A DNA stretch of 64,000 nucleotides from a candidate division FCPU426 bacterium (GCA_963847625.1 CAWKAR010000028.1:108834-172833), one strand, 5' to 3'; positions 1-64,000 are shown, numbered from the stretch's first letter. The notes: generated by a model not told the origin, from the sequence alone. A program made the numbers and translations.

Positions 1-3000
1 GCAGGGCCTCGCGGCAGGTGCCGCAGGAAACCACGATCGCGTTGAAAGAAAGGTGCCTCAGCATCTCGCGGATCTGGCTGAAGATGATGGTGTCCCCCAG
101 GACCCTCCGGTTGTTGTCCGCCACCTGGGCGTTCACGTTGATGGGAAACCCGCAGCACAGGAAGGGCGGCGGCAGGACGACCCTGACCCCCGCCTTGAGC
201 ATCAGGAAAAGCGAGGCCTTGCCCACGTCCGAGAAAAGCCTTTCGGACCCGCACCCGGGGAAATAAAAAACCGTCTTGGCCGCTTCCACGGCGGGGGAAA
301 GGATCAGGGCCTGGTGGAGTTCCAGTTTGGGAAGAATCCGGTGCAGGGTGCCCCGCCCCGAGGGAGGCATGGGCGTCCGGAGCATATTGAAGGGCCATAT
401 TGCCTTCCAGTCGCTGAAATTGGGCACATAGGCCAGGACCCTGGCTCCCAGGCGCTGGAAAAAGAGGCCCCACACCAGCACCGCCTGCCGGAACAGGGCG
501 TTATAGGCCCTCGACCGGCTCTTCAGGTACCCCAGGGACATGCGGGTGGCGATGGCCGTGTGCTTGTACTTTCGGGCCGCCAGGATGCGCCTCTCCAGGA
601 TGGAGATTTCTCCCGTGTCGATATCCACCGGGCAGGGTTTCAGGCACTTATGGCAGATGGTGCAGTGGTCGGCGATCTCTTCCAATTCCTTCAGGAACTC
701 GAACCGGGTCGAGCGGGCCCGCTGGGCGTCGTAAAGCAGGGCCTCGATGACCGCCGCGATGGCCAGGTTCTTGTTGCGGGGGTGGTAGAACATGTTCTTT
801 CCCGGGTGGAACACACAGCAGTCGGGCTTGCACCGGCCGCAGCGGATGCACTTGGAAATCTTGTCGGCCAGCTCGAAAAGCGAGTCGTTCTGCAGGATAC
901 GGGCTTCCAACTCCAGTAAATTGAAGGAGGGCGTGAAGACCTTGTCGGGCACGGTCATGTCGGAGAGCTTGCCGGGATTCATCAACCCGCCCGGGTCCAC
1001 CTGGTGGCGGTATTGCGCCAGGGCCTCGAGGCGGCCGTTCTCCAGGTGTTTGAGCTTGGTGACGCCGATGCCGTGCTCGCCCGACACAACGCCGCCCAGG
1101 GTCACCACGTGGCGCATGACGGTGTCCGCGGTCGTGAAGGCCCGCCTCAGCATTTCCTGGTCGTTGGAGAAGGTGGGGATGTTCACGTGCACGTTGCCGT
1201 CGCCCGCGTGCATGTGGGTGGCGATGACGATCAGGCGCGAACGGGTTTCCTTGAAGATGCGCTCCACCTCCCGGCAGGCGGCCGCGTAACCGCGGAAAAG
1301 TTCCAGCAGGCCCTTGAGCAGGTCTTGGGCGGGTTTCCCCTCCCTCAAGGGTTTCTTGGCCTCGGTTTTGATTTCTTCCAGGGCCTTCCGGCAAAGTTTC
1401 TCGGCGGCGGGACGCTTGGCGGCCAGCCATTCGGTATCCTCGGCTTCCTGCGCCCTCTCGAGGAATTTGAGCGCCTCCTCCACGAAACGGGACTGGTTGT
1501 GTCGTTCTTCCTTGATGTTGTATTCGCCGATATAGGTGGCGAAGCCCGCCAGGGATTCCAGGGGCAGGACGATATCCTCGTTGAGCTTGAAGGCGTTGGT
1601 GTGCTTGGCGATGGCGCCGAGCCGCTTGCGGTCGGCCCAGAATTTAACCCCCTCCTGGGCATCCCTGGCCAGGAAAAGATCGGTGTTGGGGTAACGGTCC
1701 ACCAGGGCCTTGAGCCGCTTTTCCCCTTGGGCCAGGTCCTCGGGGGTGTGGGCCACAATGTCGATTAAAAGCACCGCCTTGGGGCGGTCGCCGCGGGCGG
1801 CCTTGGTCTTGTAGCCGATGGCCCTCACGTATTCCTCGTCGAAATGCTCCAGGGCCATGAGGGTTTCCCGACCCTTGTTTACGAACTCTTTGGAAAGGTC
1901 CAGGATGACCTTGCCCGCCTCGTCCATGCTCTCCCCGAAAAACTCCAGGCAGGCGGTGCGCAGGTGCTCGTAGGCCGGGTACAGCACGAACCGGGCCGAG
2001 GTGATGACCCCGTCGGTTCCCTCTTTCTGGAGGCCGGGCAGGCCGCCCAGGGCCTTGTTGGTGATGTCCTTCCAGACGTTCTTCTTGCGGATATCCAAAC
2101 CGCCCAGTTCCACCGTCCTCAGGATGGCGTTGGTTTCCCCGTCCCGGACCAGGAAGGCCACCTTGTCCGAATGGAGGATCTTCCTTAATGGATGCCCCTT
2201 TCGCTTGACCACCACCGTTTTCCCGCCTGGAAGCGCCATTCGGAAGGAAAGCACGTTGTCGATGGCCGTGCCCCATAGAACGGCGGTCTTGCCCCCGGCG
2301 TTTTCGGAAAGGTTGCCGCCAATGGTGGAGGCCCAAGAGCTGGTGGGGTCGGTGGCGAAGACCCACCCTGCTTTGGCGGCGTAGTTAATGGCGTCCTCCG
2401 TCACGACGCCCGCTTCCACCTCCAGGACCTTGGTCTTGCGGCTGGTGCCGTCATCCAGCGTGAATCTCTTCTCGGAGAAGCCGCGGATTCGGTCCAGCTT
2501 TTCCAGGTTCACCATGACGCAGTCGCCCGTCACCGGAATGGCCCCCCCGGTGAGGCCCGTGCCGGCGCCCCGGGGGATGGCCTTGAGGCCCAGGTTCTCA
2601 ATGGCTACTAGGAGGGGGGCTACCTGCGCTTCCTCGGAGGGAAAAACCACCGCCACCGGCATGAAGAGGCGCCAGTCGGTTCCGTCCGTGACGTGGCTGA
2701 TGAGCGCGAAGGGATCGAAAAGAACGTTGGCCTCGCCCACCACCGCGCCCAGTTCCCGCCGGATGCGTGCCCTTTGGCCCAGGGCCGAGACCAGCTCGGA
2801 TTGCAGGCGGTCCAGGTAGTCCTGGCATTGGCCCAGGACCCAAAGCACGTCGGGGTCGCTCCCGGAATTCTTGTTCAGGATATCCAGGTCTTCCTGGTAG
2901 GCGGCCAGGAACTGCCGCCGGGAAGAGGGGGAGTCGACCATCTCTTGGTAGAGAAAGGGATTGCGGCGCAGGATGAAGATGTCGCCGATGAACCGCATGA

Positions 3001-3148
3001 GAAGGCGGGCCGAGCGCCCGGTTTTTCTGCGGGCGCGGAGTTTTTCGAGGGTTTCCCAGACCTGGGCCCCGAATAGGATGCGGACGACTTGCTCGTCATC
3101 CGCCGATGTGTAGTTGTAGGGAATTTCTCTTCTTGTTTGGGTTTCCAT
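1..3148 (-). CDS. DUF3683-type FAD-linked oxidase / Fe-S oxidoreductase (3' end runs off the window)
   Basis: Absent from the ORF track because there is no stop in the window. Manual translation from ATG 3148 gives METQTRREIPYNYTSADD (DUF3683-type N-terminus), FAD-binding motifs PRGAGTGLTGG and DPTSSWASTIGGNLSENAGG, HMHAGDGNVHVNIP, SGEHGIG, 4Fe-4S motifs CIRCGRCKPDC and CTICHKCLKPC, and VSCGTC at the window edge. Confidence 0.9.
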   Translation of the reverse strand, partial: METQTRREIPYNYTSADDEQVVRILFGAQVWETLEKLRARRKTGRSARLLMRFIGDIFILRRNPFLYQEMVDSPSSRRQFLAAYQEDLDILNKNSGSDPDVLWVLGQCQDYLDRLQSELVSALGQRARIRRELGAVVGEANVLFDPFALISHVTDGTDWRLFMPVAVVFPSEEAQVAPLLVAIENLGLKAIPRGAGTGLTGGAIPVTGDCVMVNLEKLDRIRGFSEKRFTLDDGTSRKTKVLEVEAGVVTEDAINYAAKAGWVFATDPTSSWASTIGGNLSENAGGKTAVLWGTAIDNVLSFRMALPGGKTVVVKRKGHPLRKILHSDKVAFLVRDGETNAILRTVELGGLDIRKKNVWKDITNKALGGLPGLQKEGTDGVITSARFVLYPAYEHLRTACLEFFGESMDEAGKVILDLSKEFVNKGRETLMALEHFDEEYVRAIGYKTKAARGDRPKAVLLIDIVAHTPEDLAQGEKRLKALVDRYPNTDLFLARDAQEGVKFWADRKRLGAIAKHTNAFKLNEDIVLPLESLAGFATYIGEYNIKEERHNQSRFVEEALKFLERAQEAEDTEWLAAKRPAAEKLCRKALEEIKTEAKKPLREGKPAQDLLKGLLELFRGYAAACREVERIFKETRSRLIVIATHMHAGDGNVHVNIPTFSNDQEMLRRAFTTADTVMRHVVTLGGVVSGEHGIGVTKLKHLENGRLEALAQYRHQVDPGGLMNPGKLSDMTVPDKVFTPSFNLLELEARILQNDSLFELADKISKCIRCGRCKPDCCVFHPGKNMFYHPRNKNLAIAAVIEALLYDAQRARSTRFEFLKELEEIADHCTICHKCLKPCPVDIDTGEISILERRILAARKYKHTAIATRMSLGYLKSRSRAYNALFRQAVLVWGLFFQRLGARVLAYVPNFSDWKAIWPFNMLRTPMPPSGRGTLHRILPKLELHQALILSPAVEAAKTVFYFPGCGSERLFSDVGKASLFLMLKAGVRVVLPPPFLCCGFPINVNAQVADNNRRVLGDTIIFSQIREMLRHLSFNAIVVSCGTCREAL

Positions 3149-3301
3149 GGGCCTCACCCCGGTCCAGTGTTGGCGTATGATGGGTTAAAAATAGTGAATT
3201 TTGTATGACTGCTGTCATGTAATAACGTTTATCAGCCGTCAGTTGTCGGTTGTTTGTTGATTGCGACGGAGAGGAAAAACGATGGGAAAATATTTTTCAT
3301 C

Positions 3302-3994
3302 TTATTTATTCACTGGTGGCGCTTTTATAAAAGAAACAAATCTAGAACCATGAGTAGTAGTTTTCTTTGAAAGTGTGTCAGCACCCATTACATGGAGACT
3401 TTCCTGACCAACTAATCCCTTTGCGTACAAATCTTTCCAAATTATTCTATAAAAGTCTTCCCGATTCTGAAGTTCCGGAAAAGCTTTTTCAATCATATCG
3501 GCAAGTCCACCAATCTGATAATTACGATCCCCCGGCTGACGCCCAAACCATCCCTGGGGGTCATCGGCCAAGTCTAATATTTTTAAATGCCAAACACTAA
3601 AAGTATCCACATAACTTAAAAATATTTGTTGTAGTGACCTATCAAGGTTATGAGAGATTCCCGAATTTATTATTGCGTTTTTAAGAGCGTCAATTTTTTC
3701 ATGTTGGTTATTCGATACCGCAATTCGAGATGCCTGAATCACTGAATCAATGAACGCCTCATTGCTTTGCAATTCTTCTAACCGGCCAACATGTGCTTTT
3801 AATACCTGAAACGCTTGAGCTAATTGTTCCATCCATTCAGCGCGTCTTCTTTCCAGGGGTGGGGCAATAATAGCGTTGAATATTTCTAAAGCGGGGCCAC
3901 CTATTCCAGGTATTGCGCTCACTACCGCTCACGCAATTAGATGCACTGTGTCCCCCGGAGTACCGCTAGGCGCTTTAAGATTTGATTCTGTCAA
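3302..3994 (-). pseudogene. Hypothetical protein with an in-frame TGA at 3929-3931 (the 206-aa ORF 3302..3922 is the intact remainder)
   Basis: TTG at 3994, just after the upstream stop and preceded by AAGAAGG, reads MTESNLKAPSGTPGDTVHLIA*AVVSAIPGIGG in the same frame as the 3922 ORF. AT-rich. Confidence 0.55.
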
Positions 3995-3995
3995 A

Positions 3996-5081
3996 TTAGC
4001 CTTCTTTACTTTTATTTGTTTTCAAATCCTTTTCCTTTATCTTTTTTATCATTTCCACTATATCTGCCGGAACATCGATTTTACGGCCAAAAGCATCCCG
4101 GGATATAAATGAACCATCTTCAAATCCGACAGTTGTTTGGCCTCCGTAGTTCCAAATTTCATTTTCAGGCGGAATCAAAACCTTGGCTATCTCTTTCCAA
4201 GTAAAAATCTCCGGATTAAGCCAATCTTTATCTGCCGCCGCTAAAAATTTTGAAGCTTGGGTTTTGAAAAAATAATTAATTGCCATTACTTGCTCTGTTT
4301 TTAATTTACGGACTTGGATTGTATTGTTTGTCATAAATATCGTTTCGCCGGAAAATCTTGCATTCGTTCTGGGGATTAAGGGATCAACCCCAGTTGGATC
4401 CTTTCCATATTCCAGGTTAGTCAGAATTAAACATTTATTCATATCCAAAGGAAATACCGTTTGGGAGCCCTTAAAAGCTATTGATGGTTCATCTGGATTC
4501 GTGTTGAAAGGATGATTTGGTGGGCAAGCAATATTAAAAATAGTTACCGGATGATCCGAAAGGATAAATTTGACTGATGAATTTTCAGCGGATACGACTT
4601 CCCTAATTGCCTCAGACCACATTACACAATGGCTGTTTCTAAGGGAAAGCATTTCAGACATTAACTTGTTTTGGTTCAAATTCGGGAAATGGTTCTTAAT
4701 CCATTGAAGGCCTTTTGGTGTACGAAGTTTTTGGGCATCTAAATATTCAAAAAGTTGCTTGAAGTGGTGGTGAAGGGTTGGATAATCATTTTGGGCCATT
4801 GCCCTAACAGCCAATGCACCCCTGTTGTCAATTTCCCCGAAAAGAAATTTTTCTATACTATCGTCGAGCTGAGAAAAAATATGTGTCGTGTACAAATCCC
4901 TTTTCTTAAAGCACTGTGTTGGGACACTAGTTGTGTATTCGCCGATTTTAATTTTTTCATGACTTGGCAATTCTTTTATAAGAGGGTCCAGATTGCGGCA
5001 ATGATACGACTGTTCTCCAGGGAGGATAAAACCCTTTTGGTGCCATTTTGGAACGTAATGGTTTTCGTGGCTTTGTTGCAT
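3996..5081 (-). CDS. DUF4238-like protein
   Basis: 361-aa ORF with N-terminal NHYVPKWHQKGF and later FILSDHPV and FPLD motifs typical of DUF4238. AT-rich. Confidence 0.7.
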   Translation of the reverse strand: MQQSHENHYVPKWHQKGFILPGEQSYHCRNLDPLIKELPSHEKIKIGEYTTSVPTQCFKKRDLYTTHIFSQLDDSIEKFLFGEIDNRGALAVRAMAQNDYPTLHHHFKQLFEYLDAQKLRTPKGLQWIKNHFPNLNQNKLMSEMLSLRNSHCVMWSEAIREVVSAENSSVKFILSDHPVTIFNIACPPNHPFNTNPDEPSIAFKGSQTVFPLDMNKCLILTNLEYGKDPTGVDPLIPRTNARFSGETIFMTNNTIQVRKLKTEQVMAINYFFKTQASKFLAAADKDWLNPEIFTWKEIAKVLIPPENEIWNYGGQTTVGFEDGSFISRDAFGRKIDVPADIVEMIKKIKEKDLKTNKSKEG

Positions 5082-5340
5082 TAGTTGTCTCGAATAAATT
5101 CGTTAAAACATTATTTTTCAAAAACATATATGCGTGTTCGGAATTAGGTCTGAAAAAAGAAAAATCATCATCAGACCAAAACCAAATCATATTATGCCAC
5201 CATTCATACCAGTTAGGACTGAGGTACCCGAAGTAAGAAACTAAAACTTGAGATTATGGATAAACCGATTCCGATTTTGTGCTATTTTTGGCGTATAAAA
5301 AATTGGATATTATCTTTATAGATAGGTAAACAAATGAAAT

Positions 5341-6392
5341 GCTGAATTCAACCAGTAAGTGCAACACCTTGACTAAAGACCTGCTCCGGCGTTTTGAAAC
5401 GAAGGCACTTGCGAGGACGATGGTTTAGGATCCGTTCCACGCGTCGTACATTCGCTGGGGTTATAGTAGCAAAATCCGTTTTCTTGGGATAGAAGCGACG
5501 AACAAGACCTGCAGTATTTTCAACACAACCTTTCTCCCAACTGTGGAAGGGCAAACAAAAGAATGAACGAGTGCCTGAAACACGATTCACCTGGAGATGT
5601 TCGACGTTTTCGGAGCCATTGTCGTATGTGATGGTACGGCGGAGGCCTTTTGAAATCCGAACCAACCGACGGTTGATTGCGGCTCTAGTGTGGAAAGCTG
5701 ATTTTTGAGGTAGCCAAGCCAGTTTCACCAGACGACTTTTGCGCTCGACCATAACCAGAAGTGAGGGTTTGCTTTTCCGGGAGATGATGGTGTCGGCCTC
5801 CCAGTGCCCGAATTGCTGTCTTGTTTCAACGATAGCTGGTCGTTGGGTAATGGGAGTACGTTGAGGAATATGGCTTTTGCGATGTTTTTGAGTGTGCCAA
5901 CGTCGCAAACGTTTTCGATGGGCCCGGGCTAGATGAGGAATGAGGTTTCGAGCTTCGCAGTAGATGAATTGATAGATGGCTTCATGGGAAACGGAAAGTT
6001 TTGGTTTCTCCCGGCGAAGAAAACCGGCAATTTGCTCGGGCGAGAGTCCACGAGGTATTTCTCGCAGTACTAAACGGCGAATCTCAGGATTTTTAAGCCT
6101 TAAATGAGTACGTGAAAGACGGTTTCGGTGTTCTGCACGCATGTGAGCTCTGGCGGGCAGGTAGCGGCAAGATCGTATAGGAGGGGCGTTGCGCTTCAGT
6201 TCTCGGGAAATGCTGGATACATCACGGCCCAGACGGCGTGCGATTTCCCGAAGGGAGAGGCCTTCAGCATTCCAAACTGAAATTTCTTCACGTTCGGCTA
6301 ACGACAGATGCTTGTAGGATGATTTCATAGCACTTAGGATAACCCCCGGGTTCTGCCGGGTCTAAGTGTTGCACTTCGTTATTGAACTGGGG
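5341..6392 (-). mobile_element. IS30-family insertion sequence (copy A)
   Basis: Imperfect 26-bp terminal IRs gctgaattcaaccagtaagtgcaaca (5341-5366) and tgttgcacttcgttattgaactgggg (6367-6392). 3-bp direct repeat AAT on both sides (5338-5340, 6393-6395). Confidence 0.9.
5348..6328 (-). CDS. IS30-family transposase
   Basis: N-terminal HTH (LSLREIARRLGRDVSSISRELKRN), SPEQI, GHWEADT, TYDNGSE, SWEKGCVEN and RPRKCL motifs of IS30 DDE transposases. Confidence 0.95.
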   Translation of the reverse strand: MKSSYKHLSLAEREEISVWNAEGLSLREIARRLGRDVSSISRELKRNAPPIRSCRYLPARAHMRAEHRNRLSRTHLRLKNPEIRRLVLREIPRGLSPEQIAGFLRREKPKLSVSHEAIYQFIYCEARNLIPHLARAHRKRLRRWHTQKHRKSHIPQRTPITQRPAIVETRQQFGHWEADTIISRKSKPSLLVMVERKSRLVKLAWLPQKSAFHTRAAINRRLVRISKGLRRTITYDNGSENVEHLQVNRVSGTRSFFCLPFHSWEKGCVENTAGLVRRFYPKKTDFATITPANVRRVERILNHRPRKCLRFKTPEQVFSQGVALTG

Positions 6393-6394
6393 AA

Positions 6395-7216
6395 TTGATA
6401 TTAACTTTACTGTTCTTTTTATTGACTCTTATGAGACCCAACTGGATCAAGGCGGACAGCTTTGATTCGGAAAACTATTGGAATTTTAATGGTGCATTAG
6501 GAGACCATCAAGATATTGGTCTATCTTTATATCTTTTTAAAGATGGAACTTTAAAGGGGGACTATTTTTTTGATGAAAATGAAAAACCTATCAAATTAGA
6601 GGGAAAATGGAGTCCCATAATTAAATCGAATAAGGATTCGAGTTATCATTCATCTGATTTTAATTTTGTATCTCAGGAATTATCTGATACAGGCAAAGCA
6701 CAGGCCACTTTTGAAGGCCAATTTAATTCGAACGATGATCGTGATGGGCTTAAAGGGGTTCGAATTGATCTAAAAAGCGGTCAGAAAATATCTTTTAAAT
6801 TAGAACTTGAATCAATCACTCCTCAAGATTTCGGCAAACGATATGAAGCGGCAGACTCCAAAAACGATTCAGAATTCGATAATTTCGCGAAAGAATTAAA
6901 GGGTGAAATACTTACCGGTAAAAAAGAAGAAGTGGCACAAAAAATTGTTTATCCGTTAACCGTTTGTATAAGAGATAAGGAAATCGAAATAAAAAACAAA
7001 AAAATATTTGTCAGAAAATATGATCAAATCATTACACCGGATTTTATTAAACTTATTAATAAAGCACATCCTTATCACATGTTTTGCAGGAATGAGGAGG
7101 TCATGTTTGGGGAGACTGGTGCCATCTGGCTTGCTTATAACAGCGGATTGAAAGTTGTAGCAATCAATAACTGTTATCCTGATGCTCAATTAAAAATATT
7201 GGACCATGGAAAATAA
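6395..7216 (+). CDS. Exported hypothetical protein whose original start (ATG 5334) is cut off by IS30 copy A
   Basis: 273-aa AT-rich ORF with a hydrophobic signal-like N-terminus. Removing the IS plus one AAT joins ATG AAA T (5334-5340) to TG ATA..., giving MKLILTLLFFLLTLM. Confidence 0.75.
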   Translation: MILTLLFFLLTLMRPNWIKADSFDSENYWNFNGALGDHQDIGLSLYLFKDGTLKGDYFFDENEKPIKLEGKWSPIIKSNKDSSYHSSDFNFVSQELSDTGKAQATFEGQFNSNDDRDGLKGVRIDLKSGQKISFKLELESITPQDFGKRYEAADSKNDSEFDNFAKELKGEILTGKKEEVAQKIVYPLTVCIRDKEIEIKNKKIFVRKYDQIITPDFIKLINKAHPYHMFCRNEEVMFGETGAIWLAYNSGLKVVAINNCYPDAQLKILDHGK

Positions 7217-7220
7217 ATTT

Positions 7221-8275
7221 CCCGAGTTCCATAAGTAAGTGCAACACTTAGTGTCTGAAGAAGGCCGCATGAATAGGATATGCGGCTATGAAAAAGAAAT
7301 ACAAGCATTTAAGCGTTGAAGAAAGAGATCATTTATCCGTCTTGAAAGGAAAGGGTCTTAGCCTTCGAGCCATTTCCCGCGCCTTGAAGAGGTCTCCTTC
7401 CACCCTCTCCAGGGAACTCAAGCGCAATGCTCCCCCTATCCGTTCTGGTTATTATCTTTCTCATCGAGCCCATCAACGGTATGTTGACCGCAACCAACAA
7501 CGAGCACGCCGTTTACGCCTGAAAACAAAACGAATTCGTGCCTACGTCCGTCGTCAATTGAAACGAGGCTGGTCACCAGAACTCATTTCAGGTCGATTAG
7601 GTCACCTACGGCCTAAGCAAACCATTGGTCCTGAAGCTATCTATCAGTGGGTTTACGCTGAAGCCACTGAGCTGATTCCTTGCCTAGTTCGACACCACCG
7701 GCGACGATTCTCATTTGGCCACAGCCGTAAGCACGCCAAAAACCATATCCCAGGCCGTGTTTCCATCGATAAGCGCTCCGAGATCGCCAATCAACGCAAG
7801 CAATTCGGCCATTGGGAAACCGACACCATGGTCTCTCGTCAGAGTAAAGTGGCTATGCGGGCTCTCGTCGAGCGTCAAAGCCGTTTTTCCAAGTTGGGAA
7901 AGCTCAAACGAAAGACCGCTCGCCAAATGAGTCATAGCCTCAACCGCGCTTTATGCCGCTTCCCTCAAGACGCCCGCTTGAGTCTGACCTATGACAACGG
8001 AACCGAAAACACCAACCACTTGGAAACCAACCACGTGCTTGGTACAAAATCCTTTTTCTGCGCCCCTTTCCACAGTTGGGAAAAAGGTACTGTGGAAAAT
8101 ACTATCGGTCTTGTCCGCCGCCATTTGCCTAAAAAGACTGATCTTGCTAAAGTGTCCTTCAAAAAATTCAGGGCCATAGAAAGATGGCTCAATAACAGAC
8201 CCAGGAAATGTTTGGGCTTTAAAACTCCGGCGGAAGTCTTCCGGCGAAGTGTTGCACTTACTCCGTGAATTCGGC
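7221..8275 (+). mobile_element. IS30-family insertion sequence (copy B)
   Basis: IRs cccgagttccataagtaagtgcaaca (7221-7246) and tgttgcacttactccgtgaattcggc (8250-8275), flanked by TTT on both sides. Confidence 0.9.
7288..8268 (+). CDS. IS30-family transposase (diverged from copy A)
   Basis: WSPELI, GHWETDT, TYDNGTE, SWEKGTVEN and NNRPRKCLGFKTP motifs. Confidence 0.95.
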   Translation: MKKKYKHLSVEERDHLSVLKGKGLSLRAISRALKRSPSTLSRELKRNAPPIRSGYYLSHRAHQRYVDRNQQRARRLRLKTKRIRAYVRRQLKRGWSPELISGRLGHLRPKQTIGPEAIYQWVYAEATELIPCLVRHHRRRFSFGHSRKHAKNHIPGRVSIDKRSEIANQRKQFGHWETDTMVSRQSKVAMRALVERQSRFSKLGKLKRKTARQMSHSLNRALCRFPQDARLSLTYDNGTENTNHLETNHVLGTKSFFCAPFHSWEKGTVENTIGLVRRHLPKKTDLAKVSFKKFRAIERWLNNRPRKCLGFKTPAEVFRRSVALTP

Positions 8276-8386
8276 TTTTAATAAATAAGGTGTCTCATTC
8301 ATCACTTTGTTAATTTTTCCGAGAACTTCTTATCGGATGCCAATCTTTTTTTCAGGGCAATTAAAAATAAGAAATCGGTCCAGAAT

Positions 8387-8636
8387 TTAATCGGCCCAAT
8401 AGGTAACAGGTTTATCCAAAAACTCCTTCAAACCAATTCCCTGCCCGCCCACGCTTAAGCAGTGTTTGGGTTTAAAGGCTTTTGAAAAGGCTTGTAACCC
8501 GGGCAAAACGGTTTCCCCCAAGAGCCGCCTTTCACCTCGATCGCGGTCAATTCCTTCCCTTTTTTCAATAAAAAATCCACCTCCTGGTTTCGCTCCCGCC
8601 AATAATAAACTTCCATAGCCGTCCCCAGGCATCCAT
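8387..8636 (-). pseudogene. Frameshifted C-terminal remnant of an AAA+/DUF4143-type ATPase (copy 1)
   Basis: EVYYWRERNQEVDFLLKKGKELTAIEVKG continues in another frame as LPGLQAFSKAFKPKHCLSVGGQGI. Near-identical to 11491-11738 apart from a 2-bp insertion near 8521. Confidence 0.75.
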
Positions 8637-9033
8637 GGGGCGGGGTCAGTCCTGAAAATAGAAAATTCGGGACCATCTCCCATGCACAAAACCAACTCAC
8701 ATTATGCACCAATAGCACAAGTCCGGGTTGTTTTAAGGAACCACCAATTCCAACTTCTTCCTTGGAGTTTGCGGTGATCCGTTCTTGTCCTACAGCGTCC
8801 TTCCCTTCACCATGTTCCAGGCCGCTAGAATGGCCGAGAGGAAAAACCCGATTTTTTAAAAAAAGGTATAATGGCCTTACTTTTTCACCCGCCCGGAGAA
8901 TTCAAAAGGGCGGCTTTAAAAAAATGATTACTATTAGGGGAGGAATATAATGCGCCGATTCTCTATTAACCAAATATCTAAAAAGGAAATCGGTGCCATA
9001 CCGATCACTTTAAAAGCTTCATGGAAGATAGGC

Positions 9034-10002
9034 ATGCGCCATTCGTTATTAACCCTGGGTTCCGGCTTCATCCTCCTGGTTTTACTGTTGGTATTCCCCC
9101 TGGCGTGCAGTAATAAATCCACTGTCGCCATCATTCGTTTCACGCCCCAAACACCAACGCCGACGGCCACCACCACCCCCACGGTCACCACCACCCCCGC
9201 GGTGACCATGCCCTCTTATGTCAACCAATGGTCCTTTGGCAGTGGATTCCCGATGGATATGGCCGTCAACGGGTCAACGCTTTATTTAGCCGCTTGTAGT
9301 TATGATTTCGAATTGTTCAACCTGGGCAACCTGTCCACGCCCGTCAACACCTGGAGCGGATACGGATCCACGGTCTTTGCTTGGGTCCAGGGGGTCGCGG
9401 TGAATCCGTTAAACGGCAATGTTTATGTTTTGGATTACGGAGCCGATACGGTTTATCAATTTACCTCCGCGGGGGCGGCGGTGAACGCCTCGACCTACCC
9501 GTTTAATAACCCCTATGATATCGCGACGGATTCCAGCGGTAATTACTATGTCCCTGATATGGCCAACGCCGCGGTATATGAATTTAACCCGAGTAACACG
9601 CTTCTCAAAACCTGGACTACCGCGGGGCCCAACGCGTTTGTATGGCCCTCGGCGGTGGCTTTTGATTCTTTGAACAACATTTACATCGCCGATGCCAGCG
9701 CCGAAAAACTTTATGAGCTGCAGGCAGGGACGAACACCTTGTTGAACACCTGGTCGTTACCTAATTACGCCTTGTTTTATCAAATGGCGATCAACGGCAG
9801 TGGCCTCGTCTATGCCCCGGATTTCAATAACCAAATTGTGGAGGAATTTATCCCGGGGACCTCGGGCCCTGTCACCACCTGGAACGGTTCGCAGGGCGGA
9901 GGCACGGCGTTCACGGGGCCTGTGGGCATTGTCATCCTCCCGAACGGAAACATCCTGGTGTCTGATTACTATTCCGACCTCCTGGAGGAATACTCCCCCT
10001 GA
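9034..10002 (+). CDS. NHL-repeat beta-propeller lipoprotein with short Pro/Thr linker
   Basis: From ATG 9034: MRHSLLTLG...VFPLAC (lipobox-like), TPTPT linker, repeats such as PYDIATDSSGNYYVPD and PSAVAFDSLNNIYIAD. The ORF track starts it at 8950. Confidence 0.8.
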   Translation: MRHSLLTLGSGFILLVLLLVFPLACSNKSTVAIIRFTPQTPTPTATTTPTVTTTPAVTMPSYVNQWSFGSGFPMDMAVNGSTLYLAACSYDFELFNLGNLSTPVNTWSGYGSTVFAWVQGVAVNPLNGNVYVLDYGADTVYQFTSAGAAVNASTYPFNNPYDIATDSSGNYYVPDMANAAVYEFNPSNTLLKTWTTAGPNAFVWPSAVAFDSLNNIYIADASAEKLYELQAGTNTLLNTWSLPNYALFYQMAINGSGLVYAPDFNNQIVEEFIPGTSGPVTTWNGSQGGGTAFTGPVGIVILPNGNILVSDYYSDLLEEYSP

Positions 10003-10144
10003 CCCAGGCCGCTTGGTTTCCCGTGGTTGAGCCCGATTCCCCAAAAAACGTTCCTCGGAGGTAAAATGTCCCCACCATGGTTTTTATGGGTTTACATCAA
10101 GGGGCTGTTTTTAAAATAAAATTTAGTCTCAGTGGTGGTTGTTC

Positions 10145-11452
10145 ATGAAATTCAGGATTTTAGGGATTCTTTTTCTTGCCACCACCGTTTCAACGGCGAT
10201 CACTAGTTGCTCCAACACCAACAACCCCGCCTGTCCCATCGCGCAGGCACCGACCCAAACCGCCGCTACCACCCTGATGCCAACGGCCACGCCCACCAAT
10301 ACCATGTCCCCCACCATCACCCATTCCCCTACTGTGACCAATTCCCCCACCGTGACGATGACCCCGACCTCCACCCCCACGGACACCTCCTCGCCCACCC
10401 CCTCGATTACCCTGACGCCCACGGACAGCCCCACCGTTACAAACTCTCCCACCTTCACCAATTCCCCTACCATTACCAACACCCCCACGGAAACCCTGAC
10501 GCCCACCGACAGCCCCACCGCTACAAACTCTCCTACCATCACCAATACTCCTACGGTGACCATGACCCCGACCCAAACATCAACCCCGACGGCCACAAGC
10601 GCCACCACGGAAACTTCGACCCAAACATCAACACCAACATCCACCGCCACCTTTATTCCCACACCCTCTTACGTCAATCAATGGGCCTTTACCGATTTAT
10701 ATCCGAGCGCGATGGCCCTTAACGGTTCAACGCTTTATGTTCCCGATGGATCTGGTGTCGACTTGTTCAACCTGAGCGATCTCTCCACAGTCACCGCCCC
10801 CTGGACCGGGTATGGGACAACAACCTTCGTCAATACCTACACGGCGGCTGTGAACCCGGTGAACGGCAACGTTTATATTTTGGATTTTGGCGCCGGTATT
10901 GTCTATCAGTTCACTTCCGCCGGGGCAACGGTGAACGCCTCCACCTATGCGTTCAGTAACCCCGAGGACATCGCGACGGATTCCAGCGGCAATTACTATG
11001 TCGCGGATATAAATAATAACGAGGTGGAGGAATTTGACTCGAATAACACATTGCTAAACACTTGGACTTCCGCGGGGAGTAACCCCCTTTATCTCCCGAT
11101 GGCGGTGGCTTTGGACACCTCAAACAACCTTTACATCGCCGATTACGACAACGGGAACGTTTATGAATTACAGGCGGGAACGAACACCTTGTTAAATACC
11201 TGGACGTTGCCCAGCGGCGCCATTGTTTTCCAAATGGCGGTCAACGGCAGTGGCTTGGTTTACGCCGCGGATTATCAAAACATGCTTGTGGAGGAACTCA
11301 GCCCCGGAATGACAGCCCCGGCCGTCACCTGGAACGGCTCCCAAGGCGGAGGCACGGCGTTTTCGGAACCTGACGGGATTATCATCCTTCCGGGCGGGAA
11401 TATCCTGGTGGCCGATTACCTCCTTAGCATCCTGGAGGAATATTCCCCCTGA
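10145..11452 (+). CDS. NHL-repeat lipoprotein with long Pro/Thr linker (paralogue of the previous gene)
   Basis: MKFRILGILFLATTVSTAITSC lipobox-like signal, about 140-aa PT-rich stalk, propeller colinear with the 9034 gene down to the terminal LEEYSP. Confidence 0.85.
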   Translation: MKFRILGILFLATTVSTAITSCSNTNNPACPIAQAPTQTAATTLMPTATPTNTMSPTITHSPTVTNSPTVTMTPTSTPTDTSSPTPSITLTPTDSPTVTNSPTFTNSPTITNTPTETLTPTDSPTATNSPTITNTPTVTMTPTQTSTPTATSATTETSTQTSTPTSTATFIPTPSYVNQWAFTDLYPSAMALNGSTLYVPDGSGVDLFNLSDLSTVTAPWTGYGTTTFVNTYTAAVNPVNGNVYILDFGAGIVYQFTSAGATVNASTYAFSNPEDIATDSSGNYYVADINNNEVEEFDSNNTLLNTWTSAGSNPLYLPMAVALDTSNNLYIADYDNGNVYELQAGTNTLLNTWTLPSGAIVFQMAVNGSGLVYAADYQNMLVEELSPGMTAPAVTWNGSQGGGTAFSEPDGIIILPGGNILVADYLLSILEEYSP

Positions 11453-11490
11453 CCCAAATCGCAAGGATTTAGGCGGAATCGGCCCAGAAT

Positions 11491-11757
11491 TTAATCGGCC
11501 CAATAGGAAACAGGTTTATCCAAAAATTCCTCCAAACCGATTCCCTGCCCTCCCACGCTTAAGCAGTGTTTGGGTTTAAAGGCTTTTGAAAAGGCCTGTA
11601 AACCGGGCAGGACGGTTTTTCCCAAGCCGCCTTTCACCTCGATCGCAGTCAATTCCTTCCCTTTTTTCAATATGAAGTCCACCTCCTGGTTTCTCTCCCG
11701 CCAATAATAAACTTCCATGGCCGTCCCCAGGCATCCATTGACCAAGTGGGCCCCCAA
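11491..11757 (-). pseudogene. C-terminal remnant of an AAA+/DUF4143-type ATPase (copy 2)
   Basis: GAHLVN...EVYYWRERNQEVDFILKKGKELTAIEVKGG (PD-(D/E)xK-like DUF4143 tail). No ATPase domain upstream. Confidence 0.75.
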
Positions 11758-11772
11758 GGGAGCCTTTACAAT

Positions 11773-11802
11773 TTACTCAATGTGTTGAGTAATATTACTC
11801 AA
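11773..11802. promoter_or_regulatory. Operator-like overlapping inverted repeats
   Basis: TTACTCAA-TGTG-TTGAGTAA-TA-TTACTCAA: three exact half-sites in alternating orientation. Confidence 0.5.
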
Positions 11803-11869
11803 CGTTTCGAGGGATTGTTAAGGTAAGGAATGTCTTTGGGATAATTTCCCTCGAATAGGGGATGCCCGT

Positions 11870-12400
11870 GCGGGCAGTGGATCCCAAAATGCGGGCAGGA
11901 CCCCCGGCACCTGCGGGCAGGGATGTGGGCAGTTAAACCTCCCTTCCGGCAGGTTTACCGCCTTTCCGGCAGGTTCGCCGAAGTCCTTTCCGGCAGGTTC
12001 ACCGCCTTTCCGGCAGGTTCCGACGGAAATGTGGGCGGTTTATCCTCCCCTGCTGGCAAATGCCACCAGGAATGTGGGCAGTTTATCTCCCTTGCCGGCA
12101 GATGTTACCGGGAATGTGGGCAGTTTATCCCCCTTTCCGGCAAATGCCACCAGGAATGTGGGCAGTTTATCCCCCCTGCCGACAAATGCCACCAGGAATG
12201 TGGGCAGTTTATCCGCCATGCCCGCAAATGCCACCAGGAATGTGGGCAATTTATCCCCCTTTCCGACAGATGCCACCGGAAATGTGGGCAGTTTATCCCC
12301 CCCAATACTGGGTTATCTCCTCCAATACTGGGTTACCCAGTTCCGCATACTGGGTTCATGGCTCCGCGTACTGGGTTCATGGCCGGGACTGGGTTCGTGG
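11870..12400. repeat. Degenerate 21/42-bp tandem repeat field
   Basis: Core aatgtgggcagtttatc recurs (atgtggg at 12029, 12072, 12114, 12156, 12198, 12240, 12282; period 42), flanked by about 21-bp-period runs of gcgggcag, ttccggcaggtt and actgggtt. Confidence 0.9.
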
Positions 12401-12698
12401 CACAGATTTCATTTAAATCTGCGCTGGCAATCATTGCCCTCGGCTTGTAGCCTCGGGCAGCCAGCCTTGTGCACTGGGTTCCCGGCAAATGCGGGCAGGA
12501 CAAGCCACTGCGGGTAGGATCCTCGCCTCATGACCATAAGAGGCCCGGCCATGTTCATAGGCCCCCGGCCTTATGACTAATAGGGGACCCGCCCATGACA
12601 TTAGGCGCGTCTTTCTTCCGTTTTCTGGTTGGCTGATAAGTTTACTGATGGTTGTCTGATTGGTTGACTTATGGTTGTCTTATAATTAAACTTGATTC

Positions 12699-13715
12699 AT
12701 GGCTTACGAACCCCTTTTTACGGTCACCCCACACCTGCTCAAACTCCTGGAGGAAATAGCGTCTTTCCGGGAGAAAATCCTGGCCGCCACGATCCAGGTC
12801 CCCTGGATACCCGTCCTGCAAAGGGACGCCCGTGTGCGCAACAGCCACAGTTCCACCGCCATCGAGGGTAACCCCCTCACCCTAGCGGAAGTCCGCTTAT
12901 TGGAGGAAGGAAAGGAAATTTCTACCTCCACCGAACGCGCTTCGAGGGAAATCCTGAATTATTTCGCCGGCCTACGATACATCGAAAAACACGCCAGCAA
13001 AAAGTCCATTACACACGAGGATCTTTTCGAGCTGCATGCCATCCTGTCCACCGGCGTCATGGACCAGGGGGAAGCGGGGAAATACAGGACTTTCCAGGTT
13101 CGGGTCGGTAACCACCTGCCTCCGTCCGCCGCCCAGGTAAGCGGCCTCATGCGCGAGCTTTTGGACTGGTGGGACAAGAAAGCCCATGCTTGGCCTCCGG
13201 TGATCACCTCCGGGGTCATCCATTACCGCTTCGAAGCCATCCATCCCTTCGGCGACGGCAACGGCCGGTCCGGAAGGATGTTGGCCCTCTGGGAACTGTA
13301 CCGCCGGGGCTTCGATACCTACCACATCTTTTCCGTGGACGAGGTTTTCTGGGAAAAGAGGCCCCTGTACTACCAGAACTTTGATCTTGTCCGAAGGGAA
13401 GGGGAAAACCTGACGGGCTGGCTGGAATTCACCGCCGAAGCCGTGCACCTGACCCTGGAGCGGGTATGGGAAAGGATCCAGCGTTTAAGGGGGGAAAAGG
13501 GGGACGGAAAAATCGTCCTGAGCCCGAAACAGGAAAGGCTTCTCGGTCTGTTGCGGGACCAGCAAAGTCTGTCACCCCAGGAAATATGGAAAGCCTTGGG
13601 CATTACGCGGCAGGGCGCGATCAAACTGATGAATCCCTTGATTCAGGCTGGATTGATCAAGCGAATCGGCACCAAAAAGACGGGCAAATATATCTTTACT
13701 AATTCCGAAGGTTAA
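12699..13715 (+). CDS. Fic-family protein (class II-like) with C-terminal HTH
   Basis: Canonical HPFGDGNGRSGR motif, N-terminal inhibitory (S/T)xxxE(G/N) motif STAIEG, and a C-terminal winged-HTH-like segment. Confidence 0.92.
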   Translation: MAYEPLFTVTPHLLKLLEEIASFREKILAATIQVPWIPVLQRDARVRNSHSSTAIEGNPLTLAEVRLLEEGKEISTSTERASREILNYFAGLRYIEKHASKKSITHEDLFELHAILSTGVMDQGEAGKYRTFQVRVGNHLPPSAAQVSGLMRELLDWWDKKAHAWPPVITSGVIHYRFEAIHPFGDGNGRSGRMLALWELYRRGFDTYHIFSVDEVFWEKRPLYYQNFDLVRREGENLTGWLEFTAEAVHLTLERVWERIQRLRGEKGDGKIVLSPKQERLLGLLRDQQSLSPQEIWKALGITRQGAIKLMNPLIQAGLIKRIGTKKTGKYIFTNSEG

Positions 13716-13789
13716 AAGATTTAAAAACTTAAACTAAATTCAAGTTTTGAACTAGGGATTCTAGAACTAAACCGTTTGGCAAAAGAACG

Positions 13790-13840
13790 TCAGTGGAGAA
13801 CGAGGACTTTGAGGATTTTTATTGTTTTGGCGCCCCCCAA
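13790..13840 (-). pseudogene. Orphan tail of a class-B CTD
   Basis: Reads LGGAKTIKILKVLVLH*, matching the end of the 29012 gene ([16 protein letters not shown]), including the flank aaaagaacgtcag. Confidence 0.7.
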
Positions 13841-13858
13841 CCACGGACAAAAACCTGG

Positions 13859-16800
13859 TTACTTGATGAGGATTATTTTCTTCCACCTGGTTTGATGGGG
13901 TTCGGTTAGCGCAAATATATAAACCCCGCTGGCACAGGGGTCGCCATTTTGGTTGGTTCCGTCCCAAAGATAGGAATGGGTATAGGTGGACTTGAGGTAA
14001 TGGTCATCCAATGTTTTGACCAGTTCACCGGCCGAGTTGTAAATTTTCAGTGAAAAGGGGCCGGGGGGGAGGATATTGCCGGCAAATAGTGAAATAGGAC
14101 CCTGCGCCGGTTGAAACAAGTTCTTGCCGACGTAAAAAACGTCAAAAGCAGGGTTAGGGGTGATGGTGGCCGTCGGAGTAAAGGTCATCGTGGGGGAGGG
14201 CGTCATCGTGTAAATCCTCAGCGACACACAACCCGTCAAGGGGCTGGACCCCGCATGGTTCATCACAGCGCAATTCACGATAGAAGCCGCCGTCGTGGAA
14301 CTGTCGATACTCACAACATAGGTCAGCAGGTAGTTCCCTGGAGTCAGGACAGGAAGGGTCCAGGACATCGTTGTCACGCCGCCCGCCACGTTCAACGAGG
14401 TGACAGTTCCCGCCGGAGAAACCCCGAACATCATGAAACTGCAGTTGGCCGGAAGAAGATCCTGCACCACCACCCCTGCCGCGGTGTTGTTCGTCACGCT
14501 CAGGGTCAAGGTATAGGTCACTTGGTCCCCCGGCGAGCCTATCACCTCCGACTCCTGCTTTTGGAATGCCATCGTCACCGCGAGCGTGGGAGTGCCCGTC
14601 GGGGTAATAGTCGGGGTATTGGTGATAGTGGAAGTATTGGTGACCGTCGGTGTAGGCGTTATCGTTGGAGTTTTAGTGGCCGTCGCGGTGTTGGTCGGAG
14701 TGGGGGTGAAAGTGGGGGTGGGGGTGTAGCTGGGGCATGGGATCCCCGGACAGGGACAAAATTTCAATACCTCCCCGTCGCTCGGGACGCACAAGTACCA
14801 GGCTCCCGCTCCGATGGCGATTCCCTCGGTGTCGGTGGCGTCGAGCATCTTGGTGGAGAACCAAACCCCGGTGGAAGGGTTCAAGACCCCGATGTCGCCG
14901 TACGCGTCGGAAACGTATATATTCCCCGTGGAATCCACCTCCAGGTAATTGGCGGCCCAAAGGTCCGTGCCCTGCGTGACATCCCACTGGGTGATCGGAC
15001 CGCCGTTCCAGGTGAATTCCTGGATCAACCCCGTGTAAAAATCCGCGGCATAAACGTTCCCGGACGAGTCCAAAGCCACGCCCATGGGCTCCTCCAAGGT
15101 TCCTCCCCAGCCGAACCCGGCGGAACCCCACTGGGTCTGGGGATTCCCGGCGGAATCGAATACCGCCACCCGGCTGTTGTAGCAATCCGTGACGTAAACG
15201 CTGGTCCCGGCCGAGTTGACCGCCACACCCTGGGGGAAGTTGAAGGTCACGCCCCCGTAACCCGACCATTGGGTGACGAAACTCCCGTTCGCGTTCAATA
15301 CCTGCAACAGGTTGTTCCCGGAATCCGTGACGTAAACCCTCCCGCTGCCGTCCACCGCGATCCCGGTGGGCGTGTTGAATGTCCCGTGACCTGTCCCCGC
15401 CCCGCCCCAATGCGTGACGGCATGGCCCAGGGTGTCGTAAACATAAACCAAATTATCGTTGGCGTCGGTGACGTAAAAATTCCCCGCGCCGTCCAGCGCG
15501 ACGTCCAGGGGCGAATTGACATTATAGGAAACCACGGGGCTGCAAAGAGACGGCGAGGACGGGGTCGCGGTGGGGATGGGGGCGACCGGCGTCGGAATCG
15601 CGGCCTTGAGGTCCACCAGGTCGTTGATCAGATTCTGCCCGGCCGGGCTTCCCCAGCCTGTGGCGAGGTCATAGCCTTTCACGGCCAGGAAAAACACCGT
15701 GTTGCGTCCGTCCCAGTTGTTGTTGCTTCCATCCGCGATGTCGTGGAAGTCGGCGAGGTAATTCGGGCCCAGGCCCGCGGCGTAAAGGGAGGGATTGGCG
15801 AACCCCACCGTCACGCCCGCCGTGGCCGAGGCTTGCTGATTGACGAGAGCCATGAAACCCGCCCATAACGGGGCCGCGGCGCTCGTTCCGCCCGTAAAGG
15901 AGGACTGGCCGGCGCAATAAATGAAGATGTTGTCGGCGACCATGGAAACATCCGGGATATTCCGCCACAGGATCGAACCGCCGTTCAAGCCCATGGGAAC
16001 GGCGGCCTGGTAATTGGGGATCCCGAGTAGGCCCGCGCAAATCCCCCCCGCGCTCGACCCGAAAGCCGAGTTCCAGGACGATTCCGTGGAATAGGAAACC
16101 GCGGGGGGGGAACCCGACGCTGAAATCCACAATTGGGTACCGCCCGCGCACGTGATATAGGGACTCATGGATCCAGGTGGGCTCATAGCCGGCCATACAT
16201 CCCCTCCCCCGAACGCGCCGTAATCCCCCGATGCCAGGAAAAAAGACTGGCCCTGCGCCGCGAACTGCGCCAGCAGGTTCACGGTTGTGGAATCCCCGAA
16301 CCCGCCCCAGGAACAACTGATCTCCGGGCAGAGGGGGGAGCGGCCATCGCGGCCAGGATGTCATTGGAGTAGGCGTCGAAGGTCCCCGGTGTGTCAGGCG
16401 CCTCGTAAACCTTGACCTGGGCCCCCGGCGCCATGGAAATCACCATGTCGATATCCAGGGTCACCTCGTTTTGATCGCCCTGATCGGTCGGAATCCCGTT
16501 AAAACCGTGCAACAGGACGGTCACGGGAACAGGCGCCGAGAAGGAAGGGGTGGAGGTGCTTTCGTATAGAAGGACATCGGAAAGGGAAAATCCATTGATT
16601 TCGAACAACCCGACCGTTTGCCCCGCGCCGTTGAGGGCCGCCGGCACATCCGAAGCATAGGCATTCCGGAAGTCCATCCCCTGGTAATTCCCCAAGGGCC
16701 CCGTGCCCAGGCTTTTCCCCGGATCGGCGGCCCTTTTCGCGGCGATGTTTGGCGGATAAATGACGAGGTTATGCCGGGGCCGGTTGAAATTGTCCAGGCC

Positions 16801-17346
16801 CGACGCGTGAAGGATCGGGATGCCCGGGCCCGCCGTCGGTTCCCGGTCCGGGGCATAGAAAAGGGTTCCATCCGGCCGGAAATGGGTGACAAAGTTGACG
16901 TGAAACGCCCTTCCGACGTCCCCCACGGTTCCTTCCACGTCCACCAGCATCCGGGAAGGATAGGTTTTCACCACGCGCAGGCCGTTGGCTTGGGCGAAGT
17001 CCTGAACGGCTTTGTACTCGCTTTCGGCCGGGCCGAACTTTTCGGTGAATTCCCCGGGGGACAAGAAATGCCGGTATTGGGGGCTCTGGGGATCGTAGAG
17101 TTTCTTTAAAACCTGCTGGAGGGCGGCGGTATTTTTCAGTGGAAGCCCAAGTGCTAATTTTAAACGCCGGGAGGAAGGCAATGTCCCCTGAACAGGCATA
17201 GAGGCCCATTCCTTTTTCAAATGGACATCCATGGGCCCTTGACCATAAGCCGGGGCTGGGCCGCTGAGCGCTGACAATAGCGGGATCACCGCAAGGGGAA
17301 CCGCGATGGCGCGGCGCAAATAGGGACAAATGCTGTTTGAATTCAT
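13859..17346 (-). CDS. S53 (sedolisin/kumamolisin) peptidase with pro-domain, NHL repeats, DUF11-like domain and CTD; one frameshift at 16333-16338
   Basis: Pro-kumamolisin motif LYDPQSPQYRHFLSPGEFTEKFGP, catalytic EVTLD, ASGD, GGTSAAAPLWAG and GYDLATGWGSP. ORFs 16279..17379 and 13859..16282 join in frame if the G6 run gains one base (...AAPPLCPEISCSWGG...). Confidence 0.85.
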
Positions 17347-17507
17347 ATTACCTTTATCCAATAAAAGAACCGGCGCCAACCCATTGATAAAATCATACCC
17401 GGAAAGAAGACTTTTTAGGCGGTTTTTTCCCTGAAGGGTCGTTCTTTGAATCCGCGTTTAGAAATGTATATTTTCGGGTTGCCGTGGTTGAAAGATTTGG
17501 GCCAAAA

Positions 17508-20500
17508 TCAGCGGAGAACGAGGACTTTCAATATGGTTGTCCCCATGACCGGGCCGTCAACTTGGACCCGTATATAGTAAAGCCCATCAGCCACCGGCTG
17601 GCCCCAGCAATCTTCCAAGTTCCAAACTAGGGTGGCATCTTTGCCGGTAACGGGATTGGAAACATCCAGGATCTTGCGGAAAGCCGTGGTAAAGACGCTC
17701 CATTCGACCGTGGAAAAGGTTGGGAACCGCAGCCGGATAGAAACGGGCCCCGCGCCCTGGACGGGGTTGGGATAGGGCGGCCCGATTACAACACCCGCCA
17801 CAGTCGAGGTTGGGGTAAGAGTGGAAGTGAAAATTGGAGTTGAAGACAGTGTCGGTGTCGGGCTTGGGGTGGCGGTCGGACTTGCGGTGAGGGTGACTGT
17901 GTCGGTCACAGTGGCCGTCCCAGTCTGTGTTGCAGTGGCTGTTGGGATCTGGGAGGCTGTCGCGCTAGGAGTCATCGAATCCGTCGAGGTGTTCGTAGGC
18001 GTGCTGGTGGATGTGGAAGTCGGCGTATTGGTGATGGTGGGAGTGGGGGTTGGTGTGGGTGTGATCGTCATCTTCGGCGTAAGCGTAGGTGTGTGAGTGG
18101 GTGTGGATGTCATCGTTGACGTGGGCGTACTGGTGGGGGTCCGGGTAATGGTCCACATCATAGTAAATGAGTTTGTAGGGGTCATCATCCAATTCGTGGG
18201 CGTCATTGTAGCCGTTAGCGTGTTCATGAACGTGTTCGTCGGCGTGAATGTGTTGGTCGGTATAGAAGAAGTGGAGGTGGGTGTCGGGGTCGCTGTGGGC
18301 GTCAGAGTGGGTGTATAGGTATAGGTAAAGGTATAGGTGAAAGTTTCGCTGAATGTCGGCGTGAATGTATCCGTTGGCGTCGACGTGAGCGTAAGCGTCG
18401 GTGTATTCGTAGAAGTAGCTGTCGGAGTGTTGATAAGGGTAATCGTACCGGTAGGTGTTCTCGTCGATGTGGGGGTGTTCGTCGGGGTCGGGGTCTTCGT
18501 GGGCGTTTGGGTCCAGGTCGGCGTGCGTGTATTGGTCAGCGTGCGCGTAAGCGTCGGCGTGAGTGTCGGGGTCAAAGTGCGGGTGTCAGTAGGGGTTCGG
18601 GTTAACGTCCAGGTCAGGGTGGGGGTTGGGGTTTCCGTCTGAGTTCGGGTCAATGTCAGCGTGATCGTCGAAGTGGACGTACCCGTACTGGTTGCAGTCA
18701 ACGTACTCGTAGAAGTGGGCGACGCGCAAAAGGGGCCGCAAGGCGAGAAAGTAAACGTTGGGGTTGGTGTAAACGGAACATGGGTCGCGTTGGGATTGCA
18801 GTAATTCGAACGGGTGAAAATCCCATTGCTTCCATAACCCCCATATTCATCGCCTTGGCCCCCGGCACCACCAGAAATCAAAGCGGAACCGGTAAAATTA
18901 TAGCTGCTCAAAATGCAAAAAGTAATGAATCCCCCGCTGCCGCCGCCGCCGCCAAAAGCGTCAAAATCATCGTCAATTCCCGATTTTCCTCCATTCCCAC
19001 CTATCACACTGATTACACCAGTACCCACAATTCTACTTGCGCTGATATTAACCGTTCCACCTGAACCGCCTCCGGCGCCGTTTGAAGAATCCCCAGATCC
19101 GCTAATAGTACAAGAAGCACCGGCCGTACCGCTAAAATCCAATGTTCCATTCAAGACTACTGTGCCGGTGGTAGCCGTTAAGATCAGTGCCGATCCTCCA
19201 TTCCCTCCGGGCAAATTTATACTCGGCAAGCCGGACGGAACATTGTATGTCGATCCCCCAGCGCTTCCTGGCTGGGTGGGATTGGCGGCATCGTCATAGG
19301 AAGGCCCCGCGCCAAAATACAAATTCCACGGTTCCTGTTCATATATCCCGGGCCCGCCGGGGCCGGCGTGTCCGCCCCCTCCGCCGCTGCCCGGGCCGCA
19401 ACACCCAGATACTCCAAAAAAACCGACACCTGGCCCCGCACTACCCGCCAACCCAGAGCCGTTAATAGAACCTCCGGCATCAACCGTGACGCCTCCGGTC
19501 ACGTTTATGGTAACCACTCCCTCTATATAAAGGATCCCGCCGGATGAAACATGAAGACTGCAAAGATTGTAAGTGCCTGATGGAAGATACGAAACGCCGG
19601 TAACCGCCCAATTGCAGGGCGGTGTCGAAAACGTCGGGGTAATCGTCGGTGAGCCGGTGGGGGTTGATGTGGGTGTCGGAGTGGAGGTAGAAGTATTGGT
19701 AGGAACATTAGTCGGCCATGGAGTAATGGTGTAGGTGGGCGTAGGGGTAATAAAAGCGGTCACATCAAACTTTGCTACAAATGCGTCTGAACTTCCGCCA
19801 AAAACTGTCTGAAAGGCCCCACTGGTCGCGGGAAAATTTGCGGGGGTTTCACCCGTGACATAAACGTTTCCCGACCCATCCAACGCGATTCCATAACCAC
19901 ATTCTTGATAACCCCCACCAAGATAGGTCGAATAGAGAAGAATGTTACCCGAAGCATTCAACTCCGCTATATAAGCACTGCCATAGTTAGTATCCCATGT
20001 CGTTTGATATGACCCACCTGTCATAGGGAAACTTCCTTCGGTACTTCCAGTCACATATGCATTCCCCGACGCATCTAAAGCTATGGCATAGCCCCAACAG
20101 GTACCACTCCCACCCAAATAGGTTGAATAGACCAGTGCGCTTCCCGAGGCATTCAATTTCGATACAAAAGCATCATCGTTATATCCTTGAGCCGTCTGAT
20201 AAGCCCCACTAGTGGTGGGGAAATTAGGGGTATCGGTATATCCCGTTACATATGCACACCCCGAACCATCCACTGCGATACTATAGCCATAAGAACCCCA
20301 ATCAGTTGGACTACTCCCGCCCAGGTAGGTTGAATAGATCAAATCACTCGCCCCTCCACCAGCTGGATTCAACTTTGCAACAAAAGCATCATACGTGTCG
20401 TTGCCGAAAACCGTCTGAAAAGCCCCACTAGTGGTGGGAAAATATCCTTCGGCCGTTCCTGTCACATAAACGTTTCCTGAACCATCTAACGCGATACCTT

Positions 20501-22055
20501 GGCCCCCGTCATATCCCCCACCACCGCCCAGGTAAGTTGAATAAACCAGAGTGCTTCCTGAAGAGTTCAGTTCCGTTATAAAAGCATACGTACCACCACT
20601 AGAAGACGTTTGATAAGCCCCATTGGTCGTGGGAAAATCCGTTGAAGTCGTACTTCCTGTCACATAAGCGTTTCCCGAGCCATTCACCGTGATTGAATAA
20701 CCCAAATCATCAGCGCTTCCACCCAAATAAGTCGAATAAACCAGATTGCTTCCCGAGGCATTCAGTTCCGTTACAAAAGCTTCCAGGTTGCCGCCATAAA
20801 CCGTCTGAAAGGCCCCACTCGTCGTGGGAAAATTCGCTGAAGATGTAGTTCCTGTCACATAAGCGTTCCCAGCCCCATCCACTGCGATACCTGTGCACCA
20901 ATCTTCACTGCTTCCACCCAGGTAGGTTGAATATACCAAGGCGCTACCCGATGCATTCACCTCCGTCACAAAAGCGTCTCGACCACCGGCATAAATCGTT
21001 TGAAAGGCCCCGCTGGTCGCTGGAAAATCTATTGAATACGTATATCCTGTCACATAAGCGTTTCCAGATCCGTCCACCGCGATTCCACACGGAAAATCTA
21101 AATCACTTCCGCCTAGGTAGGTTGAGTAATCCAATTGGGGATCGATCACCAGGGGACTGGTTTTGTCATAGTTCCCCATTTCAAATCCAATTTTCCCATC
21201 CCTCTTGATCTTGTAGGCACCATCAATTTTGGTTTTTCCCGCTCTCTGTTCTTGGTAAACAACCGGCGCCTTAAAAGCCACATCCCCTTGGGCCAGGTGG
21301 AAAATTAGATTTCCCTGGCCGTCCACTTCGGCGGCTTTGGCGCCCTCGTAACTGAGGCCAATGACACTTGGATCCGCCCCGGGTTTTACTTCGAAATCAT
21401 ATTCCAACTTTCGCTGTGCGCCGTAATACACCATGTCAATGCCGGGATAAACTTCCTTCATCTTCACTTTGGCGTAGTTAGCAATGTTGGTGTGCCACTT
21501 GGTAGAATCATTTCCGATAAAGTAATTGCTCTTCCCTTCCGCCTTTTCCAAACCTTCGAATTCAGCCAAGCGGTTCCCTCCCTCGAGCCTCAAACGCAAA
21601 ACCTCTGGAGAACCAATTAGTAATAAGGCCCCTGTAGCAGATGCCTTTGGCATCGCTGACAGGGCATGGTTAGGAATTTGGAATTTACGACTTTGGCTAC
21701 CGGCTTTACGTGATAAATCTTTAGGCTCTCCATGCTTCAGGACAAACACCGCTTCGGAGGGGGTGATGAAAAGAGAATAGCCGCTTCCCCGGGAGATAAA
21801 CTTTACTTGGGGATTGAACTGGCCCTCGTTTGGCTCGAAGTAAAGCGGGATTTTTCCGTAATTCTGGTTAAGTTTTATTAGCGCGGATTGATTGGGCTGG
21901 GTGATTTTGGAAGAGACGTTTGATTTTTTCAAAGCGGGAGAAGAACTGTTTCGGCTTGTTGATACTAAACCCATTCCAAATACCGCGATGACGCAGGCCA
22001 ATAGACCTGCATTTAAAAGACGTAACCTATTTCGAAATATTTTCATCAGAATCAT
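17508..22055 (-). CDS. SBBP-repeat beta-propeller surface protein with Gly-rich domain, PT linker and class-B CTD
   Basis: [11 protein letters not shown]...YPGID...LEYDF...LVIDP N-domain, repeated YSTYLGG / [13 protein letters not shown] / [10 protein letters not shown], long TPT linker, ending PPYPNP...ADGLYYIRV...KVLVLR. Confidence 0.9.
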
Positions 22056-22237
22056 GAGTCCGTCCAGGGTGAGCCAGATATGGTTAATTTTCCCACGATT
22101 TGGCTATTAGGGATGTCTCTTTCCACACCCTCTAGACGGAAAAAGGGCCGATTTAATCCAAAAACAATGCAAAAAAATGAAGCTAAAAAAGCCGGTTTTA
22201 TTGGCTTTTCGGGAGTATACGCAAGTTGAATTTCCGC

Positions 22238-22333
22238 TCTGCGGAGAACGAGGACTTTCAAGATCTTTACCGTCGTGGTTCCCTCCACAACCGCCTTCAC
22301 CCGGAGGTAATAAAGCCCGTCGGCCATAGGAAT
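22238..22333 (-). pseudogene. Orphan tail of a class-B CTD
   Basis: [31 protein letters not shown] followed by AGA instead of TGA. Nearly identical to the last 31 aa of the 29012 gene. Confidence 0.8.
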
Positions 22334-22382
22334 TGAAATAAACCAGCAGGCATGGCCAGCTTGCATATAAAAGAAAACAAGC

Positions 22383-25300
22383 CTACTTCAGAAGAAGGAC
22401 CCTTTTAACTTTCCGGCTATATGGTTCGACGAGGTATAAAACATAGACCCCACTGGCGCAGGGGTCCCCGAATTTGTTCTTCCCGTCCCATTGGTAAGAA
22501 GCAGCGATCGGGCCATCCAAATACTGCTCATCCAGGCCCTTGATGTGTTCTCCGGCCGAATTATAAATCCCCAGGGAATAATTACCAGGATACCGATCGT
22601 ATTCCACGAATATGGAAACCGGGTCCGAGGAACTGAAGACATTTTTGGATACGTAAAAGATGTCGGTGTAAACAGGGATCGGGGTGGGCGTACAGGTATT
22701 GCCGGGATACCCGCAAGGCGTGTCCGTGACAGTTGGGGATGGAGTTGAAGTAGGCGTTGGGGTAATAGTGGGAGTATTCGTGATCGTAAAGGTATCCGTA
22801 ATGGTGGGAGTGGAAGTAGGGGTGCGGGTTAGGGTGGGGGTCCAAGTGTTCGTGGGTGTGCGGGAGGGCGTGGAAGTTGGACTCAGGGTGAAAGTCTTGG
22901 TAATGGTCAGAGTGGGCGTTACCGTGGGAGTAAGCGTGACGGTCGGGGTGTTGGTGGGAGTGGCCAACACGATGCTAATGGCGGCCCCGTTGACCGTTGT
23001 CGGGGTGAACAGCACCGGCTGGCCGTTGTTGCCCGTCTCACCCGTGATGCTGAATTGGTAGCTCCCAACCGTGGCGGTGTCCGAGAAATTCGCCTGCACC
23101 TGATAGGTCACCGACCCGTTGTTCGCCGGGATCGTGTCGTTGAAATTAATGGTCGTGGCCGATCCGGTGACGGCCACCGTCGTGACCGGAACACCGTTCT
23201 TCAAGAGCGTGATCGAGGTGACCCCGGATGCCGGCGCGCCCGATTCCGTCACGGTCAGGCTCGTCAGGCTCACCGGGTTGGTCCCCGGGTTTGTCAACAC
23301 GATCTGATCCACCGGCACCCCCGAAGTACCCTGCAATTGGGTCCCGTTGGCCGGGGGATTGGTCCCCGCCGAGACCTGGACCGTCACCTGCGTCGGGGTA
23401 AAGGTGGGAGTGGCCCCGCCGGGAGTCGGGGTAATGGTGGGAGTGGCGGTGTTGGTGGGAGGAGGAGTGCTGGTATTAGTGGCGGTGATGGTGGGAGTGC
23501 CCGGAATGACCGTAATCACGGCCCCACATAGGGGCAATGGGGCGAAGAGGGCGGGTTGCCCGTTCGATCCCGACGCGCCGGTCAGGCAGGTTTGGTAGGT
23601 TCCCGTAATAGCGCTATTCGAGAAGTTTGCCTCCACCGTGTAGGTCGCCGCCCCGCTGTTCGCCGGGATCAGGTCAGTGAAGCTGAAGACGGCCGTGGAC
23701 CCGGTAAAGATGGCGGTGCCGATCACCGTACCGTTCTTCAAAAGGGACACCGAGGTGATTCCCGTGGCGAAATTCCCCGACCCGGCCGCGGTAAGGGTAA
23801 GGCTGGTCATCGTGACCACGCTGCTGCCCGGGTTGGTCAGCTGGATTTGCTGGATCGTGACGCCGGCCGTCCCCGGGTATTGAACGCTGCTCCCCGGGGG
23901 GTTGGTCCCCGCCGAGACCTGCACCGTCACCTGCGTCGGGGTGGGGGTAGAGGTAGGCCCACCGGGAGTCGGGGTAATGGTGGGTGTGCGCGTCAGAGTG
24001 GGTGTTGATGTGGCCGTTTGGGTCGGGGTCCCTGTCGGCGTATTTGTCCGGGTCGGAGTGTTCGCGGGGGTGTTTGTCATCGTAGGCGTATTCGTTGCCG
24101 TGGGCGTCGGTGTTCGCGTGGGCGTGGGTGTATTCGTGGACCCGCCCGGAGTAAGGGTACAAAAATTATAGGAGGCAAACTTCATCACGAAGGCGTCGTC
24201 CCCGCCCCCCCCATAGAGCACCTGGTACACCCCGCTGGTCGCGGGGAAGGTTCCGGACGTTTGACCCGTGATATAAACCGCCCCGGCCGGGTCCAAAGCG
24301 ATGCCATTGCCGTAATCGTCCACAGCATTGGAGTTAAGGTAAGTCGAATAGAGCAGATCGCTCGCTCCGCCGCCCGCCGGGCGAACCACGGAGAAAAATG
24401 CGTTGATGTTGTCGGCGCTGCCCGTTGTCAGGTAGGCCCCGCTCGTGGTGGGGAATCCCGGCTGCCAGTTCCAACCGGTGATATAGGCGTTCCCGCATCC
24501 ATCCACCTCCAACGCGTTGCCACCGGATTGTTCGCAGGTCCCGTGCACGAAGGTCGAATAAAGCAGGTCGGCCCCTCCGCCGCCCGCCGGGTTTATCTTC
24601 ATCAGGATGCACGCGCCCGTCAACCCAACCACCGTTGTTTGGTAGGCCCCGGGGGTGATGGAAATGGGCGCGGAAGCCCATCCCGTGAGATATACGTCCC
24701 CGGCCGAATCCAACGCGACGGCATTGGCTTCATCTTGCATACCACCCAGGTAGGTCGAGTAAAGCAAGCTGGTTCCCGTAGGGTTTAATTTCACTAAAAA
24801 ACCATCTGGAAAAAAACAACCCGCAACGGGAGCGGTATTGAAGGCCCCGCCCGTGGTGGGGAATGCCCCGAAGGTATAGCCAGTGATATAAACATTATCG
24901 GCCGAATCCACGGCGATGCCAGTGGTGGACACGGCGGCGCTTCCGCCCACGTAGGTCGCCCAAAGCATGTCGCTCGCCCCGCCGCCCGCCGGTTTCAACT
25001 TGGCCACGACCGCGTTGGGATTCGCGCCCCCGTTGCTGTTGGGCTGATAGACCCCCCCGGTCGTCGGGTAACCCGTCCCGTAAGTTCCGGCGATATACAT
25101 GTTCCCCGCCGAATCAATCGTAAGGTTTCCACCGGCCGTCAGGTAGGTCCCATAAAGCACCCCGTTCCCAGCGGGGTTCAGTTTCATGGCAAAACCCAGT
25201 CCATTATTGGTATTGTAGGCCCCCGTAGAGGTGGGAACTTGGCCCCACCAATCGTACCCCGATATAAAAGCGTCCCCCGCCGAGTCCACCGCGATGGAAT

Positions 25301-26378
25301 TGCCGGGATATAAATAAGTGCCGGTATTCCCGATGATATAAGTCGAATAGACGAGCGCGCTTCCCGAGGGATTCACTTTCGTCACGAAGACATCCATATA
25401 GCCGTCACCGGCCGTATTAAGGGCCCCCGGCGTTGCTGGAAATGTTCCAGGATAAGCGCCGGTGGTATTTCCCCCCACGTAAGCGTTTCCGGAGGGATCC
25501 ACCGCGATCGCCGTGCCCAGGTCGGCCCCTGTTCCGCCCAGGTAGGTGGAATAGTCCAACGCCGGGTCGATCACCAGCGGAAGGGATTTGTCGTAGGCCC
25601 CCGCTTGGAAACCGATCCGCCGGTCGCCTTCCAAAAGGTACCGGCCCGCCACCGGCTTCCTTTCCCCTCCCGCCATTTGGTACATCACCGGCGGTTTGAA
25701 GGCCACTTCCCCCGCTTCCATTTGGAAAATCAACTGACCCAGCTCATCCACAAATACTTTCCGGCAGCCCGTTGAATCCAGGTTGATCAGGCTGGGGTCC
25801 GACCCCGGTTTCACCACGAAGTCATATTCAAGATTCCGATGATTGCCGTAATAGACCATATCGATGCCCGGGTAGACTTCCCTCATCCTTACCTTGGCGT
25901 AATGTGAAATACCGGTAAACCAACGGGCCCGGTCCTTCCCGATGAAATAATTGCTTTTGCCGCCGGTCTTATCCAAACCCTCCAAAACGGCTTTTCGGTT
26001 CCCTCCCGCAAGACGCAACCGCAACACATCCGGGGAAGAAGTTAGGAGTGAGGAGTTAGGAGTTAGAAGTTTGGATGGATTAGAACCACCGCGTTTCAGG
26101 ACGAAGACAGCTTCGGCGGGAGTCAGGTAGAGGGAGTAACCGCTTCCCCTGGACAAGAACCGCACCTGGGGATCGGCCTGACCTCGGTTGATCTCAAAAG
26201 CCAGCGGGATCCTGCCGTAAGATTTGGTGATTCGAAACTTATCAGCAGTGGAAACCGGCGGAATTCCGGCAGGAAAAGAATTTTTAACCCTTAGATTTGA
26301 ATCCGTATTCATGGCGCTCAGGAAAAATAAGGCCGCGCCCATGACTGGAAAACTCAAAATATTTTTATAACAATTCAT
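22383..26378 (-). CDS. SBBP-repeat surface protein with two Ig-like repeats, PT linkers and class-A CTD
   Basis: SBBP N-domain and repeats, two VTVQVSAGTNPP domains, ending [10 protein letters not shown]...[16 protein letters not shown]...KRVLLLK. Confidence 0.9.
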   Translation of the reverse strand: MNCYKNILSFPVMGAALFFLSAMNTDSNLRVKNSFPAGIPPVSTADKFRITKSYGRIPLAFEINRGQADPQVRFLSRGSGYSLYLTPAEAVFVLKRGGSNPSKLLTPNSSLLTSSPDVLRLRLAGGNRKAVLEGLDKTGGKSNYFIGKDRARWFTGISHYAKVRMREVYPGIDMVYYGNHRNLEYDFVVKPGSDPSLINLDSTGCRKVFVDELGQLIFQMEAGEVAFKPPVMYQMAGGERKPVAGRYLLEGDRRIGFQAGAYDKSLPLVIDPALDYSTYLGGTGADLGTAIAVDPSGNAYVGGNTTGAYPGTFPATPGALNTAGDGYMDVFVTKVNPSGSALVYSTYIIGNTGTYLYPGNSIAVDSAGDAFISGYDWWGQVPTSTGAYNTNNGLGFAMKLNPAGNGVLYGTYLTAGGNLTIDSAGNMYIAGTYGTGYPTTGGVYQPNSNGGANPNAVVAKLKPAGGGASDMLWATYVGGSAAVSTTGIAVDSADNVYITGYTFGAFPTTGGAFNTAPVAGCFFPDGFLVKLNPTGTSLLYSTYLGGMQDEANAVALDSAGDVYLTGWASAPISITPGAYQTTVVGLTGACILMKINPAGGGGADLLYSTFVHGTCEQSGGNALEVDGCGNAYITGWNWQPGFPTTSGAYLTTGSADNINAFFSVVRPAGGGASDLLYSTYLNSNAVDDYGNGIALDPAGAVYITGQTSGTFPATSGVYQVLYGGGGDDAFVMKFASYNFCTLTPGGSTNTPTPTRTPTPTATNTPTMTNTPANTPTRTNTPTGTPTQTATSTPTLTRTPTITPTPGGPTSTPTPTQVTVQVSAGTNPPGSSVQYPGTAGVTIQQIQLTNPGSSVVTMTSLTLTAAGSGNFATGITSVSLLKNGTVIGTAIFTGSTAVFSFTDLIPANSGAATYTVEANFSNSAITGTYQTCLTGASGSNGQPALFAPLPLCGAVITVIPGTPTITATNTSTPPPTNTATPTITPTPGGATPTFTPTQVTVQVSAGTNPPANGTQLQGTSGVPVDQIVLTNPGTNPVSLTSLTVTESGAPASGVTSITLLKNGVPVTTVAVTGSATTINFNDTIPANNGSVTYQVQANFSDTATVGSYQFSITGETGNNGQPVLFTPTTVNGAAISIVLATPTNTPTVTLTPTVTPTLTITKTFTLSPTSTPSRTPTNTWTPTLTRTPTSTPTITDTFTITNTPTITPTPTSTPSPTVTDTPCGYPGNTCTPTPIPVYTDIFYVSKNVFSSSDPVSIFVEYDRYPGNYSLGIYNSAGEHIKGLDEQYLDGPIAASYQWDGKNKFGDPCASGVYVLYLVEPYSRKVKRVLLLK

Positions 26379-26670
26379 ATCTTATATTCCCAAAGCTCTT
26401 CAGAAAGATTTTTAATTGTTAATATTATTTTAACAACCGGTTAACCAGGAACCATGGCATTGATTATACCGCTAATCAGGGCTAAGGGATGGCCCTCGCG
26501 CCCCTAAAAACAGGAGTGTTGTTCAACAAAAAAACGGCATATCTTGATCCCTGTCCTCCCCATCCCAATACCTTTCCAGCCATCCAGGGTTGAGTGAAAT
26601 GAGCCCCTGAGAGGATTTTTAAAATTTCAGATTTGTATTTGAAAATAAATCTAAAACATTTTTCCGGGTC

Positions 26671-28710
26671 TTATTTAGGTTTTGTCCGTTGGGCAAGGAT
26701 CCGGGCCTTCGTAAAACATGCGGCCGCCCGGTCCTTCTTCCCCGCCTGGAGATAGGCCCGCCCCAACTGCCGGTAAAATTCCGGCGTCTGGGGCGCAAAA
26801 CTTTCCGCGTTTCCCAGCGCCTCCAGGGCCTTGGCCCGGTCGCCTTTCAGCCAATAGGTCTTCGCCAATTGGGCCCATAGATCGGGGTTGTTGGGATCCA
26901 ACTGAAGGCCCCTTCCGTAACAGGCGAAGGCTTCTTGATACCTTGCCCCGGACCCATAGGCGGACGCCAGCTGGATGATGCATTCCACGTTATCGGGTTT
27001 TAAGGCAAGCGCCGACTTGAAGGCCCGGACGGCTTTTCCCCATTGATTCAGGCTTTGGTAAAAAACGCCCAGGTCCCGGTAGGCCGCGAAGCATTGGGGG
27101 TCGGCCTTGATCGCCTTTTCCAGTTCACCCTGGTTCTCTTTCGTCATTCCCTTATGGCGGTAGGCGATGGCCAGGTTCAGGTGGGTATAGGGGTCCTGGG
27201 GGTTCAAAAGAAGGGCCTCCTGAAACTCCCGGATGGCCTCGTCATCGCGGTTGAGGTCGAGGAGTATCGACCCGGTGTTGAAATGGGCCGTGGGGTCCTG
27301 GGGTGTGAGCGACTCCGCCTTTTGCGATTCCACCAGCGCGTCGCCGTACCTCCCCTCGTCCCTGTAAGCCTGGTCCAGGAAGGTGTGGAATATGGGGTAA
27401 GCATCCGGGCAGGACCGGGTGATGTCCTCGAAAAAAGGGATATCGTCATGCCAGATCGCCAGTTGGCGGAAGGTTAAAAAACCCAATCCCGCCGCCAACG
27501 TCAGGCCCAAGGCCAAAACCACCGCCCGGTTCCTAAAAATGAGAACCGACAGCCCTGCGCCAGCCAGGAGAAAAGGCCCCAGGCTGGCCAGGTAGGCGTA
27601 GTGGTCCGCCGCGGCCTGGCCCCCCGTCTGCACAAGCCCCAGCACCGGCCCCAGGGTGAGGACGTAATAAGCCCAAGCGGCGGCTAACCAAGGACGGCGT
27701 TTGCGCCATAGAAAACAAAGGGCGCTGACGGCAAGTGCCAAAATAAGCGAAGCCAGATTGCCCGTGGAGAAGACACGGCAGGCCCTATCGAAGGGGTAAA
27801 AAGGATGGAAACCCAGGGGCAGGATCATTTTCCACAGGTAAAAGATAAGGGAATGGAAGGCGTGCATGACCCGGTAACCCACAGGCAATACCTTGTTCAT
27901 TTCCAAGAACCTGGATTCGGCCTGGGCCAGGAGGGCCGTGACGATTCCAGCCAGGGAAATTAGAAAGAATGGGATTTTCTCCCCGACCATCCTCGGAAGG
28001 GTGCCGGCCCGGAGGCGTTGGAGGGGCCATAGATCCAGCAGAAGGAGAACGAAGGGAAGGCTGACCGCCATGGGTTTGGACATCAGGGAAAGCGCGAAAC
28101 AAACCAGGGCACCCCACAACGCCCAGCTTTTTTTCCCCGGGAAGGCCTTACTTGCCAGGTAAAGCCAAAGGCTTAACAGATAAAAGAACCCGCACAAAAG
28201 GTCTCTTTGCTCATTGGCCCAGGCCGTCGATTCCACATGCAGGGGATGGAGGCCAAACAGGATGGAGGTTAAAAAAGCCGCCGAAAGGGCCCAAGCCTGG
28301 GGTTGGTCCTTCGGGTCTTCCCCATCTTTTCCCGCGCGGCTCAAAAGCTTGAGGCTGAGGAAAAAAACCAGCAGGGTGTTCAGGCAGTGCAGGGCCAAGC
28401 TGTGCAAGTGATAGATCCAGGGGTGGAGCTGTCCCACGGCATAATCCAAGGCCAAGCTGATCCAAGTCAGGGGAATCCAGTTGCCTGCGTAGAAAGTGGT
28501 GAAACACCAGCGGAAGAAGTCACCGTTCATCACCCGGATCTTGGAGTTATCCAAAATAAATTGATAGTCGTCCAGGTTAAGGAACCCGTCTTTCAAGAGG
28601 GGCAGATATATAAGAAAAGTGCAGAAGGCCGGTATCAGGGCGGTCTTCCATATCAAGGCGGCATTGGAGGTTTTCAGGTTCTGCTCCGATCCCGTAACTG
28701 GCTGATGCAC
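26671..28710 (-). CDS. TMTC-like GT-C membrane glycosyltransferase with C-terminal TPRs
   Basis: First-loop LDD motif (FLNLDDYQFILDN), LHPLHVESTAW, LMSKPMA, ADHYAYL, many TM segments, then TPR repeats. Confidence 0.85.
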   Translation of the reverse strand: MHQPVTGSEQNLKTSNAALIWKTALIPAFCTFLIYLPLLKDGFLNLDDYQFILDNSKIRVMNGDFFRWCFTTFYAGNWIPLTWISLALDYAVGQLHPWIYHLHSLALHCLNTLLVFFLSLKLLSRAGKDGEDPKDQPQAWALSAAFLTSILFGLHPLHVESTAWANEQRDLLCGFFYLLSLWLYLASKAFPGKKSWALWGALVCFALSLMSKPMAVSLPFVLLLLDLWPLQRLRAGTLPRMVGEKIPFFLISLAGIVTALLAQAESRFLEMNKVLPVGYRVMHAFHSLIFYLWKMILPLGFHPFYPFDRACRVFSTGNLASLILALAVSALCFLWRKRRPWLAAAWAYYVLTLGPVLGLVQTGGQAAADHYAYLASLGPFLLAGAGLSVLIFRNRAVVLALGLTLAAGLGFLTFRQLAIWHDDIPFFEDITRSCPDAYPIFHTFLDQAYRDEGRYGDALVESQKAESLTPQDPTAHFNTGSILLDLNRDDEAIREFQEALLLNPQDPYTHLNLAIAYRHKGMTKENQGELEKAIKADPQCFAAYRDLGVFYQSLNQWGKAVRAFKSALALKPDNVECIIQLASAYGSGARYQEAFACYGRGLQLDPNNPDLWAQLAKTYWLKGDRAKALEALGNAESFAPQTPEFYRQLGRAYLQAGKKDRAAACFTKARILAQRTKPK

Positions 28711-29011
28711 GCGTTAGGGCGCTTATTTAGATTACCACTCCCAATGGGATGGTGTTATGGGTTTTCAGGGACAATAAAATCATGGTTTTTCATCCAATCT
28801 CCCTGACCAACGTTGTGCCGATCATCCTTAAAAATATATTAAGATCGGTACTATGCTGATTTCTTTATAAGCTTCATGGAAGATTAGCCTGTGCCGACTC
28901 TCTATAAAACAATTATGGAACCGGCACAACCAGGGATGTACCTCTTTAACAGTTTCAGTGATGGCAGCATGAGTAATTGGGGTTCTAAACTTTATCGGTT
29001 GGAAAAGAACG

Positions 29012-32000
29012 TCAGCGCAGAACGAGGACTTTCAGGATTTTCACCGACGTGGTTCCCCCCGCAACCGCCTTCACCCGGAGGTAATAAAGCCCGTCGGCGA
29101 CAGGGATGCCGTCCATATCCTTCAAATCCCATGAGAGGGTGCCGTTCCCGGAAACTTTCTGTGAAAACCCATCCACCTTGCGGAATGCCGTCGTGTAGAC
29201 GTCACAGGTGAAGGTGGTGCCCGTGGGGCCCTGGACGTTAATAGAAACAGGCCCACCCTGGTTGGGGTTGGGATAGGGCGGGCCGACCACCACGCCCGTT
29301 ACGGCCGGGGTCAAGGTAAGGGTCGGCGTGTAGGCGGAGAGGGCTGGGGTCCGAGTCAGTGTATTCGTGGGCGTGGCCGTCAGGGGTAGCGGCGCTACGA
29401 CGGTCCACATCGAGAAGTGGGTCGTGACCACCGTCAAGGTGTCATTCGCCGTGTTCAGTGCCGCGGAAACGGTCACCCAAGAGGAACTGGCGGTGTCGTA
29501 ATAAAGCACCTGCAATTGGCTGGCGGTCTTGCCCGCGGGGATCTGCGACGGATCGTAGGTAAACACGAGGGTGACGGGGGTGTTGAAAGTGGCCCCGGCG
29601 GAGGAGGTGAAAGTATAGACGTTCCCCAAAATCTCGAAGCTTGAAACCGGGGGGGCGGTGGAGGAGCTTGTTTCGGAGACCGTGATGGTCGCGGCGGTGG
29701 TGAGGTCCCCCGCCGGTATCTCCACGCCCGTCCCGTTGCTTACGGCCACGGTGGCCGGCGCCGAGGCATTGACGACCTGCGCGGCCACATCAATGGGTGT
29801 TGCTGTCGGCGTGAATGTGCTAGTGACGGTGCCGGGGTCACTCGTGATGGTCGGGGTTGGTGTATTCGTATTTGTTTGGGTGATGCTTGGATCAATTGTG
29901 GGGATGAGCGTGTTCGTTAACGTGAATGTGGGTGTCCACGTGAATATACCACTAGTAACAGTAGGTGTGTTAGTCGAAGTGGGAGTTGGCGTAATAGTAT
30001 TTATCGGAGTGTCGGTGAAAGTCCATGTAGGAACCCCCGTCGGCCAGGGTGTGGGAGTAGATGTGCACGTGGGCGTGTTAGTTATAGTCGGTGTATTCAT
30101 CGGCGCACAGGGCGTTAAGGTTGGTTGCGGATAAAACGGGCAGGGTGAAATTTTCACAACCAGGTTCGTGTCAGAGGCGGCCGTGTAAAGTGCTCCCGTC
30201 TCGTCCAACGCCACCCCGAAAGCCCCGTACATTTGCGTCAGGGCGCAGGACCCCGTCTGGCTCCAAGTCGCGCCATTGTTGGTGAATATCAGGTAACCGT
30301 TGTTCTCGTAATTGGTCACGTAAATGTTCCCCGCCCCGTCCCGGGCCATTCCGTAGGGCGTCGACATGGAAGCCACGATGTTCGAGGCCATGGTATAGGA
30401 GTAGCTGTTCACCCCTGTCTCCGTGAAAAGCACGATCCGGTTGTTCACGGTGTCCGCCACGTATAAATTCAACCCCACCTTCAAGGCCCCGCTGGGCGCG
30501 TTCAGGCCCCCCAGAGTCCCCGAACCCGTCAAGGTGGTTTTCAAGTTGCCGTTGTTATCCAGTTCGAAAATCGATCCGTCATCCGAGTAAGTGTAAACAT
30601 TCCCCAGGTTGTCCACGTTTATTCCCCTCAGGGCTTCCGTTAGGTCAACCGAGGTCCAAAGGACGTTCCCGTTCGCGTCCAGTTTGGAGACGGTTTCATC
30701 GTCCCTCCTAGCTACGTACACCCCGTCGTAAGCGCAAGTCCCCACCGCCACACTGAAAGCATCCTCCACTAGGTAGGTGGTCACCGGAGCGCCCGTGTAA
30801 TCCAGCACCATCAGGGTATCCGCGTAATCATCCGGCACGTACACGCGCCCGCGCGAGGTATCTACTGCCACTCCGGCCGCTCCGCTTCCGTCGGCAAAAG
30901 AGGGCGAAGTCCACGGACTGGCCAGCTGGCAGCAGCCTGGCAGAAACGTTTCGGTTGGACTCGGAGTGATCGTTGGAGTTGATGAATCAGTTGAAGTCGG
31001 GGTGATGGTTGGAGTACTCGTAATGGTAGCGATTGGAGTGTCAGTGGTGGTCGGTGTGTCGGTCAGGGTCGGTGTATTGGTTGGAGTTGAGGTAATCGTC
31101 GGTGTATTTGTTATCGTCGGAGTCAAAGTAATAGTCGAAGTTAGTGTTATTGTCGGGGTATCGGTGAAAGTCCAAGTGGGTACGCCTGTCGGCCAGGGCG
31201 TAAATGTAGGGGTATAAAAGCCGGTCACGTCAAACTTGGTAATAAAAGCGTCCCAAAAACCACCAAAAACAGTCTGATCGGCCCCACTGGTCGCAGGAAA
31301 GTCCGCTTGGGTATATCCTGCGACATAAACGTTCCCCGAACTATCCAATGCGATGCCTTGCCCATTAACCCCCTCATTTCCGCCTAAATAGGTTGAATAA
31401 ACTAGGGCGATTCCCAAGACATTCAGCTTCACTACAAAAGCATTCCCACTACCCCCATAAACCGTCTGATAGGCCCCACTGGTCGCGGGAAAATTCGCTG
31501 AAGAAGTAGATCCCGTTACATATGCGTTACCAAATCCATCCACCGCGATGCCTTGGCCGGAATCCTCCACGTTCCCGCCCAGATAGGTCGAATAAAGAAG
31601 TGTGCTACCTGTGGCATTTAGCTTTGTCACAAAAGCGGTCTCAGAACCGCCGCCATAAACCGTCTGATAGGCCCCGCTGGTCGTGGGAAAATCCGTTGAA
31701 GTCGTATATCCCGTCACATAAGCGTTCCCCGATCCATCCACCGCAATGCCGTTTCCTTGATCAGCCCCACTACCGCCAAGATAAGTCGAATAGACCAAAT
31801 CGCTAGCCCCGCCACCAGCCGGATTCAGCTTCGCTACAAACGCATCATATGGATAAACACTAGTGCCGCCGCTGTAAGCAGTTTGAAAGGCCCCACTGGT
31901 TGTTGGAAAATCTCCTAAGTTATAACCCGTCACATAAATGTTTCCCGACCCATCCAACGCAATCGCATTTCCTTGGTCATACCCGCCCAGGAAGGTTGAA

Positions 32001-33487
32001 TAAACCAGGGCACTTCCTGTGGCATTCACTTCTGTCACAAAAATATCCGGAAGTCCCCCGGAAGCTGTCTGGTAGGCCCCACTGGTCGTGGGGAAATTCG
32101 TGGAACCGGTTTCCCCCGTCACATAAGCATTTCCTGATCCATCCACCGCGATGCCATAACCTATATTTCCGCCCAGACAGGTCGAATAGGCCAGGGTGCT
32201 TCCATCGATACTCAATTTCGTTACAAAAACGTTCTCAGAGCTGGAGGATGCCTGAAAGGCGCCACTGGTCGTAGGGAATATTCCAAAGGTTATTCCAGTC
32301 ACATAAGCGTACCCTCCCCCATCGACCGCGATAGCATAGCCACGAGCGCCCCCGCTACCTCCAAGGTAGGTTGAATAAAGCAGCTCACTTCCATCGGCAC
32401 TCAGTTTCGTCACAAATGCGTTTGCATTTTCACTACCGCCACCAATAACTGTTTGATAAGCCCCATTGGTTGTTGGAAAATTTTCAATGGTTGCGGGTAC
32501 ACTTCCGGTTGTTTCTCCAGTTACATAAGGGTACCCTGAGCCATCCACTGCAATGCCATAGCCCCAATCCTGGCCGCCCCCACCCAAGTATGTCGAATAA
32601 TCCAATTGGGGATCGATGACCAGGGGAAGGGTTTTGTCATAATTCCCCATTTCAAATCCAATTTTCCCATCCCTCTTGATTTTGTAGGCACCATCGATTT
32701 TGGTTTTTCCCACTCCCTGTTCTTGGTAAACAACCGGAGCCTTGAAAGCCACATCCCCTTGGGCCATGTGGAAAATCAGGTTTCCTTGGCCGTCCACTTC
32801 CGAGCTCTTGGCGCCATGATAACTGAGGCCAATTACACTTGGGTCCGCGCCCGGCTTTACCTCGAAGTCGTACTCTAACTTTCTCTGAGCGCCGTAATAC
32901 ACCATGTCGATGCCGGGATAGACATCTTTCATCTTCACTTTGGTGTAATTGGGAATGTTGGTGTGCCACTTGGTAGGATCGTTTCCGATGAAGTAATTGC
33001 TCTTCCCTTCCGCCTTATCCACCCCCTCGAATTCAGCCAAACGGTTCCCGCCTTCAAGCTTCAGTCGCAAAACCTCGGATGGATTAGTTTGGAGTGAAGA
33101 CCTAGGAGTTCGGAGTTTAGGGTCAAAACCTTTAAACTTGTTTAGGGAGTGATTGGGATCCCCACGTTTCAATACATACACCGCCTCAGCGGGCGTGATG
33201 AATAGAGAGTAGCCGCTCCCCCGGGAGAGGAACTTCACTTGGGGATCAAGTTGTCCTTCGTTAGGCTCGAAATAAAGAGGAATTTTTCCATAATTCTGGT
33301 TTAGTTTCATAAGCGCGGCTTGATTGGGCTGGGCAACTTTGGAAGAGACTTGTGATTTTTTCGGGGTGGAAGAAGAATTTTTCTGGTTGGTGTTAGCCAA
33401 ACCCAAACCAAATACAAGCATGATGCCGGCCAATAGACCTGCATTTAATAACCGCAACTTATAGCGCGATACTTTCAACAGGGTCAT
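29012..33487 (-). CDS. SBBP-repeat surface protein with NHL-like propeller, ZU5-like domain and class-B CTD
   Basis: Start moved to ATG 33487 by alignment with the 22055 paralogue (RLLNAGLL). SBBP repeats, VEIPAGDL...TTHFS domain, ending PPYPNP...ADGLYYLRV...KILKVLVLR. Confidence 0.9.
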   Translation of the reverse strand: MTLLKVSRYKLRLLNAGLLAGIMLVFGLGLANTNQKNSSSTPKKSQVSSKVAQPNQAALMKLNQNYGKIPLYFEPNEGQLDPQVKFLSRGSGYSLFITPAEAVYVLKRGDPNHSLNKFKGFDPKLRTPRSSLQTNPSEVLRLKLEGGNRLAEFEGVDKAEGKSNYFIGNDPTKWHTNIPNYTKVKMKDVYPGIDMVYYGAQRKLEYDFEVKPGADPSVIGLSYHGAKSSEVDGQGNLIFHMAQGDVAFKAPVVYQEQGVGKTKIDGAYKIKRDGKIGFEMGNYDKTLPLVIDPQLDYSTYLGGGGQDWGYGIAVDGSGYPYVTGETTGSVPATIENFPTTNGAYQTVIGGGSENANAFVTKLSADGSELLYSTYLGGSGGARGYAIAVDGGGYAYVTGITFGIFPTTSGAFQASSSSENVFVTKLSIDGSTLAYSTCLGGNIGYGIAVDGSGNAYVTGETGSTNFPTTSGAYQTASGGLPDIFVTEVNATGSALVYSTFLGGYDQGNAIALDGSGNIYVTGYNLGDFPTTSGAFQTAYSGGTSVYPYDAFVAKLNPAGGGASDLVYSTYLGGSGADQGNGIAVDGSGNAYVTGYTTSTDFPTTSGAYQTVYGGGSETAFVTKLNATGSTLLYSTYLGGNVEDSGQGIAVDGFGNAYVTGSTSSANFPATSGAYQTVYGGSGNAFVVKLNVLGIALVYSTYLGGNEGVNGQGIALDSSGNVYVAGYTQADFPATSGADQTVFGGFWDAFITKFDVTGFYTPTFTPWPTGVPTWTFTDTPTITLTSTITLTPTITNTPTITSTPTNTPTLTDTPTTTDTPIATITSTPTITPTSTDSSTPTITPSPTETFLPGCCQLASPWTSPSFADGSGAAGVAVDTSRGRVYVPDDYADTLMVLDYTGAPVTTYLVEDAFSVAVGTCAYDGVYVARRDDETVSKLDANGNVLWTSVDLTEALRGINVDNLGNVYTYSDDGSIFELDNNGNLKTTLTGSGTLGGLNAPSGALKVGLNLYVADTVNNRIVLFTETGVNSYSYTMASNIVASMSTPYGMARDGAGNIYVTNYENNGYLIFTNNGATWSQTGSCALTQMYGAFGVALDETGALYTAASDTNLVVKISPCPFYPQPTLTPCAPMNTPTITNTPTCTSTPTPWPTGVPTWTFTDTPINTITPTPTSTNTPTVTSGIFTWTPTFTLTNTLIPTIDPSITQTNTNTPTPTITSDPGTVTSTFTPTATPIDVAAQVVNASAPATVAVSNGTGVEIPAGDLTTAATITVSETSSSTAPPVSSFEILGNVYTFTSSAGATFNTPVTLVFTYDPSQIPAGKTASQLQVLYYDTASSSWVTVSAALNTANDTLTVVTTHFSMWTVVAPLPLTATPTNTLTRTPALSAYTPTLTLTPAVTGVVVGPPYPNPNQGGPVSINVQGPTGTTFTCDVYTTAFRKVDGFSQKVSGNGTLSWDLKDMDGIPVADGLYYLRVKAVAGGTTSVKILKVLVLR

Positions 33488-33907
33488 TGATCCGTCCAGG
33501 GTGAGGAAGATATAGTTAATTTTCCCACGATCTTTATAAAAAGGGCGTTTCTTTCCACACCCTCTAGACGGCAAAATGGCCGATTTAATCCAAAAATAAT
33601 GCAAAAAAATGAGGCTAAAAAGGCCGGTTTTATTGGTTTTTTAGGATGAATATGGGTTTTGAGATTCTTGAAAAGCAGATCCATCGAAAAACGAACACTT
33701 CGATACGCTTCGCTACTCAGTGCAGGCTTGGGGTCGCCACGCTCCTAAGCGCGCCGATTGGGGCTGCTCCTCGCATGCCGACCTACCATTAAGCTTTTAA
33801 TGAGGTCGGTATCGTACCGATCTCAATTTATCTTTATAGATGATCGGCACAATGACAGCTTAGACCGAATCGCGAAGTCGGGGGGCAAAGTACGGACAAA
33901 AACCTGG

Positions 33908-36724
33908 TCACTTAATCAGGATGATCCTCTTCCACTTTGTTTCCAAGGGCTCGGAAAGCTTGAGCAAATAAACCCCGCTGGCGCAGGGGTCGTTAAACTT
34001 GTTCGTCCCGTCCCAAAAGTAGGTTTGGGTATAAGAGGACTCAAGATATTGGTCGTCCAGGGTTTTGATATGCTCCCCGGCCGAGTTGTAAATTTTCAGG
34101 GAAAAGGGGCCCGGGAAGGAGGAATTGCCGACGTAAATGGAAACCGGGCCCTGGCCTGGTTGCAGCAGGTTCTTATCGACATAAAAAACGTTAAAATAAG
34201 GAAGGGGGGTGTTTGTCACGGTCGGCGTGAACGTCACCGTGGGAGTATCCGTGATGGTTGGCGACAGGGTGATAGTCGGAGTATTGGTCATGGTCGGAGT
34301 ATTGGTTGGCGTAGCCGTAGGCGTAGCGGTGAGGGATGCCGTAGGCGTCATCGAATCCGTCGGGGTCAGTGTAACGGTGGGACTATCCGTCACAGTAGGT
34401 GTATTCGTAATGGTAGGAGTATTCGTAAAGGTTGGCGTTGATGTCGGCGAAGCTGTAGGCGTAGCGGTGAGGGATGCCGTAGGCGTCATCGAATCCGTCG
34501 GCGTGGGGGTATTAAAGGCAGTCACGTCAAACTTCGCCACAAAAGCGTCCCCGCTTCCGCCATAAGCCGTCTGATTGGCCCCGCTGGTCGTTGGAAAATT
34601 CCCGTTGGTATATCCTGTCACATAGGCATTTCCCGACCCATCCACCGCGATGCTTTGGCCATAATCGGTGTCGTTCCCGCCCAGATACGTCGAATAGGAC
34701 AAAGCGTTCCCCGTGGCGTTCAGTTTCACCACGAAAGCGTCATAAAAACCGCCAGCGTAGGCTGATTGAAAAGCCCCGCCGGTCGTGGGGAAATTTCCGC
34801 TGGTTTCACCCGTCACATAAGCGTTCCCCGATCCGTCCACCGCGACGCCATAGGCTTCATCGTCCCCGCTCCCGCCCAGATAGGTCGAATAGGCCAGGGC
34901 GCTTCCCAAAGCATTCACTTTCGCCACAAACGCATCCGCGGTACCCCCGCCGAAAACCGTCTGGTAGGCTCCGCCGGCCATGGGAAAATTTCCGGTGCTT
35001 AACCCAGTCACATAAGCGTTTCCCGACCCATCCACCGCGATACCCCGGGCCGTGACAGAAGCGCTCCCGCCCAGATAGGTCGAATAAGCCAGGGCGCTTC
35101 CCAAGGCATTCAGTTTCACCACAAACGCGTCCGAGATACCGCCCCCGTAAGCCGTCTGGCAGGCCCCGCCGGTCGTGTGGAAACTTCCGGTGGTATATCC
35201 CGTCACATAAGCGTTCCCCGACCCATCCACGGCGATGGCATTGCCTTGATCGTCCGACGGCCCGCCCAGGTAAGTTGAATAGACCGGGACGCCCGCGGCA
35301 TTCAATTCCGCCACAAAAGCGTCATAACCGCCGCCATAAACCGTCTGATAGGCCCCGCTGGTCGCGGGAAAACCACCGGAAGTCACTCCCGTAATATAAG
35401 CGTTCCCGGAACCATCCAACGCGATGCCATTGCCCCAGTCGTTCCCGTTCCCGCCCAGGTAAGTCGAATAGACCAGGGCGTTTCCCGCCGCATTCAGCTC
35501 CGCCACAAAAGCGTCCTCACCGCCTCCCCCGTAAGCCGCCTGGTAGGCCCCGCCGGTGGTGGGAAAACTTCCGGTGGTCGATCCCGTGATATAAGCGTTT
35601 CCGGCCCCGTCCACCGCGATGCCGTTGCCCCAATCGTTCCCGCTTCCGCCCAGATAGGTCGAATAAACCACCGCGTTGCCCGAGGAATTCAGTTTCACCA
35701 CAAAAGCGTCCTCCGTGCCGCCGAAAGCCGTCTGTTCGGCCCCGCCGGTCGTGGGAAAATTCCCGGTGGTGTAACCCGTCACATAAGCGTTCCCCGGGCC
35801 ATCCAACGCAATGCCATTGCTCCGATCGCCGCCGGTCCCGCCCAGATAGGTCGAATAATCCAATACCGGGTCGATCACCAGGGGAAGGGCCTTGTCGTAA
35901 ACCCCCAGCTTAAATCCAACCTGCCCATGCCCCTTTAACGAGTAGCGGCCCTCCACTGATATCCGTTGGCTGTTCTTCATTTGGTACGCTACTGGAGCCC
36001 TAAAGGCCACTTCCCCTTGGGCCATATGGAAAATCAAGTTCCCTTGGCCGTCCACTTCCGCTTTGTGGGCACCCTGGTAGCTGAATCCGATCACGTTCGT
36101 ATCAGCCCCTGGAGAAACCACAAAGTCGTACTCGAGTTTTCCCTGTGCGCCGTAATACACCATGTCGATGCCGGGATAGACGCCCCTCATCTTCACTTTG
36201 GAGTAGCGGGCAATATTGGTTCGCCACTTGGAACGGTCATTCCCGATGAAGTAATTGCTCCTCCCGCCTGCCTCTTCCATCCCCTCGAATTCGGACTTCC
36301 GGTTCCCACCCTCGAACCTCAAGCGCAAAACCTCATGAGAGGCAGTTAGGAGTGAGGAGTGAGGAGTTAGGAGTGAAGAATGATTGAAATGGCCACTTTT
36401 CAACACAAACACCGCCTCGGCGGGCGTCAGGTAAAGGGCATAGCCATTTCCACGGGATACAAACCGCACTTGTGGGTCGTATTGGCCCTGGTTGGGCTCG
36501 AAGGAAAGCGGAATGCGCCCGTAATTCCGGTTGATTTTCAGAAGCGCGGCCTGATCCAGCAGGGCAATTCCGGAAAAAACACGGGATTTCTTCGGGGAGA
36601 GGGAAAAACTCTTGCCAATCCGGTTCACTTGGCTGGTGGGAACCAAACCCATTCCAAAAACCGTGATGACGCAGGCAAAAAAACCAGGGTAAAAAAGCCG
36701 GATTCTATTCCGGAATACATTCAT
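33908..36724 (-). CDS. SBBP-repeat surface protein with PT linker and class-A CTD
   Basis: Regular SBBP repeats, PT linker with duplicated [18 protein letters not shown], ending [16 protein letters not shown]...KRIILIK. Confidence 0.9.
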
Positions 36725-36769
36725 TTTTATTCCATTTATAGGAAGTGGGAACGCCTGGATAAAACCCGG

Positions 36770-39592
36770 TTATCTGATGAGGATGACCTTCTTCAACTTG
36801 GTTGCATAGGGCTCACCCAGCTTGAATATATAAACCCCGCTGGCGCATTCGTCGTTGAACTTGTTCGTCCCGTCCCAATGATAGGACTGGACATAGGAAT
36901 AATCGAGGTAGCGTTCGTCCAGGGTTTTGATATGTTCCCCGGCCGAGTTGTAAATTTTCAGGGAATAAGGGCCTGGATAAGCGGAATTGGCCACGAAAAT
37001 GGAAACCGGGCCCTGGTCAGGGTTGAACACGTTCTTGTCGATGTAAAAAGCGTCGAAATACGGAATAGGGGTGTAGGTCTCGGTCGGAGTGAACGTCACC
37101 GTGGGGGTAGGGGTATTCGTCAACGTTGGGGTAACGGTCGGCGTGCTGGTCATCGTGGGCGTGGGAGTGGGGGTCGGAGTCGGGGTAGATGTGTTGGTGA
37201 CCGTCGGAGTGGGTGTCAGCGTGGGGGAATTGGTATCGGTCGGCGTCGGGGTAACGGTCGGCGTGTTGGTCGGGGTGCGGGTGGCAGTGGGGCTTGAGGT
37301 CTGGGTGGGAGTGCTGGTGATTGTCGGTGTGGACGTCACCGTGGAACTGACAGTGTTCGTTGGCGTCGGGGTTACGGTGGGTGTATTCGTCGTCGTGCGG
37401 GTGGCAGTGGGGGTTGAAGTCTGGGTGGAAGTATCCGTTACCGTCGGGGTCAGCGTCACCGTGGGGGTTGAGGTTGGAGTGGGAGAGTTGGTCGGTGAAT
37501 TGGAGGGTGTGAGAGTCGGGGTGTTCGTGGGGGTGTTGCATTGCATCATCGCCGTCACCGCGTTGGAAGTGACCGCCGCGTCGCCATCGGCGGTGATGGC
37601 GGCCTGGTTGACATAGGTCGCGGAACCGGAAGTCGCGCAGTTGACCGTACCCCACCAGGTAACGGCACCCTGAAGATTGTAATTGGTGCCCGGGAAGGAC
37701 CATTTCAGGGTGCTTCCCGTCTGGGAGAAGTTGACGGTCCCGCCCCCAATGGTGACACCGGCGTTGGACTCGTTATGGCCCCCCGGGAAGGTGATCCCCA
37801 CGGGAATCACATCCGTAAGAACGGTATTATTCACTTGATCGGCGGTCTCCATTTTTAAATTGGAATAATAGTCAGGGGCCGCCGTCGCGTCCGACTGCCA
37901 GCCTTGCTGCCAAGTCCCCGAGCAGAGGTTCGAAAATGGCGAGTTGTCCGTGTAAACATAGACATCGTACAGGGATGGGTTTCCCCTCTGCCAAACATAC
38001 TCCGCGATGACCACCGATCCGGCAGAGACCGTCATGACGGCCCTGACCGTGTACCAGACGCCCGCCTGGATCGTGACCGGCTGGGGATAAGTGGTAATGC
38101 CGCCCGTTGCCGGGTTACAACTGCCGCTGCACGCGTTTCTCTGGATAAAGATGTAACCGGGGTTGTTGTCCACGGATATTCCCGCGAAATAGGCCTGGGT
38201 CACCCCCCCATTGATGTTATAAGCCAGGACCATATGAGCGTCGGCGGCGGCTGAGGCTCCTTGAGCCCCTTGGGCGGTCACGGGAATCTGCATATCGCCT
38301 TCCTCAACATAAGTCCCGGGGCATAAGTTAACGCCGCCCGGCCGCAAATAAAGCGGATAATCCCCGCCGTTCGTGGCGTAATTTGAATTCGCTAAAAGAT
38401 AATGATTCCCCTGGGTGTCGGACTCGACCGTAAAACCGCCGGTCGTCTGGCTGGGAATATCCTGGTAGGCGAACCCGTCATAGGTGGTTCCCCCCTCGAC
38501 GGTGCCGGTCGTGTCGTTATCGTAAGAATCATAATACTGCAGGCTGAAACCGTTGACGCTGTAGGCCAGGGCATAGGTGACGGCCTGACCGCTCGTGAGC
38601 TGGCCGCCGGAAGGGATCTGGGACTTGACCAGCGAGAACCCCCCGCCGCCAATCGTCGAGTTGGCGATATTAGAGGTTTGGGAAACTACCGTACCATTCA
38701 GGCTGAAATTCGCCGTGTTGCTGATGGTCCCGCTGGTTTCGTTGACCCTGGCCAGGAACCAAGCCTGCCCCTGCACTTCCGTCGAACCGCCCGGAACCGT
38801 CCAGGTCAGCAGTGACCCGGGCGTCGTGCCGGACATGGATGTCCCCGTGGGGGCCCCCGGCCCCATTTGAACCACCGTAACGCCATTGGGCACCGTATCA
38901 GTGACCGTCCCCCCGCTGGTGTCGTTCACGAAATCATAATTGATCGTGAACAGCACCAGATCGCCGTTGGCCGCGCTTCCCCCTTCGGCGGTCTTCTGGA
39001 CCGAGAGGATGGTGGGGGGCGGAATCGGAACGGTGAAAGAGAGGGCGTATTCCCCCGAAACGGAGGTGTTCCCGCCATAACCCTGCTGGGGTTGTTGTCC
39101 GCACTGGATGTTGTACATCCCCCCCTCGACGATCAGGTTATAGGCGCCGCCGTAACCCGCGTCGGAGGGCATGGTCAGGTTCCAAACGATTTGCTTTCCG
39201 CAAACCCAGTTGTTACTGCTGGGGTTGTCCGCAATTCCCGTGTACCCGATGTTGCTGGTACTGGAAGGGTTGACTTCGTCAACATTGATACCATCATTGT
39301 CAACCAGGAATTCCTGCCCTTTGACGGGGCAGCTTCCCACCGTGGTCGCCAGGCTGCTGACAGCCACCGTCCACTTGGAATTGCCGTAACCGTTGATGCA
39401 ATAGTTGATGGTAAGGGTAAAGTTCTGGTTCGCCGCAGGGCTAGCCGGGTTCATCGCCACGCTGACAATGGAGACCCCTTGTTGGGCTTGGGCCTGGACG
39501 GCCGGCAGTGAGCAAACCACCAGCAAAAACAAAAACCTCGCCCATCTGCCGCGAACGGCTCTAAAGGACAAAATGGATTTTGAGATCACCAT
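36770..39592 (-). CDS. Secreted DUF11-like repeat protein with PT linker and class-A CTD
   Basis: Signal peptide ending [22 protein letters not shown] and LTDVIP..YVNQA motifs, about 155-aa PT linker, [16 protein letters not shown]...KKVILIR. Confidence 0.85.
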
Positions 39593-39789
39593 GGATTGAA
39601 CCGCCGAAAAGTTGGAAAAAATTTATTGATGAATCCCCTTAATTTTAACGCAAAAATAGGCCCCTAAACAGCTAAACCAAGGTTTGAAAAAATCATGCCT
39701 GACAAAGGTTCGAATGAAAGGGGGGGAACGCCGAAAGCGGTTTCTTAATGATTATTTTCGGTCTTTACTCGCGCGGACCTTCATGCGGC

Positions 39790-40533
39790 TCAAACGAATA
39801 TCCGAAGCCATTCCAGGAAGGCCTCCGGATGCTTGAAACGCAGGTCACAAAACCTGTCCGGGATGCGGTTCCCCACGGCCACCTTCAACCCTCTTTTTCC
39901 CATGGCCTTGAACACCGTCAGGTCGGTCAAGTCATCCCCGGCGAAGATGGGCAGGTGATCCGGGAATTTTTCAAGTATTTTCCGGACCGCCTTTCCCTTG
40001 GTGTAACCGCGGGGTATGGCCTCGATCATCTTTTTCCCCGCTTGAAAGGTCCAAAACCGTCCGGTCACAGCCTGGATATACAAACGGCGGAAGTCCCGGT
40101 GGAGAGACCTTTCCTTTTCCGGCGGCAGGTTCAATCTCCGGTAATGCAGGGTGGAGGAGAAAGGTTTGCGCTCGATATGGATTCCGGGATAACGTTCGGG
40201 CAGGACTTGGATGGCCTTCCAGAGGGCTGCCGCTTCCTTCCGATACCTGCGCTGGTGGGCGGGGGAAGCCAGCCGGATATTCCGCGGAAGGCGCCACCCC
40301 TCGAACCCGTGGGTCCCCGCGATGGATATTTCACCCAGCCGGGAAACCCTTCTCAGCCCCTCGGCATGCCGCCCGGTGATGAAAATGACGGGGTATTTCC
40401 CTATCAGTTTTTTCAGGAGCCCCCGTTTTTTGGGCGTCAGGTTGGAACGCTCCGGGTCGTGCGTGAAGTCCGTGAGGGTTCCGTCATAATCCAGAAGGAA
40501 CAGGATTTTTCGGCGCTTGTCCTGGTATTTCAA
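39790..40533 (-). CDS. otsB: Trehalose-6-phosphate phosphatase (HAD IIB)
   Basis: LDYDGTL, ITGR, GTHG, LHYR, KGKAV and GDDLTD motifs. Likely TTG start at 40533 after GAGGG; the ORF-track start overlaps the upstream gene. Confidence 0.85.
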   Translation of the reverse strand: MKYQDKRRKILFLLDYDGTLTDFTHDPERSNLTPKKRGLLKKLIGKYPVIFITGRHAEGLRRVSRLGEISIAGTHGFEGWRLPRNIRLASPAHQRRYRKEAAALWKAIQVLPERYPGIHIERKPFSSTLHYRRLNLPPEKERSLHRDFRRLYIQAVTGRFWTFQAGKKMIEAIPRGYTKGKAVRKILEKFPDHLPIFAGDDLTDLTVFKAMGKRGLKVAVGNRIPDRFCDLRFKHPEAFLEWLRIFV

Positions 40534-40543
40534 TGGAATGCCC

Positions 40544-41506
40544 TCACGGGATGAGGACGATCTTTCCGTAAGCTCCGGGCGCCATGACCGCCACATGGGC
40601 CAGGGGCGCGTCCTTGAGCGCGAATTCCCGCCCAATGACCGGTACCAGGGAACCGTTCTTGAGGCCCTTCGCCAGGTCTGAGTGGATTTTAGCCAGTTCC
40701 ACGGGCGCGGTGTTGGCCAGGGTCATTCCCCGGATGTCCGCGTCCCGGCCCATGGTTTCGCGCGGGTTGACCTCCACCGGACCGCGGCTTCCGATGACGA
40801 CCACCCTTCCCCTCTTGGCGAGGTAAGTCAGGTCTTTCCCGAGGTTCACGTTGGCCATCATCTCGAGGATGAGGTCCACACCCTTGCCGTCCGTGATTTT
40901 GGAAAGTTTGGCCCCGAAGTCCGGGTCGTGATGGTCCAGAACGTGGTGCGCGCCCAGTCTTTTCACCAGGGCCCGTCCCCCGTCGGTACCCGCGGTTCCG
41001 ATGACGGTGAGCTTGGCCCTCTTCGCCAATTGCACCGCGGCCGTTCCCACTCCCCCGCTGGCTCCGTGAACCAGGATGGTTTCCCCTTTTCGGGCTCCGC
41101 CCCGGCCGAAAAGCGCCCGGTGGGCCGTTCCATAGGGGATTCCCATGGCCGCTCCTTGCGTAAAGGTTACTTTCTTGGGGAGGGGATGCACGTTGTCCGA
41201 GGCCACCAGGGCTTTTTCCGCGTAGGAACCACCCATTGCCGCGTTGAAATAAACCCTGTCCCCCGGTTTGACACTCCTCACTCCCTTTCCAACTTCATCT
41301 ACGATGCCGGCGCCGTCGGCCCCCGGCGTATAGGAAAGAGGAACCAATACCGGGTAGGTGCCTGCCCGAATGTAAGTCTCGACCGGATTGACCCCGGCCG
41401 CTTTCACTAGGACCGTGGCCTGGCCGGGACCCGGTTTAGGATCAGGGACATCCTCCCATTTCATGACTTCAGGACCGCCGAATTGGTGTACCCGTATGGC
41501 TTTCAT
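40544..41506 (-). CDS. qor: NADPH:quinone reductase (zeta-crystallin/MDR family)
   Basis: MKAIRVHQFGGPEV, AAGVNPVE, ILVHGASGGVGTAAVQLA, GKIVL. Confidence 0.9.
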   Translation of the reverse strand: MKAIRVHQFGGPEVMKWEDVPDPKPGPGQATVLVKAAGVNPVETYIRAGTYPVLVPLSYTPGADGAGIVDEVGKGVRSVKPGDRVYFNAAMGGSYAEKALVASDNVHPLPKKVTFTQGAAMGIPYGTAHRALFGRGGARKGETILVHGASGGVGTAAVQLAKRAKLTVIGTAGTDGGRALVKRLGAHHVLDHHDPDFGAKLSKITDGKGVDLILEMMANVNLGKDLTYLAKRGRVVVIGSRGPVEVNPRETMGRDADIRGMTLANTAPVELAKIHSDLAKGLKNGSLVPVIGREFALKDAPLAHVAVMAPGAYGKIVLIP

Positions 41507-41920
41507 ACCTTCCCTCCCGACGCTTTTTTCCAATCACACACATAGACGATAACCAGCCGGTCAATAAAACAAACTCTTTTCTATTTTACCCGTTTCCAAG
41601 CGGTTTATCAGAATGCAGTGAAAGGATTTTCACAAAAAGGGTTATTATTTTCATCAGGAATTGTTTTATCCGCTTCCTAATACTATTTGGCGAGGGGATT
41701 TTCGTAGGCTCGCACGGGATTCCGGCTTTCGGGGTTGGAGAAATATTTAAACCCGGCGTAAGCCACCAGGGCCAGCAACGCGCCATAAAACAGGAATTCC
41801 AAAAAGCTCAAACCCTTTTGATCCTTCAATCGGTTCCATTTCATAATACTCTGGTCCTTTTCAGTTTCTCTACCGGAAATTCTTCCTTGTTTTTTCCTTT
41901 AATAAGTATAATAAATTTAC

Positions 41921-43942
41921 ATGAGAAAAATACTCAACCTTTTCGGCCCTATCGGCAAAAAGTTCAACTGGCCTTTCTGCGTTACGGGCGTTATTTCGGG
42001 GGCCGTGGGAGCCCGCCTCTGGTCGGGATCCCAGGACCAACATTGGCTTTCAGGCGCTCTTTTCCAGGCCCTGTCCTTATTCCTGATATGGAAAGCCTTT
42101 CCCAATCGGGATTCCCGCCTTCCGGAAGCCCGGGAGTCGTTCTCCCCAAAACCCCCGAAAAAAAAGGGGAAATCACGCCTCTCTTGGAATGATCTGTTTC
42201 CCCTGGGATCAGTCCTTCTTTTCAGCGTAATCGGGCAACTATTTTTTAGTTTTCGCTTGACCATCCTGGCCTTGGCGTCCTGGGGGGTGGCCCTTTTCAT
42301 GTTTTCGCAGCTTCCCAAGGCCGGTCCCGCGAAAACCTGGACCCCGGGACCGGTAGCCGAAAAAAAGCTTCTCGCGCTGGTCCTCCTGGCGGCCGCCCTC
42401 ATGCGGTTTCCATTCATTGGCCAGCACATCACCGGCCTGCAAATTGACGAGTCGAATTGCATCTGCGACGCATACAGTTTCCTGGATGGCTCCCTGAATT
42501 CCCCTTTTGTCACGAGTTGGGGCGGCAACGAATCCTTCCATTTCTGGTGGCTCTCGATGTTCATGAGGATTTTCGGCGCAACCTGGGTTACGGCCCGGCT
42601 CTTCTCGGCGGTTGTTTCCATGGGCGCCCTTTATGTTTTTTACCGCTGGTGCCGCTTATTCTTCGGATTCCTCCCTTCCCTCCTGGCTGTTTTCTTGATG
42701 TCCATCGGCTGGTGGTACCTCTTTTACAGCCTTTCCCCGTTCCAAAATATGCTGGTGGTTTTTTGGGAGATCCTGGCTATTTACTTCCTGTCCAAGGCCC
42801 TCAAGGAAGGGCGCAAAGCCGATTACTTGTGGGCGGGCCTCTTTATCGGCTTTTGCGAGTTGGAATACCTGCCGGGGCGGCTCGTGGTTTTCATGGCTGG
42901 TTTCGCGTTATTGGGAATCTGGGCCGTGGAAGGCAGGGCCTTTTGGAAGAACCACGCCCAATACCTGGCCTTGGGCATCCTCTCCATGTTATGGCTGGCA
43001 GGCCCATTCATTGTTTACGGCATCCATAACCCATCCGCCATTGTGAGCCGGGCCAAGGAATTGAGCCTCCTCGCCGAAGTCCAACGGACGGGGCATTACA
43101 GCCTCATACTCAAGAGGTTCTTTTGGACTTTCCTGTCTTTTCTAAACCACAACGAGGGCATTGACCCGCGGTTTTGCGCCAACGCGTCCCAGTTGGACCC
43201 GGTTTCCGGGGGCTTGATGGTATTCGGACTTCTTTTAGCTTTGGCTCATTGGCGGCGGAGAGCCTGCTGGTACGCCCTGGGCGGGCTTTTCTTCGGCTTG
43301 GTGGCCAACACCTTCGCCATCCAGGGCCCCAATCCCGACCCTTCTTTCGTCAACGGCCAGCGCTATTTCGTCGTCTTCCCGTTTCTTTTTTTCATGGCGG
43401 CTTGGACCCTGGACCGGGTGGCCGGCGTTTTTCCCGATTTCAACCCGGCCATGAAACGCACGGGCAAGGGCTTGTTGGCTTTGTTGGTTGCTTTCGCCCT
43501 TATCTGGAACATTTACATCTATTATTTTTCCTTCAGGAATTTCAAGGTGGAGGGCCCCAATTATTGGGATGCCCTGGGTTTCAACCATATCCAAGTGGCT
43601 GATTACCTGAGGACCCAATGCCCCCGATGCCACGCATTGATGGAAATAGAGTACAGTTCCAGCACCGTCTACGTGTTGACCCACGATTTATTCACCTTCA
43701 ACAGGCTCGGGGATTATTTTCCGGTCCCCATCCGGCAGAAAATAACGAAAAACGTGCTTTTCGTCATCCCGCCTTCGGAATACCCGGAACTCCAGGAAAA
43801 ATTGCGCCAGACCTATCCCAAGGCAGTTTGGGGCTCGCTCAAGGACCCGAAGGACAATGTCAACGTATTGACGGTGGAAGTACCCAAGGAAGACATCCAA
43901 GCCAAGCAGGAAGGAGTTTCCCTGGAAGGTGCGCTCGAATAA
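41921..43942 (+). CDS. GT39/PMT_2-like GT-C membrane glycosyltransferase
   Basis: Multi-TM 673-aa protein with RF..GLQIDE after an early helix, FG..WVTARLFSA, and QRYFVVFP. Architecture of ArnT/PMT-like enzymes. Confidence 0.75.
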   Translation: MRKILNLFGPIGKKFNWPFCVTGVISGAVGARLWSGSQDQHWLSGALFQALSLFLIWKAFPNRDSRLPEARESFSPKPPKKKGKSRLSWNDLFPLGSVLLFSVIGQLFFSFRLTILALASWGVALFMFSQLPKAGPAKTWTPGPVAEKKLLALVLLAAALMRFPFIGQHITGLQIDESNCICDAYSFLDGSLNSPFVTSWGGNESFHFWWLSMFMRIFGATWVTARLFSAVVSMGALYVFYRWCRLFFGFLPSLLAVFLMSIGWWYLFYSLSPFQNMLVVFWEILAIYFLSKALKEGRKADYLWAGLFIGFCELEYLPGRLVVFMAGFALLGIWAVEGRAFWKNHAQYLALGILSMLWLAGPFIVYGIHNPSAIVSRAKELSLLAEVQRTGHYSLILKRFFWTFLSFLNHNEGIDPRFCANASQLDPVSGGLMVFGLLLALAHWRRRACWYALGGLFFGLVANTFAIQGPNPDPSFVNGQRYFVVFPFLFFMAAWTLDRVAGVFPDFNPAMKRTGKGLLALLVAFALIWNIYIYYFSFRNFKVEGPNYWDALGFNHIQVADYLRTQCPRCHALMEIEYSSSTVYVLTHDLFTFNRLGDYFPVPIRQKITKNVLFVIPPSEYPELQEKLRQTYPKAVWGSLKDPKDNVNVLTVEVPKEDIQAKQEGVSLEGALE

Positions 43943-43976
43943 GTATTGCGTGGAATGAATAGGCGTGAAAGATGTT

Positions 43977-44780
43977 TCAGGGGTTTCCACTGATCCAATT
44001 TTTACCGAGGCTCAGCAAACTCAGGCTCTGGTAACCGCTGGGAGGGTTGAAAGCCGATGAGTCAAAGGTCCGGGAACGGATACTGCGGATTTTGAACTGG
44101 CTTGAGGGCTTTCCCTGCGCGTAAAGGATTGCGCGAACCGGCAATTGGGGATCGGAAAGGCCCAGTTGAAAAGCCGTCGTATCCGCGCCCAATTGGGCCA
44201 GTTCGTCCCCGCAAAAGTCCACCGCCAGGTGAATGAGGCCCCGGAAGGTGTTGTAGTCTTCCCCGCTCATGCCGGCCGTTTCAGGGCGGGTCACCCATAC
44301 TTCGCGGGCCTTTTTCCCGTTCAAATCGGTCTGGTAGGCATCGCAGGTAAAACCCGCTTTCCGGACGCCTTTGTCCCTTAAGGCCGGAACTCCGTTGAAA
44401 AAAGCCTTGGCGTTTTCCTGGACAATGGCATAGGTCTTCTGGACACTAAGCGGATAATTGGCGGCCCCGCCCTTGAGCTTTCCGGATGCGATGGCGCCCA
44501 TTATTTTAAGGGCGGTTTGGTCGCCCTGGCTGAGCGACAGGACAGTCTTGTGGAGATCGTCCACAACCGTCAACTGGGAGGTTTCCCGGTCGTAAATCAG
44601 GGACCCATGGGTCCAGGGCCCCTGGAAGTCCAGCCTCAGGTGCCCATCGCCAATGGAGGCCGCCACATCCACCCAGGCATCCTTATAGGACAAGCTTTCC
44701 AGGTGGGCCCTCAAGTCGGTTCCAGCCCAAAGGGGTGCCGCCCAACAGATCAGAAGCAGGGGGATATAGCTTTTTCTCAT
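43977..44780 (-). CDS. Exported hypothetical protein, DUF4412-like
   Basis: Signal peptide, AGFTCDAY..EVWVT and FNPPSGY motifs. Confidence 0.55.
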   Translation of the reverse strand: MRKSYIPLLLICWAAPLWAGTDLRAHLESLSYKDAWVDVAASIGDGHLRLDFQGPWTHGSLIYDRETSQLTVVDDLHKTVLSLSQGDQTALKIMGAIASGKLKGGAANYPLSVQKTYAIVQENAKAFFNGVPALRDKGVRKAGFTCDAYQTDLNGKKAREVWVTRPETAGMSGEDYNTFRGLIHLAVDFCGDELAQLGADTTAFQLGLSDPQLPVRAILYAQGKPSSQFKIRSIRSRTFDSSAFNPPSGYQSLSLLSLGKNWISGNP

Positions 44781-45149
44781 GGCTTTTTCACCGCGCCATC
44801 ATACCAAATATCCCTTCGGGAAACCCGTTGGCGCTTTCTTTTTGATCCTAAAGGCATCATCAAACCGCTTATTCGGCCTCCACAAGCGCCGAAAGGGCTG
44901 CCCGGCAGATCAAGTTTAGAAGAGGTTTGGGCATGTAAGCGCGACACGACGACAATATCTAAAAGTTAGTCATTGAATAAAATGATGAATAGTTTTTTAG
45001 TTAACCGAAACACCCTATTTGTTGCCCTTTAAGGGTTGGAACTTTGACCAGTCCTCATTTAAGCGTTAAAATATATGACAAAACAACTCTCTGCCAACGG
45101 ATATCTTCGTTGATTACCCTTTTTCCAGCACAATATTTAACACATTGCA

Positions 45150-48100
45150 GTGATTTTACTAATCACTATTTCAATCGGTGAAGGTACGAACTTGAATAAG
45201 TTTTGTTTTGGGCGCCAAACTCAAAATGGATCATGGGTAAAGGAAATCTTCCTGATTTCTTTTTTAACGCTTGGATTTCTTCCGCCCGCCGCGTTGTCTC
45301 AAACTTATTTCGGCAACCAGAGCGCCGCCACCTCGGGACTTTCAAGGCCCATGAACAGTTCGAGTTATCAAACATCCCTGCGCTTCACGGCCCGTAACTC
45401 AAACACCTTGACCCAAATACGCCTGCTGGCCCAAGGATATGGAACCTGCCCTCTTTATACTGTTGGATTGCAGGCTGATGACGGATTAGGCAATCCCAGT
45501 GGAACCTTCCTGGCCAACAGCGTGCCTTCTCCTTTTTCTTCCAGCTATGGCTGGAATCTCTTTCCCATGACTTCCTCCTACACCCTTGTTCCAAGCACGG
45601 TTTACCATATTGTGGTGCAGTTTTCCTCAGGGACCCTGGATGGTAACGATTATGGTTCTCTTAATCCTGGAGATACACCCAATACCCATCTCATCCCCTT
45701 GGATCAATTCCAGGACAACCAGTTGGAAGTCCTTTATTACAACGGGTTGGTTTGGTCCCCTCAAAGCGCCGCGCCCATATTCGTGCTGGATTTCAGTGAT
45801 TCCACCGAGTATGGAAACCCCTTTGACAATCTGAACGGAAACATTTACGGCGGCCAATATATCGGTGAAAGTTTCACGCCCAAATCGAACATACAGGTCA
45901 ACAAAGTTGGTTTTTACGTATACCGCACCGGGATTCCAGCCGACAACCTCAATTATGTTCTCTTGGACACGACTCAGGGTGTCACGATCGACTCCGGCAT
46001 CGTCGGCTCGTCTACCACCATACCCCTTTCCTGGGCCTGGGTGGATGTGAACATGACGGGGAGTTACACCCTTTATTCCTCCGACACTTACCTGCTTTAC
46101 TTGAAGTCATCCTTGAGTTCAGTGGGCAATTTTTACTATGTCAGCGATCCCGAGTCGGGCGGAGCCGTTAATAATTATGATGGCCTCACTTACGATTCCG
46201 TTAATTCCTTTGCCATGGTCTCGACGAATTCCGGCGGCTCTTGGGGCGCTAACACGAGTCAGGATTTGACTTTCCGGTTCACCTTGGACACCAATCCCAC
46301 CGCCACCCCAACGGTCACCTCGACGGTCACTCCCACCCCGACCCTTCCGGCTCCCAACCTTTCCCTGATTGAGAACGTTGTCACGGACTCGGCTGCGGCG
46401 AACGGCATGCTCTTGTTCAGAGTGGATTGTAACTTCGGGAATAGCATCGGGGTGACCCTCACCTCTTCGGTTCCAGTCAATACCACCCTCGTGGAGCTGA
46501 GTACTACAGGAAGCAGCGCTGGGAGTGGAGCCGGGAGCGCGGTGACCTGGGTTGTCTATAACGGAACCGCAACCCCACAACAAGATATTTCGGTTTTCAT
46601 GCTTTTAAACGTTAATTCGGCTGTCACTACAGGAACCGTCATCTCAAACGCAGTCACAGGTACCGCCATTAGCGTTGTATCGGCTGCTTCCGCCGCGGCT
46701 ACGGCGGTCGTGGGGCCGAATCTCAAGATCAACAAGACGGAATCGGAATCCACAGGATACTTGGGGGATACGGTCACTTACAGCCTGCCTTGGACCGTCA
46801 CCGGAGAAACCTTGGACTTTTTCGATTCCTATGACTCCCTAACCGGTGGAACGACGACTATTACCGGTTACGACGGAACTCTCTATACTCCCGAGGCGGG
46901 GCCCATCAGCTGGAATATTGTCGCGACGAGCGTGAATAACTACCTTTCGGCGAACGCACCCTCGGCCACTGGCTGTCTCCTACGCAGCGCCCCCACAGTA
47001 AACCTGTACGGAAATTACGCCGTGGTGGGTGACATCTATTTGGACCCTTCCAATCTCATTCCCAATGGAGGAATTGTGGTCGCCTCGGACGCGGCCGTTA
47101 CTAACGCTTATATCGCGGCCCTTTCGGGAACCGGCAGTCCAGGGAATTTTTATCTTGAAAAAATCAGTGCCGGCCTTCCGACCACCCTCGCGATGGTGAA
47201 CAACACCAGCCTGCCTGTCTCCGTGGAGGTGGGAAAATGGTGCTCGTTGGAGATTTACGTAGCCAGCAGCGGCGTAAATGGTAGCCCTCTAACCTTTTAC
47301 GCCAAGATCTGGCCTCCGGGTCAGGTCCCGCCGCAGGGTTGGGCAGTGACGGTCACCGACACCACTCCCATATCCTCCAGCGATACTTACAACACGGGAT
47401 GGTTAGCCGGAGGCAGCAGCCCCATGTCAAGACTTAATTCGTTTGATAATTTACAGGTTTACGTGCCCAACGCGCCCGTCAGCCTAAACATGGAGGATAC
47501 CCTACCTACAGGTATGACTTACGTAAGTTCTTACCCTCTGGCCACATTCCATTCGCCGTTGGTTTCGTGGAATTCCACGGCTACGGTTTTCGGGGGTGGG
47601 GCCACTTACAGCATTGTGGCGCAGGTTTCCACCCCGTGCCAGTCCCACATCGTGAACCACGCGATCATCACTGCGGCCAACGCCTCCACGGGTATTTCCA
47701 ATCCGGTGACCTTGTCGATCTCATGCCCGAATACCCCCACCCCGACCTCAACCATTACACCTACCAAAAGCCCGACGGCCACGATTACACCCACTCCCAC
47801 TAATTCCCCGACACCAACCAATACATCTACTCCGACAATTACACCCGCGAACACCCCGACTATTACACCCACCCCAACGCTTACTTTGACGCAAACTCCT
47901 TCAAGCACACCCTCTAATACTCCAACAGCTACACCATCACCCACGAACACTCCAATGAATACCGGAACAAACACACCCACGAACACACCGACAAACACTC
48001 CCACTTCAACAAACACTCCTATCCCGACACCCACCGACACTCCGGCGAACACCCCTACCTATACATCCTCCAACACAGCTACCAATTCCCCAACCAACAC

Positions 48101-48620
48101 CACTACTTCCACGCCTTCCAATACCCCCACGATTACTTCAACAAACACACCAACCCTTACGCCAACTCCGACCGGCATCTTAACGTTTACTCCCACGCCC
48201 ACTTGGAGTTCGACCCCCACCACGACTGATACGTCCACAGATACTCCAACCTTTACGAATACGCCCACTATCACCATTACACTTACCATCACGCCGGCTT
48301 TCACACCGACGGAGTCCCCCACCGCAACACCCACGCCGAACGCAGCCCTTTACTTGGACCAGAACTTCTTCAACCCCCTCCAACAGCCCCTGGGAATGGA
48401 AATGCGTGTGGATACGGCGGGCGAGGTAAAAGTGTTGGTTTACGACATCGCGGGCGAGGAAGTAGTGAAGCTTTTGGATCAATACGAGAACGCCGGCAAC
48501 TACCGGCTTTCCTGGGATGGGCGAAACAGCTCTGGCGACATGGTGGGGAACGCGGTTTATTTCATCGTCATTCAACAGCCTTCCGGCAATTTGGTAAGAA
48601 AAGTCATTGTCCTGAGATAA
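45150..48620 (+). CDS. Secreted multi-domain protein with DUF11-like domains, PT linker and FlgD-Ig-like CTD (start may be TTG 45192)
   Basis: 1156-aa ORF with signal-like segment, about 200-aa TPT linker, ending [29 protein letters not shown]. Confidence 0.85.
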
Positions 48621-48853
48621 AGCATCGTCCCTTTGAACAGCGGGGAAACTCCTGCTTCTAAAAACCCTCCCTTGTTCGAATCCTACATCTCTATATAACA
48701 AAACCCAACTTCCCAATCCGCGAAATTGGGCTTTTGGGAGACTGAATGTCGAACCGCTTCGCTCACAGGGGAACTTCCCCCTGTGTACCCCTTTGAACAT
48801 CATGGGGACCAACTGTTCCACATACCTCTCACGGTTCGAATCCTCCTCCAAAT

Positions 48854-48892
48854 AATAAAGCCCAGTCTTCCAAAGGAAGACTGGGCTTTATT
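48854..48892. terminator. Intrinsic terminator hairpin at the tRNA 3' end, possibly bidirectional
   Basis: Perfect 18-bp stem aataaagcccagtcttcc / ggaagactgggctttatt with a 3-nt loop, between convergent genes. Confidence 0.8.
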
Positions 48893-48965
48893 GGCTGGGA
48901 GACTAGGATTCGAACCTAGATATGCAGATCCAGAATCTGCTGTCCTACCATTAGACGATCTCCCA
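48892..48965 (-). tRNA. tRNA-Gln(CTG)
   Basis: TGGGAGATCGTCTAATGGTAGGACAGCAGATT-CTG-GATCTGCATATCTAGGTTCGAATCCTAGTCTCCCAGCCA: cloverleaf, GTTCGAA T-loop, encoded CCA. Confidence 0.96.
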
Positions 48966-49305
48966 AGAATGCAAAAGGAAAGGACTGCGGAAGAGGGTGG
49001 ATTGTAGCACAAGTCATCTGCCGCGAAAAATCGAATTTCCTGGATCAACAACCATTTAAAAAACGGATTCGTCCCGGTTAATCGAAAAGGTTGGGTCCAC
49101 GAAATGCACATCAAACAATCGCCGTACTTCAGGGTCGTTCTACCAACCCACGATTTGTCCCCAATCCTTGCGGTGGATGGGCCTCATTCACCTTTTTTCC
49201 GCCTCTATTAAAAACGAACTCAATATTTTCTATGACAGCTTCTCTTTGGCAACTCTAATCACACATTCCATTTTAGTTTTTTTCTGTTCTCCACGCCTTC
49301 TCAAC

Positions 49306-50817
49306 TTATCCAAGGTCCTCCCCCTTTGGCAATCGGTCGGCCGATGAAACTTTTGGGATATCCTTCTTGAGCATGCCGACAAACCTCAGCAATCGCACGA
49401 TGCAGCGGCCTTTTCCCAGGATTTCAACCAGTTCGAACAAGTTGGGGCTAGCGGTTCGCCCCGTGATGGCCAACCGCATGGGGTGGACATAATCTCCGAA
49501 TTTACGGCCGCTTTCGGTAGCCGCATTTCGAAGTTTTTCCTCCAGGGTCATGGCATTGAAATCGACGGTTTCCTCCAGGATGAAAAGGGCCTGTTCCAGG
49601 ACTTTGATGGTTTCGGGTTTTCGCCACTTGGCCAATCCCTCGGCATCATAGATATGGACTTCCCCCAGAAAATACGTGATTTGGTCCCCTACTTCCGATA
49701 TGGTTTTTAAGCTGTTTTTCACGGTTCCGATCATGCGTTTTAACGCGCCACCTCCGAAACGCATGAAATTCTCGTTGATGGCATCGGCATCCCAAAGGGT
49801 TTCCAGACAAAGTTGGTATATTCTTTCGTCGTCCGCAGCCCGTATGTATTGGCCATTGAGCCACTGCAATTTATCGTAATCGAAGCAGGCCGCGCTTTTC
49901 ACCACCCGTTCGAGGCTGAACTTATGGACCAAGTCATCCTTGGAGAATATCTCTGTTTTTCCGTCGAGGGACCAACCCAGGAGGGCAAGATAATTCAGCA
50001 TGGCCTCAGGCAGGTAACCCTGGCGTTTGAACTCCCCGATCGAGTTTGCGCCGTGACGTTTGGAAAGGGGCAAGCGGTCTTGGCCTAAAATAAGGGGTAT
50101 ATGGGCGAAGATGGGCGGTTCCAGCCCCAAGGCCCGGTAAAGAAGGATTTGCTTGGGGGTATTGGATAAATGGTCGTCACCCCGGATGACATGGGAAATT
50201 TTCATGAGGGCGTCGTCCACCGTGGCCACGAAATTATAGGTGGGCTCCCCGTCGCTTCTCACCAGGATGAAGTCGTCCATTTCGGAATTTTCAATGGTCA
50301 CCTCCCCCCGAACCAAATCGGAGAAGGCAATTCGCCCCTCGGGTATTTTGAGCCTGACTGAATAGGGATGGCGGGATTTTCGATGCTCTTCCACATCCGC
50401 CGGCGAAAGGTTACGGCACTTCCCGGAATACCGGTAGCTTTTGCCGAGGGCTTGGATATCTGCCCTTTCGGCCTCCAATTCCTTGGTGGTGCAATAACAG
50501 GGATAAGCGGCGCCAGATTGGAGGAGTTTCTTCAGTTGTTGCCGGTATTGAGGGGCCCGGTCGGTTTGGCGGTAGGGCCCATAAGGCCCGCCAATGGAGG
50601 GTCCTTCGTCCCAATCCAAGCCGAGCCATTGCAGGTTCCGGATGATGCTCTCTTCATATTCCGTCTTGGACCTTTCGCGGTCGGTATCCTCGATTCGAAG
50701 GATAAACTTACCCCCATGGTGACGGGCGAAAAGCCAGTTAAACAAGGCGGTCCGGGCTCCTCCCACATGGAGATAACCGGTAGGGCTCGGCGCGAATCTC
50801 ACGCGAACAGTTGACAT
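49306..50817 (-). CDS. gltX: Glutamate--tRNA ligase
   Basis: VRVRFAPSPTGYLHVGGARTALFN (HIGH), LRIEDTD, HVIRGDDH and LSKRHG (KMSKS). Confidence 0.97.
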   Translation of the reverse strand: MSTVRVRFAPSPTGYLHVGGARTALFNWLFARHHGGKFILRIEDTDRERSKTEYEESIIRNLQWLGLDWDEGPSIGGPYGPYRQTDRAPQYRQQLKKLLQSGAAYPCYCTTKELEAERADIQALGKSYRYSGKCRNLSPADVEEHRKSRHPYSVRLKIPEGRIAFSDLVRGEVTIENSEMDDFILVRSDGEPTYNFVATVDDALMKISHVIRGDDHLSNTPKQILLYRALGLEPPIFAHIPLILGQDRLPLSKRHGANSIGEFKRQGYLPEAMLNYLALLGWSLDGKTEIFSKDDLVHKFSLERVVKSAACFDYDKLQWLNGQYIRAADDERIYQLCLETLWDADAINENFMRFGGGALKRMIGTVKNSLKTISEVGDQITYFLGEVHIYDAEGLAKWRKPETIKVLEQALFILEETVDFNAMTLEEKLRNAATESGRKFGDYVHPMRLAITGRTASPNLFELVEILGKGRCIVRLLRFVGMLKKDIPKVSSADRLPKGEDLG

Positions 50818-51186
50818 TTTTTTCCTTTAAAGCTTGGTTTGGATCCTTTTTTGGCTAAAGAAAAACGCCTGCGTTTCCTTGAGCCCGCTCCCATCTGGAA
50901 GAAAATCCCCAGCATTAATTCGGTGGTTCAAAAATCTTCACGGCAAAACCTTTGAGTCTGCGCGGGGCAGGCCACAAAGATAGCGTATAAAATAACGTTT
51001 TGAAAAACCTTCCTACCAAAAAAATTCCCGGGCTTTGTTTTTTTCCCAGAAAACAAACGAAAATGTTATCCTAATGGAGTTGCAGAACCCAGTCATTTTA
51101 CCAGTTACTCAATGAGAATATGATTTGTCCGAATGGCCTTTTCCATTCCAAAAGGCGCACATTCCGGAAAGGGGAGCTTTACTAAC

Positions 51187-51579
51187 ATGAGAAAAATCCA
51201 TAAGCCTGAAAATCCTCGCAATAAACGCACCAACCGTCGGATAATCATGGTTAAATCCATCAAAGGTCTTATTCTGGATTCTTTTAGTGATGGAAAGCCT
51301 TTCCGCGTCCAGCTAATCAATGTCAGCTCCACCGGTTGCCAGATCTATTCCAACAAGGTTTTGGACAACAACTTTTCCATACGCCTGGAACTGGGTTCCC
51401 TGGATAAAAGCCATAATGTGAATTATGACGGCAAGGTCGTTTGGGTCCGAAAAAACCCAATGAAATCCATGGGCCGGTATGTCTATGGGATCAATTTCGA
51501 AAACATGACCCCGGAACAAATCAAGTTCCTGGAAACGAACTACTCCTTGAGCATCACTCCATCTAATCCTTTAATATAA
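51187..51579 (+). CDS. PilZ-domain protein
   Basis: RTNRR (RxxxR) and NVSSTG (N/DxSxxG) motifs, GKVVW and YGINF. Start at ATG 51187 or 51133. Confidence 0.8.
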   Translation: MRKIHKPENPRNKRTNRRIIMVKSIKGLILDSFSDGKPFRVQLINVSSTGCQIYSNKVLDNNFSIRLELGSLDKSHNVNYDGKVVWVRKNPMKSMGRYVYGINFENMTPEQIKFLETNYSLSITPSNPLI

Positions 51580-51722
51580 ACCCCGCCGAAATATGCGGGT
51601 GCCTCGGATAACCACTTTTTAGTTTTTCGCCGTAGAAAAGAAAGGGTTATCCGCATCTCGTATGGATCTTTCTTTAAGTCGAATTTTTGAGAAAGACCTT
51701 CCTTCCAGGGCCAAGAGTGGGA

Positions 51723-52865
51723 TTAATTCTGTGGAATGATGGCTTTTTTCAAGCTGGCTAAAACCTTTTTGTGCAAATCCTCGGCATCGACCGCGTTCGT
51801 TAAGGCTTTTTGAAATTGAGGATTGATCTCCAAAGCCTTTTTAAATTCCTTCAAAGCTTTGTTCACCTCGAATCGGCACAATATCAAGTAAGCGACCCCC
51901 AGATGGTGGTGGAGATCCGCGTAATGGGGATACTCTTCGATTACTTTCGCGAGTTTGTTGATGTATTGTTCCGTCATTTGCAAATCGATACCTTCGGTTC
52001 CATAAAGCAACGTTAACGTGAAAAAGAAGATAATTTCATCCCCGATCCGCGGGACATAGCGTGGCCGGACCTCCAGGAAAGACTGGAATGCGAGCGAATA
52101 CTTCCGGTTCTTCAGGTAATCCATGGATATCATGAAGGCGCGATTGCGGACCTTGGGGTTCAGTGTGGCCGCGGTTTCAACCTCGGCTTTTGTCCTTTCC
52201 ACCAACTCCTGGATTTTCCCGTCGTTAAGTTCTCCAGAAGATTGGGTGAGATAACCGACACAGGAAGTTCCCAGGCGTAAACGAGCGTCCGCGTAGCGGG
52301 GATTGATCTGGAGGGCCTGCAAATAACATTGAACGGCCTCGTCTATTTCCCTTTTGTAAAGGTGGACGTTGCCCAGATGGTAATAAATATCGGCGAAAGA
52401 GGGCCCCAATTCCTTGGCCTTGTTCAAAATAGCCAGGGCCCCATCGTAATCCTCCAGAAGGGTCAAGGTGATGCCGTAACTCTTGACCGCCTGTAGGTGT
52501 TGTGGATCCAATTCCATGGCTTTCAGGAATCTTTGGCGGGCATCCTCGTAAAAACCATTGGAAAGGAAGATGACCCCGATTTTCCAACAGGCATCCGCCG
52601 AGGGTTTTTCGCCTATTTTTTTATTTAAACGGAAGATGGATTCAAGCTCAACCGAGCGGATCCGGTGGGTTTCCTGGAGGAACTGTTTGAGGCCCCCTTC
52701 ATCCATGCCTTCCGGAAGGTCGAATTCTCTCTGGGAAATGGCCCTTCCAGCAAGCTGGACGATGGAGGTTAAGCGGTTTTTCCCCGTCACGGGGGAGGTT
52801 TCAACTGTAAAATTTTTCCCCTCAATTTCAATGAGGGAATTCAGCGACATTTTTTCCATATCCAT
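51723..52865 (-). CDS. TPR-repeat protein
   Basis: ADIYYHLGNV, ALQINPRYADA, YADLHHHLGVAY and KALEINPQF TPR signatures. Confidence 0.85.
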   Translation of the reverse strand: MDMEKMSLNSLIEIEGKNFTVETSPVTGKNRLTSIVQLAGRAISQREFDLPEGMDEGGLKQFLQETHRIRSVELESIFRLNKKIGEKPSADACWKIGVIFLSNGFYEDARQRFLKAMELDPQHLQAVKSYGITLTLLEDYDGALAILNKAKELGPSFADIYYHLGNVHLYKREIDEAVQCYLQALQINPRYADARLRLGTSCVGYLTQSSGELNDGKIQELVERTKAEVETAATLNPKVRNRAFMISMDYLKNRKYSLAFQSFLEVRPRYVPRIGDEIIFFFTLTLLYGTEGIDLQMTEQYINKLAKVIEEYPHYADLHHHLGVAYLILCRFEVNKALKEFKKALEINPQFQKALTNAVDAEDLHKKVLASLKKAIIPQN

Positions 52866-53123
52866 CCGAATTCCGGATCGTCAAATCCCGAATATGTTCG
52901 TCTTTCTCCGCGCAGTAAGCAGGATCACGGCAGAAAAGGGCATAAAAAAAGAACGCCAAAAATTTTCGCCTTTATCAGAACCTTTTAATATCTAGGAAAC
53001 TGCTTGATAAAAACGGTAATTTTTCAATAAACAGACATAGGACATATATGATTAATATATAAAAAACAAGTATTTCTTCGTGTTTAAGCCGTAGATCCTT
53101 AGATATTTCCAATTTTCCTTTTT

Positions 53124-53486
53124 TTAGTTCTCCCCGAAACCTCGTTTGACAGCCGTTTCCACGTTGGGAAATGCTTTCAAGATGGTGTTGAATTCCAGCA
53201 ACTCGAACACTTCTGAAACCTCCGGATTCATCCCGGATAAAATCAAATCGCCTTTTTGGCTTCGGATGCGTTTGATCTCGCTGACAAAAATACCCCAACC
53301 GGCGCTGGAAATGTAATTCACGTCCTTCAGATCCACCACCAGCTTAAATTTCTTGTCGTTGAGGACCGAGAGGAATTTTTTCTCGAATTCCGGCGCGGTC
53401 GTGGTGTCAATGAATCCCTTGACGGAGAGAAGAGTGATACTTTTATTTTTCGGGTGCTCGGATACGCTGATAGATATATTTTCCAT
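53124..53486 (-). CDS. STAS anti-sigma-factor antagonist (RsbV/SpoIIAA family)
   Basis: GFIDTTTAPEF and VVDLKDVNYISSAG with the phosphoacceptor Ser; 120 aa. Confidence 0.92.
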   Translation of the reverse strand: MENISISVSEHPKNKSITLLSVKGFIDTTTAPEFEKKFLSVLNDKKFKLVVDLKDVNYISSAGWGIFVSEIKRIRSQKGDLILSGMNPEVSEVFELLEFNTILKAFPNVETAVKRGFGEN

Positions 53487-53536
53487 TCTTCCTCCAAAGT
53501 GAAGGGGCCAAACGAGTGTTTATTATCCCCGGGTTT

Positions 53537-55978
53537 TTATACTGTGTCAACCTCGCTCAAGGCGAATGCCTTTCTAAGTTTCACAGTGCTCAAATTTTTC
53601 CTCTTTAAAAACTCATAGATCAAGATGGGCTCAATCTTCATGGGCGGTTTCTTGCTTTTTCGTAGTGTTTCGGAAATGCGCCTGGGGCTGTATTCGGGGT
53701 TCTTCGCGAGGATGGCGGTCACCGCTTCTTTTTGCGGCTGAGACAATTCCCGCAGAGGAATCCGGTTCTTGGGAGGGACGGGCCTCAAACCCGCGTTCCC
53801 TTTCCGGCGCATGATTTTCAGGTAGCGGTAATAGGCCTGGGTGGAAATGTTCATCCGCCTGCAGGCCTCCGCCACGGAGAGCTTTTCCTTTTTCACGAGG
53901 TCCAGGAGTTTCCTCCTGAAATGGAAAACCGCGTTCTCAGCCTTCATTTTTTCCTTGATGGCCACCACCGTGATGTCGTCGTGCTGTTCCGCCCCCTTGG
54001 TGAACTGGGCGATGGCCTCATTGAGCTTCTCCACGAACTCCTGGGGGGTTAAGTGAGCGTTGGCCTTGATGACGTCATTGAGCCTGGCTTCCCCGAACTG
54101 TTCTTTCTTGAGGTTCATGGCCTCCGTGATGCCGTCGGTATAGATCACCAGGATATCGTTCTTTTGCAAGCTGACTTTCTGGGGGGCCATGTTTTTTTCA
54201 AACATCTCTTTTTCCGGCAGGTCGATCCCCACGGGAAAGCCCTTGGGTTTGAGGTAATAGAGTTCCTTGCTGCCCCCCCGGAATAGGATCATCGGATTAT
54301 GCCCCGCGCTGGCGAAATTAATGGTCCGGTTTCTCGAATCCAGGATGATATAAAACATCGTGACGAACATTCCCTTTTTCATGTCCGAGGTGACGTGATT
54401 GTTGACTTTGGCGAGAACATTCGACGCGGATTTGTTGTTTCGCGCTTCCAAACGCATCGCCGTCCGGATCATAGTCATGACCATGGAACCCGGAACTCCC
54501 TTGCCTGAAACGTCCGCCACCACGATCCCCAGGGTGGTCGGATCCACCCAGAAAAAGTCGTAATAATCGCCCCCGACCTCCTTGGCGGCACGGTAGGTGG
54601 CCCCGATTTCATAACCCTCAATCTGGGGGAATTCGGCTGGAAGCAGGGTATGCTGGATTTCCTGCGCCACTTGCATCTCTTTTTGCATTCTTTCCTGCTC
54701 CATCATCCCTTTCTGGGAATCCTGGATGCGGCTGGTCATATCATTGAAGATATTGGCCAGTTGACCGAATTCGTCCTGGCTGTCCAAATTAATCCGCGCG
54801 TCCAAATTCCCGGTCGACATGGCGTGAACGCCTTCCAGGATCTTCCGGAAAGGCCGGATGACGATGCGGGACAGGAAATAAAGGCCGGCAATGCTGATCA
54901 GGGACATCCAAAAGATGAGCCTCCGGAAATCGGATTTTACCGCGCTGGACAAAGCCTCGACGGCCCGGTCGCTTACCCCCGTGTGGGCCTCACCCACCCA
55001 TTTGCCACGGAAAAAGATGGGTGAGGTGTAGTCAGTGACGGTGCCGTGCGGAGTGGAAACTTGGAAGGTCCGGATGCCAGTGGTCTTTACCATCTTTGTA
55101 CCGGGAGGCGGCTGGTAAATTTTAAAGAGCTGGTTCAAATCGGAATGGGACAGGTACCTGCCGTCCTCCCCCACGATAAAAAGATAATCCAGGACCTTAA
55201 ATTGGTCCTGGGATACCACGCGGTGGATCATGCGATCTAATTCCAGGTCGTTCTTCCCGATCACGGCCGGGCCCGACTCGGAAGCGATCGTCTCGATGAT
55301 CAGGTTCACTTTCTCGGTCTGTTGGCGGGCGACGAAGGATGCCTGCTTGTAGCTTAAAAAGAAAAAGGTTGAGAGGACTAGGACGGTCACCAACAGTGCC
55401 GATCCGACGGTGAATTTGGCGGAAATGGGCACCGCCCCCTGCCGCAGGCCCAATTCCTTCGGGGGAGCCTTGGAAAGCTTTCGATACAGGGTCATTTCGT
55501 TGCGGTCCCCGTAGGACCGGTAAGTGACCCGGTCCACGACTTTTCTGATGAGCCAGATCCCCAGCCCCCCCTTTTTCCCGATATCCACGTAATGTTCCAG
55601 GTCCGGGTCCTTCACCGAGCCGAAGTCGAAGGCTTTTCCATGGTCGATGATTTTGACCCTGATGTCGTAAAGTCCGATGCCGACCTCCAACTCGATCTTG
55701 CCGTTGCGGATGTTGGTGTAGGCATGCCGGATGATGTTGGTGCAAGCCTCATCCACGGCCAAAATGACGGAGGTGGCCTCCTTGGTGGTGCACCCCGCAG
55801 AGTCGCAGACCCGTTGAATGAAATTCTTAATGTTCAGCAGTTCGATTTCCTTCGCCGGCGCTTCCAGCCGCAGGATGTGCCTTTTTGTCTGGAAGGAGAA
55901 AGAGGAAAAAAGTTCCTTGAAATAAGGGGGTATTTTCAAGGAAGAATAAAGTTTCATCAAATAAGGGGGTGTTTTCAT
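53537..55978 (-). CDS. Hybrid of RsbW-like kinase, 2-TM sensor, HAMP, SpoIIE/RsbU PP2C phosphatase and HTH
   Basis: LAVDEACTNIIRHAY, DHGKAFD, GGLGIWLI (HATPase_c_2); two TMs; HAMP DEFGQLANIFNDM; EVGGDYYD, ADVSGKG, YTDGITEA, DDIT (PP2C); LSVAEACRRMNISTQAYYRY (HTH). ATG 55978 overlaps the upstream stop (ATGA). Confidence 0.9.
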   Translation of the reverse strand: MKTPPYLMKLYSSLKIPPYFKELFSSFSFQTKRHILRLEAPAKEIELLNIKNFIQRVCDSAGCTTKEATSVILAVDEACTNIIRHAYTNIRNGKIELEVGIGLYDIRVKIIDHGKAFDFGSVKDPDLEHYVDIGKKGGLGIWLIRKVVDRVTYRSYGDRNEMTLYRKLSKAPPKELGLRQGAVPISAKFTVGSALLVTVLVLSTFFFLSYKQASFVARQQTEKVNLIIETIASESGPAVIGKNDLELDRMIHRVVSQDQFKVLDYLFIVGEDGRYLSHSDLNQLFKIYQPPPGTKMVKTTGIRTFQVSTPHGTVTDYTSPIFFRGKWVGEAHTGVSDRAVEALSSAVKSDFRRLIFWMSLISIAGLYFLSRIVIRPFRKILEGVHAMSTGNLDARINLDSQDEFGQLANIFNDMTSRIQDSQKGMMEQERMQKEMQVAQEIQHTLLPAEFPQIEGYEIGATYRAAKEVGGDYYDFFWVDPTTLGIVVADVSGKGVPGSMVMTMIRTAMRLEARNNKSASNVLAKVNNHVTSDMKKGMFVTMFYIILDSRNRTINFASAGHNPMILFRGGSKELYYLKPKGFPVGIDLPEKEMFEKNMAPQKVSLQKNDILVIYTDGITEAMNLKKEQFGEARLNDVIKANAHLTPQEFVEKLNEAIAQFTKGAEQHDDITVVAIKEKMKAENAVFHFRRKLLDLVKKEKLSVAEACRRMNISTQAYYRYLKIMRRKGNAGLRPVPPKNRIPLRELSQPQKEAVTAILAKNPEYSPRRISETLRKSKKPPMKIEPILIYEFLKRKNLSTVKLRKAFALSEVDTV

Positions 55979-57636
55979 GGGTGGTTGCTCCCTCCCCCGC
56001 CGCTCAAGGGTTTCTCGGTCGTTTTGGATTCCTTCAGCCTTTTCCTGGCTTCCTCGAGGTTTCTTTGGATGAGGAAGTTCTTGGGACTTTTCGCGAGTAC
56101 CTTTTCCCAATCGGTGACCGCTTCCTGGTATTTACCCGCGAGGTAGGCCTCCACGCCCTTGGCGTAAAGGGTAGTAAGTTCCTTGGTCATGGATTCCAAG
56201 GGTTGATAATGGCTTTGGGCGTCATGATAAAGGAACTTGACATCCCGGTACCCGGGATCAATCTGGTACACGGCTTGCAGGTTATCCACGGCAGTGGTGT
56301 AATCCTCCTGGCTGTACGCCTCCACCCCCCGGACGTAATTCGTGGAAAGCATCATGTCCTTGTCCACCATCTTCAGGAGCGTCTGGGCGTCGGGATTTCC
56401 GGGATCCAGGGCGAGCACCTTCCCCAGAAGCGGCAGGGCCCTGTCGTAATTCCCATTCTTGATTTCCTGGCGGATCACTCCCAATTGGCCCGCCACCAGG
56501 GCGTTCCTGCGTCTTTCGAGGTTCCGGATGGCTCCGGGAGCCTCCTCATCGTCCGGAAACTCGTTCAAGACGTTTTTCCAAGCCCGGATGGCCGGGCTGA
56601 AGTCGTCGCTCTTGGCATAACTCCGGGCCACCCATTTCAAAAGGTCCATTCTTTGGGCCTGCAAGGGGTCCCGGTAAGTCCCGAATGAATAGCTCAGGGA
56701 AAACCGGTGGAGAACCCCCAAGTCCCTTTGGTTGTAGGCATAATCGAATTCAAAGCCATAAAGCCGCAGGCCGGCTCCCGCGGTGGGGCTGGTTCCATCA
56801 AACCCCCCGCGCCCATAAATTACGTTATTAAATCCGTACTCCACTCCAGCCTTGAGAAGATTTTCACCCCCCTGGACCATTTCCCCTTCGACTGTCAGCC
56901 AGAGGGAATTCCCTTCCGAGGGCTGGAAAAAATAAGAGAGGGCCGGCCTGTAAACCCTGACCGGTTGATCCGCTGTCTGGAACAATTTGACCTGGGGTTG
57001 TAGGAGATTGGAGGCGGATAACCCAAGCGCCAAGTTACGGAGCCCGATCCGGCGGAAATCCGAGGGGGTTTCCGAAAGGCGGTATAAAAGCCCGACATCA
57101 ACCCCCACCCCGCTGCCTTGGTAGGAATCCATTTGCTGGCGCAGGTACTTTACGGCGGCCCCGAAATCGAGGCCCCCCGGCAAACGGAAGCCGCCTCCCA
57201 CCATTCCTTCAAACTGCTGTGAAGAAAAGGTCGAAATCGGCAGGACGTTGTTCTGGGTCTTCAGGATATCCGAGGTCCCCAATTGGATGAAGGCGGCTCC
57301 TAAACCGGCGTGGCCGCTCACCGGGTGGACATAACCGACAGCATCGTAAGAGGTATCCAGGAAAAGGGGCGCGTGGAGTGAAAGGAGTTGATAGTTCTTT
57401 AAAGTTGCCAAAGCCGCCGGGTTTGCGAAGAAACTATTGCCGTCCCCTGTCACAGCCACCGACGTGTCACCCATACCCAGGGATCTGGCGGAGCCGCCGA
57501 GTTCGAAAGGCAACATGATCCCCCCCGAATCCGTCGTTTGTCCAGAAACCATCGAAGGCGACGGGATCGCCCCAAAAACGCAGAAACACAGGATTCTAAT
57601 GGTACGAATGAAAATCGGACGTATCGATGTCGTCAT
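55975..57636 (-). CDS. PorV/PorQ (UPF0164)-family outer-membrane protein fused to TPRs
   Basis: GGSARSLGMGDTSVA..DGNSFFANPAALA N-terminal signature, beta-barrel pattern ending FDYAY..LGVLHRFSLSYSFG, then helical TPRs. Confidence 0.85.
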   Translation of the reverse strand: MTTSIRPIFIRTIRILCFCVFGAIPSPSMVSGQTTDSGGIMLPFELGGSARSLGMGDTSVAVTGDGNSFFANPAALATLKNYQLLSLHAPLFLDTSYDAVGYVHPVSGHAGLGAAFIQLGTSDILKTQNNVLPISTFSSQQFEGMVGGGFRLPGGLDFGAAVKYLRQQMDSYQGSGVGVDVGLLYRLSETPSDFRRIGLRNLALGLSASNLLQPQVKLFQTADQPVRVYRPALSYFFQPSEGNSLWLTVEGEMVQGGENLLKAGVEYGFNNVIYGRGGFDGTSPTAGAGLRLYGFEFDYAYNQRDLGVLHRFSLSYSFGTYRDPLQAQRMDLLKWVARSYAKSDDFSPAIRAWKNVLNEFPDDEEAPGAIRNLERRRNALVAGQLGVIRQEIKNGNYDRALPLLGKVLALDPGNPDAQTLLKMVDKDMMLSTNYVRGVEAYSQEDYTTAVDNLQAVYQIDPGYRDVKFLYHDAQSHYQPLESMTKELTTLYAKGVEAYLAGKYQEAVTDWEKVLAKSPKNFLIQRNLEEARKRLKESKTTEKPLSGGGGSNHP

Positions 57637-60600
57637 TATTTCACCACCGCTATTTTCAGCAGGTATTTGTTCCCGTTGACGCTGAGTTGGGCGTAGTAAA
57701 CCCCGTTGAGCACATAAGAACCCCTTCCGTTACGCCCGTCCCAGGAAATTCTTTGAAGGCCGGCCGCGAGGACTTGGTTTTCCAGCAAAGTGGCAACTTT
57801 AGCTCCCATGACATCATAAAGTTGCAGAGACACGTTTGTGGGGACGGTCAAGTTGAACTCGATAGTCGTACTCTCCAACCCGGCCCGGAAGGGATTGGGA
57901 TAGTTTCCGTAAGTGGACGCGACATCCGGGGGAAGGAAAGCCATGGTCTCGGATCGGATGGGAAATCCGGTGGAATCGCCGATAGTGGTGACACCGGCCA
58001 CGGTGGCGGGAGCCACGGGGTCTTCAGCGTTGAAGGATCCAGGTCCGTCAAGCGAAAGCTTGACACTCTTGGCCGTGGGTTGGAGGGCCATATCCACCCC
58101 CACGGTGACAGGAAGGGAGGATAAAGCTGGTACCGTGAGGGCGGTTCCCAAGGTCACTAAATCGGAAGTGGAACCAGCGACATTGAGCGATGTAGTTGTC
58201 CCTCCCCCCGCCGTATACCAAAGGTTCCGGAAAGCGGCTCCGAAGGCCACCGGATTGTTATTTGCATCCTCCGCGTGAAAGACCAGGCCCATGATGGAAA
58301 TGGGATCACTCCCTTGTTTCACGGTGAAGTCGAGAATGAGAACGGCGATGCCGGTTTGTCCGCCTGTCACGGTGGAAAGCGTGGGTGAGAGGTGAGTCAC
58401 ATTCAAGATAAGGCTTCGGCTTCCGGCTAACACAGAGACGGGATCGCTTATGCCCGTTTTACCGTTGTTCAAGTCTCTTGCCGTAACGGTTTGGCTGCTA
58501 CTGGGCGTATCCAGCACGATGTTGTTATTCGTGGCAGTTCCCTGGTTGAGAACAACGCTTCCTTCCGCGGGCGAATTCGGGTCGCTGACGGTGAACGTCA
58601 AGGGATCGGCGGCCCCGGTGAAAACGTTGAAATAAGCGTCCACGGCGTTCACCGTGGCCGCGAAAGGATATCCCGCCTGGACATTGCTGGGACTGCCGAT
58701 ATGGCCCGCGGGATCGGTGGAGGGTTTTCCCGGATCTGCCGTTTCACCCGGCAATAACACTTGGAGTTGAGCGTAGGAAGTCGCCGCAACCGTGACGGTT
58801 AAACCAGCCGGGGTCAAGGATGTGGAAGAAGCCGTGAGGGCCCAGGCTCCGGCTTTATAGTCACGGTAATTGATCGTGGCCGCCGAGGAACCGGGTGAGA
58901 TGGTCAAGGCCGAAATCGTGGTGCTTCCCGATGAATCCAGGAAATAGTATTCCCCGCTCGAGTTGGAATAAAGATTAACCGTTATGACTCCCATTAAGGT
59001 GGCTGGTTGGCCCAATGAGTTTTGGACTTCGACCACAAGAGGTCCTCCGTTTACACCCGCGATGAAAGGCGTCAATGCCGGTGAAGGGGTGAGAAATACA
59101 ATTTGAGTTGGAGGCAGTGGGGTGGATGTCGGTGTATTCGTGGGGGTATTCGTATTTGTTGGCGTGTTCGTCGGCGTAAAGGTAGGCGTATGCGTGGGTG
59201 TGTTCGTGGGTGTGTTCGTCGGTGTGTTGGTGGGAGTATTGGTGGGTGTATTCGTTGGTGTATTTGTTGGGGTATTAGTAGGTGTATTCGTCGGAGTACT
59301 CGTGGGGGTATTCGTGGGCGTGGACGTCGGCGTTAAGGTCGGATTTGCCACAGTGATCACCGCTCCACCCACCGGCACCCCGCTTACCTGCACCGCCTGC
59401 CCGGATACCCCATCTGTTCCCTGCAAACTCTGCAAGTTCGTCGAGTAGACGCCCGTCGCCGAAGAACCTGAGAAATTATAGGTCACCAGATAATTCCCGG
59501 AGGTCAATCCCGCACCCAGTGAATCGTTGAAGTTCAATACCACCTGGCCGCCCGACCAGCTGTTTGAACTGGATATAACCGTCGTTCCTTTCAGCAGGCT
59601 CGCCGTGATCATCGTAACCGAACCGCCCACCGGCGTTACCACCGCTATTACAATGGAATTCAGGCTCACTGTATCCGGACTGGGGTTTGTCACCTTGAAC
59701 TGCAACACCGGCACCCCAATGGCACCCGGTAATTGTGTCGAATTCGGCGGGGTTCCCGCCACCGTGATCACCGACAATACCGGCGGTGTCGAAGTAGGCG
59801 TGGGTGTCGCGGTGGGTGTGTTCGTGGGTGTGTTCGTCGGTGTGTTGGTGGGAGTATTGGTGGGTGTATTCGTTGGTGTATTTGTTGGGGTATTAGTAGG
59901 TGTATTCGTCGGAGTACTCGTGGGGGTATTCGTGGGCGTGGACGTCGGCGTTAAGGTCGGATTTGCCACAGTGATCACCGCTCCACCCACCGGCACCCCG
60001 CTTACCTGCACCGCCTGCCCGGATACCCCATCTGTTCCCTGCAAACTCTGCAAGTTCGTCGAGTAGACGCCCGTCGCCGAAGAACCTGAGAAATTATAGG
60101 TCACCAGATAATTCCCGGAGGTCAATCCCGCACCCAGTGAATCGTTGAAGTTCAATACCACCTGGCCGCCCGACCAGCTGTTTGAACTGGATATAACCGT
60201 CGTTCCTTTCAGCAGGCTCGCCGTGATCATCGTAACCGAACCGCCCACCGGCGTTACCACCGCTATTACAATGGAATTCAGGCTCACTGTATCCGGACTG
60301 GGGTTTGTCACCTTGAACTGCAACACCGGCACCCCAATGGCACCCGGTAATTGTGTCGAATTCGGCGGGGTTCCCGCCACCGTGATCACCGACAATACCG
60401 GCGGTGTCGAAGTAGGCGTGGGTGTCGCGGTGGGTGTGTTCGTGGGTGTGTTCGTCGGTGTGTTGGTGGGAGTATTGGTGGGTGTATTCGTTGGTGTATT
60501 TGTTGGGGTATTAGTAGGTGTATTCGTCGGAGTACTCGTGGGGGTATTCGTGGGCGTGGACGTCGGCGTTAAGGTCGGATTTGCCACAGTGATCACCGCT

Positions 60601-63600
60601 CCACCCACCGGCACCCCGCTTACCTGCACCGCCTGCCCGGATACCCCATCTGTTCCCTGCAAACTCTGCAAGTTCGTCGAGTAGACGCCCGTCGCCGAAG
60701 AACCTGAGAAATTATAGGTCACCAGATAATTCCCGGAGGTCAATCCCGCACCCAGTGAATCGTTGAAGTTCAATACCACCTGGCCGCCCGACCAGCTGTT
60801 TGAACTGGATATAACCGTCGTTCCTTTCAGCAGGCTCGCCGTGATCATCGTAACCGAACCGCCCACCGGCGTTACCACCGCTATTACAATGGAATTCAGG
60901 CTCACTGTATCCGGACTGGGGTTTGTCACCTTGAACTGCAACACCGGCACCCCAATGGCACCCGGTAATTGTGTCGAATTCGGCGGGGTTCCCGCCACCG
61001 TGATCACCGACAATACCGGCGGTGTCGAAGTAGGCGTGGGTGTCGCGGTGGGTGTGTTCGTGGGTGTGTTCGTCGGTGTGTTGGTGGGAGTATTGGTGGG
61101 TGTATTCGTTGGTGTATTTGTTGGGGTATTAGTAGGTGTATTCGTCGGAGTACTCGTGGGGGTATTCGTGGGCGTGGACGTCGGCGTTAAGGTCGGATTT
61201 GCCACAGTGATCACCGCTCCACCCACCGGCACCCCGCTTACCTGCACCGCCTGCCCGGATACCCCATCTGTTCCCTGCAAACTCTGCAAGTTCGTCGAGT
61301 AGACGCCCGTCGCCGAAGAACCTGAGAAATTATAGGTCACCAGATAATTCCCGGAGGTCAATCCCGCACCCAGTGAATCGTTGAAGTTCAATACCACCTG
61401 GCCGCCCGACCAGCTGTTTGAACTGGATATAACCGTCGTTCCTTTCAGCAGGCTCGCCGTGATCATCGTAACCGAACCGCCCACCGGCGTTACCACCGCT
61501 ATTACAATGGAATTCAGGCTCACTGTATCCGGACTGGGGTTTGTCACCTTGAACTGCAACACCGGCACCCCAATGGCACCCGGTAATTGTGTCGAATTCG
61601 GCGGGGTTCCCGCCACCGTGATCACCGACAATACCGGCGGTGTCGAAGTAGGCGTGGGTGTCGCGGTGGGTGTGTTCGTGGGTGTGTTCGTCGGTGTGTT
61701 GGTGGGAGTATTGGTGGGTGTATTCGTTGGTGTATTTGTTGGGGTATTAAGTAGGTGTATTCGTCGGAGTACTCGTGGGGGTATTCGTGGGCGTGGACGT
61801 CGGCGTTAAGGTCGGATTTGCCACAGTGATCACCGCTCCACCCACCGGCACCCCGCTTACCTGCACCGCCTGCCCGGATACCCCATCTGTTCCCTGCAAA
61901 CTCTGCAAGTTCGTCGAGTAGACGCCCGTCGCCGAAGAACCTGAGAAATTATAGGTCACCAGATAATTCCCGGAGGTCGATCCCGCACCCAGTGAATCGT
62001 TGAAGTTCAATACCACCTGGCCGCCCGACCAGCTGTTTGAACTGGATATAACCGTCGTTCCTTTCAGCAGGCTCGCCGTGATCATCGTAACCGAACCGCC
62101 CACCGGCGTTACCACCGCTATTACAATGGAATTCAGGCTCACTGTATCCGGACTGGGGTTTGTCACCTTGAACTGCAACACCGGCACCCCAATGGCACCC
62201 GGTAATTGTGTCGAATTCGGCGGGGTTCCCGCCACCGTGATCACCGACAATACCGGCGGTGTCGAAGTAGGCGTGGGTGTCGCGGTGGGTGTGTTCGTGG
62301 GTGTGTTCGTCGGTGTGTTGGTGGGAGTATTGGTGGGTGTATTCGTTGGTGTATTTGTTGGGGTATTAGTAGGTGTATTCGTCGGAGTACTCGTGGGGGT
62401 ATTCGTGGGCGTGGACGTCGGCGTTAAGGTCGGATTTGCCACAGTGATCACCGCTCCACCCACCGGCACCCCGCTTACCTGCACCGCCTGCCCGGATACC
62501 CCATCTGTTCCCTGCAAACTCTGCAAGTTCGTCGAGTAGACGCCCGTCAGCTAGAAGGCCTGAGAAATTATAGGTCACCAGATAATTCCCGGAGGTCAAT
62601 CCCGCACCCAGTGAATCGTTGAAGTTCAATACCACCTGGCCGCCCGACCAGCTGTTTGAACTGGATATAACCGTCGTTCCTTTCAGCAGGCTCGCCGTGA
62701 TCATCGTAACCGAACCGCCCACCGGCGTTACCACCGCTATTACAATGGAATTCAGGCTCACTGTATCCGGACTGGGGTTTGTCACCTTGAACTGCAACAC
62801 CGGCACCCCAATGGCACCCGGTAATTGTGTCGAATTCGGCGGGGTTCCCGCCACCGTGATCACCGACAATACCGGCGGTGTCGAAGTAGGCGTGGGTGTC
62901 GCGGTGGGTGTGTTCGTGGGTGTGTTCGTCGGTGTGTTGGTGGGAGTATTGGTGGGTGTATTCGTTGGTGTATTTGTTGGGGTATTAGTAGGTGTATTCG
63001 TCGGAGTACTCGTGGGGGTATTCGTGGGCGTGGACGTCGGCGTTAAGGTCGGATTTGCCACAGTGATCACCGCTCCACCCACCGGCACCCCGCTTACCTG
63101 CACCGCCTGCCCGGATACCCCATCTGTTCCCTGCAAACTCTGCAAGTTCGTCGAGTAGACGCCCGTCGCCGAAGAACCTGAGAAATTATAGGTCACCAGA
63201 TAATTCCCGGAGGTCAATCCCGCACCCAGTGAATCGTTGAAGTTCAATACCACCTGGCCGCCCGACCAGCTGTTTGAACTGGATATAACCGTCGTTCCTT
63301 TCAGCAGGCTCGCCGTGATCATCGTAACCGAACCGCCCACCGGCGTTACCACCGCTATTACAATGGAATTCAGGCTCACTGTATCCGGACTGGGGTTTGT
63401 CACCTTGAACTGCAACACCGGCACCCCAATGGCACCCGGTAATTGTGTCGAATTCGGCGGGGTTCCCGCCACCGTGATCACCGACAATACCGGCGGTGTC
63501 GAAGTAGGCGTGGGTGTCGCGGTGGGTGTGTTCGTGGGTGTGTTCGTCGGTGTGTTCGTGGGCGGATGTATTGGTGGGTGTATTCGTTGGTGTATTTGTT

Positions 63601-64000
63601 GGGGTATTAGTAGGTGTATTCGTCGGAGTACTCGTGGGGGTATTCGTGGGCGTGGACGTCGGCGTTAAGGTCGGATTTGCCACAGTGATCACCGCTCCAC
63701 CCGCGGGCACCCCGCTTACCTGCACCGCCTCCCCGGATACCCCATCTGTTCCCTGCAAACTCTGCAAGTTCGTCGAGTAGACGCCCGTCGCCGAAGAACC
63801 TGAGAAATTATAGGTCACCAGATAATTCCCGGAGGTCAATCCCGCACCCAGTGAATCGTTGAAGTTCAATACCACCTGGCCGCCCGACCAGCTGTTTGAA
63901 CTGGATATAACCGTCGTTCCTTTCAGCAGGCTCGCCGTGATCATCGTAACCGAACCGCCCACCGGCGTTACCACCGCTATTACAATGGAATTCAGGCTCA
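57636..64000 (-). CDS. Giant repetitive surface protein (206-aa Ig-like + PTNT repeats) with FlgD-Ig/T9SS-like CTD; 5' end outside the window, three apparent frameshifts
   Basis: ORFs 57636..61631, 61747..62526, 62366..63487 and 63186..63974 encode the same repeat. C-terminus [32 protein letters not shown]. The stop overlaps the PorV-like start (TAATG). Confidence 0.88.
59194..64000. repeat. Near-identical 618-bp tandem repeat, about 7.8 copies visible
   Basis: The same landmark recurs at 59527, 60145, 60763, 61381, 62000, 62619, 63237 and 63859 (spacings 618, 618, 618, 619, 619, 618, 622). Confidence 0.97.

Follow-up and report, generated by a model that had tools for sequence, protein, structure and literature searches.

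A PorV-family barrel with a TPR arm and a Cache-bearing kinase/phosphatase sensor encoded side by side in several little-studied bacterial phyla: a candidate T9SS-coupled trans-envelope module

PorV barrels have a known passive role, as shuttles and anchors. The PorV shuttle of the T9SS shares with the locus described here a 14-strand barrel, an N-terminal plug, CTD cargo and, putatively, a SprA translocon in the genome (PMC5562754, excerpt), and type B CTD cargo, which travels with cognate PorP/SprF shuttles, resembles it in that the cargo gene is linked to its own shuttle barrel (PMC12618676, excerpt). In Porphyromonas gingivalis, the T9SS CTD of PorA is a periplasmic ligand of the inner-membrane sensor PorY (PMC12152298, excerpt), and the PorA-PorY-PorX-SigP system therein likewise ties T9SS cargo to an inner-membrane sensor; this precedent was left out of account in the first-pass annotation of the locus. 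SypE/SypA of Vibrio fischeri offers a single chain that begins with a serine kinase and ends with a PP2C, its substrate being a STAS protein (PMC3610818, excerpt), and SiaABCD of Pseudomonas aeruginosa a membrane PP2C, a kinase and a small switch protein (PMC7278518). The T. pallidum proteins TP0548, TP0859 and TP0865 are 14-strand barrels with a presumed periplasmic, helical TPR-motif C-terminus (PMC8407342, excerpt).

Locus layout and the cargo gene

The window, by which we mean the whole stretch of DNA analysed (positions 1-64,000; 64,000 nucleotides), carries the following features, in which all genes of the locus lie on the minus strand except the PilZ gene.

57636..64000, minus strand: giant T9SS-type cargo gene, cut at its 5' end by the contig end; the ortholog from the same genus is an uninterrupted ORF of 3065 aa
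57639..57923, minus strand: C-terminal sorting domain (CTD) of the cargo, FlgD-Ig / type A-like, a distinct subfamily (NYPNPF...WDGRNG...VLNGVY...KIAVVK)
55975..57636, minus strand: PorV/PorQ-family barrel with C-terminal TPR arm, 553 aa (NF033709 over cut-off; AF2 model)
53537..55978, minus strand: inner-membrane sensor with kinase and phosphatase, 813 aa (Pfam/NCBIfam domain matches)
53522..53550, minus strand: sigma-70-like promoter site TTGACA-17-GATAAT before the STAS gene (11/12 matches)
53124..53486, minus strand: STAS anti-anti-sigma-type protein, 120 aa, without HTH tail (Pfam STAS over cut-off)
51723..52865, minus strand: cytoplasmic TPR protein, 380 aa, without TM segment; it accompanies the module in several lineages
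51133..51579, plus strand: stand-alone PilZ-domain protein, convergent; kept at this site within the family only

The junctions from which a single operon had been proposed at first pass are all present. The last A of the cargo stop TAA is the A of the barrel ATG (TAATG, 57636), the TGA stop of the barrel and the ATG start of the sensor overlap as ATGA (55978-55975), 50 bp lie between the end of the sensor stop at 53537 and the STAS start at 53486, and 258 bp beyond STAS lies a TPR gene of the same orientation (52865-51723). Overlaps at both junctions recur within the family (L026, 11496/11496 and 13157/13154; L030, 11245/11242 and 12933/12930; L036, 1651/1648 and 3276/3273). One coupled operon, as proposed at first pass, is an incomplete description, because a promoter-like site overlaps the last codons and the stop of the sensor, ahead of STAS. 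Support for this internal promoter comes from its 11/12 match and from conservation: TTGACA stands at the promoter position in 17 of 18 own-phylum loci (the full pattern in 11), and the exception, L042, is cut at a split gene. Given the conserved site, STAS and the TPR gene probably have independent expression as well. The whole promoter count was at chance (4 vs 4.3), as was the terminator scan (11 vs 13.0), and an Atlas comparison of the N-terminal ~90 aa of the cytoplasmic TPR protein gave nothing usable.

The cargo gene comprises at least seven near-identical 618-bp units, each encoding a beta-rich domain of ~145 aa and a PT-rich linker, followed by unique domains and the CTD; four of the six units measured are identical to each other. 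The giant cargo is truncated because window position 64000 is the end of contig C28. The gene does not form a single intact ORF here: the intact open frame spans 57636-61805, and single-base frame changes occur in the 618-bp array near 61750, 62550 and 63560, which probably represent assembly errors in a perfect repeat. Four low-depth public DNA runs gave no coverage of these places. These frame changes had been overlooked, as had the conserved STAS promoter and the IS481-like HTH tail of the sensor. The same-genus ortholog has a signal-peptide-like N-terminus (the N-termini of the orthologs were judged by eye). A Pfam scan of the repeats gave no match, and an Atlas comparison of the repeat domain gave leads at 0.89-0.90 only; adhesion, the role proposed at first pass, is a candidate function of the cargo. 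The 179-aa plus-strand ORFs across the repeat array were rejected as genes, since they are antisense shadows.

Against FlgD_ig, the CTD scores 22.9 bits in the protein search (cut-off 27 bits) and 29.4 bits in the genome search; it has no match to TIGR04183 and is similar to the C-terminus of PorU (E 1e-6). The genome holds 82 FlgD-like CTD matches. With an HMM built from distant-phylum operon CTDs only, the CTD of this locus ranks first of 118 genome matches, at 72 bits (next 66 and 49).

Barrel, sensor and STAS protein

The domain calls made previously hold up, with PorV_fam (NF033709), HATPase_c_2, sCache_3_2, HAMP, SpoIIE and STAS all over their cut-offs. The barrel scores 96.3 bits against NF033709 (cut-off 90) and 30 bits against the PorV equivalog NF033710 (cut-off 250), and it is also far under the cut-off of the PorQ equivalog. 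Its AF2 model (pLDDT 92, 127 rows) has a 14-strand barrel with an N-terminal plug (residues ~37-322), followed by a helical TPR arm (residues ~324-541). The best fold matches of the barrel model are 8GL6_F and 6H3I_F, chains of T9SS translocon complexes that we take to be PorV. As the number of strands is even, the TPR arm is predicted to be periplasmic.

The genome has 16 PorV-family loci. With distant-phylum HMMs, this barrel ranks first among the PorV paralogs of the genome (205 vs 150 bits), and the TPR arm likewise comes first in the genome (153 vs 92 bits); because the CTD, the barrel and the TPR arm each rank first in this way, each is taken as the ortholog and not just any member of its family. 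The barrel is apparently dedicated to one cargo, and its gene pairing and orthology suggest that it binds the CTD at the surface. Other PorV paralogs of the genome carry fn3, OmpA or TPR tails and have no SpoIIE gene nearby. In a parallel arrangement, PorV paralogs are paired with ECF/anti-sigma genes.

The sensor consists of an RsbW-type kinase domain (residues 46-164), a first TM segment (~190-208), an sCache_3 domain (217-342), a second TM segment (~355-373), HAMP (368-420), a SpoIIE/PP2C domain (480-675) and an IS481-like HTH (687-800). For the HTH tail, HTH_28 is over cut-off and NF033577 has an E value of 4e-14 yet is far under cut-off; a recent IS insertion was rejected as its explanation, since the tail is in frame and retained across phyla. 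Among 166 sensor orthologs, the N-box is kept in 163 (its Asn, N81, is retained here), GGLG in 163, DVSGKG in 165, TDG in 161 and DDIT in 161, and the strict GGDY pattern is present in 121. A genome search with HATPase and SpoIIE HMMs returned this sensor as its sole match, and its best NCBIfam match is SiaA (NF038263), at 77 bits against a cut-off of 700.

The STAS protein has the motif YISSAG at residues 58-63, and the Ser motif is found in 130 of 130 STAS rows, with some genomes represented twice. Four close STAS paralogs are encoded elsewhere in the genome. In other phyla STAS is extended by a tail, and the HTH model of the sensor matches 90 of the 102 long ones; the STAS of this locus is bare. 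With kinase and PP2C motifs intact and a putative phospho-Ser motif on STAS, the predicted proteins have the makings of a partner switch. No SigB/SigF-type sigma factor is encoded within the locus, and the genome has four region-3 sigma factors, RpoD/RpoS-like by eye. No GGDEF domain or diguanylate cyclase was detected among the locus genes scanned with Pfam. In some Zixibacteria-type loci, GGDEF and exopolysaccharide genes follow.

Of the T9SS components, a 2016-aa SprA homolog is present in this genome (E 4e-34, under cut-off); SprA homologs occur in 39 of 41 genomes of the own-lineage sample, and in 8 of 10 distant carriers the match exceeds the cut-off. PorU has no full-length match in this genome and is over cut-off in 2 of 5 genomes. 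The GldM search gave a match in 0 of 5 genomes, but the positive control gave no match either.

Conservation of the cassette and joint loss of barrel and Cache domain

The genes of the cassette are neighbours not only in this genome but also in several bacterial phyla that have been little studied. Gene order, on which the first-pass annotation had staked its proposal, is conserved in six phylum samples, whose labels follow the records of the centre loci. At a presence threshold of E<=1e-150, the sensor is found in 40/41 Calditrichota and 41/41 KSB1 genomes, which assigns it to the core biology of both phyla, and in 26/41 Zixibacteria, 12/41 Eisenbacteria and 21/41 Latescibacterota/Krumholzibacteriia-titled genomes (22/41 with another centre). 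The loci taken in cover 37 of 39 new Calditrichota, 43 of 46 KSB1 and 20 of 25 new Zixibacteria matches; L185, L215, L242 and L243, which have no scored kinase domain, were left out. Among loci with enough upstream DNA to be scored, 145 of 149 have PorV-TPR immediately upstream of the sensor (Calditrichota 36/36, KSB1 37/39, Zixibacteria 17/18, Eisenbacteria 12/12, Latescibacterota/Krumholzibacteriia-titled 21/21, own phylum 22/23). A comparison set of other SpoIIE loci has a PorV barrel at 2 of 73, both beside Cache-HAMP-SpoIIE genes. A CTD cargo precedes the barrel in 34/34 Calditrichota, 35/37 KSB1, 18/18 Zixibacteria and 19/22 own-phylum loci, and STAS follows the sensor in 35/35, 34/36, 16/17 and 17/22, respectively.

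A genome scan, whose set overlaps the phylum samples, found PorV-TPR at 25 of 28 full-length HTH-bearing sensors (the misses are L086, L088 and L089), and a metagenome scan gave six full-length orthologs among 80 loci. Homologous proteins carry the labels Ca. Firestonebacteria and Ca. Goldbacteria. The flanks of the cassette vary by phylum: this locus has gltX and PilZ, some others have a ParA-like ATPase together with GGDEF and polysaccharide export genes, and still others aconitase or Obg. An order merely inherited, with no functional link between the genes, would fit the conservation within the family of the unrelated neighbours coaBC, udg and gltX. These neighbours change between phyla while the core stays, paralogous split cassettes (L097, L049) again pair PorV-TPR with Cache-HAMP-SpoIIE, and barrel and Cache are lost jointly, so that this explanation is largely refuted.

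The joint loss is seen in two relatives. The Cache domain is retained (at least 49 bits) in 141 of 141 sensors adjoining PorV-TPR. In G013 (99% complete), the sensor has a TM hairpin without Cache, and in G015 (82% complete), it has neither TM nor Cache; at both loci, cargo, barrel and STAS are absent and udg abuts the sensor, and neither genome contains a full-length barrel ortholog. In the sensor tree the two group as sisters (100/99, on one long branch), and the loss therefore counts as approximately one event. A further genome, G019 (99% complete), is without both barrel and sensor, and two of its congeners have both. The joint-presence profile counts, which run across kin and use a barrel HMM that included operon members, show the same pattern: in the family, 17 of the 18 relatives whose sensor bears Cache also have a barrel ortholog, against 0 of the 6 that lack such a sensor, and the top 12 barrel scores in Eisenbacteria and the top 21 in the Krumholzibacteriia-titled phylum are exactly the sensor-bearing genomes. 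The barrel scores of non-carriers reach 357 bits in Eisenbacteria and 352 bits in the Krumholzibacteriia-titled phylum and belong to a second paralog class that is also present in carriers. Taken together, these observations make it very likely that barrel and sensor are functionally coupled.

The nature of this coupling can be read in several ways. The sensor could act as a monitor like PorA-PorY, in which the CTD of periplasmic cargo binds Cache, the barrel removes the cargo, the sensor reads export flux and the TPR arm is only an escort. Such a monitor has the P. gingivalis precedent (PMC12152298, excerpt), the CTDs of the operon form a conserved subfamily of their own, and G013 and G015 lost cargo and Cache together. 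L045, L046 and L076, however, keep barrel and Cache-bearing sensor without a cargo gene, and we regard this reading as unlikely. The same three loci, which lack cargo and STAS alike, argue by their preserved barrel-sensor adjacency against a second alternative, namely that the genes are co-regulated only: Cache would respond to a small molecule or to a cue from the envelope, the sensor would govern how the cargo is displayed or expressed, and the TPR arm would bind another partner, such as translocon parts, a chaperone or peptidoglycan enzymes. Co-regulation alone is also at odds with the loss of Cache where the barrel is lost. In its favour are the fold matches of Cache, which are ligand-binding sensors, the other PorV paralogs of the genome that have tails (fn3, OmpA or TPR) without a nearby SpoIIE gene, and the T. 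pallidum TPR-tailed 14-strand barrels, which are proposed to contact a transporter (PMC8407342, excerpt). A Cache domain without an adjoining barrel is found in L088, L089 and the second copies L227 and L229, which counts against signalling from TPR to Cache; in the case of L088, the genome has no full PorV-TPR ortholog and the sensor keeps its Cache, as co-regulation would predict. The weak pass of the TPR-Cache model described below also speaks against mere co-regulation, a reading that we hold to be doubtful.

A possible TPR-Cache contact and comparison with known systems

The contact between TPR tail and sensor proposed at first pass was submitted to complex prediction, which favours it weakly. 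TPR arm and Cache gave a score of 0.40 (runs 0.31, 0.53, 0.40) against 0.00 for the best control, with contact agreement of at least 59% and partner pLDDT of at least 76. Among reference pairs, 116 of 157 solved complexes and 2 of 215 mismatches attain the mark used; at scores of 0.60 or below, there were only 18 solved pairs and both mismatches, and by this calibration a pass at 0.40 is more often wrong than right unless contact is likely beforehand. Mean-field DCA on 166 paired rows with a reduced alphabet was underpowered: the top z for TPR-Cache was 6.5, against 5.1-7.3 in within-group shuffles, and the signal was no better than that of cytoplasmic controls. In its fold, Cache is similar to sensors of small molecules, CitA and DcuS among them, which also counts against TPR-Cache signalling, and we know of no solved complex of the TPR-Cache kind. 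The retention of barrel and sensor in L045, L046 and L076, where cargo and STAS are missing, and the apparent promoter of the STAS gene weigh against it too. A TPR arm of ~220 residues may be short for spanning the periplasm.

We favour a T9SS-coupled trans-envelope module in which the TPR arm of the barrel would signal directly to Cache, at about even odds (roughly 0.5). The cargo would be exported via the SprA-like translocon of the genome, and its CTD would be handed to its own PorV paralog and held at the surface, as PorV biology and the gene pairing suggest. The periplasmic TPR arm may then contact the Cache domain of the sensor, so that the state of the barrel (loaded or empty, cargo engaged) would be passed through TM2-HAMP to the balance between PP2C and RsbW-type kinase. 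By analogy with SypE/SypA and SiaABC, this balance would set the Ser phosphorylation of STAS and probably of its four close paralogs too. Candidate outputs are control of c-di-GMP/exopolysaccharide, or transcription via the IS481-like HTH of the sensor and, in other phyla, that of STAS.

A fuller version of this proposal, to which we give somewhat less than an even chance, is that a T9SS shuttle barrel has become an outer-membrane receptor whose TPR arm docks on Cache and reports that giant cargo is loaded or engaged, that the transposase-derived HTH serves as a sigma-free output, that the arrangement is near-universal in Calditrichota and KSB1, and that PorV barrels may have been put to further use in the same lineage, as drivers of ECF/anti-sigma pairs. 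If a PorV barrel does signal inward, T9SS components outside Bacteroidota would be surface receptors; trans-envelope signalling would gain a further route, and a Cache domain would have a protein as its ligand. The TPR arm, Cache, kinase and STAS domains are soluble, which makes the idea directly testable in vitro.

As the first-pass annotation had supposed, the combination was not found described in the main texts of the open-access PMC and bioRxiv literature. Compared with the PorV shuttle (PMC5562754, excerpt), the barrel described here has a C-terminal TPR arm, predicted to be periplasmic, and is one of 16 paralogs. Compared with the PorP/SprF pairs (PMC12618676, excerpt), the cargo has a type A-like CTD and the barrel is of the PorV family, with a putative periplasmic arm and a downstream sensor. 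The T. pallidum barrels are described as FadL-like transporters, and the excerpt of PMC8407342 reports no link to cargo or sensor. In the PorA-PorY system, as presented in the excerpt of PMC12152298, the sensor is a histidine kinase and the CTD is the ligand, with no dedicated barrel and no partner switch. Relative to SypE (PMC3610818, excerpt), TM-Cache-TM-HAMP replaces the receiver domain, and the protein is membrane-bound, has an HTH tail and is linked to the T9SS; relative to SiaABCD (PMC7278518), the kinase is fused, the STAS motif is of the Ser type and there is an outer-membrane partner. Each part therefore has precedent, and the combination points to an undescribed form of trans-envelope partner switching, for which the mechanism given above is a proposal.

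Surroundings of the module

In the family relatives L030, L033, L035 and L041, the module is preceded by coaBC, a subtilase gene, a short PorV gene and udg, and the subtilase carries a closely related CTD. The same block lies on a different contig from the module in the window's own genome, G000 (C34:4023-9134). Further features of the window are as follows.

5348-6328 and 7288-8268: two HTH_38/rve transposase genes in opposite orientations
13859-48620: additional genes for large secreted proteins, clustered together
48892-48965: tRNA-Gln(CTG)
49306-50817: GltX-like gene

The transposase genes, presumably IS30-like, bracket a short interval. The secreted-protein cluster comprises four DUF7948/SBBP β-propellers together with NHL-repeat and PT-rich proteins, several of its large members bearing FlgD-like CTDs. 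Downstream of the module, the tRNA gene adjoins the GltX-like gene.

Variants of the sensor and STAS genes

The initial codons of the window's sensor gene (55918-55978) contain an imperfect short duplication of ~39 nt, which makes this sensor 13 aa longer than those of relatives. In the lineage of L058–L060 and L262–L281, three STAS domains are fused onto the sensor as an extension, with two additional STAS genes nearby. The module is split at L097, L049, L048, L054 and L055, where STAS and kinase are separate genes and the Cache-HAMP-SpoIIE gene is preceded by either a PorV-TPR or a soluble TPR protein. The L097 record is titled Spirochaetia, and a search of it for SprA gave no match at E ≤ 1e-15.

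G000 also has STAS genes outside the operon.

C61:22016, C23:29930, C45:6931, C57:92674: orphan STAS paralogs, very near relatives of the operon STAS
C29:86577, C37:4768: more distant STAS genes, each followed by a PilZ-like gene (judged by eye)

PorV paralogs beside cargo and sigma factor genes

G000 has PorV paralogs in two further settings.

C49, C57, C6, C26, C13, C34 (L142–L148): PorV paralogs with cargo neighbors
C22:62388-66813, C22:75736-78338, C27:60993-64179 (L139, L140): ECF sigma factor, anti-sigma-like and PorV genes

The first group comprises many paralogs that directly follow a cargo gene (CTD or β-propeller) and carry fn3, OmpA, FlgD-like or TPR tails; this arrangement suggests that each cargo has its own anchor barrel.

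At the three ECF loci, the sigma factor gene is paired with one for a membrane-anchored protein ending in a FlgD/CTD-like domain, which, from its position and topology, we infer to be an anti-sigma factor. A PorV paralog adjoins every pair, and two of the three barrels have a TPR tail. Among 30 comparable loci of the family (L364–L393), an ECF gene is present in 29 and PorV lies within 1.5 kb in 12. These loci possibly represent a second kind of PorV-linked signaling.
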